Positions 1-64,000 of a stretch of 64,000 nt of DNA are shown here, piece after piece. The number at the start of each line of letters is the position of its first letter. Within the stretch, counting starts at the first letter, position 1. Origin of the DNA: Scenedesmus sp. PABB004. Lineage: Eukaryota. A program made the translations under genes and the position numbers. The DNA lies in assembly GCA_014905635.1 (NCBI GenBank), contig JABVCE010000002.1:992001-1056000 (forward strand), in the 5' to 3' direction. The notes beneath the pieces were generated by a model, which was not told where the DNA came from, searched no databases, and saw nothing but the letters and a program-made list of their open reading frames with translations.

Positions 1-2722
1 GGTGCTGGCGGTGGCGCGCAGCACTTCACCAGCCTCGCGCCGCTCACCAAGGCGCAGCTGGCCGCGCTGCGCAAGGCGGCGGCCGCGGGCAAGCGCGCAG
101 CCGCGGCGGCGGCGGCGGCGGCAGTCGGGGAGGCCGACGGCGAGGCGGAGGAGGGCGACGCTGCGGGCGGCGAGGACCCGGGCGACGCGCTGGTGGGCCT
201 CGCGCTCATGCCTGCGTCGGCGGCCCACACGCAGCGCCTGGCCGCGCCGGGCGGGCTGGGGGAGCGCGCGTGCAGCATGTTCTTCTTGCCCGCCGGCGCG
301 GGCGGAGAGGCGACGGGCCCGCCCGAGGTGCCGGCCGGCGCGCTGCGCCTGCTGCGCGAGCTGCTGCGCGGCGGCGCGGGCCGGCGGCCGTGCGTGGTGT
401 CCAACGCCAAGGGCGTGCTGGCGCGCCTCGCGGGCGTGGGGCTCGACCCGCCGGCGGCGCGCGACGTGGGCGCGCTGGTCGACCCGGAGGTGCTGGGCTG
501 GCTGCTCGACCCCCAGCTGGTGCAGGACAGCAAGGCCGAGGTGTATTGCCTCGCGCCGCAGCTCGAGCGCCTCGGCCTCGCGGTGAGCGGGGGTTGGGCG
601 GGGCGGCGGGGCAGCGGCGCCAGGCGGAGCAGGCTGTCCGCCGCGCCGCGCCGCGCCGCCGCCGCCCCATGCTGCCGCCGCCGCGCGTGCAGGCCCCCGG
701 CGTCGGCGCCGGCGCGCCGCTGGAGCGGCTCCACGCGCAGCTGCAGGCGTCGCTGGCGCTGTCGGGGGTGCTGATCAGCCGGCTGCGGGGGCACGTCGCG
801 CCGGCCGCGATACAGCTCGAGATGAAGGCGCGGCGCGGGGCGCGGGGCGCGGGGCGCGCCGTGTCCTGCAAGCCGCGCCGGCCGTCCTGCGAGCCGCCGC
901 TGCCGCCGCGCGCAGGTGGCGGCCGTCCTGGCGCGGATGGAGGTGGCCGGCGTGGGCGTGGACCCGCGCCAGCTGCTGCGCCACCGCCCCGCGCTGCTCG
1001 CGCGGCAGGCCGCCATCGCGGCGCACGCCGCCGAGATCGTGGGCCGGAAGTTCAACATCGCCAGCGCGTCGCAGCTCGCCGTGGTGCTCTACGAGGACCT
1101 GGGCCTGCCGCCGCCCGCGGGAGGTGCGCCGGCGGGGGAGGCGCCCTGCGCGCCGGGGCGCGCCGGCGCACCGCGGGTGCACCAAGGTGCGCTGCACCCC
1201 GCCCGAGGCCGGCGGGCGCCGCGCCCGCCTGCGCGCGCAGGCGGGCGCGGCGCCGCCAAGACGCACCTGCCCACCGACGAGGCGTCCCTCAAGCAGCTCG
1301 CGGCGCTGCACGAGATGCCGGGGCTGGTGCTCGAGCACCGGTGCGGCCGCGCCGCGCCCGCCCCGGCGGGCCCCGCCCGCAGCCGCCGCGCCGCGCCGCG
1401 CCGCCGCCGCCGCCCACGCACCGCGCAAACGACTGCTGCACACCACCGCCGCCGCCGCCAGGTGCGCGGCCAACGTGATGAGCAGGTGGATGGCGCCCCG
1501 CTGGGTGCAGCGCGCCGCCGCGGCGCTCGCCGGCGGCGGCGCGCCGCGCGTGCGGTGCAGCTGGAACCAGCTCCAGACGTCGACGGGGCGGCTCTCGAGC
1601 AGCGCGCCCAACCTGCAGGCGGTCACCAAGTACACGATCGACGCCCTGCACGCGACCCACGCGCCGCACGCCGCGCCGGCGCCGCACGCCGCGCTCGTGA
1701 TCAACACGCGCGACGCGTTTGTGCCCGCGCCCGGCCGCCTGCTGCTGAGCGCGGACTACAGCCAGATGGAGCTGCGCCTCCTCGCCGCGCTCTCGCGCGA
1801 CGCCGCGCTCGCCGCGCTCGTGTCCCGCCCCGGCGCTGACGTGTTCAGCGACATCGCCGCCGCGTGGCTCGCGCCCGGCGGCGCGCCGGGTGCGCAGCGG
1901 GGCGCGGCGGGGCACGCGCGCGGGGCGGCGCTGACGGACCAACCTGCGCCCCTCGCGGCGCGGCGCAGGCCTTGGCGGGCGCGTGGAGCCGGCCCTGCGC
2001 GAGCGCGCCAAGCGGGTGGTCTACGGCCTCATCTATGGGCAGTCGCCCTTTGGCCTCGCCGGCCAGCTCGGCGTGAGCCAGGCGGCCGCGGGCGCGATGA
2101 TCGCGGGCTTCCTCGACCGCTTCCCCGGTGCGGCCGCCGCAGCGGCGTCGCGGGCCCCGGAGGGGCACGCGGCCCACGCCCGCGCGCCGGTGCGCGCGCG
2201 TGCCCACGCCCGCGGCCGCGCGGCCGGCGGTGCCGCCGCCGCACAGGCGTGCGCGCGTTCCTCGCGTCCTCGCTGGCGACGGCGACGGCGCGGGGCGGCG
2301 TCGCGACGCTGCTCGGCCGGCGGCGCCCGATCGCGGGGCTCGGCCCGTCCGCGCCGGCGACCTCGCGCGCGGCCGCGTCGCGAAAGGTGGTCAACAGCAT
2401 TATCCAGGGCTCCGCGGCCGACGTGGCCAAGCTCGCCATGGTCGCCTGGGACGACTGGGTCGCGGGGCAGGACGCCGCGCCGGCCTCTGCGCGGCTGCTG
2501 GGCCAGATCCACGACGAGCTGCTGTTCGAGGTCGATGGCGCGGGGACGGAGCTCGACCCCGGCGGCGCCGCCGTGCTCGTGGCGGGGCCCGAGCTCGCGC
2601 GCGTCGCGCGCGCCGTGACGCAGCTCATGGAGGGCGCGGCGCCGGGGCTGGGGGTGCCGCTGCGGGTCAAGCTCGCGGTCGGCACGCGGTGGGGCAGCCT
2701 CGCGCCGCTGGAGCTGGGTTGA
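1..2722 (+). CDS. Family A DNA polymerase, POLN (Pol nu)-like; 5' part lies upstream of the window; multi-exon
   Basis: Spliced exons give WNQLQTSTGRLSSSAPNLQ, motif A ADYSQMELRLLAALS, motif B RERAKRVVYGLIYGQS, NSIIQGSAADVAKLAM and motif C QIHDELLFEV. Stop TGA ends at 2722. GC donor at 828. Confidence 0.9.
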
Positions 2723-2878
2723 CTGGGGTGAGCTGAGCTCGCGGTCCGGGGCTGGCTGGGCGCAGGATGCGGGGGTGCGAGCACCCGCTCGCAGGATGCT
2801 GGGAGGGAACGCACTTGCACCGCGTCTATGATACACACATCGTACACCGCCACACAGCAGCCACCCCACTCAGCCAGC

Positions 2879-3442
2879 TCAGCTGAGCCAGTCCTGCGCG
2901 TTGCTGCCGCCGGCGTTCGGCCGCGGCTCCGGCTTCTTCGCGTCCTTGACCGCCTTCAGCGCCGCCCGCCCGACCGGGCTCTGCTCAAACTGCCGCTGCC
3001 GCGCCTCCGCCTGCGTTGGCGGCGGCGGCGCAGCGGCGTGGAGGGGGAGGGCGCCGCGGTCGCTGCCGCGCGGCGCGCCGCTGCTGCCGCCGCCGCGCGC
3101 CGCCGCGCCCGCGCCGCCTCACCCGCTCGGCCGCCAGAACCCGCGCCTGCCGGTCTTCCTCAGTCTCTGGGCGCGCGCTGGGGCCGCTGCGGCGGGCGGG
3201 CGGCGCGCGGGGGGCGCGTGGGAGGGGGCGCGCCCCCAGAGAGCGTCCCCCGCTCGCTGCCCGGGCCCAGGGTCCACGCGCGCGCTGCACAGGCCAGGCA
3301 GGAGCTTCACGGTGGCTGACGAGCAGGCGCGAGGGTGAGGGTGCGGGTGCTGCGCGAGAGCTGACCTGAGCCTGCCGAACGCGTCGTTGTTGTCGCGGGG
3401 CGCGTACCGGTCGCCGCAGCAGCATGAGAGCACGCCACCCAT
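2879..3442 (-). CDS. Small (~90 aa) SVIP-like protein with predicted N-terminal acylation; 4 exons
   Basis: Manual splicing gives MGGVLSCCCGDRYAPRDNNDAFGRLSERGTLSGETEEDRQARVLAAERAEARQRQFEQSPVGRAALKAVKDAKKPEPRPNAGGSNAQDWLS*. It has Gly2 plus a Cys cluster and an AAE.A..RQ.QFE.S..GRAA helix like plant SVIP-family proteins (from recall). The small second exon is the least certain part. Confidence 0.7.
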
Positions 3443-3846
3443 AGTGAGGGAGCGCTGGCGGCGATCGCCGCGGCCGCGGCTGCTGCTGCTCCCCGGCGGC
3501 GACCGCTGCTGCTGCTGCTTCCCCGGTCGTGCCCGGCGGTGCTGGCTGGCTCCGTGCAGGGTGGGAGTGCGGCAGGTAGGGGCTTGCCAGGCAGCCGTGT
3601 GTGTGCGGGCCGTGCGGGGCTGCGCGTGATGGCAAGCACCCGTTACACCCGCTCGTCCAAAGCCCCAAGCCCTGCGCCGCGCCCCCGCATCCGCCCGCTG
3701 CCTACGCTCTCTGGTCAGGGGTCAGGGTCAGAGGGTCAGGGGTCAGCTACCCCGCTGGCTGCGGTCGCAGCAGCCGCACGGCTGCCGTGTGTGTGTGCCT
3801 GCCTAGTGCCCTAGTCGTCGCCCGCCGCGCGCCGCGCGCCGGGGCC

Positions 3847-6800
3847 TCAGAAGGGCGTGAAGTTGCTGTTGAGCGCGGTGGTGTTGCCCGCCAGCAGCTT
3901 CTGGGTCGCGTCGATGTGCAGCGGAAGCGCGAGGTCGCGCTCCTGCAGCACGTGCTCCATCGCGCTGACCAGGCCCGACCTGAAAAAGTGGTTGATCTGG
4001 TCCAGCAGCAGCGACGCGTTCTGGCGCGTGCGCCACGCGCCCTTGTTGTCCTTGCCCTCCTGCGCCGCGCGCAGCGGCGCGGGCGGCCGCGGTCGGTCAG
4101 CGCGCGGGCGGCCGCGGTCGGTCGCCGCGGCGGCGGCGGCGGCGCGTGCGGCCGCCCAGCGCGCGCGGCGTGCGGCTCTGTGCCCCGCGCGCGCGCGCGC
4201 GCGGACCCGCGCGCCCCTCCCCCGCCGCGCCTGCAGGTTCTCCACAAACTCGAGGAGGTCGCGGCCGATGAAGTCCCACAGCCCGCGCCCGGTCGCGACA
4301 AACACGCGGCCGTCGAGCGCGGCGGCGAGGTTGCAGAGCACCTCGTTGAGCACGCCAAACATGCCGGCGCTGAGGCTCTCGATCATCGCGTGCTGCTGCA
4401 TCGGCGTCATGCCGCCGCCCGCCTGCGCCGACGCCATCTTGGCCTGGTTGAGCAGCGTGAAGATGCTCGTGCCTGGGCTCGCGCCGAGCGCGGCGCTCAT
4501 GCGCTGGCACGTGCTCGCGACCGCGCTCGAGTACTCGGTGCGCAGCTCCTTGACCACCTGCGGCGCGCGGCGGCGCGCGGCGGCGGGGTGGTGAGCGCCG
4601 CGCCGCGCGCACGAGCGCGCGGCAACGCACCGCGCGCGGGCACCGCGGCGCCGCCGCCGCACCTGCGCAAACTGGGCGCCGACGTGGGGCGCGACGTCGT
4701 CGTAGCCGCCGTACTCGCACACGTCGGCCGCGCTGTGCGGCCGGCCGGGCGGCGCGGAGGCGCCGCCGCTCCACTTGTTGATGGTGCTCTCGTAGATCGG
4801 CGCCGCGACCATGAGGCGCTTGAGGCTGTTCAGCAGCACCGCCTCGCGCACCATGAGCAGCACGCGCACCGCGGCGCCGCCCTTGCGTGGGCTGGGCGTC
4901 TCGGGCGCCCACGCCCACTGCGCCATGCCGCCGCCGCCCGGGTGCCGCGCCGCCCTGCGCGCACGCGGGGCCGGGGCGGGGGCGTCGACGCCAGCGCAGG
5001 CGTGCGCGCGCTCGCGCGCACAAGCACGCGCACCTGAACTCTGAGGCCGCCGAGGCGGTCGAGTAGCGGTGGTTCATGGTGCCCCTGAAGGGGCTGCCCT
5101 TGCCGCTGCCGCCGCTGCCGCCGCCGCCGCCGACGACGCCGAGCGCGTCGCCGTACGGCCCCGCGCCGCCGCCGCCGCGCACGCGCGTCATGCCGCACTG
5201 CCGGCTGACCGCGGCGATGATCGCGCGCAGCACGACGCAGAGGCTGGCCTCGAGGTAGGGCCCGAAGAGCGGCCAGTGCGCAATGACACGTTCGTAGCGG
5301 TGCATCTCGTTGACCACGTGGCGCAGCATCTCGTGCGCGATCGGCGCGACGCCGCCCTCCTCGCTGCCGCCGAGCGGCGGCGCCTCCTGCGTCGCGCCCG
5401 ACGCGAGGCTCGACAGCTCGGTCGTCGCCTCGAGGCTGCGGCAGGTCGAGCAGAGCATCTCCTGGCTGTTGGTGATCCAGGAGCGCACGTGCGGCGCAAA
5501 GAGCTCGAGCGAGTCGATGCAGCCGGGCTGGCCGCGCGGGACGGCGAGGCCGTGCTCCTCCAGGTACCTGAGGGGAGGTGGACGGGGAGGGAGAGGCAGG
5601 GCGCCGGTGAAGCCTCAGCGCGCGCGCGCAGGCTGGGGGTGGTGGGCGAGCAAGCGAGCAAGCAGCCAGCCGCGGTGCCGCGCTGCCGAGAGCCCGCGCG
5701 CGCGGGTCGTGCACGCACCGCTGCAGCTGCGCGACGGCGACGAGCATGTCGATGGCCATCTCGGTGGGCTGGTTGGGCGGGCACTGCGCGAGCGCGCTGC
5801 GCAGCTGGTGCACGTAGTTCACGCAGTACTCGGCCGCCGTGATGGCGGGCAGGTTGAGCGAGCTCGGCAGCAGGCGCGGCACCTCCTGCAGCCGGCGGTC
5901 GTACTCCAGGTCCTGTGGAGCGGCGGCGGCGCGGCGCAGGGCGGCGCGTGTCAGCCGGGGGCCTGGCGCGCCGCGCCCCTGGGCGGCCAGGCTCGCCCAG
6001 CGTCGCCCCCCCTTGTCCCGCGTCGGTCGGCCAGCCCGCGCTCACGTGCTGGATGGCGCTGGCGACGCGGATGATGCGCGAGTAGAGCGTGTTGGCCTTG
6101 CCCGCGGGCGTGGCGCCGCCGCCGCCGCCGCGCGGCGTAGACAGGTGGCTGCGCAGCGGCGCGCCGCCCATCATGAGCGGGGATGTGGTGTCCGCCTGCG
6201 CCGCGCCGTCGTCGCAGAGCGTCGCGAGCCGGCTCCAGCGGCCCTTGGCGGCGATGCGGAAGCGGTCGCCGACCCACTCGATGTCGCTCGGGTGGAACAC
6301 GTCGCGCATCGCCTCAAACAGGTGCACGCCCGCGACGAGGGCCATGGGCGGGAACTCGGACGCCATCATGTGCGGCGGGCTGCACGCGCCGTCGAGGATG
6401 CCCTTTCGCGCGCCGCTGGAGAGCAGGTAGTAGTTCTCAAACGCCAGCTTCAGCAGCTCCTCCGTGTCAGCCTTGATCTTGCCCAGCATCGTCGCCTGGC
6501 GCGGCGCGCGGCGGCGGCACGGTGGGCAGCACGGTGGGCCGGGCGGCGTGGCGTGACGGCAGGGCGCGACTGCAGGGCCTCGCAGGGCCGAGACGCTACC
6601 GCCGCTGCCGCCGCCGCCGGCGCCGCTGCCGCGCGCGCACCTCGTGCTGCGTGAGGCTGCAGCCGCCGACCGCCTCCTGCTGCAGCAGCGAGCGCAGCTG
6701 GCGCGCGAGCAGGTCGAAGCAGGCCTGGCTGACGCTCGCGACGCCGGGGCGCAGCACCCAGCGCAGGTGGGTCATGACCGCATAGTTGCTGCGCACGCCA

Positions 6801-8778
6801 TACTGGCTCGCAAACGCCTGCAGCAGCCACGCCCACTCGCCCGTCACCTCCAGCCGCCGCTCGTTGCAGCCCTAAGCGCGCGCGGCGCGGCGCGGCGCGG
6901 GTCGGGGGCGTGGTCGGTCAGCCGCCGTGCGCCTGTGTCAGCCGCCGGGCGCCCCGGGCGCCCGGGGCGCCGCGGCCCCTGTGGGGTGGGCGCGCGGTCA
7001 CCTGTGCCTTGAGCGCCGCGAGCAGCACGTAGTCGTACGCCTGGAAGCTGCTGACCTTGAGCGTGCCCTTGCTCGCGCCGCCCTCCTCGCGCGCGGCCGC
7101 GGCCTCGGGGAAGCCCTGCCCGGGGAGCTCGCGCTGCGTGCGCTGGATGGTCAGCAGCACCTTGCCCGGGTGCGGCCCCGCGTCAAAGACGTTGACCCAC
7201 AGCCCCGTGGACCCGCGGCCGACCGTGACCTCGGGGCCCTTGAGCCAGCCGCACAGCGACTTGGGCGCGCCCGTGTGCACCTCCGCCTCGCTGCCGCCGT
7301 CGTCGCACTCGTCGTCCTCGGGCGAGTGCTCCATGCCGATCTGCCACAGCCGCTTGCAGCTGATCTTGCCCCTGCGGCGCCGCGGCGGCGGCGTGAGCCA
7401 GGCGGGTGAGCAGGGGGGGGGGGGCACGCGGGCGGCCGCGCGCGGGCCTCTGAAACCCGGCGCGGGCTGCTGCGGCGCGGCGGTCACCTGGCCAGCACCT
7501 CGTTGCCCTGCACCACCTCCAGGATGGCCTCGTGCGCGTGGTGCTCGGGGTGCAGGTCAAACATGGGCGAGCCGGGCAGCACGCCGCCGTCCTTGCGCAG
7601 CCGGAACGGCACGTCCACCGGCGCGCGCAGCTCCACTGGCACGAGCTTCAGGTGCACCGTCACGCGCGAGTAGTCCTGGTTGCGGCACACCAGCCGCGAC
7701 AGCGCGCTGCCCGTCCGCGGCAGCTCCACCTTGGACACGCGCACCTGCGCGCCGCGGCGGGCACGCACGTCGGCCGGCGCCTGCCTCGTGCCCTGCTGCG
7801 CCGTGTGCTGCGCCCCTGCCCGCGTGCCCCCCCCCCCCCGCCCCTCAATTGGGACCTTCCCCCCCCCCCCCCACACCACACCCACGCGCACGCACCCGCA
7901 TGATGCTCATGTGGTTCATGAACGCCGCCGCGCTGAGCTTGCGCTCGTCGGCGTCGTAGTCGTCCCAGTGGATCTCGTTGCCGAGGTCGATCGCGGGGCT
8001 GCCCACGCCGACCGCGGCGGCCATGTGCCCCGGCAGCACCGCCGGCAGGAGCAGCCCCGTGATGCCCAGCCCCGCGCGCAGCGGCTCGCAGCCGGACCCC
8101 AGGAAGTAGGACGCCTCGGCCACGCCGCGCGCGCCCTCGCGCATGCACACCTGCGCCGGCGCGGCGGCGCGTCGGGGGCGCCGCCCGCTGCCGCGCGGCG
8201 CGCTGCGGCCCGCGGCGCGCCCGCGCCGCGCCGCACCTGGCAGCAGCCCTCGTACGCGAGGAACTTGCTCCATGCCTCGCCGCGGCGCATGCGCACGATG
8301 TGCCCCGTGTTGCCGCCGAGGTCGGGGCCGCCGCGGGCCGCGGGGATGAGGTCGGGCCCGCCGTCGGCGAGGCCTCCCGGGTGCGAGTCGTCGGCCTGGC
8401 TGCCCTCCGCCCAGCGCCGCCGGCCCTTCTTGCCGCCGGACGCCACGCTGCTCGCCTTGGCGCTCTGGCTGCTCTGCCGCGCGAGGCGCGGCGGCAGCGC
8501 GAGCCCGGGGCGCAGGCTGCCGTGCGCGCCGAGCCCGCCCTGCTGCGGCTCGTCATCCTCCTCCATGTGCTTCAGCGCCGCTGCGCGCGCGGCGGGCGGC
8601 GGCAGGTGGTGGGCGCGCGCGCGGGCGAGCTCCCCCGCTGTCCGGCGCGCTGTCCGGCGCGCTGGCCGGCCGGTGCGCCGCCGCGGCGCGACGCACCTGC
8701 GTCCAGCGCGCTGGTCCCGCCATACAGCGGGTGCCCCCGCGGCGACGCCGCGTAGGGCGAGCCGCCGGCCCTGTGCAT
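3847..8778 (-). CDS. Large plant-type At4g24610/At5g65440-family protein (C2-like region plus Munc13-like helical region); start codon uncertain
   Basis: Exons encode AWSKFLAYEGCCQVCMREGARGVAEASYFL, AYDYVLLAALKAQ, WAWLLQAFASQYGV, EELLKLAFENYY and GRVFVATGRGLWD, matching the recalled family pattern. Stop at 3847. TGTAA on the minus strand at 3643-3647. Confidence 0.75.
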
Positions 8779-9555
8779 GCCGCTCGCCCCCGGCCTGGCG
8801 CTGCTGCGGCGGCGCGGCGCGCCACCGGCCGCGGCCTGCTTGCCGGCTGCTGGTGCGCCGGCTGCAGCTCAGGCGGGGCTCATGGCGGCGCTCGAGCACC
8901 CGCTCGCTGTGCTGCCGCGGCCCCTGCGCTGGGGGGCGGCGCGGGCGGCGCCGCAACAGCAGTCAACATCGGTCGTGGCACCCGCTGCAGCGCCTGCGGG
9001 CGCGCCAGCGCCCCAAACAACGGCTGGCCAGCCGGTCGGAGGCCACGCCGCACCTGCACGGGGCGCGCAGGGTGCGCTGGTCGCGCTCGATGCCGCGCGG
9101 CCAGCTGGCGCGCCGGGCGGCCGGACGCGGGGCGAGACTGCTCCGCAGCGCTGCCGAGTGCAAAGCGCGCTGAGATGCGCAACTGGGGAGCAGCTCCCGG
9201 GGGTCCACGCTCGCCGGGGTACGTTTCGCGGACCGCAGTAACCGGCCGCTCTGCGCGCTGGGGCAAGCTGGTGCTTTCCGCGGTGCTCAGAAGCTGCCCC
9301 CAGTGCGCGCGCGCCGCGTCGGCCGCTGCCGGGGGCAGGCGAACAGGCACGCGGCCGCCGGGGCTTGGGGGGCGCTTGCGCCGCCGCTGCGGTGCCGGCA
9401 CTGCCAGGGCGCGGCGCCCGGTGGCAGGGGCTCGCCATCGGCCTGGCCAGGTCGGTGACTGCCCCGCGTGCTCGGGCAGCGCGCCGGCAGCTGCAACTCG
9501 GGCGCGTTGCCACGCCGCGCCGCGCGCGCGCACCGCGCGCCGCGTGCCCAGCCCC

Positions 9556-11017
9556 TCACTCGGCCGGCGCCGCCGCGCCGCCTTCGCCGCCGGACGCGGC
9601 CTGCGCCTCGGCAATGGCGGACTGCAGGTCCACGAACGCGGCTACCATGTCGTCGTCCTCGCCCACGCCCGCCTTGGCCAGCAGCGCGGCGCCGGTCGAC
9701 GCCGCCTCCTCCGCCTCCTCCAGCGCGCCGCCGCTGTAGTAGGCCAGCCCCAGCAGGTGCCACACGTCCGCGACGCTGTCGTTCTCCGCGACCAGGTCCT
9801 CCAGCACCTGCGGCGCGCCGCGCGGCAGCGCGGCGCACGCCAGCTCAGGTGCGGCGCACGGCCGGCGCGGCACCGCACGGCCGGCGCGACGCGCCCCGCG
9901 TGCCGCCGCGCGCACCTGCACCGCGGCGTCGGTGGTGCTGTCCAGCTCCAGCAGCATCTTGGCGCACTCGAAGCGGAACTCGAACGACGGCACGCCGTCG
10001 TCGTCGTCGTCGTAGCCGTCGTCGCCCTCGTCGGTCTCCCACTCGCCGCCCCCGCCCGCGTCGTCCGCCGCCTCCTCCTCCTCCTCGCTCATCGTGACCG
10101 GCTTCTTGGGTATGCGCAGCTCGCCGTCCTGCGCGGGCAGGCGGCTGCGTGAGCGGGGCGCGGGCGCGCGCCACGCGGGCGGCTGCGCGCGCACGCGGCG
10201 CCGCCAGCGCCCCGCCGCAGCCGCCCCCGCCGCACCGCGTCTGCTGCTGCGTCCGCCGCGTCCGGCAGCTCCTCGTCGCCGCCGCCGTCCTCGCCGTCCG
10301 CGTCCCCATCGTCCTCGTCCTCGTCCGAGTCGGGGTCTGGGGTGAACCACAGCGCCATGCTCTGCCGCAGCAGCGCCAGCGCCGCCTCCGCGTCGCCCAG
10401 CTCGTACCGCAGGCTCGCCAGCGCCTGCAGCGGCTCGGGGCTCTCCGGGTCGGCGGTGCGTGCGCGCTGCAGCAGCGCCTCCGCGTCTGCTGACACCTGC
10501 GGCGCGTACGCAAGGCGGCGGGCGCGTGGCGCGGCCGCGGGCGGGCGGCCGCGGTCGCCCGGCCCCCCGCGGCCCACCGTCACCGCGGCGGCAGCCCGCC
10601 GCGCGCCCGCACCTCTGCGACGTCGTCCGCCGCGCCCATTTTTTGCTCCGCCAGCGAGCACAGCGCCGCCGCGAGTTGCTTGTGCAGGGCTCTGCTGCCG
10701 CCGCCGCCGCCCGCCTGCGCGCGCTCCGCGTCCAGCTGCAGCAGCTCCACGCCCTTCTGCGTCGCCGCGAGCGCCTCGGCGCCCTCCAGCAGCTGCCCCA
10801 GGTACATGTACTTTTCAAAGCCCTCCTCCGGCGACAGCGCGACCGCCCGCTGCAGCGCCTGGCGCGCGCGGTGGTGGCGGCCGCGGCAACGAGGGCGGCG
10901 GCGGCGTGAGCTCCATGGGCGCGCGCCCCGCCCGCCGGCCGCCGCGGGCGGCTGCCGGCGGCCGCGGGCCGCGCCGCCGCCGCCAGTGCTGCGCCGTCGC
11001 CAGCGCCGCCGTCGCCA

Positions 11018-11057
<40 letters not shown>

Positions 11058-11342
11058 ACCTGCACCGCCTCCTCGGTGCGGCCGAGCTCCGCGAGCAGCG
11101 CGCCGTGGGCGTCCACGATCTCCGCGTTCTCCGGCTCCAGCTCCAGCGCGTCCCGGAAGCACTCCAGCGCGGCGTCAAAGCGCTCAAACGCCAGCGCCGC
11201 CTGGGCGCGCTCAAACAGCTGCGCCGCCGAGAGCGCGGGCCGCGCCGCGCCCTTGGCCTTGGCGCGGCACCCGCCTGTGCCGCCGCTGCTGGCCTTCACC
11301 GTGGCGCCCTTGACCTTTTTGCGGTTGGGCGGGCGCTCCATG
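9556..11342 (-). CDS. TPR protein, Acl4-like (assembly chaperone of ribosomal protein L4)
   Basis: MERPPNRKKVK start, TPR helices (ALELEPENAEIVDAHGALLAELG; SPEEGFEKYMYLGQL; DPESPEPLQALASLR), an acidic insertion, PSFEFRFECAKMLLEL, and ENDSVADVWHLLGLAYY. Confidence 0.75.
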
Positions 11343-11898
11343 GTGCTAGGGGGGGGGGGGCAGAACTCGCGGAGTCCGCCGCCAGGCGTGCAGCGCCGCG
11401 TGCGGCGCGGGGCGGCGGCCGCAACGGCGGCAGGCGGCAGTCGGCCGGCGCGGCGGTGCGGCGTGCTGCGGCGGTGCGGCGCGCGGGCGGGCGTGTGACG
11501 GGGGATCTGTGCAGCGCGGAGAACGCGCTGGCGGGGGCTGCGGCGGGCGGCAGGGCGCAGCGCGGCGGCCGCGGCTTTGGGGTCCCGCCACACCCCGGCC
11601 GCGCGTCGCACCGCGCTGCGCCGCCCCCGTGAGGAACGTCGCCGCAGTCGCTCGCACGGACGCACCTCGCGCTGGCCCCACGGGCCCCCTGCGCGCGCCT
11701 GCCCCGCCTCCAGTGCCGCCCAGCGCCCTAGCCAAGCCGGGGCACGCCCCTGCGTCGCTATCAGGAGGCTCGCCACCTGTGCTCGGCAGACAGGCCCGCC
11801 CCGGCAGCGCCGCCGCACGCCGCCGATCAGCGGCGCCGCCCGCTGCTGCTGCCGGCGCGCACGGCGCAGCGCCGCAGCGGCGGCCAGCGCCCGGCGCC

Positions 11899-14298
11899 AT
11901 GGCCGCGGCGGTGAGCGGGGGCGCGCCTTGAGGCGCTGCGGCGCGCGAGCGGCCGCGCATGCGCGCGACCAGCGCGCGCCGCCGCGCCGAGCCGACCGTC
12001 GCTGCCGCTGCTGCTGCTGCTGCTGCCGCTGCTGGTGCTGCCCCGCGCAGGGGCCCGGTGTGGAGCACCTGCTGCAGCTGATGCTGCAGGATGCCGCGTT
12101 CGTGCGCGCGGTGCAGTCGCAGGACGTCGCCGGCGCGGCGTCGGCCGCGGTGGGGCTGGTGAAGGTGCGACGTAGGCGGCGACGGCGGGCCCGGACGCGG
12201 GCGCGGCGTCGGCCACGGCGCCCGCCGGCTGCCCCCCCCCCCCACGTGCACACACGCGCACGCGGCCCTCGCTTGCCGACATACAGGTCCAGTTTAAGGC
12301 CTTCCACTCGGCGCTGCGGCCGCCCGGCAGCGCGTTTGGGGGCGGCGCCAACGGCCTCGACGGCGGCAGCCCGACGCTCCACCGCGTCGACGCTGGCCGG
12401 CGCACGAGCGACCCGGGGCTGCCGTCACGGCCCGACCTGCGCGTCCGCGACAGGTGTGTGCTTCGCGCGCGCGCCCCGGCTGCGGGGCGGGCCCCGCGCG
12501 GCGCGGCGCTCGCGCGGCCACGCGCCGCCGCCGGCCGCCGAATGCCCACGGCTGCCCGCGCCCGCCCGCGCGCCCGCCAGGGTGATCATCAACACCAACC
12601 ACAAGAAGTATGACGGCTACCTCATCGGCAAGGAGGGCGTCGTGCTCAGCATCACCAGCAACGGCTGGGTCAAGCTCCAGGCGCGCGCAGCACGCGCGGC
12701 GCGGCAGGGCGAGAGTACCGCGCGTCGGCCGGCGGCGCCGCCCCGGCGCGCGGCGCGGCGCCGCTCACCGCGTTTCGTGGAACGCCGCGCGCAGGTCGGC
12801 AGCGACACGCTGGACATCCAGATGCGCTACCTCACGCCGCTGCACCAGCGCCCGCCCCTGGCCGCGCTGCTGCCCAGCGCCGGCTCCAAGGGCGGCGCGC
12901 CCGGCGCGCAGCTGGGCGCCAAGGGTGCGCGCGCCGCGCGGGGCGGCGCGCCGGCCGCGCCCCGCCCTGCGCTGCGGCGACGCGGGTCGGCGCTCGCGCC
13001 GCCGCGCTCACCCGCCTGCACGGCGCGCGTGCGCGCAGGCGGGGCGCGCCCCGCCGGCCCGCTGCGCAAGTCGGACGTGGTCAAGCAGGTGCGCAAGGAG
13101 CTGACGCAGCTGGAGGAGCAGGTGCCGTGGAAGGAGGTGCAGGACAGGTACGCGCGCAGGGGCGCGGGCCGCGCCGGGCCACGCTCGGCCGGCTGCGGCC
13201 GCGCGGCGCTGCCCCCGCCGCGCGCACACTCGCGCGCGGCGCCGCGGCGCCCCGCGCGCCAGGTGGCGCACGCACCGCAAGAGCTGGACGCGGCGGCTTC
13301 GCCAGGCGGACACGACGCGCGAGGTCGCGATCTGCGTGCGCGAGTTTCACGACCACCTGCGCACCGACAAGACCGGCGGCATCTTCATGGCCGGCGGCGC
13401 GTGGGAGCTCAGCCTGCGCGAGTGCATGGCGGGTGCGCGGCCGGCCGCGCACGGCCGGCGGCGCATGGCCGGCGCGGCGCGCGCCGCTGCGCCCGCCCGC
13501 GGGCGGCGCCGCAGCCGCCCGCCAACCCGCCCGCCCCCGCCGCGCCGTGCGCAGGCAGCAGCAACCACCTGCAGCTGCTGCAGGTCTGGGAGGAGATGCG
13601 CGGCGCGCTGCAGACATGGCTCGCGGCGGGGCGGCTGCCCGGCGGCCTGGCCTGCCTCGACAAGGCGAGCTACGCGCAGGCGGTGCAGACGTACCGCGTG
13701 CTGCAGGACGCCGCCGCGCGCGGGCCGGAGTGCCTCGAGCAGGTGCGGCGGCGGCGGGCGGCGGGCCGCGGGCCGCGGGCGCGGTTGCGCTCACGTGCCG
13801 CCGCCGCGCCGCCAGGTGCCGCTGGACCAGATCCTGACCAGCCAGCGCGAGCTGCTGGCGCTGCAGCACATCATCCAGCGCGAGGCCGCGGCGGCGCAGA
13901 GCCGCCTGCAGGCCATCGCCGCGCAGGGCGCGGCGCCGGCGGCTGACGGCGGCCCGCCCGGCGCGCCGGCGCCGGCGCCGGCGCCCGCGGCGCCAGAGGC
14001 CGGCGGCGGCGCGGCCGCCGGCGCGGCGGGCAGCAGCGCAGCGGCAGCGGGCGCGCCCGCGCCGGGCGCGCCAGCGCCCGCGCCCGCCACGCCGAGCGCC
14101 GGCGGCGCGCCGGCGCTGCTGCCCGGCTTTGAGGGCGGCCTGAGCGAGAGCGTGCTGCTGCAGCTGGGCAAGCTGCCGCGCATCAAGGCGGCCGAGGGCG
14201 GCGCAAGCGACGCCGACACCGACCGCGACGCCGGCAGCGAGGCGACGGACGTGCCGGACGACATGGAGCTGGACGGCTTGGAGGCGGACTGCTTCTGA
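11899..14298 (+). CDS. Uncharacterised protein with a KOW/SH3-like segment and a W-rich helical (WHIM/WSD-like) segment
   Basis: ATG at 11899 followed by a gtgagc donor at 11911. In-frame exons encode LRVRDRVIINTNHKKYDGYLIGKEGVVLSITSNGWVKLQVGSDTLDIQMRYL and VRKELTQLEEQVPWKEVQDRWRTHRKSWTRRLRQADT. Stop at 14298, TGTAA at 14364. Confidence 0.7.
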
Positions 14299-14363
14299 GC
14301 GCCCGATCGCGAGCGAGCACGGCCGGCGGCGGCGCGCGCGCCTGCGCGGCCCTCCCCCCTGCC

Positions 14364-14397
14364 TGTAACTCTGCAGTCGCACGCGCGAGGGGTTACA
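14364..14397. terminator. Opposed TGTAA polyadenylation signals of two convergent genes
   Basis: TGTAA at 14364-14368 (+) and TTACA at 14393-14397 (TGTAA on -). UGUAA is the established chlorophyte near-upstream poly(A) element. Confidence 0.6.
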
Positions 14398-15004
14398 CAC
14401 AACAACCGCACCAATGCGGGGGTTGCCGCCGCTGCTCGCGCGGGGCGCGGGGCATGCGCGCGCCCAGAATCCCTCTCTGTGCTGTGCCTGCCGAACAAAT
14501 GGCGCAGCCGCCGCCGCCGGTCAGCGCCAGCGCCAGCCCCGCGCGCGCCGCAGGCGGCCGCCGGGGGCCGGCCAGCCTGCCGGGGCGCGTGCCAAGCAAC
14601 ACGCGCCTCGCGCGCGCCGCATACCGTCAGCCCCCCCCCCCCCCCCCCCCCGTGCGGCGCGCCACTCTCTTGGGAGCGCGGGCGCGCCGCCGCCCCAGCC
14701 GCGCGCGCGGCCGGGCCGCGCCGCGCGCCGCGCTCGCGGAAAGCGCAGTGCATGCATGTACACACGGCTGCTCCTGCGCCCCGCCGCCCCGCCGCCCCGC
14801 ACCAGATCCCCCACGCACACGCGCCTGCGCAAACGCTACCCGCCCGCTGCGCACGCACAACCTGCCGCGCGGCGCCCCCGAGCCCTGCGCCCTGCGCCGC
14901 GGCCCGGCCCGGCCCGCGACGCCGCGCTGTGGCTCTGACCCGCGCCTCTGCGCCGCCGCCGCGCGGTGGCGCGCTGGGGCGCCCCGCCGGGGGCTCAGAT
15001 CGGC

Positions 15005-15853
15005 TCACTTGATGTCCACGATCTTGATGACGCTCGCGTTGCCGATGCGGTGCAGCGCGACGATGCTGTCGCCCTTGGCGCAGTAGCGCGCGCGCTTGGC
15101 GTGCTCAATCGCGGCGGCGAGGATCTCGTCGGTCGTGTCGGTGTCGGTCGCGCGCGCGCTGCCCTCGGCGAGCAGCGGCAGCAGGCCGCGCGTGACGAGG
15201 CACTGCCGCGCGGGCGCCTCGTTGCTGCACGTCCACGTAAGGCTGTCGGTCGTGAGCACCGGCACCGCGACCGTGAGCACGGGCACGAGCGGCCGGTACT
15301 TGGCGACGAGGCGGCCCGTCGACCCGCCGCGCGTGAGCACGACGATGAGGCTCGCGTGCACCTTGTGCGCGGTGCGCACCGCGCTGCTCGCGAGCGACTC
15401 GAGCGGCGACATCGGCAGCGGCGCCTGCTTGAGGATGTTTTTGAACATCGCGTAGTAGTCGAGGCTCGCCTCCGCCTCGCGGCAGATCTTGGTCATGACC
15501 TAGGGCGGGGCGGGCGGCGGGGCGGGCGGCGGGGCGGGCGGCGGGGCGGCGGGGCGGGCGGCGGGGCGGGCGGCGCGCGGTGTCGTGTGTGAGGGCGTGC
15601 GGGCGGGCAGAGGGGGTCGGCGGGCTGGGGCCCCCGCACGGCGGGCGGCAGCCGCGGCGCGCGCGCCCGCGCGCGCCGCGCCCCGCGCGCGCCGCACCTT
15701 GACCGCCTCCACGGGGAACGCGCCGGCCGCGGTCTCGCCGGAGAGCATGACGCAGTCGGTGCCGTCGAGCACCGCGTTGGCGACGTCGGTCGCCTCGGCG
15801 CGCGTGGGGCGGGGGTTCTTGATCATGCTCTCAAGCATCTGCGCGGCGCAGCG

Positions 15854-15888
<35 letters not shown>

Positions 15889-17721
15889 AGGGCGCGGGGC
15901 GGGGGCGCGCGCGGCGTCGGCGGCGCGCGCGGGCGCCCGGCGCGGGCGCGCGCGGGGCGCCCGGGTGCTGCGGCTGCAGCGGCGGCGGCGGCTGCAGCGG
16001 CGGCGGCGTGCGCGCGCGCGCCTGCGTGGCGGTGATGACGGGCTTGCCGTTGTAGTTGCACTTCTGGATCATCATCTTCTGCGCCAGGAAGATCTGCGGC
16101 AGGCAGGCGGGGGGCAGGCAGGCGTCGGGCGCCGCGCGCGGGGCGGCGCCCGCCGCTGGCCACCGCCGTGCCGCGCCGCGCGCGCGCGCCGCGCCGCCCC
16201 GCCCGCGCACCTTCTCGGTGGGGATCTCCATGCCGAGGTCGCCGCGCGCGACCATGACGCCGTCGGTCTTGTCCAGGATCTCGTCAAAGTTCTGGATGCC
16301 CTCCTGGTTCTCCACCTTGCTGATGATCTTGATGTAACGCCCCCGCTCGCCCAGCACCTGGCGGCGGCGTGGTGGCGCGCGCGCGGCGCTCGGCGGCGCG
16401 CGGCGCTGCCTGCCCGCCAGCGGCGCCTGCGCCGCGCCGCGTTGGCCGGCCGGCCCGCCTGCCCCCGCGCCCGGCTCGCCCCACGCCCCACCACCCTCCC
16501 CGCGTCTGCGTGCGTGTCACCTCGCGGATGAGGTCGAGGTCGCTGCCCTTGCGCACAAAGCTCGCAGCGATGAGGTCGATCTCGTGCGCGACGCCCCAGT
16601 TGACGATGTCGTCCACGTCCTTCTCCGTGAGCGTGGGCAGGTCGACGACGACGCCGGGGAGGTTGACGTTCTTGCGCTCGCCCAGCATCGCCGTGTTCTT
16701 GCACCGCGCGCGCACCGTGCCCGCGGCGGGGTCGGTGCTGATGACCTCGAGCACGATGCTGCCGTCCGCGCACAGGATGCTCGCGCCCGGCTGCACGTCC
16801 TGCGCGAGCTTCTTGTAGCTGCGCGCGCGCGGCGGGCGCGGCGGCGGGCGCGGCGGCGCGGGGTCAGGGGCTGCAGCGCGGGGGGCGGGGGGCGGGGCGC
16901 TGCTGGACAGCGCGGAGCGCAGCACCGCAGAACTCCAGCTGAACGCGATTTGTGAACAGCAAAAAGGCATCATCTGCCGCTCGCAGATCGCGTTCAACTG
17001 GAGTTCTGCAGTGCCGGCTGGCCCAGGCCCAGGCCCCGCAGCTGTGCGTTCAGCCCGCGCGGCTGCTGCTCCCGCTGCCGGCGCGGCCGCGCGCGCGCCC
17101 GGCCGTGCGGCGCGGCACGACCATGCAGACCGCCGGCGCGCGCGCGCGCCGCTGTCCGTCCGATGTGCGGCTCGTGCGGCGCAAATCAGACCGACAGCGG
17201 CGCACGCGCGCGCCGGCGGTCTGCACGCCGCGCGCCGCCGTCGCTTTCGCGCGCGCCGACGCTGCTGCTGCCGCGCGGCCGCCGCGCGCCGCTGCTGCGC
17301 GCCGCTGCCGCGCGCCGCGCGCTGCGCCCGCCGTGCGCGCCCCGCACCTCATGGCGATGAGGCCGTTGTTGCCGGCGGCGGCGTAGTCGGTGGTGATGGT
17401 CACCTCCTGGCCGGAGACGAGCTGTACCGGCTTGCCGCCCTCGAGCATGCCGGTGCGGATCTCGGGGCCCTTGGTGTCGAGCATGACGGCGCACATGATC
17501 TTGGTGTTCTCCATGGCGCGCCGCAGGTTGTCCAGCGTCTCCTTGTGGTACTCGTGGGAGCCGTGGCTGAAGTTGAAGCGCGCGACGTTCATGCCCGCAC
17601 GCAGCAGCTCCTCAATCACCTCGACGGCGCGGCTGGCGGGGCCGAGCGTGCAGACGACCTTGGTCTTGCACACCGAGCTCGGCGTGCCCGCCAGCACCGC
17701 ATCGAGCCCCAGCTGCACCAT
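15005..17721 (-). CDS. PYK: Pyruvate kinase, cytosolic plant-type
   Basis: [102 protein letters not shown] at 17721, TGA at 15005. Confidence 0.97.
15855..15886. repeat. Poly-G tract (32 nt) in a pyruvate kinase intron
   Basis: Uninterrupted G run on the + strand. Confidence 0.9.
16922..17014 (-). ncRNA. Candidate intronic pre-miRNA-like hairpin A (40-bp stem, 13-nt loop)
   Basis: Arms 16922-16961 and 16975-17014 are reverse complements at 34/40 positions. Four of the six differences are G-U pairs on the transcribed minus strand. The hairpin is seen directly; the miRNA function is inferred. Confidence 0.5.
17124..17225 (-). ncRNA. Candidate intronic hairpin B (46-bp stem, 10-nt loop)
   Basis: Arms 17124-17169 and 17180-17225 are reverse complements at 42/46 positions. 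Two of the four differences are G-U pairs on the minus strand. Confidence 0.45.
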
Positions 17722-18329
17722 CAGAGCGGCCCCCGCGCGCGGGGAGAGGGCGGGGCGAGTGGAGCTGCCGGCGTCCCGGGCGGGCGGCGCGCGGGGCGAC
17801 GGGCGAGCGGGGAGCGCACGGGAGGGGCGGGAGTGGGGGCGGTGGCGCGGCGGGGCGGGCAATGGAGCGCGGGCCGGGCGGCGGGAGCTCGGCAAGCGTT
17901 AGGTAGCGGCGTCGAACCCTGGCAATGCCCCAAACCGCCCCGGCTGCTCGAGAAGCCCCGGGACAGCAGCCAACGCGCGCGCCCGGCGGCAGCGGCGTCG
18001 CGGGGCCGTGTTTTCGGGAGGCCCTGCCGCCATCGCGGGGCGTGCTCGCGGCTCCGCGCCGACACACGCCCGCGCGGCGCGGGATGGCAACCCGCGATTC
18101 ACGCACACTGCTAAACGTCCCGTGGCGCTGCGCCGGCACGGCCGCGCCCGCCGCTGCCGCCGCGCCCGCTGAGCGCCGTGCTGCGCCGCGCCCGGCCGCC
18201 GAGCTTACACGCACCCTGGGCCCTGCCAGCAGGCGCACACCATTCGCCGGCAACCCGCACGCCCTGCCAGGGCCCGCTGCGGCGCAGGACGCCTGCCACC
18301 GCACGGCCGCTGCGATCCCGACGTCGCCG

Positions 18330-19086
18330 TCATCTGCTGAGCAGCGCCGTCGCGGCGCCGCTGAGCAGGCCGGCGTTGAGGTAGTCGGCGGCCACGTCGT
18401 CGAGGTGGTCGTCAAAGTCGGCGAGCCGGCCGTGCAGTCCCGCCGCGTGGGCGTTGAGATAGCGCGCGCGCAGCGCCTCCCAGCCGCCGCCGCCCGCGAG
18501 CGCGAGCGCGGCGCCGCCGCCGCCGCCGCCGTCGGGCGCGCGCCGCCACGCGCGCGGCCCGCCGCCGCCGCCGGCCTCGCGCAGCAGCAGCGCGAGCGGC
18601 GGCTCGGCGCCGCCGGCGCGGCTGAACGCGGCGAGGCGGGGGCCGTCGACGGCGACGATGAACGCGCCCGGCTGGCGCTCCGCGAGGCGGTCCGCGATGC
18701 GCTTGCCCGCGGGGTGCACGTCGGCCGCGTCGAAGCGCGCCTCCGCGTGGTAGTACCCCACCAGCGCCTGACCGCACGCGCCCGCGTACGCCTCCACCTG
18801 CGCGCGTGTGCGTGCGACGCGACGCGGCGTCGGCGGCAGCAGCACAGCGGCGCACACCGGCGGCCGACCGCGCGGCGGCCGGGCGGCGCACCTGCGCGAG
18901 CGCCGTCTCCACGCACGGCGCGAGCAGGCCGGAGAGGTGGAACAGCGGCACCGCGACCGTCACGCTCGCGCCCGCCGGCCCCGCGTCGCCGAGCAGCACG
19001 CCGCACACGGTGCACGACGGGTGCTTCGCCGCGTGCAGCAGCACCGTCAGCGCCGCGTCCTCCGACAGCACGTAGGAGGGCGCCAT
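18330..19086 (-). CDS. EMC8/9: ER membrane complex subunit 8/9 homolog (UPF0172, MPN-like); 2 exons
   Basis: MAPSYVLSEDAALTVLLHAAKHPSCTVCGVLLG, AVPLFH, LVGYYHA, LADFDDHLDDVAADYLN. Intron at 18798-18891. TGTAA (-) at 18205-18209. Confidence 0.92.
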
Positions 19087-19511
19087 GGCGCGCGGGCCGC
19101 CGGCAGGCGATCGATTGGCGCGGCGCCGGCGCGGCGGCGGGAGCAGCTGCGGCGGCGGGAGCAGCGGCGGCAGCCGCGGCGTGGTGGTTGCCGGCAGCTT
19201 GCGTGCTGCGGCGGCTTGCGTGGTGGGGCGGCGCGTGTGGGGCCCTTTCACGGTCGCGGCCGCACGGCACCTGGATCGGCCGGGGAGCCGGGGGGCCGCT
19301 GTCTGATTGCAGCCGCGGCCTCGGCGTCCAGGGCACCGCGGCGCTCGCCGCGCAGTCCGTCCTGTCTGGAAAGTCCGCAGCTCCAACGTGAACCGCTGCC
19401 CCCCACGTCGCGCAGCAGCTGCCGCCGCAGCCAGGGCAGCAGCGCAGCCACGCGCGCGGCGCCGCCGCCAATTCTCCCAGCGCGCGGCCCTAGCCGCCCG
19501 GCGGTCGGGCC

Positions 19512-19991
19512 ATGCAGAGCGCGGCGCCGCGGCAGCGCTGCGGCTGCGGCGTGCGGCAGCAGGCGGCAGCGGCGGGCGGCGCTGGCGCTGGCGCGGCGGC
19601 GCGGCGGCGAGGCGCGCCGTGCGGGGCGCTGGACCCGGTGATGCTCCTGGCGGCCACCGACCCTGCGGCGCTGCAGGACGTCATCGTGGGCGGCGCGGTC
19701 ACGGCGGCGGTCGGCGCGGCGCTCGTCAGCGGCCTGCGCAAGGAGCCGCAGCCGTGCGAGCTCTGCGCGGGCAACGGCGGCACGCGCTGCTTCGCCTGCA
19801 GCGGCGGCGGCTCGATGGACGGGGGAGACCCCGACGCGGTGCTGGGCGGCGAGGCCGCGGTGGCGGCGCGGCCGCGGCGCGACCCGATCGGCCGCGCCGG
19901 CGGCAACCCGCGCGCCTGCCGCGTGTGCAAGGGCACGGGCCTCGTGCTGTGCCGGCAGTGCCGGGGGAGCGGCTACGTCAGCCGGTTTTGA
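19512..19991 (+). CDS. DnaJ-type cysteine-rich zinc-finger protein, probably plastid membrane; single exon
   Basis: Four CxxCxGxG repeats (CELCAGNG, CFACSGGG, CRVCKGTG, CRQCRGSG), preceded by a hydrophobic segment and an Arg/Ala-rich transit-peptide-like N-terminus. No J-domain. Confidence 0.85.
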   Translation: MQSAAPRQRCGCGVRQQAAAAGGAGAGAAARRRGAPCGALDPVMLLAATDPAALQDVIVGGAVTAAVGAALVSGLRKEPQPCELCAGNGGTRCFACSGGGSMDGGDPDAVLGGEAAVAARPRRDPIGRAGGNPRACRVCKGTGLVLCRQCRGSGYVSRF

Positions 19992-20175
19992 ACGCGCGGG
20001 AGAGGGGCGTGGCGGGGGTGGGGGCAGCTGGCCTTGGGCGCCCGCGGAGAGGGGCCACAATTTTGGGAGCGCAGCGCGAGGGCAAGCAGGAGTGGAGCGG
20101 CGCTGTGGTCTGTGGCGCGCGCGCGGGGCCCCGAGGGGAGCCAGCCGGGGCGGCGCGCTGAGTTGCAACTCTTGC

Positions 20176-21725
20176 TTAGCCGAGCTGCATGGCCCCGCCC
20201 GCGCCCGCGCTGCCGGGCTCGACCTTGGCGCCCTCGGCCGCCGCCGCGCCTCCGTTGGCCGCCGCGCCTCCGTTGGCCGCCGCGCCGCCGCCAGGCTTGG
20301 CCTTGGCGCCCTCGGCCGCCGCCGCGCCTCCGTTGGCCGCCGCCGCCGCCGCCTCCTGCTTCACCGCGGCGCCCGCCGCCGGCTCGGCCTCGACGCCCGC
20401 CGCCGGCGCGGCCTCGCCGCCGCCGCCGCCGCCGCGCCGCCGCCGGCGCCGCTGGGCGTGGACTGCGCATAGAAGAGCATGTAGGCCTGCACGCGCGCCA
20501 CGTCGTCGTCGCTGACCGGCACGACCCAGGGGTCGTTCAGCAGGTACCAGGCGCCGCCCGCGCGCACGTAGCTCACGTAGTGCCCGCCCGCCATGTCGCC
20601 GTGGTGCGCGATCACCCCAAAGAGCTCGTACAGGCAGCGCGCCGCAAAGCCGGCGGCGCCGGGCACGGACGCGGCCGCCGCGGCGCCGGCGCGGCCCGCG
20701 CCGGCGCGGCCGGCGAGCACCGCGCTTGTGGTGAAGGGCGCCATGTCGAGCCCCGACAGCGGGAAGCGCAGCGGGACGTCGAGCTTGCGCGGCCGCGTGC
20801 CGCCGCCGCCGTGCTCAAAGCGCTTCACGTGCAGGCAGAGCACGAGCGGCAGCACGCGCACGCTCAGCTGCTTCAGCGCCGCGCCCGCGCTGCCGCAGCG
20901 CCCGCAGCGCCAGTGCGCGCCGGGGCCGAGGCGCTCGGGGCGCACGAAGCGGCGCAGGCAGCCCGCGAGGGAGAGCTCGTTCATGCGCTGCGGGGAGGCG
21001 GGGCGGGAGGCAGGGGGGGGGGGGCAGGGGGCAGGGGGCAGGGGCAGGGGGCAGGGGGTGGCAGCGGCGGCTCAGGGACGCGCGCGCCAGGGGCGCGCTG
21101 CCGCGCGGCGGCGCAGCGCGGGCCGGGAAACCCCGCGACGCCGCCCGCCACGCGACGCCGCGCGCGCGCGTGCTCACCAGCACGGGCGGCGGCGGCGGCG
21201 CCTTGCGCGCCGTGGAGGGCGTGGAGCCGCCGGAGGCCTTCTTGGCGCCCGCGCCGGCCGCCTTGGCGCCCGCGCCGGCGCCCGCGGGCTTGGCCGCCGG
21301 CGCGGCCGCGGCGCCGCCGCCCGCGCCGCCGCCCGCGGCCTTGGCGCGCGCGGCCGCCTGCGCCGCGAGCGCGGCGGGCGGCTCGGGCCGGCCCGCCGCG
21401 CGCGCCGCGGCGGCGGCCTCGGCGCTGACGCGCGGCAGCCCCTCCACGACGAGGCGGCCCTCCTCGTAGAGCTGGCGCGCCCAGGCGCAGAGGTCCTCCT
21501 TGCGATAAAAGCGGCCCTTCTCGTCGCGCCGCTTCATCACGCCCTGCGCCAGCGCCGCCGACGCGAGCAGGTCGTGCGCGACGGTCGGCGGGCCGCCGCC
21601 CGGCCGGCCGCCGCTGGCGTGGTGGCTCCGCACGCTCGGCTTGGCGGGCGGTGGCGCCGCCGCCGGCGGCGGCGGGCCCGGCGCGCCCCCGGGCGGGGCC
21701 GCGGCCGCGTACGGCGGGCCCTGCC

Positions 21726-21795
<70 letters not shown>

Positions 21796-22682
21796 TGGGT
21801 GCTGCTGTTGCTGATGTTGGGGCGGCCAGCCGCCCGGCTGCTGCTGCGGTACGGCTGCGCCGTACGGCTGCTGCTGCTGCGGCCAGCCGCCGGGCTGCTG
21901 CCAGGCCGCCGGCTGCGCGGGGCCGCCCCCCACGCCGACGAGGGGGTGCGGCGGCTGCGTGGCCGCCGCCTCGGCGCCGCCCAGGGGGATGATGCCGCCC
22001 GGCGGCGCCGCGGCCTCCGCCGCTGCGGCGGCCGCCGCCGCCTCGGCGCGCTCCGCCGCCGCGATCTGCGCCTGCAGCACCTTGGCCTCCTCGCGCAGCT
22101 TCTGCGGGCGGCGCGGCGCGGCGCGGCGCGGCGCGGCGCGGCGCGGCGTGCTCAGCGGCCGACGCGCGTCGCTCGCTGCCGGTGCGGGGGGCGCGGGCGC
22201 AGCGCGCCGCACCCGTGTCGCCTCGCAGCCCTTCTTCAGGTGCTTGTTCTGGCAGTACCGGCACCTGCCGCAGCGCGTCACGCGCGGCAGCTTGGCCAGC
22301 GCGGCCGCGGCGGCCGCCTTGGCCGCGGCGGCCTCGGCTGCGCTCATCTGGGGGTGCCTGGCGGCGCCCGCCTTGCCGCCGGGCGGCGGCGCTGCCGCCT
22401 GCTGGTGCTGCGCCAGCGAGTACTGCTGGAACTGCTGCTGCAGCTGCTGCTGCTGGAACGGCTGCTGCTTGTAAGTCGACCCCGCCGCTGCCCAGGCACC
22501 GCCCGGGAGCTGCTGCTGCTGTTGCACGAATGGCTGCCCCAGCGTCGGGCTGGTCCGGCCGAGGAGGAACTGCCCGCCCGCCAGGCCCCACGACGCCGGT
22601 GACAGCTGCTGCAGCTGGGCCTGCTGCGGCGACTGGATGTACATGCCGTGCTGCGGCTGCTGCGCCGCCTGCTGCGCCTGTG

Positions 22683-22741
<59 letters not shown>

Positions 22742-22888
22742 GCCGCCTGCTGCTGTGCCTGCAGCTGGGGCACCTGCTGGCCTGCGTCCGGGCCTGCCGC
22801 CTGGCCCGGCAGCGCCGAGCTGTCGCCGCCGCCCTCGGCGGCGTCGAGCGGGGCAGCGACCGCCTCGCCCAGGGCAGGCGGTCCCTCG

Positions 22889-22923
<35 letters not shown>

Positions 22924-25900
22924 GCGTTGCTGCTGCGCCTGCTGCTCGGCAGGGCCGCCAGCCCAGCTGGAGGGCGGGAGCTGCTTGATGGCGGTCACGG
23001 GCGCGCGCACCAGCTGGCCCAGGCCGCCGCTGACACCCCGCACCAGGCTGGAGGCCACGCCAGCGCCCGCCGCGCCCGCGGCGGAGGCCCCCGGCGGCTG
23101 CGCCTGGGCCTCTGCCTGCGCCGCCGGCGCCTGCTGCTGCAGCGCCGGCAGCGCCTGCTGGCTCTGGGGCGTGGCCTCCCTGCCGCCGCTGAAGGCGGCG
23201 GGCGCACCACCGCCTGCCTTGGCGCCGCCGCCAGCCTCGAGCTCAGGTGTCGCCTCGCGCGGCTGCGAGCGCACGCCGGCCAGGCCGCCGAGCTGCTGGC
23301 TGGACTGGCTCGCTGCCGCACCGCCCAGCTCGCTGGCCTGGGGGCCCTCCGTGTCCGACGGCTCGCCCTCGCCGCCCGTGAGCGCGCCGCTGCCGCGCTC
23401 TGGCGTGACCGACGTGCCCATGCTGCACGCCTCGCCCGCGCCGCCGTGGGCGCTCGCGGCTGCGCCGCCCGCGGCGGCGCCGAGGCGGCTGCGCGCGGCG
23501 CTGCGCCCCGGGCCGCCGCCGGCGGCGGCCTCGGGGCTGCTGCCGTCGGCGGCGGCCGTGCTGCGGCCCTGCACCTCATCGCCGTCCACGTCGGGGCTGG
23601 CCTCCGCGCTCATGCCGGTGAGGGCCGCGCCGGTGGGCCCCGTGCCGGGCTTGGTCGACAGGCTGGTCGCCTGCGAGTACGCGCCCAGGCCGCCCGTGTG
23701 CTCCGGCCCCGCCGCGTCGTCGGCGGTGGCGTCGCCATAGTCTGGCAGCATCTCTGACGCCGGCGGCGTGGGGCTGGGCGTGGCCAGCAGCAGGGGCGGC
23801 GTCGGCTCGCGCGGCCCGCCGCCCGTCACGCCCGACAGCTCGGCCGCGGGCGGCGGCGCCGCGGACGCCGGCGACGGCGCGCCCGCCGCGGCGCCCGCCG
23901 CCGCGCCCGCCGCGGGCGGCGCCGCCGCGGCCCTGCTGAGCGGCTGCTTGGGCGGCAGGCGCGGCGGGCGCGGCACGGCCAGGTCCAGGCTGATGTCGCG
24001 GAAGGGGTCGTGCGCGGTGCTGGTGTGCCCGCACGCGCAGCAGCGCACGTCGCTGCGCAGCAGCCCCGAGAACACCAGCTCCACCAGCGACGCGCACGCG
24101 CCCGGCGGCGCCGCGCTTGCGGCTGCGGCAGGGCGCGGCGCAGGGCGGGCGGCGTGACGGGCGGCGGGCCGGGCGCGGCGCGGCCGGGCGTGGCGCGGCG
24201 GCGGGCGCCGTCGGGCGTGGCGGCGGCGCGCAAGCGGGCGGCGCGCCCGGCCGGCGCGGCGCGCCGCGCACCTTCCGCCTCGCCCTCCGGCTCGGGCGTC
24301 GCGCCGCTGCTGACGGGCGTCTCGCAGCCGCTCATGTCGCCGACGGGCGCGACCGGCGTGGCCAGGCCCGACTGCTGCGACAGATCAAAGCCCTGCCACC
24401 CGTTGACGCCGTCGGCCGCGGGGGACGCGCCGTAGGGCTGCGGCCAGCCGGCCTGCAGCGGCATGGGCCGCCCCAGCACATCCAGCCGCGCCGCGCCGCC
24501 CGCCAGCAGCTGCTGCTGCTGCTGCTGCACGTCGGCCAGGCCGGCGCGCGTCAGCCGGCTGCTGGGTGTGACCCCGCCTGCGCCCGCGCCCGCGCCGCTG
24601 GCCGCCGCACCGCTGGCCGCCGCGCCGCTGGTCGCCGCCGCGCCGCTGGCCGCTGCGCCGCTGGCCGCTGCGCCGCTGGCCGCGCCGCCGCCGCCGTCGC
24701 CGCCGTCGTCCGCGCCCGGCGGCAGCGGCACGAGGGAGCCGGAGAGGCCCTCGAGCAGTGAGAGGTAAAACTCATGCGCATCCTGCTGTTGGTACCCGGC
24801 CAGGCTGTCGGCGAAGCGCCACCACTGGTACAGGAACTCGGCGGGGCTGAACGGCGCGCGCGCGCCAGAGTAGACCTCGCCAAACACGCTCTCCTGCGGG
24901 CGCGCGGGCGCGCGCCGCGCGGCGGGGCTCGAGCGCGGCGCGCTGGGGGGCGGCGCGCGCCGCGGCGCGCGCGCGGCGCGGTGCGCACCATCTGGCAGGA
25001 GAGACAGGGCTTGCCGCGCAGCGTGAGCCGGCAGCTGCTGGGCGTGTGGCCCTCGCCGAGGTAGAAGCTGGGCAGCACGGGCGCGTGGAATAGCACCTGC
25101 GCCGCGGCGCGCGCGCGGCGCCGGCGTCGGCCGCGCAGCCCGCGGCGCGCACGCGCGGCGGCGCGGCGGTGTGGTGGTGGTGCGCGCGCGGCTTGCAGGA
25201 CGCTGTGCGCCGCTGCCTCGCCTGCAGGACGCTGTTCATGAAGCATGTGTTGCCCAGGTTGTTGAGCCCCGCAGTCCGAGCGGGAAGCCGTCGCCCGGCG
25301 CCTCCAGCGCCGCCCAGCCGCCCAGCCCCGCGAGCGCCTGCTCCGGCTCGGGGCCGCCGACCGCGGTGAGGCTGCTGCAGCTGCTGGGCGCGCCCGGCGG
25401 CGAGCCGCCGCCGGCGCCCGCGCCGCCGTCGCCGGCCGCCGCCGCGGCGAGCAGGCGCTGCCGCTTTGCCTGCATGCGCTGGCCCGGGTCGCTGTCCGGC
25501 AGCTGCGCGGGCGCCGCGCCGTCGGAGCGCCCCGCCAGCAGCTGCTGGCTCGCCAGCTGCGGGCGCGAGAGCGGCCACGCGGCGGCGGCGGGTCAGCGGG
25601 CGAGCGAGTGAGCCCCGGGGCTGCCTGTACCGCAGCCGGCACCGCCGCACGGCGCGCCAGCCCCGAGTGCGGGCGCGCAAGCAGCCGCGCCGCGCCAGGC
25701 GCGCCAGGCGCGCCAGCCCCCCCCCCCCCTGCCCAGCGCTTGCGGCGGCGCCGTGCGCGCACCATCAGCGCCTCGTCAAAGGCCTCGTCATACACATAGT
25801 CCTGGCAGGACCGGCAGAACAGCTCCAGGCGCGCCGTGTCCAGCACCAGCGCGTGACCTGGCGGCCCCGCGCGGCGGGCGGCGGGCGGCGGACGTGGGCG

Positions 25901-26372
25901 CGGGCGCGGCGGCCGGCGCGCGGCCCGCAGCGCGCGCCGTCCCGACCAAGCGCCGGCTGCCCGCTGCCGGCGGCGGCGCACCGCAGCCGCCCTTGTCGAG
26001 CGTGGCCGACGCGGGCGCGTTGCACGCGAGGCAGTGAAACGGCAGCGCATCTCCGCCCTCGGCGCCCTGCGGCGGCCCGGCGGCGAGCGCGCGCTGAGCC
26101 AGCAGCGCGGCGTGCCGCGCGCTGCCCCGCCCCCCGCGCCGCTGCCGTCATCGGCCCCGGGTCGCCGCCTGCTGCGCGGTGCCACGCGCCAGGTCCGGCG
26201 CCGCAGCGGCTGCGCGCGCTGCAGCGTCGTCGCCGCGCGCGGCAACAGCGGCGCCCGCCGCCGCACGCACCTCGCTCGCGCCCAGCAGCCGCCGCAGCAG
26301 GCCGCCCACGCCCGCGATGGCGTCTTCCTCCGCGTGCTCACAGGGGCCCCCGCGGGCGCGCTTGGCGGCCAT
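20176..26372 (-). CDS. Ubiquitin-specific protease, USP22/UBP22/Ubp8-like, with a very large low-complexity insertion; two apparent 1-nt frameshifts
   Basis: ZnF-UBP-like HALVLDTARLELFCRSCQDYVYD, Cys box GLNNLGNTCFMNSVLQ, LAGYQQQDAHEF, VFSGLLRSDVRCCACG, DPFRDISLDL, LCLHVKRFEH, His box HHGDMAGGHYVSYV, AYMLFY. The uncorrected stop is at 20361; the frameshift-corrected stop is at 20176. Confidence 0.88.
21728..21790 (-). repeat. (CAG)n polyglutamine tract in the USP insertion
   Basis: Long (CTG)n run on the + strand, read as Gln in the coding frame. Confidence 0.9.
22685..22740 (-). repeat. Second (CAG)n polyglutamine tract in the USP insertion
   Basis: (CTG)n run on the + strand. Confidence 0.9.
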
Positions 26373-26690
26373 GGCCGCGCCGAGTCTGCTCGCGCCTGCC
26401 CGCGGTCGCGGCGCCCTCTCACGGCCTCACGGGATGGCTCCGTAGCTCCATCGTCGCTCCACGGGTGCGCTCTGGTGGCTGCGGGAGGCTGGTTGGCGCG
26501 CTGCGCGGCCAGCCAGCACCGCGCTCCCGAACCGCGCTGCTGCAGGGCCCGCCGCTCGCCGCGCTGGGAGCTCTGCGCCGGCCCACCGATCGCGATCACT
26601 GCGATCACGTCGGTTTTGACCACGCACAGCTGCGGCTGCATCACACCAGGCCACCGCAGCTCCCCGGCCTCCGCGCGCAGCGCCGCCACC

Positions 26691-27812
26691 ATGGGCCGCG
26701 AGCGCCGCAGCCGCTCGCGCTCCCGGGACCGGCGGAAGCGCAGCAGGAGCAGAAGCCGGGAGCGGCGCCGCAGGTGTGCGGCGCGGCCCGCCCCCGCGGG
26801 CCGCTGCTCGCGCGCCGCCGGCCGCTGCTCGCGCGCCGCCGCCGCTCACGCGCGCGCCCCGCCGCTGCCCTGTGCAGCCGCAGCAGAGACAGGAGCGACC
26901 GCGGGCGCTGGGCGCAGCCCGAGTCGGGCGCCACACCCAGCGTGGTGAGCGCCCGCGCCCGCGCGAGCAGCAGTGGCGCCGCCGCTGCTCGCCGCCCGCG
27001 CCCGCGCCGGCAGGAGAGCGCGCCGGACCCCGCGCGCCGCCCACGCTCGCGCCCCGCCGCCGCCCTTTGCCCCCGCAGGCGCAGATGCAGGCGCTGGCGG
27101 CGGCGCAGCTGCAGCGGCAGATGGCGCTGCAGCAGCAGGCGCAGCAGGCGGCGGCGCAGCAGCAGCCGCCGGGGGCGCCCGGCGCGCCCCCGGCGCCGGC
27201 GGCGTGCCGGCGGCATCGGCACTCGTCGCCGCGGCGCTCGGCGCGGCGGCGGCGATGCGGCGGTGGCGGCGGTGCGGGACGAGGGCACGGCGCGGCGCGC
27301 GCGCGAGCTGTTCATCGGCAACCTCGCGGGCGACCACGTGACGGTTGAGATGCTGACAGAGCTCTTCAACAAGGCCCTCGCCGGCATGGTTCCCGACCCC
27401 GTCGCCGCGCCGCCGGTCCTGCTGGTCAAGCCCGACCCCTCGGGCCAGGGTGCGGCGCGCGCCCGCGCGGTCTTCGCGCGCTGCGCGCCGCGCGCCGCGG
27501 CAGCGGCAGCCGCAGCGGCCCCGCCGCGCCGCCGCCGCCGCCGCAACTGCGGGCGCCGCTGCTGCGCAGGGCGCTTCTGCTTCATTGAGTTCCGCACCGA
27601 GGAGCTGTGCACGACGGCGATGAGCCTTAACGGCACCGAAGTCATGGGCCGGCCCATGAGCATCGCGCGGCCCAAGGGCTACATCCCCATGGCCGCAGGC
27701 ACCGCGAGTGAGCCCCGCCCGCCCGCGCGCGCGCGCCGCCGCCACCGTCGGAGCGCGCGCGCCGGCGGCCGCGCGCTGTGAGTGCCGCGGCGCCGGCCGG
27801 CCCTGAACCGCC

Positions 27813-27846
<34 letters not shown>

Positions 27847-28760
27847 TGGGACGCGCAGCCGCAGTGAGCGACGCGATCACGGCAGCGCAGCAGATCGCGG
27901 CCGCAAAGGCGGGCGGGGTGACGCCGGTGGTGCTGCTGGAGGGCATGCTGGACGCCAAGACTATCCGCAGCCCCGACGAGCGCCAGGAGGTGCGGGCCGC
28001 GCGGCGGGCCAGGGCCCGCCCCGGCAGCGTGCACGCCGCGCAGGGCCGCCCGGCGCGCCCGGCGCTCGCCGTCACGCGCCCGGGCCGGCGCCGCCGCTGC
28101 GGCAGGTGTCTGAGATGGTGTACGAGGAGAGCGTGCGCTGCGGCAAGGTGCTGGGCATCGCGGTGCCGCTGCCGCCGTCCGACGTGAGCGACGAGACGCC
28201 GTGCCGCGCGTTTGTCAAGTTTGCGACGGGCGAGGCGGCGGCCAAGTGCAAGCAGATGATGGACGGCCGCCTCTTCGACGAGGCCAAGGCGCGCGGGCAG
28301 CGCTTTAGCTACTAGCAGCGCCGCGCCTGCGCGGCCTCGCGCAGCGCTGCGCTGGCTCGCGCAGCACGAGTCCCGGGGACGCACTTTGTAGGGCGCAGCG
28401 CTCCCGCGCCGTGCCGACGCGGGCGCGCCGCCGTCGCCGCGGCCGCAGGTGACGGCGCAGCACGTGACCGAGGTTGACTACACGCGCGCCGCCGCGGGCG
28501 AGTGGGCGCCGCCGCTCACGCTGCCGCCGGGCGTGCCGCTGCCGGGCATGCCGGGCGCGCCGGGCGCGCCGGGCGCGCCGGGGCTGCCTGGCATGCCTGG
28601 CCTCCCGGGCATGCCGGGGCTGCCGGGCATGCCGCCTGGCCTGCCTGGCCTGCCCGGCCTGCCGGGAATGCCGGGGCTCGCGGGCGTGCCTGGGCTGGCC
28701 GGGATCCCCGGGCTGACCATCCCCGGGCTGGGCGCCGGCTTGCCCGCGGCGCCGCGCTGA
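26691..28760 (+). CDS. U2AF65-like splicing factor: RS region, one RRM, UHM and a (PG[LM])n tail; two apparent 1-nt frameshifts
   Basis: [36 protein letters not shown]...[21 protein letters not shown]...[18 protein letters not shown]...[15 protein letters not shown]...AFVKF...MDGRLFD. Stop at 28760, TGTAA at 28771. Confidence 0.8.
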
Positions 28761-29218
28761 CGCGGGCGGCTGTAAAACGCACGGACTGCCGCCAGTCACA
28801 CTGTGCGGCCAGTCACACTGTGCGGCCAGTCTCCCAGCTTTGCCTCTTCTCCAGCTTTGCCTCTGCTCCCCCTGATCAAAGCCCCGCGGATCCTCGCCCC
28901 ACGGATCACACATGACAGGTGTGGCGCGCGGGCGCTCGCAGGCAGTCACTCCCTGTCCCCTGAACCATAGATGTTGTGCGCCGCTCCGTCCCGGGCCCCC
29001 CTCCAGTTGCCACGGCCCCCCTAGGTGCCAGCCCACACGCCCCCTCACTGCGCGCGGGCGCGCGGCGCCTGCGCCTAGCAGCCCAGGCCCCGCCGCTCGG
29101 GCCGCCGCAATCAGCGAGCCGCGCGATGAAAGAGCAATCAGCAGGGCGCCGCGGTGGGTTGCTGCGGCGGGCAAAGCGAAGTGATGGAGGTGACGCGCGG
29201 CGCCGTTCACGGCCACGC

Positions 29219-31449
29219 TCAGGCGGTGTCGTACGTGATCCGGTACACGGCACTGGCGGTATCGTCACTGAGCAGCATGGAGCCGTCCGGCAGGAACTCC
29301 AGGTCCGCGGGGCGGCCTGCGCGCGACAGAGACAGGGCGAGGGGGGGGGGGTCACGGGCGTGCACTCGCACTGGGGCGCCCGGCGGCTCGCCGGCGGCTG
29401 GCCGGCGCGCAGCGCGCAGCGCGCGCAGCGCGCGGCCGCCGCACCCCAGGGCTCGCGGCGCACGCCGGGGCCGGGCGGCGTGAGGAAGCCGTTGAGGAAG
29501 ACCTCGTGGTTGCTCGTCTTGCCGGTGGAGGGGTCGACGTCGATGGCCGCGACGCGGAAGCCGATCGCGGTGTCGCGGTTCCAGCTCCCGCGCTCGACGA
29601 TGAAGAGGCGGCCGGCGTAGGCCGCAGGGAAGTTGCCGCCGCCGGCGTAGAAGCGCAGGCCGAGCGGCGCGACGTGCGGGCCGAGCGTCTGCAGCGGCTG
29701 CACGACGCCGTTGCCCGGGTCTGCGCGCGCGGCGCGGGGCGGGGTGAGGCGCGCGGCGGGGCCGGGTGAGATGCTCGCGCGCGCGCGCGCGCGCCGCGCG
29801 GCACGCCCACGGCACCGCCGCGCACCGTTGCAGTTGACGACGGTGTTGTTGGGGTTCTGGTCGGGGTTGGGGATCGGGCGCCCGCTCCCGGGGCTGCGCA
29901 GCGCGGGGGGCCCGGTGCCGACGTTGATGCAATACGGGTAGCCGTAGTTGGGCGCCTTGCCGTCCTTGCCCGGCACCAGCCTGCGCGCGCGGGGGGCAGC
30001 GCCGCGCGGCTCGTGGGCGCGCGCGCCGCGGGGCGCGCGCGCGGCGGGGCGCGGCGGGGCCGGCGCCGGCGCGCGGGGGCCGGCGCTGGCGCCGCGTGTT
30101 TTGAGCTGTGCGGCGGCCGCACCAGTTGAGCTCGCAGTCGGGCTTGTTGTTCCCCATCTCGTCGCGGCCGTTGTCAGTGAAGAAGAGCCGCCCCGTGACC
30201 GGGTGCCACGTCATGCCCACGCAGTTGCGCACGCCTGCGCGCGCCAAGTGCCGCCCCGCGGCCGCGCGCGTCAGCGCCGGCGCGCCGCGCGCCCGCGCGG
30301 CCCCGTCGCGGCCCGCGCCGCGCCGCACAGCCGCCGCCCGCGCACCGTCTGCGATCAGCTCCTTGGCCACGGGCGACTTGGTGAGGTCGAGTCTGTAGAT
30401 GGTGCCGTACTTGTACCCGCGCACCGTGTCCTGCTTGCAGGTGTTGCAGTTGATGCCGATCGCGACGAGCAGCCGGCCGGCCGTGTCAAACGTCATGTAC
30501 CGCCACCCGTGCCAACGGTCGCCGGGGAGCTCGTTCGTGACGAGCTCGACGTCGGTCGGCGTCAGCGTCTGCGCGCGCGCGCGGCGGCGGCGCCACGGGT
30601 CGGCGGCGCGCGCGGCAGAGGGCAGCCGCGCCGCGGGCACGCGCAGCCCCGCCGCCGCCGCCGCCGCCGCCGCGCCGCCGCCGCCTCTGCCGCCCCGATC
30701 CCGCCGCCGCCGCCGCGCACCGTGCCGTTGAGGGCCTTGGCGTGCACGTCCCGCACGACCCAGATCGCGCCGGGGCCGGGGGTGGTGGCGTCTGCGTCGA
30801 AGTAGCCCGCGATGTAGAGGCAGCCGCCCTTGCACGCCGCGCCGTCCGACCAGAGCGCGATGCCGTTGGGCGTGTTGAGCCCCGTCACGAGGCGCAGCGT
30901 GGTGTCGACCACGCCGTCGCTGGTGAGGTCGATCAGCGCAAACACCTGCGCGCGCGCGCCGGCGCGCGGCGGCGGTGGCGGCGGGGCGTCGGCGGAGGTG
31001 CGGCTGCTGCCGCCGCTGTGTGCGCGCTGCTGGCGTGTGGGCGCTCACGTCGGAGGGCTCGCCGCCCCAGCCCTTGCGGCTGCCGACGTAGGTGATGGTC
31101 GCGTCGCCGACCTTGGTCGAGACGAGCGAGCGCGCGTACTCCGCGTCGGCGTACTTGACGATGCTGAACCCCTTGCCCGCAACCTTGGGGATCACACGCA
31201 GCTTGCCCACCTTGGGACCCGCCGCCACTGCACGGGCGGGGCGGCGCGGGCGCCGGCGCGGCGCAGCGGCAGCAGCGGCGAACGTCGGCACCGGCGGCCG
31301 CCGCGCGGCCAGGGCGCCAGCCGCCCGCGGCATGCGCGTCGCCGGCGCCTGGCATCACAACCCGGCCCAGGCGGCCACGCACGGGCGCTGGAGAGGCAGG
31401 CGAGCACCACGAGCGCCCCCACGACACACGCGCCGCGCGCGACGGCCAT
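29219..31449 (-). CDS. Secreted glucose/sorbosone dehydrogenase-family beta-propeller protein
   Basis: Signal peptide MAVARGACVVGALVVLACLSSA, GLNTPNGIA, HGWRYMTF, GVRNCVGMTWHP, LFFTDNGRDEMG, NYGYPYC, HVAPLGLRFY, ERGSWNR, GRPADLEFLPDGSMLLSDD. Confidence 0.88.
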
Positions 31450-32006
31450 GGTGGTGCACACGACCCGAGGGAGACGCGGGACGAGGAAAGCACGGGGAGC
31501 GACGGTACGCGGCGGCGTTGGTCGAGCCTGGCGCGGGCGCGCGTGGGGCGCGCGCGTTGGCCGCGCGTGGACGGCGCGCGCGGGTCGGGCGATCGCGGCT
31601 GACGGTGACCTGTCGAGCGGGAGTGTGGCGGCAGCGGAGCGCTGGCCCGAGTAGATGCGGCGCCCCCCGGAAGCGGGGCTGGCGCGCTTCCGCCGAACGC
31701 CCACGCCCGCCGCCGGCCGCTCACGCGTGTCGGGCGCGTGCCAGGCACGCCGGCCGCGCCACCGCGCGGCCGGCGCTCGGTCGAGAGCGCTGCGCGGCAG
31801 CGGTGACGCCGCTGCCAACGGCGAGTGGCGGTGACGCCCGCAGCGAACGCGGCGAGCGCGCGGCGCGACCTCCTCCGGCCAGGCAGCGCCCAGGAGCGGC
31901 AGTCAGTCACCACCGCCCGCGCCACGCGATCCACGCAGGCACGAAACGACCACGCAGGCCGGTCAAGGGTCGCGCACGCCGCGCGCCCGGTCACCCCCCC
32001 GCGTCA

Positions 32007-39173
<7,167 letters not shown>

Positions 39174-39628
39174 CGCGCCCTCCCGCCCGGGGGCGCGCTC
39201 CGCGTCGCTCCCGTGCGCCGGCGCGCCTCAGCGGGCGCGCGGGGGCATGCGGCGCGCCGGCGGCGCTCGAACGCCGCGGCTGCGCGCTGGCGGGCGGCGG
39301 CGGCGCGTCGCGTGCGTGGGGCAGCGCCTGCGGGCGGGCCTGCTGCCTGGCGGCGGTGAGGGGGGGTCGCGGAGTGGCGTGCGGGGCGGGCGTGGGGCCA
39401 GGGCAGCAGGCGGGCGCGGCAGTCTGCCGGACGCACGGGTTCCGCTCCGGCAGTGGTCTCCGGCGCCTGGGCTCGCGCACCGCACAGCGCTGGCGGGCCG
39501 CCCAGCGCCGGGCGCGCGCGCGCACGCCAGCAGCAGCAGCAGCAGCAGCAGCGGCAGCACAGCAAGCACCGCGGCCTCAACGTAGCGCGCGCGTGCGGCG
39601 GGGGGGTGACGCGCCCTGGCCGCGCGCC

Positions 39629-42498
39629 ATGCGGCCGGGCGAGGGCCTGCACGGCTTCGAGGCCGACATCAACGCCGCGCTGGACGCGTACGCGCTGCAG
39701 GTGAGCCCTGGGCGGCGGGGCGGGGCGCCAGCGTGGCGCCAGGCGCCCGGACGAGGCACCGCGCCCGCGCGCCGGCGGCGCCGGCGCCCGGCGGGGCGGC
39801 GGCGGCGGCGGGCCGCTGCTCTGACGGCGCCGGCGCGCGGCCGCAGGTGCACCTGGAGGGCTGCCTGTCCTTCCTCACCTTCAAGCACCTGTTCCAGGGG
39901 CACTGCCTCGCCCTGCTGCACCAGGCGCGGCGCGCCGCCGGCAGCGGGGCGCGCGACGGCGCGGCGGCCGCGGCCGCGGCTGCTGCTCACGCGCGCCCGC
40001 CCGCCTGACCGCACAGGCCTACCCCGGCGCGGAGCGCAACCCTGAGTACGTGCAGCTGCTGTTCGCGACGGCGCTGGAGCGCCTGGACGTGCCCAGCCCG
40101 ACCGCGCCGCCGGACTCGCCGCTGTGGCAGCTGCACGTCGACCGCGCCGCCGAGGCGCATGGCGCCGCAGCCGCTGCGGCCGCGGCGCAGGGCCAGCAGC
40201 AGCAGGGCCAGCAGCAGCTGGAGGAGCAGCAGGAGGCGGGGGAGGGGCAGCAGCACGGGGGGCAGCCGCAGGAGGCGCAGCAGCCGCAGGAGGAGGCGCT
40301 GAGCTGCGAGACGTCCGACGTGCAGCGCAGGGCGAACAACCTGCAGTGGCTTGACGCGCCCCCGCGCGCGCAGCCGCGAGGCCAGCCGGTGCCGTCGCCG
40401 CGGCTGCAGGCGCTGCTGGGGCAGGCGCAGCGGTCGCAGGCGCTGCCGGGGCAGGCGCCGTTGGAGCCCCGGGACGCGCAGCCGCAGGACGGAGAGGCGG
40501 AGCCGCAGCTGCAGCTGCTGCAGTCGCTGCTGGAGGCGCCGGCGACGCCGTCGCGGCTGCAGGAGCAGCCCGCGGACGCTGAGCAAGCGCAGCCGGCGCA
40601 GGCCCAGGCGGCGCCGTCGCCGCTGGTCGACCTGCTGGGCGACCTGCCGGGCGGCGGCCTGCACTCGCCGCTGCTGGCGCCCCAGCCGCCGCCGGGGACG
40701 ACCTGGCGGAGCTGCCCGACCTCGACCAGCTGCTGCGCCCGTCGCCGCTGGTGGGCCCCGGGCAGCCGTCGCCGGGGAAGCAGCCGCCGGCGCTGGCGCT
40801 GGCGCCGCCGGCGGCGGCGGGGCAGCAGCAGGCGCAGGCGGGGGAGCGGGCGCAGGCGCAGGCGCCGGAGCCGTCGCAGGCGCTGCTGCTGCCGACGCCC
40901 GCCCAGGACGCGGGCGAGTGGCTGCCGCCGCTGACCGACGCGAGCCTGGGACCGGCGGAGGAGGAAGAGGAGGAGGAGGAGGAGGACTTTCTGAATGACC
41001 TGCTCGCCATTTTTGACGAGGCGGAGCGCGGCGACGACGACGGCGGCGCGCCGCTCGCGCTGCCCGCGCCGCCGCCGACCGGCCAGGAGGAGCAGCAGCG
41101 GGGGGCGGGCGCGGCTGCGGCCGAGGCTGCGCCGGCAGCCGCGCCGGCGGCGGCGGGGCCGCACGCCACCGCGCAGCCGGCGCCCGGGCAGGCGGAGCGC
41201 ATGGAGCCGGCGGAGACGCCACCGGCGGCCGGCGCGCTGGTGGCGTACTGCCCCCCGCCGCCGCCGCTGCGCGTACCGGTGGCGGTCAAGGCGGGCGTGG
41301 TGTTCATGCTGCACTGCCTGTTTGAGACGCAGCTCGCGCGGCCGCGCTGCCTCGCGTACGTGTCGCTCGGCCAGCTCGAGCTGCTGCGCGGCGCGGCGGC
41401 CGAGTTCCGCGCTGCCGGCGAGCCCGCGGTCGACGCGCTGCTGGTGCTGAGGAAGCTGCTCTCGCAGGACCGCCTGCTCGTGGGCGCGTTCCGGCGCCCG
41501 CGGCAGTGGCAGCCGGCGCTGCCGGCGTGGCTGGCGCCGCCGCCGCTCGACCTGGGCCTCGGCGCGGCGGCCAACCGCGCGGCGGCGCGCGCGCGCGGCG
41601 AGGTGTCGCGCGTCGCCGCGGTCGTGGCGGCCGCGTCGGCGGCGCGCAGCCTGCGCAGCCTGCGCGCGCAGCGCGGCGGCGGCCAGCCGACGAGCCGGCA
41701 GAAGCAGGCGGCGGCGGTCGAGAGCGACGTGCACCGCGAGGCCATGTTCCACATCAAGACCGCGCTGCGCAGCCTGTCCAACTTCAAGGCCCTGCAGCAG
41801 CTCTGCACGCGCTACGCCGACGCGCGGCGCGCGATCTTTGAGCCGCTGCTGGACATCGTCGAGCCGCGCCCGCCGGCGCCGGCGCCGCCGGAGGAGGCAG
41901 AGCCGGCGGCGGCGGGCGGCGCCACGCGCAACGGCGGCGGCGGCCGGCGGCGCGGCCGCGCGGCGCCGCAGGAGCGCGAGGCGCCGCCGGCGCAGACGCC
42001 CGCCCAGGCGGCGGGCGTGCGCGGTCGGGAGCCGCCGGAGCTGTTCGAGCGTGCGTTTGGCTCCGAGCTGCAGGCACTGGCGAGCGAGGAGGCGGCGCGC
42101 ATGATGCTGCTGCTGGACCCTGACGCCGACCCCGGCCGGGCCAAGAGCCGCGCCGCGAAGCGCCGCCAGCGCGAGGCCCTCGGCGCCGAGGCCGAGGCCG
42201 AGCGCGGCGGCGACGCCGCCGCCGCCGCCAAGCGCGGCAGGGGGCCAGGCCGCGAGCGCCGCAGCCGCCGGGCGCGCTGGCGCACGCGGCGGACGTCGAG
42301 TCGGCGGGCATCTTTGCGCCCGGGGAGCTCGCGGAGCTGCGCGAGGGCGCGGGCAGCGCGGACGGGCTCGGCGGCGCGCGCCAGGTGCTCGCGCTCGCCG
42401 CGCAGCGCCAGGCGCGCACGCTCGAGGTGGCGGAGCACTGGTTCAGCGCGCACGACGCGCTCATGGTCCGCCGCGGCGGCGGCGCGGACATGCCGTGA
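39629..42498 (+). CDS. snRNA-activating protein complex subunit 1 (SNAPC1/SNAP43)-like; two apparent 1-nt frameshifts
   Basis: N-terminus FEADINAALDAY...SFLTFKHLFQGHCLALLH...EYVQLLFATAL. After a long insertion: KAGVVFMLHCLFETQ...DALLVLRKLLSQDRLLVGA. The frameshift-corrected frame ends GGGADMP* at 42498. Confidence 0.7.
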
Positions 42499-42961
42499 GC
42501 GAGCGGCGGCGGTAGGGTCGGGCGTGCGCGCCGCGGCTGCTCTGAGACACGAGCCCCGCACGGCCCGCGCGCGTGAGCGAGGTGGAGGCGTGTTGCGACG
42601 AGTTGCGCAGGAAAAGCGCAAGCGTCACTGCAGACGGCTCGCCGCTGCCGCCGCTGCCGCCGGCGCCGGCAGGGCGCCAGCTTGCCCCCACGCGCGGGTG
42701 TCGACGCCAGTCACGGGCGCCCCACCGACGACTGTGTCGCGACCACGCGCAGCCTTGTTACTCGCGAGCCGCGCGCTGGCCCCCGCGAGCCGCGCGCTGG
42801 CGTCGAGCTCGGCGGCCCCCGGCCTCACGGCGCGTCCACTCCACGCTCCCCTCAAGCCACACACGCGGACCCCGGCAGCAGCGCCGCGCGAGCAGCGCGC
42901 GCCGCACCCGCATGCCCGCGCGGGCGCGCTAGGCGGCCTCCCGCAGCGCGGCGGCGGCGCC

Positions 42962-45900
42962 ATGGAGTGCCCGGCGAGCGGCCCGAGCGGCCGGAGCAGC
43001 AGTGAGAAGACGGCCGTGCGCGTCGTGGGCGCGGCGGCCATCCTGGCCCTGGCCGCGCTGCTGTGGCAAATCCTGTGGCCGCTGCGCTGGTCCCTGGTCG
43101 CCCTGTGGCTGGCCGTGGAGGCGGGATTCTACACCTTCCACTGGAAGCCGCGCTACGCGGCCCTGGACGCGCAGCCCCGCCCGCACCACCGCCCGACCGC
43201 CAACGACGCCATGCGCGCCTTCCGGCGCTGCCTCCAGTACTTCAGGGAGACGCCCGGCATCGACCGCGAGACGTACTACTCGGGCTGGTTCATGGGCGCC
43301 AAGTTTCAGGACATCAGGCGTGGTGCGCGCCATCCCAGCCCCCGCCCGCGCGCGTGGGGTGCCGCGCCGCCCTGGCCGCCCGCCCGGGAGCTGCGTGGGG
43401 GAGGCGCGCAGCTGGAGCGCTGGACGTCGCAGCGCCGCGCCGCGCCTGGGCGCGGCCGAGCTCGTTCCCGCGCTCGCTGCTGCTGCCGCGCGCAGACAAT
43501 GCCGAGGAGTTCATGGCCTACGCCTTCTGGTACCGCACCCTGTGAGCTGCGGCGGGGCCCGGGAGCGCGATCCCGCGCCCGCCAGGGGCGCCGGCGCGCC
43601 GCGCCGCGACAGGCTGGCGGCGGCGGCCAGCGAGCAGCGGCGGGCAGCAGCCGCGACGCCCGCCAGCGGCCGCAGCGCCCGCCTGCCCACGCGCCGCCGC
43701 CACGGCCGCGGCCGCCGCCGCGCAGGCAGGAGATGCGCGACGAGGGCCGCGGCGACGTGCCGCGCCAGATGGTGGACGAGCTGGAGGACGCGTGGGGCCT
43801 GAAGCTCGCGCCCGGGCACACGCCCGGCCTGCGCTTCATGGGCCACCTGTGGGAGCCGCTCAAGGCGTCGTGGCGCCCGCTCGCGTTCTACGCCGCCACC
43901 GAGTCGGCCGGCTGGTTCGCGCGCCAGATGCTGCGGCGCTGGGGCTTTGAGCAGCACACGCACCAGTGCGTCTCGGGGGCGCCGACGCGCCCGCGCCGCG
44001 GGCGCCGAGTCGCCCGCTGCCACACGCTCACGCGCGCCGCACGCTCACGCCCGCCACTGCCGCCGCGCGCTGCCGCGCCGCCAGGGGCATGGCCTACTTC
44101 ACGCTGAACATGCGGACCAAGGCCGAGCGCGCGGCCGCGGCCGCGGCCGCGGCCGCGCGCAGCGCGCCGTCGTCGTCGTCCAGCTGCTCGGCGCTGTCCA
44201 CGATCAGCGACAAGGACTCGGAGGGCTCCGCCGCGAGCGGCGGCGCGGCGGGCGGCGCCGAGGCGGCGCCGCCGGGCGGCCCCGCGGCGGCCAAGTCTGC
44301 CAAGTCGTCGCCGCCCGACTGCATGGCCGCGTACGCGGCGGCAGCGGCCGCCGCGGCGGCCGAGGACGCCGGCGACGCGGCGCCGGGCGGCAGCAGCGGC
44401 GGTGCGGCGGCGGCCATGGCGCGGGCCAAGTCGTCGCCTTTTGCCGCGGCCGGCTTTGACGTCGCCGCGCAGCTGGCCGGCGACGCCGAGCTGCTCGCCG
44501 CGAGCATCGCGGCCGCGTCGGCGGTGCACGTGCCGCCGCCGTCGGCGCCGTCGCTCACGCCCCGCACCGTGGCGCCGGCGCCGCCGCGGCGCGCGGGGCG
44601 CGCGCCGGGCGCGCGGCGCCGCGCCGCGGCCGCCGCGGGCGCGTCGGCGGCGCACGCGGCGCTCACGCCGTACCTGTCCACGCACACGAGCGCGATGCTG
44701 CGCGCGCTGCCCAACCCGCTGGAGGCGCTCGAGTGCGGCCTGGGCGGCAAGGACATGCCCATCCTCTTCCTGCACGGCGTCGGCGGCCTGCCGGCGTATT
44801 TGGAGATGATGCTGCAGGCACGCCGCCACCGCCGCGTCCAGAGGGGGGGGGGGGGGGGGCGAAGGGCGGGACGGCGGCGCGCGCGCACGCTGGGGGCGCC
44901 TGGCTTGGCGCTTTAGCTCGAGCCCTGAGCCGCCGCCGCGCCGCAGGTGATGGCGCTGGGCCACCCCGTGATCGTCGTCGAGTGCACCGCGGTCGCGATG
45001 CGCCTCGCGCCGGTCCAGACCGCCGACGCCGTGGTCGAGAGCGTGGTCGGCATCCTCGACCGCCTCGGCGTGGACACCGCCTGCGTGATCGGGCACTCCT
45101 ACGGTCAGTCGCGGCGCGCCGCCCGCCCGCCGCCGCCCTCCCAGCTCGCCGCGCGGCGCGGCGCTCGCCGCGCGCGGCCCGCGGCCCGTGCCGACGTGCC
45201 CGCCGCGCCCGCCGCCGCCAGGCACGTTCATCGCGGGCCGCCTCGCGCGGCTGCACCGCAAGCGCGTGCACAGCCTCTGCCTCATCGACCCCGTGTGCTT
45301 CGGCATGGTGCGCCCGCCGCCGCCGGGGAGGCTCGCGCTCGGCCCCGGGAGCCTGGCGCCGCCGCGGCTGGCGCGCGCCCCTCTCAGCAGCGCGTGCGCG
45401 CGCCGCCGCCGGCTGCGCCGGCCCGCAGTTCATGCCCCAGCTGCTCTCAAACTTCCTCTACAACAAGCCGCAGTGGAAGGGCCTGCACCAGTGCGTCGCC
45501 CGCGCCGCGGCCGCAGGCGCCCGGGCTGGACTGGCGCGCGCCGCGCGCGCCGCCCGCGCGCGCGCCGCCCGCGCCGCCCACCCCGCCGCCGCCGCCGCTG
45601 TGGCCGCCGCGTCGCGCGCAGCGTGGTGGACTACATGAAGAAGTCTGGCGTCTACATGGCCAGCCACGAGCTGCACGTCTGCGCGACCTTCTCGCGCGGC
45701 TTCTTCTGGTCCGACCTCAACCTCTGGCCCGAGGACCTCGCGCCCGGCAGCGTCGTGCTGCTCAGCGGGCGGGACGACCTCATGGACGCGCGGCAGGTGC
45801 AGACCATGCTCGAGCGCGCGGGCCACGTCAAGGTGCGGCGCGCCCCGGCGGGGCGCTGCGGCCCGTGCGGCGGGGGGCCGCCGCACGGGCTGGCCCGCCG

Positions 45901-46832
45901 CCGCGCGCCGCCTGCCCCCGACGGCCCGAGCGCCAGCCGTCGCGGCCGTCATCATGGCCACCGCTGGGCCGCAGGTTCACTTCAACTCGGACCTCACGCA
46001 CGGCGAGTTCCTGATCAAGTCGGAGGTGAAGCAGGCGATCATGGCGGAGCTGCGCGGCATGCTCGCGCGCAGCGGCAGCGCGGTCGTCGGCCTCGCGCGC
46101 CCCGTGCTGGAGACGACGATGACGCTCGCGCGCGGCGCGCGCGCCGCGGCGCTCGGCGCGAGCTCCACCGTCGTGCTCCACACCGCGCGCGGCGGCACCA
46201 AGTACGTGGAGGACCACACCAACCGCCTCGTGCGCACCTTCACCGGCAACCTCACCTCGCTGCTGCACAACCTCGGCACCGCGCGCAGCAGCGGCAGCGG
46301 CAGCGCGACCGGCGGCGCAGGCGGCGCCACGCCGCGCGCGAGCGGCGACAGCGGCGCGGCCGGCGGCGGCCGCGGCGCCGCCGCCGCCGCCGGGCGCAGC
46401 CGCCTCGCGCCGCGCCGCGACGCCAGCAAGAGCGTGGGCGGCCTCGGCGCCGCCGGCGGCGGCGCCGCGGCGCTGCCAGGGCGCGCGCTCGCCGCGGCGG
46501 GCGGCCTCGCGACCGCGTTTTCGCTGCCGGTGCGGCGCACGCTCGGCGGCAAGCTGGCGGGCCGGCTGCTCGGCGGCGAGGCCCCCGCGTCGCCCACCGC
46601 GGGCAGCCCCGGCAGCCCACGCAGCCCGCGCAGCCCGCGGCGCGTGCAGCACGCGGCGGTGATGAGCGGCCTGCGCGGCGCGCTGGCGCGCGGCAAGGCG
46701 CCCGCCGCGGCGGCGGCGCACGAGGGCCGCCGCAGCAGCGGCTCGGGCGGGCGAAAGGTCACCGCGCTGGGCGACGGCGTGCAGGTCATCGCCGGCGGCT
46801 CGATTCCCGAGGGCCACGAGGGCGCGGAGTGA
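42962..46832 (+). CDS. Membrane-anchored alpha/beta hydrolase
   Basis: Hydrophobic N-terminal segments, PILFLHGVGG, nucleophile elbow VIGHSYGT across an intron, LCLIDPVCF, VLLSGRDDL, THGEFL. TGTAA at 47417. Confidence 0.87.
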
Positions 46833-47727
46833 GAGGGCGCGGGATCGGGCGCCTGAAAGCTCGACGGACGCGCTGCACTGCGGTGTGCGGGCCGAGGGTG
46901 GGCCGAGCGCACGGCCGGGGCCTGGCCAGGCCCGCGGGCTGAGCACGTGTGTTGCTGGCGGGGCTGCAGCCAGCCCGCCAGCTGTAGCTAGCTCGCTGTC
47001 AGCCAGCCAGTGTCTGTACAGGTGTGTGTGTGTGTGTGCGGCGGGGGTGGGGGGATCTCCCCCAGAGGGTTTGGACCGCGTGCCTGTCAATGCTCTCTCT
47101 GTCAGCCCGCAGGGCTCCGGCCGAAGCCCGGCGCCCGCCGCGGCGCACTGCGCACCGCCCGGCCGGCCCTGCAACACCGGGCCGCGCCGTTTTGGGCGGG
47201 TCCGTCCAGGCGCGGCCGGCTGCGAGACGCCGGCCGCGTGGTGGGTTCGCTCCACTGGTCGCTCATCCGTCACGACTGCCGGCCACATGACGCCGCACTG
47301 CAACGTGCGCGACTGCCAAGAGAACCCCGGGCGGCTGCGCTGTCTGACGCTGCCCCTTGCTGACCGGTCAGCGAGGGCTGACCGACCAAGGCATGGCCGT
47401 CGCATCGGCCGCTCGCTGTAAACTCTCTCGGACGCGGCGGCGTTTACCAGGCAGAGGCACCGGTCCAGCGCAGCAGGCTCGCGGGCGGCAGCTCGGCCCT
47501 GCGGCCCCGCGGCACGCGGCAGCGCAGTGGGGGTCGGTCACAGCTGTGGGCGGGGCCGCGCGCCGCCCCCGCTGACGACCGCGCGCTCACCTGGCGGTGG
47601 GAGCCGTGGCGGGCAGCGGGCAGCGTGCGCTGCCCAGGGGTGGTGGTGGTGGTGCGCGCCGGCGGCGCGGCTGGCAGCGCGGGGCGCGGCCAGGCGAGGG
47701 AGCGGGGTGCAGCGGCGCCGGCGCCGC

Positions 47728-48237
47728 TCAGTCGGCGTGCGCACGGCCGTCGCCCGGCACTGCGGCGCCGCCGTCCGCCGCAAAAACAAAGCCCTTGGCC
47801 GCCAGCGCCGCCCGGGCGCGGCGGATGTCCTGCGCGGCACGCGGGCGAGCGTCGTCGGCGGCGGCGGCGACGCGCGGCTGCCGCGCTCGCGCGCTCGCCC
47901 TTTGCGCCGCGGCCGCTGCGGTGCCACACCTCGTGCAGCGCGGCCGCCTCCTCGGGGCAGCTGCGGAAGGTCAGCACGCCGTAGACGAGCAGGGCCAGCA
48001 TGTAGGCGCCCAGCGCGGCGGCCGCGAGCAGCGGCGCCTGCGGCAGCAGCGGCGGTGCACGGCGCCCGGCCGTCGGCCGCCGCCGGCGGCGCGCCGCTGC
48101 CGCCGGCGGCCCGGGCCCCCGCCACGCACCGCCAGGACCAGGCCCCGCGCGGGCCAGGGCAGCGCCAGGCGCAGGGCAGCAGCCCACGCCGCAGCAGCCA
48201 GGCCGGCGCCGGCCGCCAGGCGCACGCTGCGCTTCAT
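47728..48237 (-). CDS. DPM3: Dolichol-phosphate mannosyltransferase subunit 3; 3 exons
   Basis: Two hydrophobic helices followed by YGVLTFRSCPEEAAALHEDIRRARAALAAKGF, the DPM3 C-terminal pattern. Confidence 0.88.
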
Positions 48238-48623
48238 CGGCCCGGTGCGGAGGTGGAAGGCGTGCTGATCTCGATGACGGGCCCACGCCACGCCCTTCAG
48301 GCTCAGCGGCGGCGGGGAGCGAGCGCTGTAGTTTGTGCGCGTCCGTCCGTCCGTCGCCACTGCGACCGCAGCAGGCGGGTCGGGGCCGAGGGAGTGGCGG
48401 GCCGGTGGTGGGGGGCCCGCGGAGGTCGGGGCGTGCACCCTGCGCCGCGCGGCACCGCCGCCAGCAACGACGGGCGCCCTTGACTGCGCCCCGCCACGCG
48501 CCGCGGCACTCCGAGCGGCCCGCACCCGCGCCGGCGAGCTCGAGCCACGCCACGCCATGACCCCCGGACCAGCCGCCGCCCCCCGCAGCCGGCACGGCGC
48601 GCGCGCGTGAGCAGCAGCGCAGC

Positions 48624-64000
<15,377 letters not shown>

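Follow-up and report, generated by a model that had tools for sequence, protein, structure and literature searches.

The first intron in the coding sequence of a pyruvate kinase (PK) gene, located in the 64-kb stretch of DNA that we analyzed as a whole (hereafter, the window), carries two long hairpins, hp1 and hp2, which are unique in the window and lie among repeat-rich flanks inside well-defined intron boundaries. The explanation that we favor, at a probability of roughly 0.45, is that hp1 and hp2 are palindromic duplications or inserts, young and present in a single copy, which fold in the transcript and leave with the intron, acting at most as passive substrates for Dicer. The window itself has a GC content of about 79% (75-81% in each 2-kb bin). 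Its host has dynein heavy-chain genes, and a scan of 27 ORFs in the window, and in the window only, showed no Dicer-like or Argonaute domain.

The PK coding sequence runs along the minus strand from 17721 to 15005 and is divided into six exons, with the features at and around its first intron collected in Table 1. Read as minus-strand letters, exon 1 ends with ATG AG at 17348 and the intron begins with GTGCGG at 17347, while GCGCAG closes the intron at 16819 and C TAC AAG opens exon 2 at 16818. Three independent lines of evidence indicate that all 529 nt of this intron are non-coding. First, an RNA contig from a relative (run X10, about 88-90% identical) skips exactly these 529 nt at the 16818/17348 junction, with CT..AC on the plus strand. 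Second, the PK proteins of relatives (P0003, P0005, and P0011) read IAMSYKKLA without interruption across the junction. Third, the tblastn alignment with an intron-free homologue, which shares 75% sequence identity with exon 1, continues up to 17350 and resumes at 16820. Moreover, an RNA contig from a relative covers exon 1 (17348-17722). An earlier reading made from the sequence alone (hereafter, the sequence-only reading) had proposed an oversized PK intron here, and its exact coordinates are borne out. PK has four further introns, of about 160, 117, 180, and 198 nt, which makes intron 1 longer by 2.7-4.5 times. We refer to it as the first intron of the coding sequence, and an additional intron may lie upstream in the 5'-UTR.

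Table 1. Features of the PK gene and its first intron, with positions counted within the window.
Feature	Position	Strand	Description
PK coding exon 1	17348..17721	-	ends GLIAM + first two bases of Ser codon; ORF and translation
Intron 1 of coding sequence	16819..17347	-	529 nt, GT..AG, phase 2 (AG/C Ser codon)
5' part of intron 1	17226..17345	-	GC-rich tandem repeats, periods 13, 26, 33 (Tandem Repeats Finder)
hp2	17124..17225	-	46-nt arms, 91% Watson-Crick, 10-nt spacer; RNA: 52 pairs over 17117-17232
Spacer between hairpins	17015..17123	-	GC-rich; GGCCCA x2.8, 16-nt unit x1.9
hp1	16922..17014	-	40-nt arms, 85% Watson-Crick, 13-nt spacer; RNA: 45 pairs over 16915-17021
3' part of intron 1	16823..16903	-	C-rich on RNA strand; tandem repeats, periods 7, 12, 21, 28
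PK exon 2	16521..16818	-	(S)YKKLAQDV...DLDLIRE

According to the repeat finder, the arms of hp1 span 16922-16961 and 16975-17014, and those of hp2 span 17124-17169 and 17180-17225, and so the two independent, near-perfect inverted repeats of the sequence-only reading were found in the places that it had given them. As transcribed-strand RNA, hp1 folds at -79.1 kcal/mol (z -13.5) and hp2 at -109.8 kcal/mol (z -10.6), with 0 of 200 shuffles as good in either case. Each stem is disturbed by two 1x1 mismatches and one bulge, and by nothing more. The hp1 RNA has a 9-nt loop and an inner stem that relies on G.U pairs, and the apex of hp2 is a small irregular loop region. Here, we noticed that the base of the 5' arm is TGCAGA in both stems, located on the transcribed strand at 17010-17005 in hp1 (opposite TCTGCG) and at 17225-17220 in hp2 (opposite TCTGCA), which is in line with the earlier claim that TGCAGA pairs there with TCTGC. 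In fact, exact TGCAGA...TCTGCA pairs at a distance of 20-200 nt occur just once in the window, as part of hp2 (shuffle mean 0.04), and the motif pair of hp1 differs from the exact one by a single transition on either strand. From TGCAGA onward, 10 of the first 13 bases of the two hairpins agree, as read from the sequence. Beyond this base, hp1 and hp2 do not resemble each other significantly when compared with shuffles (global p 0.10 and local p 0.24).

Both hairpins stand out clearly within the window. An inverted-repeat scan, set to a minimum arm length of 26 nt within 120 nt, found 63 pairs, of which 25 were listed. Among these 25 listed matches, hp1 and hp2 are the only pairs of at least 40 nt with at least 85% complementarity, and the others (also from the 25 of 63) are either 70-76% complementary or shorter matches of pure GC. 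Likewise, in a sliding fold of 110-nt segments taken every 10 nt on both strands, with the energy regressed on GC content (n = 12,780), the two hairpins took ranks 1 and 2 with z-scores of -6.39 and -6.30, followed by a third at -3.17. Both hp1 and hp2 scored best on the minus strand in this GC-corrected fold.

The remainder of intron 1 is made up of the repeat-rich segments given in Table 1, with the direct-repeat families D1, D7, and D11 also showing in its 5' part and a distance of about 110 nt separating the two hairpins. The sequence-only reading had attributed much of the extra length to the inverted repeats, and this stands in part. The hairpins account for 195 nt of the 529 nt (223 nt with the extended stems), though the flanks are tandem repeats, and intron 1 minus both hairpins is still longer than the other PK introns. 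Since the intron otherwise consists of tandem repeats, the locus would be prone to slippage or template switching. On our favored explanation, each hairpin most likely originated either as an inverted duplication made on the spot or through the insertion of a small palindrome, with the host intron meanwhile growing by the expansion of GC-rich tandem repeats.

The base composition of hp1 is suggestive of its age. With a GC content of 0.55, hp1 is the lowest stretch of the window (of the 63,908 segments of 93 nt, 19 have a GC content this low or below it), and the window's minimum for segments of this length falls within 16895-17041. Given that the local GC content around hp1 is about 85-90%, and that all six mismatches between its arms (6/6) are of the transition type, hp1 fits a fairly recent AT-richer insert that is decaying under GC-biased substitution, as judged from our own two-state estimate and not from the output of a tool. 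On this view, hp1 would be comparatively young and derived from AT-richer DNA. Alternatively, its low GC content could reflect a constraint on the sequence and not youth.

An AT-richer unit resembles foreign or mobile DNA as well, and a second origin for the hairpins is that they are two miniature inverted-repeat transposable elements (MITEs) from a single superfamily whose terminal repeats begin with TGCAGA, and that both hopped locally into the same intron. We consider this improbable. It would account for the TGCAGA common to both units and for the agreement of their first bases, and each unit does look like a single long terminal inverted repeat closed by a short loop. Still, hp1 and hp2 are inverted repeats from end to end, and any palindrome trivially has terminal repeats in this sense. 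MITEs and introners carry both terminal repeats and target-site duplications. With exact flanks and with boundaries shifted by -14 to +3 nt, we found no direct flank of at least 3 nt beside hp1 and nothing more than a trivial CGC beside hp2, and likewise no duplication as exact flanks at the ends of intron 1. The lack of significant similarity between hp1 and hp2 also speaks against two elements of one superfamily, as does the absence of a transposase-like Pfam domain among the 27 coding-like ORFs of the window.

Neither is there a sign of dispersal. No second copy of hp1, hp2, or intron 1 occurs in the 64-kb window, and none of the hairpins or the intron occurs in 84 fetched loci, which include 80 PK loci (387,247 nt). 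Exact-word matches in three public collections provided no copy either. A 23-mer of the hp1 arm gave 0 exact matches in metagenome contigs and 0 in viral contigs, and a 20-mer of the same arm gave four matches in prokaryote genomes that extend for 20-22 nt only, which is about what chance gives by our own arithmetic. Within the window, stretches complementary to hp1 elsewhere are at most 11 nt long, and other matches to hp2 reach up to 19 nt, all of them in its (GC)n core. The outcome that the sequence-only reading had named as pointing to MITEs, numerous scattered copies flanked by target-site duplications, was not seen in the small amount of sequence searched (the window, the 84 loci, and exact words).

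To place the host, we compared the last PK exon (164 aa) with its homologs. The closest match is a JGI protein (P0003) with an identity of 99% (about 95% in exon 2), and Monoraphidium neglectum follows with 97%. Chlamydomonas, Volvox, and Pleodorina (96% each) fall with Dunaliella and Haematococcus in the range of 95-96%, whereas trebouxiophytes reach 77-87% and land plants about 75%. From these values, the host is a chlorophycean alga whose nearest named relative belongs to the Sphaeropleales, and this matters for how probable intronic hairpin miRNAs are beforehand. With exon 2 as the query, we also retrieved PK loci from metagenomes and kept the best 80 of 302 relatives. Exons 1 and 2 are contiguous, with no intron at the site, in 79 of these 80 loci, and the remaining one (L078) is interrupted there, in the same phase, by an intron of about 157 nt that contains no inverted repeat. 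One hairpin, in locus L075, was found among the 80 relatives' PK loci by a scan counting Watson-Crick pairs only (minimum arm length 30 nt, minimum pairing 84%), which detects hp2 and misses hp1, and is therefore a valid comparison for stems of hp2 grade only.

These relatives bear on a stronger version of the mobile-element origin, in which the whole of intron 1 would be a transposon-made intron, or introner, of the kind treated in the available text of Gozashti et al. (2022; PMC9860276). In common with MITEs and introners, the hairpins are short, non-coding inverted-repeat units in an intron, and 79 of the 80 relatives' PK genes lack an intron at this position. In contrast to both, hp1 and hp2 show no target-site duplication, no second copy, and no mutual similarity in the sequence searched, and in contrast to introners, the splice sites of intron 1 lie in repeat DNA outside the hairpins. 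Moreover, the 79 relatives that lack the intron are remote ones, with 66-83% identity in exon 2, and most of them do not look chlorophycean, while L078 is occupied at the site, and so the case for a recent gain is not made. Comparing the PK intron in relatives, as the sequence-only reading had advised, therefore gave 79 distant loci of 80 lacking the intron and one intron lacking the hairpin. Judged from these sequences, the intron-1 site appears patchy among relatives, a pattern that establishes neither a recent gain nor an ancient intron for the host lineage.

Among 18 sequencing runs, none contained more than 0.10 of the window's sampled words. Contigs from X1, X2, X4, and X10 were aligned at 88% likeness, and the well-fitting ones come from relatives. 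A 416-nt DNA contig from X1 is near-identical over 17336-17746 (five differences) and stops 12 nt into intron 1, outside the hairpins. X1 is a freshwater run in which this alga or a conspecific strain appears to be present at low depth. In the bin 16940-17036, the depth is 0 in X1, X2, and X10 and 16 in X4, and in the bin 17134-17230, it is 0 in X1 and X4, 16.9 in X2, and 68.8 in X10. Such cover of the hairpin bins says nothing about expression or presence, as these are GC-rich, low-complexity sequences and the contigs are those of relatives.

The sequence-only reading had itself proposed an intronic two-hairpin small-RNA precursor. Spelled out, a Dicer-like enzyme would cut the PK intron and release 20-22-nt miRNA-like or siRNA duplexes, and would thereby tie the small-RNA output to the transcription of a glycolytic gene. 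We regard this as unlikely on balance, but as a serious contender. Several properties of the hairpins are what such a precursor would have: stems of 45 and 52 bp with few mismatches on the sense strand of an intron, each of them long enough for two 21-nt duplexes; a common TGCAGA at both stem bases; and a pair of folds that head all 12,780 GC-corrected ones while lying 110 nt apart, like a polycistronic cluster. Folding both strands, a check recommended along with that reading, gave a more stable structure on the transcribed strand for hp1 (-79.1 versus -65.0 kcal/mol) and hp2 (-109.8 versus -96.1 kcal/mol), a difference of about 14 kcal/mol each. In the same direction, the purine-pyrimidine mismatches comprise seven G.U on the RNA strand as against two C.A, for which we calculate a one-sided binomial probability of about 0.09. 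Stability and G.U count taken together hint at selection on the RNA, though the bias is not significant (p ~0.09), and a mutation bias linked to transcription would give the same strand pattern.

The chlorophycean class to which the host belongs does have hairpin miRNAs derived from introns. In the available text of Valli et al. (2016; PMC4817775), mRNA precursors are the source of 61.1% of the Chlamydomonas miRNAs held with high confidence, nine of which derive from introns and two from UTRs, and DCL3 of Chlamydomonas reinhardtii cuts intronic stem-loops such as cre-miR1157 in intron 22 of Cre12.g537671, which upholds the background on Chlamydomonas miRNAs that the sequence-only reading had drawn on. 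As with the precursors described there, hp1 and hp2 are near-perfect, GC-rich, sense-strand stem-loops in a spliceosomal intron of a coding gene from a chlorophycean (PMC4817775). They differ from the Chlamydomonas precursors in being two hairpins in one PK intron, in having no relationship to them by sequence or through Rfam, and in being known from sequence alone. Their non-conservation is not counted against a miRNA origin, since Chlamydomonas miRNAs are themselves described as not phylogenetically conserved (available text of PMC5511227).

Other results weigh against a small-RNA precursor. A search of the whole window against Rfam found 0 families at the gathering score, and the best match, to MIR1151 on the plus (non-transcribed) strand, stayed at 33.1 bits, short of the gathering score of 90, the rest being generic sub-threshold hairpins. 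The 11-nt limit on complementary stretches to hp1 is a further point against it, from what is a weak search for targets confined to the window. In addition, Dicer and Argonaute have been lost in some small GC-rich green algae, with Medakamo hakoo being described without either in the available text of PMC9871001. A more elaborate form of the same idea would make the locus a bicistronic intronic small-RNA module, in which a Dicer-like enzyme recognizes the TGCAGA/UCUGC stem base and cuts the PK intron, with the output (or a Drosha-like self-limitation of PK) coupled to glycolytic transcription and with the AT-rich sequence of hp1 held by selection against the GC drive. This, we think, has only about the standing of a long shot.

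The stems could also act on splicing, in either of two versions that we hold very improbable even when counted jointly. In one, they would hide decoy acceptors, namely the CAG of the TGCAG that ends at 17006 and 17221, and in the other, they would shorten the effective distance from the 5' splice site to the branch point, in each case modulating the splicing of PK. The 5' arms of both hairpins indeed contain an acceptor-like TGCAG inside the stem, the structure is favored on the RNA strand, and folding shortens this 529-nt intron by about 200 nt, while the remaining PK introns measure about 200 nt at most. However, an unprotected CTGCAG lies outside the stems, at 16876-16871, in the stretch that leads from hp1 to the true acceptor, and hiding the two decoys would therefore leave the problem in place. 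RNA contigs displayed no alternative junction at 17006 or 17221, which says little, as these contigs come from relatives. The need for stems, moreover, would have arisen only from the insertions themselves. Yeast introns offer a comparison in their "zipper stems", which are structures that shorten the effective distance between the 5' splice site and the branch point. As there, hp1 and hp2 are stable stems in an unusually long intron of a genome with short introns, though they close locally and do not pair regions beside the 5' splice site and the branch point.

Palindromes of a different kind are known from chlorophyceans. In the available text of Smith and Lee (2009; PMC2670323), those of the Volvox carteri organelles average 50 nt, with a maximum of about 78 nt, and have 3-5-nt loops of the TAAA/ATTT type, and their degenerate counterparts in nuclear DNA are reported to be inert and in part decayed. 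Our hairpins resemble them as hairpin-forming, non-coding chlorophycean DNA, and the degeneration of nuclear copies would fit the AT-richer hp1. On the other hand, the units here are 93 and 102 nt, with DNA spacers of 13 and 10 nt, loops of 9-13 nt, and no motif of the TAAA/ATTT type.

Young, single-copy palindromes without a dedicated function are favored because there is no second copy in the sequence searched, no target-site duplication as exact flanks, and no Rfam family at the gathering score, and because the intron of L078 is free of a hairpin. Under this explanation, each palindrome would snap into its 45-52-bp stem in the PK pre-mRNA, assuming that it folds in vivo as predicted. The folding would loop out about 200 nt and leave unaffected the 5' splice site, the C-rich acceptor region, and a CTGAC at 16867-16863. 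This CTGAC lies 45 nt before the acceptor, with a C-rich tract following up to the acceptor itself, and it would be a branch-site-like element by the general branch consensus. The hairpins would then be removed with the lariat. As a self-folding insert in a first intron is presumably cheap, hp1 and hp2 could persist neutrally, and if the alga has a Dicer-like enzyme, the stems would still be diced into hairpin-derived small RNAs that constitute proto-miRNA material.

What counts against this neutral explanation is, above all, the clustering. At about two such hairpins per 64 kb, the occurrence of both in one 529-nt intron has a chance of about 1% by our own arithmetic, and is thus unexpected. 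Together with the strand preference and the shared motif at the stem base, this clustering forms the main facts that neutral palindromes explain poorly, and it is on account of these three that the small-RNA precursor stays alive as a reading.

Either way, the locus is a candidate and not a discovery. If the hairpins are inert, intron 1 would be a small and well-defined case of intron growth by palindromes and GC-rich tandem repeats in a compact genome. If they are diced, the locus would offer a clean example of how a miRNA-like locus is born from single-copy palindromes in the intron of a highly expressed housekeeping gene, within a chlorophycean distant from the Chlamydomonas model, and would extend the coding-gene intron as a miRNA host beyond Chlamydomonas, at an extreme base composition.

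When the pyruvate kinase (PK) loci of relatives were collected from metagenomes with exon 2 as the query, and the best 80 of 302 relatives were compared, only one locus, L078, whose GC content is 62%, was found to have an intron that matches PK intron 1 in both site and phase. In the other 79 of these 80 loci, exons 1 and 2 are fused, and the intron-1 site is therefore phylogenetically patchy.

In a close relative, two of the JGI gene calls, P0004 and P0006, have unrelated N-terminal sequence joined to PK sequence. The PK portion of P0004 begins with exon 2. The residues at the start of this exon, YKKLA, are immediately preceded by 12 unrelated ones, and thus the switch from unrelated to PK sequence falls on the intron-1 site. 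In P0006, 275 unrelated residues are followed by PK sequence from mid-exon 2. For both gene calls, an intron 1 that is retained or differently spliced could account for the unrelated N-termini, as could a gene fusion or chimeric contigs.

The GC content across the entire window is 75-81%, an extreme value where a nuclear genome has spliceosomal introns. Within PK, the low-GC islands other than hp1 (the intron-1 hairpin at 16922-17014) are conserved coding exons, with exon 3 being one example. When the 3' 300 nt of intron 1 (16818-17114) were compared with their own reverse complement, 70% identity over 313 nt was obtained, centered on hp1, which is lengthened into a long imperfect palindrome by G-rich and C-rich repeat flanks. 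This 70% equals the background for GC-only inverted repeats in the window.

As for intron 3, the joined form without it was found in the RNA runs. Two runs that are guessed to contain DNA likewise have contigs of this form, one in X1 and five in X2. These contigs likely stem from relatives that are without intron 3, or else from RNA in those libraries. In X1, a freshwater metagenome run, a 416-nt contig matches window positions 17336-17746 with 5 differences in 411 nt, and it seems that the alga or a close strain is present there at low depth.

Features of the PK gene, its L078 counterpart and the neighboring genes
Feature	Position	Strand	Details
PK intron 3	16094-16210	-	117 nt
PK exon 3	16234-16373	-	
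L078 intron	L078:2841-3000		~157 nt; GTGAGG...GTGCAG, then C TAC AAG
UPF0172	18330-18959	-	Pfam, 3e-19; directly upstream of PK
Ubiquitin C-terminal hydrolase (UCH)	20364-21071	-	Pfam, 1.2e-21
Dynein heavy-chain pieces	56799-57254 and 62086-62859	+	Pfam, AAA_6 6.9e-30

Among the neighboring genes, the dynein heavy-chain pieces, whose Pfam MT stalk match scores under its cut-off, indicate either a flagellate stage or the use of intraflagellar transport.

Follow-up and report, generated by a model that had tools for sequence, protein, structure and literature searches.

Intron-derived small RNAs are known from the Chlorophyceae. According to Valli et al. (2016), 9 high-confidence microRNAs (miRNAs) of Chlamydomonas reinhardtii derive from introns and require DCL3, and the intron that carries the miR1157 stem-loop (intron 22 of Cre12.g537671) still works once it has been moved to another gene (PMC4817775). 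The precursors there, from which DCL3 makes miRNAs and hairpin siRNAs, are long, near-perfect stem-loops that lie in sense orientation within introns of protein-coding genes, and the miRNAs of Chlamydomonas are reported not to be phylogenetically conserved (PMC5511227). Hairpins with other origins have also been described. Template switching at replication forks is known to give rise to perfect hairpins, and to near-perfect inverted duplications without target-site duplication, and these could supply the raw material of new miRNA genes (PMC8794818, PMC10710096). In Volvox carteri, also a chlorophycean alga, Smith and Lee (2009) reported short, hairpin-forming palindromic repeats of organelle origin that are AT-richer than nuclear DNA and have degenerate, apparently inert copies in the non-coding part of the nuclear genome; as given in that report, the repeats average 50 nt, with stems of at most 37 nt and TAAA/TTTA loops of 3-5 nt (PMC2670323). 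MITEs and foldback transposons can likewise take the form of a short intronic palindrome.

Here we describe two hairpins, A and B, that are hosted by a gene for a cytosolic-type pyruvate kinase on the minus strand of a 64-kb stretch of green algal DNA (the window, by which we mean the whole stretch analysed). The alga belongs to the Chlorophyceae, as does Chlamydomonas, and hairpin A resembles the DCL3 precursors: it is a long, near-perfect stem-loop, it reads in the sense of the protein-coding gene whose intron contains it, and it is not conserved in relatives. It differs from the Chlamydomonas loci in that the same intron holds two hairpins, in the GC content of about 79% of the genome in which it lies, and in being known here from sequence alone. 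We tentatively favour the reading that hairpin A is a young intronic inverted duplication that could act as a Dicer-type substrate, by analogy with the DCL3-dependent, intron-derived miRNAs of Chlamydomonas.

Translations of 17721..17350 and 16820..16500 correspond to residues 1-124 and 125-231, respectively, of the pyruvate kinase of Monoraphidium neglectum (P0009), and three more exons follow downstream, reaching position 15008 (Table 1). Exon 1 has its closest protein matches in a transcriptome entry (91% identity), the Monoraphidium enzyme (85%) and those of Chlamydomonas and other Chlorophyceae (76-81%), which places the alga in the Chlorophyceae, probably in the Sphaeropleales; by its pyruvate kinase protein, Monoraphidium is the closest named relative. 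The junction between exons 1 and 2 is found spliced in RNA contigs of related algae (metagenome run X4, records 20 and 21). With 529 nt, intron 1 far exceeds every other intron of the gene in length, the second measuring 163 nt and the third 117 nt. Hairpin A lies 103 nt upstream of the acceptor of this intron, and about 50 nt downstream of the hairpin in the RNA there is a CTGAC motif that we take to resemble the branch-site consensus CTRAY. The initial annotation had placed hairpin A on the strand of the pyruvate kinase transcript, and this was borne out, since the hairpin is inside an intron of the pre-mRNA and in sense orientation within a transcribed gene, as is the case for precursors of the Chlamydomonas DCL3 type.

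Table 1. Features of the pyruvate kinase locus that hosts hairpins A and B (positions are those of the window).
Feature	Position	Strand	Description
Pyruvate kinase exon 1	17348..17721	-	Start codon to donor; 84.7% identical to P0009 (Monoraphidium neglectum), residues 1-124
Pyruvate kinase exon 2	16518..16818	-	Translation match
Host intron 1	16819..17347	-	529 nt, GT..AG, phase 2 (between AG and C of a Ser codon)
Intron 2	16355-16517	-	163 nt; junction in RNA contigs
CTGAC motif, branch-point-like (CTRAY)	16863..16867	-	45 nt upstream of the acceptor; read from the sequence
Hairpin A, sense (pre-mRNA) fold	16916..17019	-	RNA folding and repeat finder; core arms in the RNA: 5' arm 16975-17014, 3' arm 16922-16961
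Candidate 21-mer with 5' U, 5' arm of hairpin A	16990..17010	-	Read from the sequence; speculative
Hairpin B	17115..17233	-	Repeat finder and RNA folding; core arms 17124-17169 and 17180-17225

The whole of intron 1 is predicted to fold at -415 kcal/mol with its ends paired, and the corresponding z-score (-12.7) is inflated because shuffling destroys the arrangement of a G-rich 5' part and a C-rich 3' part. Over 44 nt, the stretches at the two ends (16818-16861 and 17302-17345) have 75% complementarity, and this predicted fold pairs them with each other; with a 5' end rich in G and a 3' end rich in C, such pairing may follow from composition alone.

The core of hairpin A consists of two arms of 40 nt each with a spacer of 13 nt (repeat finder), and 34 of the 40 positions are Watson-Crick complementary (85%; repeat finder and script). 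The six differences, all of them transitions, are at 16926/17010, 16939/16997, 16950/16986, 16953/16983, 16956/16980 and 16958/16978. On the minus-strand RNA they give four G-U pairs and two C/A mismatches, with 38 of 40 positions paired, and on the plus-strand RNA two G-U pairs and four A/C mismatches. The initial annotation had reported the same arm identity, six transitions and four versus two G-U pairs by strand, and our recount agrees with it on each figure; the 21-mer that it had singled out does exist in the sequence, on the minus strand (17010..16990), as a speculative RNA. In the predicted sense fold a total of 45 bp form, with a base of 33 consecutive pairs (2 of them G-U), above which lie two C/A mismatches (1x1), the upper stem with its 2 + 10 pairs (2 G-U) and a 9-nt loop; a single bulge is located on the 3' side. 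The minimum free energy (MFE) was -79.1 kcal/mol (z -13.5) for the minus strand and -65.0 kcal/mol (z -8.9) for the plus strand, none of 200 dinucleotide shuffles being as low in either case, and sense folding is about 14 kcal/mol stronger than antisense.

Hairpins of this strength are rare in the surrounding DNA. We scored stems with +1 for a match and -2 for a mismatch, allowed loops of at most 45 nt, and took a score of at least 20 as defining a strong hairpin. Only A (score 22) and B (score 34) reached 20 in the 64-kb window, and both are inside the same 529-nt intron; the runner-up, with a GC content of 93%, had a score of 19. Among 20 simulated windows that preserved composition, the top score was 17 and no hairpin reached 20, and the pyruvate kinase loci of relatives (338 kb) contained 1 hairpin with a score of at least 20. 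Hairpin A is real and far beyond what chance would produce.

The base composition of hairpin A sets it apart from its surroundings. Its GC content is 0.55, compared to 0.874 in the remainder of the intron and 0.75-0.81 in every 2-kb bin of the window (about 79% overall), and of all 93-mers in the 64 kb none has less GC and only 0.03% are equally low. Outside both hairpins, intron 1 has 87% GC and is made up of low-complexity repeats. The contrast in AT-richness that the initial annotation had pointed out is confirmed by these values, and, as had been claimed, low-complexity GC pairing does not account for hairpin A. The low GC fits either youth or sequence constraint, because with just 6 of 80 arm positions changed a neutral hairpin A would still be far from the composition of the genome. 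Introns showed no G+T skew on the sense strand (262 versus 267 in intron 1), so that a transcription-linked mutation bias is neither evident nor required. The GC content of the window is extreme for a eukaryote, with introns near 0.87, and in the window only conserved exons and hairpin A fall below 0.6.

Hairpin B is GC-richer than A (GC 0.775), and its arms are complementary at 42 of 46 positions. Its predicted sense fold has 41 consecutive base pairs followed by G/G and U/C mismatches next to the loop, and the MFE was -115.1 kcal/mol (z -12.0) in sense and -100.5 kcal/mol in antisense orientation, a difference of 14.6 kcal/mol in favour of sense. Two of the differences between its arms are transitions, both of which give G-U pairs on the sense RNA, and two are transversions. 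A and B are 109 nt apart, and the occurrence of a pair of strong hairpins, otherwise rare, within one intron means that they are not independent accidents. Furthermore, the sense stems of A (17010-16998) and B (17225-17213) open with a similar 13-mer, which consists of UGCAGA and 4 further matches (10/13; p = 0.006 versus shuffled arms, in a test that was post hoc). Shared ancestry, terminal repeats in common or one guide 5' end used by both could each explain this resemblance. Over their whole length, A and B cannot be aligned: their local alignment has a score of 14, which 329 of 500 shuffles also attain. Extended palindromes (78 bits for A and 131 bits for B) were also considered and set aside, as their flanks add no more than do control GC-rich segments of the window.

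The differences between the arms had been taken in the initial annotation as favouring the transcribed strand and, on that ground, as evidence of selection on RNA structure. Because a transition in a palindrome gives a G-U pair on one strand and an A/C mismatch on the other, the neutral expectation is one half per strand, and at least four of six G-U pairs on a given strand arise with p = 0.34. Pooling the transitions of A and B yielded 6 versus 2 G-U pairs in favour of sense (p = 0.145), and for sense G-U pairs among all 10 differences p was between 0.07 and 0.26, depending on the null, that is, on the assumed share of transitions. The count of four versus two and the better fold of the sense strand thus stand, but the bias itself lies within chance, and the argument for selection that was built on it did not hold for A or for A and B combined. 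From one hairpin alone, a count of four versus two says nothing about selection; the bias in the same direction in both hairpins is suggestive, and the claim of selection is not established. The position of the differences departs weakly from an even spread, since all 10 of them lean to the loop, at a mean relative position of 0.69 (p = 0.029), with the consequence that both hairpins retain a long perfect lower stem.

To compare the locus with those of relatives, we used 80 metagenome pyruvate kinase loci that were collected by a search with exon 2 and have at most 83% protein identity. No sequence resembling hairpin A or B was present in these 80 loci, a blastn-short search with the intron and both hairpins returning GC low-complexity matches only. 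Homologues of exons 1 and 2 are contiguous in 79 of the 80, with a gap of exactly 2-7 unaligned codons; several loci are almost intronless, and others, for example L008, L011 and L012, have introns at other places. One metagenome relative, L078, has an intron of 163 nt at the identical site and phase, without a hairpin, and its boundaries close to residues 297 and 345 likewise coincide with those of the gene in the window, in a comparison that covered 12 of the 80 loci. Since site and phase are common to L078, the position of the intron is old in at least part of the lineage, and the hairpins are later, lineage-specific additions to an older intron, judging from this comparison of sequences. 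An introner (intron-generating transposon) was rejected, as the intron site is not new, being common to L078. The interval in question is 2344-2499 of L078 versus 16819-17347 of the window, where both have a phase 2 intron that splits the Ser codon next to ...IAM / ...LAI.

Searches for further copies gave the following results. Hairpin A has no second copy in the 64-kb window, and where intron 1 resembles other parts of the window, it does so through low-complexity GC repeats that match about as well as control segments do. A 23-nt arm pattern had 0 exact matches in metagenome, viral and prokaryote genome collections, from which the species itself seems to be absent. The translation of the open reading frame that spans the hairpin (residues 103-150), when compared with predicted proteins of 194-620 residues, shared words with 39 candidates, none of which had E ≤ 10. 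Around A and B we found no direct repeat, such as a target-site duplication, at any plausible element boundary.

These data have to be weighed against the possibility that hairpin A is inert palindromic DNA, the trace of an event at the DNA level, with no RNA role, no selection on pairing and arms that are decaying; it could stem from template switching at a replication fork, from an inserted foldback or MITE-like element of small size, or from a palindromic repeat of organelle origin. We regard this as nearly as likely as a Dicer substrate. The hairpin is missing from the pyruvate kinase loci of all 80 relatives, its GC content of 0.55 within an intron of 87% GC fits a recent arrival of lower-GC DNA that 6 changes in 80 positions are too few to have altered, the strand bias does not exceed chance, and the terminal 13-mer shared by A and B across 109 nt could mean that one element family inserted twice or that the insertion was composite. 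A recent insertion at the DNA level explains the low GC, the clustering of the hairpins and their shared stem base equally well. Like the hairpins ascribed to template switching, A is a near-perfect inverted duplication without target-site duplication, and it is single-copy within the 64-kb window, but local template switching copies its neighbours, and with an 87% GC neighbourhood, to which A is compositionally foreign, it fits B and not A. A and B recall MITEs or foldback transposons in that their terminal 13-mers are alike in the manner of subfamilies, and terminal inverted repeats are trivially present because the entire element is palindromic; unlike such elements, they lack a target-site duplication, and no further copy appeared in the window or in the collections scanned. 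The Volvox repeats, which as reported are AT-richer than nuclear DNA, are shorter than hairpin A, which measures 93-104 nt with arms of 40-45 bp and a loop of 9-13 nt whose sequence is unrelated. In addition, the differences between the arms are clustered by the loop and not evenly spread, which argues against simple decay.

An effect on splicing and an error in the assembly have also to be considered. If the hairpins were aids to pre-mRNA splicing, the folding of about 100 nt in each would shorten the effective distance from the donor to the branch site. Intron 1 is indeed long at 529 nt relative to introns 2 and 3 and to the orthologous intron of L078 (163 nt), both hairpins have the donor on one side and the branch-like CTGAC motif on the other, and the fold of the whole intron is strong, with paired ends. 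Nevertheless, this would account for the tolerance of the hairpins and not for their origin or for the composition of A; the G-rich 5' and C-rich 3' layout inflates the z-score for the full intron, the intron ends are just 75% paired through low-complexity GC sequence, and the idea is without comparative support, so that we consider it decidedly unlikely. Far less credible still is that the hairpin is an artefact of assembly or library preparation, for instance a fold-back chimera. Some library methods do create palindromes. Nine sequencing runs, all metagenomes, contained part of the stretch, each with a share of 0.05-0.11, and an independent assembly across the hairpin was not found among four of them (X1, X2, X4 and X6), which contain mostly exons of related algae; yet a fold-back artefact should reproduce its template exactly, and the arms differ too much for this (6/40 positions in A and 4/46 in B), while the surrounding gene is intact and has canonical splice sites.

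The reading of hairpin A as a Dicer-type substrate is suggested by the stronger sense folds of both hairpins (-79.1 versus -65.0 kcal/mol in A and -115.1 versus -100.5 kcal/mol in B), by the rarity of such hairpins, their location in one intron and their intact lower stems, by the six of eight transitions that pair as G-U in sense, by the similar 13-mer with which both stems open, by the low GC of A, and by the precedent that the intron miRNAs of Chlamydomonas provide within the Chlorophyceae. We did not count the lack of conservation against it, because the miRNAs of Chlamydomonas are themselves reported not to be phylogenetically conserved. In this proposal, A and B would be lineage-specific inverted duplications that were born inside an older pyruvate kinase intron, would be transcribed together with the pre-mRNA, and would be freed with the spliced intron. 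Each RNA would then present a long near-perfect stem (33 and 41 unbroken basal pairs in A and B, respectively), an imperfect top and a loop of 9-10 nt, and a Dicer-like enzyme could cut A into small RNAs of about 21 nt, which would make the locus a proto-miRNA locus. Hairpin A, whose sequence is unique and of high complexity, is more likely than B to yield a specific guide. Its structure, position in the intron, rarity and composition are read directly from the DNA; its processing, and any target or function that it may have, we infer with the Chlamydomonas loci as a guide. A microRNA-like role for A is plausible on the strength of this analogy.

A bolder version, in which A and B form a cluster of two functional intron-derived microRNA-like genes that share the 5' end UGCAGA... 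within a glycolytic housekeeping gene, and in which selection on the guide keeps the GC of A low despite a strong pull of the genome to GC, is unlikely; were it true, base composition itself would become a means to find functional non-coding RNA in genomes of this kind. If small RNAs do arise from the locus, the intron-miRNA pathway of Chlamydomonas would be extended to a second green algal order and to an extreme base composition, and low-GC islands within introns of 85-90% GC would provide a rule for further searches. If the hairpin is inert, it would represent ordinary young palindromic DNA that an intron tolerates. A literature search on RNAi genes in the Sphaeropleales gave no answer as to the presence of Dicer-like or Argonaute proteins.

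Comparison with known RNA families was made over 16700-17450. An Rfam scan of this interval at E ≤ 10 returned sub-threshold matches only, the best being mir-375 for A (15.8 bits; gathering threshold 46.7) and mir-2450 for B (21.8 bits; gathering threshold 59), and ARAGORN found no tRNA. We compared the loop with the C box consensus of snoRNAs and found a match at 6 of 7 positions, but by eye there was neither a D box nor a terminal stem, and a snoRNA was rejected. Complementary targets were sought in the window, and none was found for A: the 87 21-mers of hairpin A gave 1 site with 4 mismatches, compared to 0-16 sites for shuffled controls, and the 1109 sites obtained for hairpin B (controls 32-400) were dismissed as reflecting GC low complexity.

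Two further features of the arms of hairpin A were noted. In one reading frame (an 11-residue peptide, then Q or R), five of the six differences are synonymous; we put the probability of this at about 0.02 in a single frame and at about 0.1 once all six are allowed for, and a coding origin of the arms was set aside, the pattern being treated as probably due to chance. The best match in the window to part of the 3' arm (16920-16944) lies in the opening codons of the pyruvate kinase gene itself (17692-17718, minus strand), with 22 of 25 positions identical, a 2-nt gap and a score of 27. The next matches elsewhere have scores of 26 and 25, so that the match is not significant, and we did not take it to support self-targeting or an origin of A from the host gene.

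Finally, a contig of 416 nt from a freshwater metagenome (run X1) matches 17336-17746, that is, exon 1 and its upstream flank, with 5 differences, which indicates that the alga or a close strain is present in such samples at very low depth.
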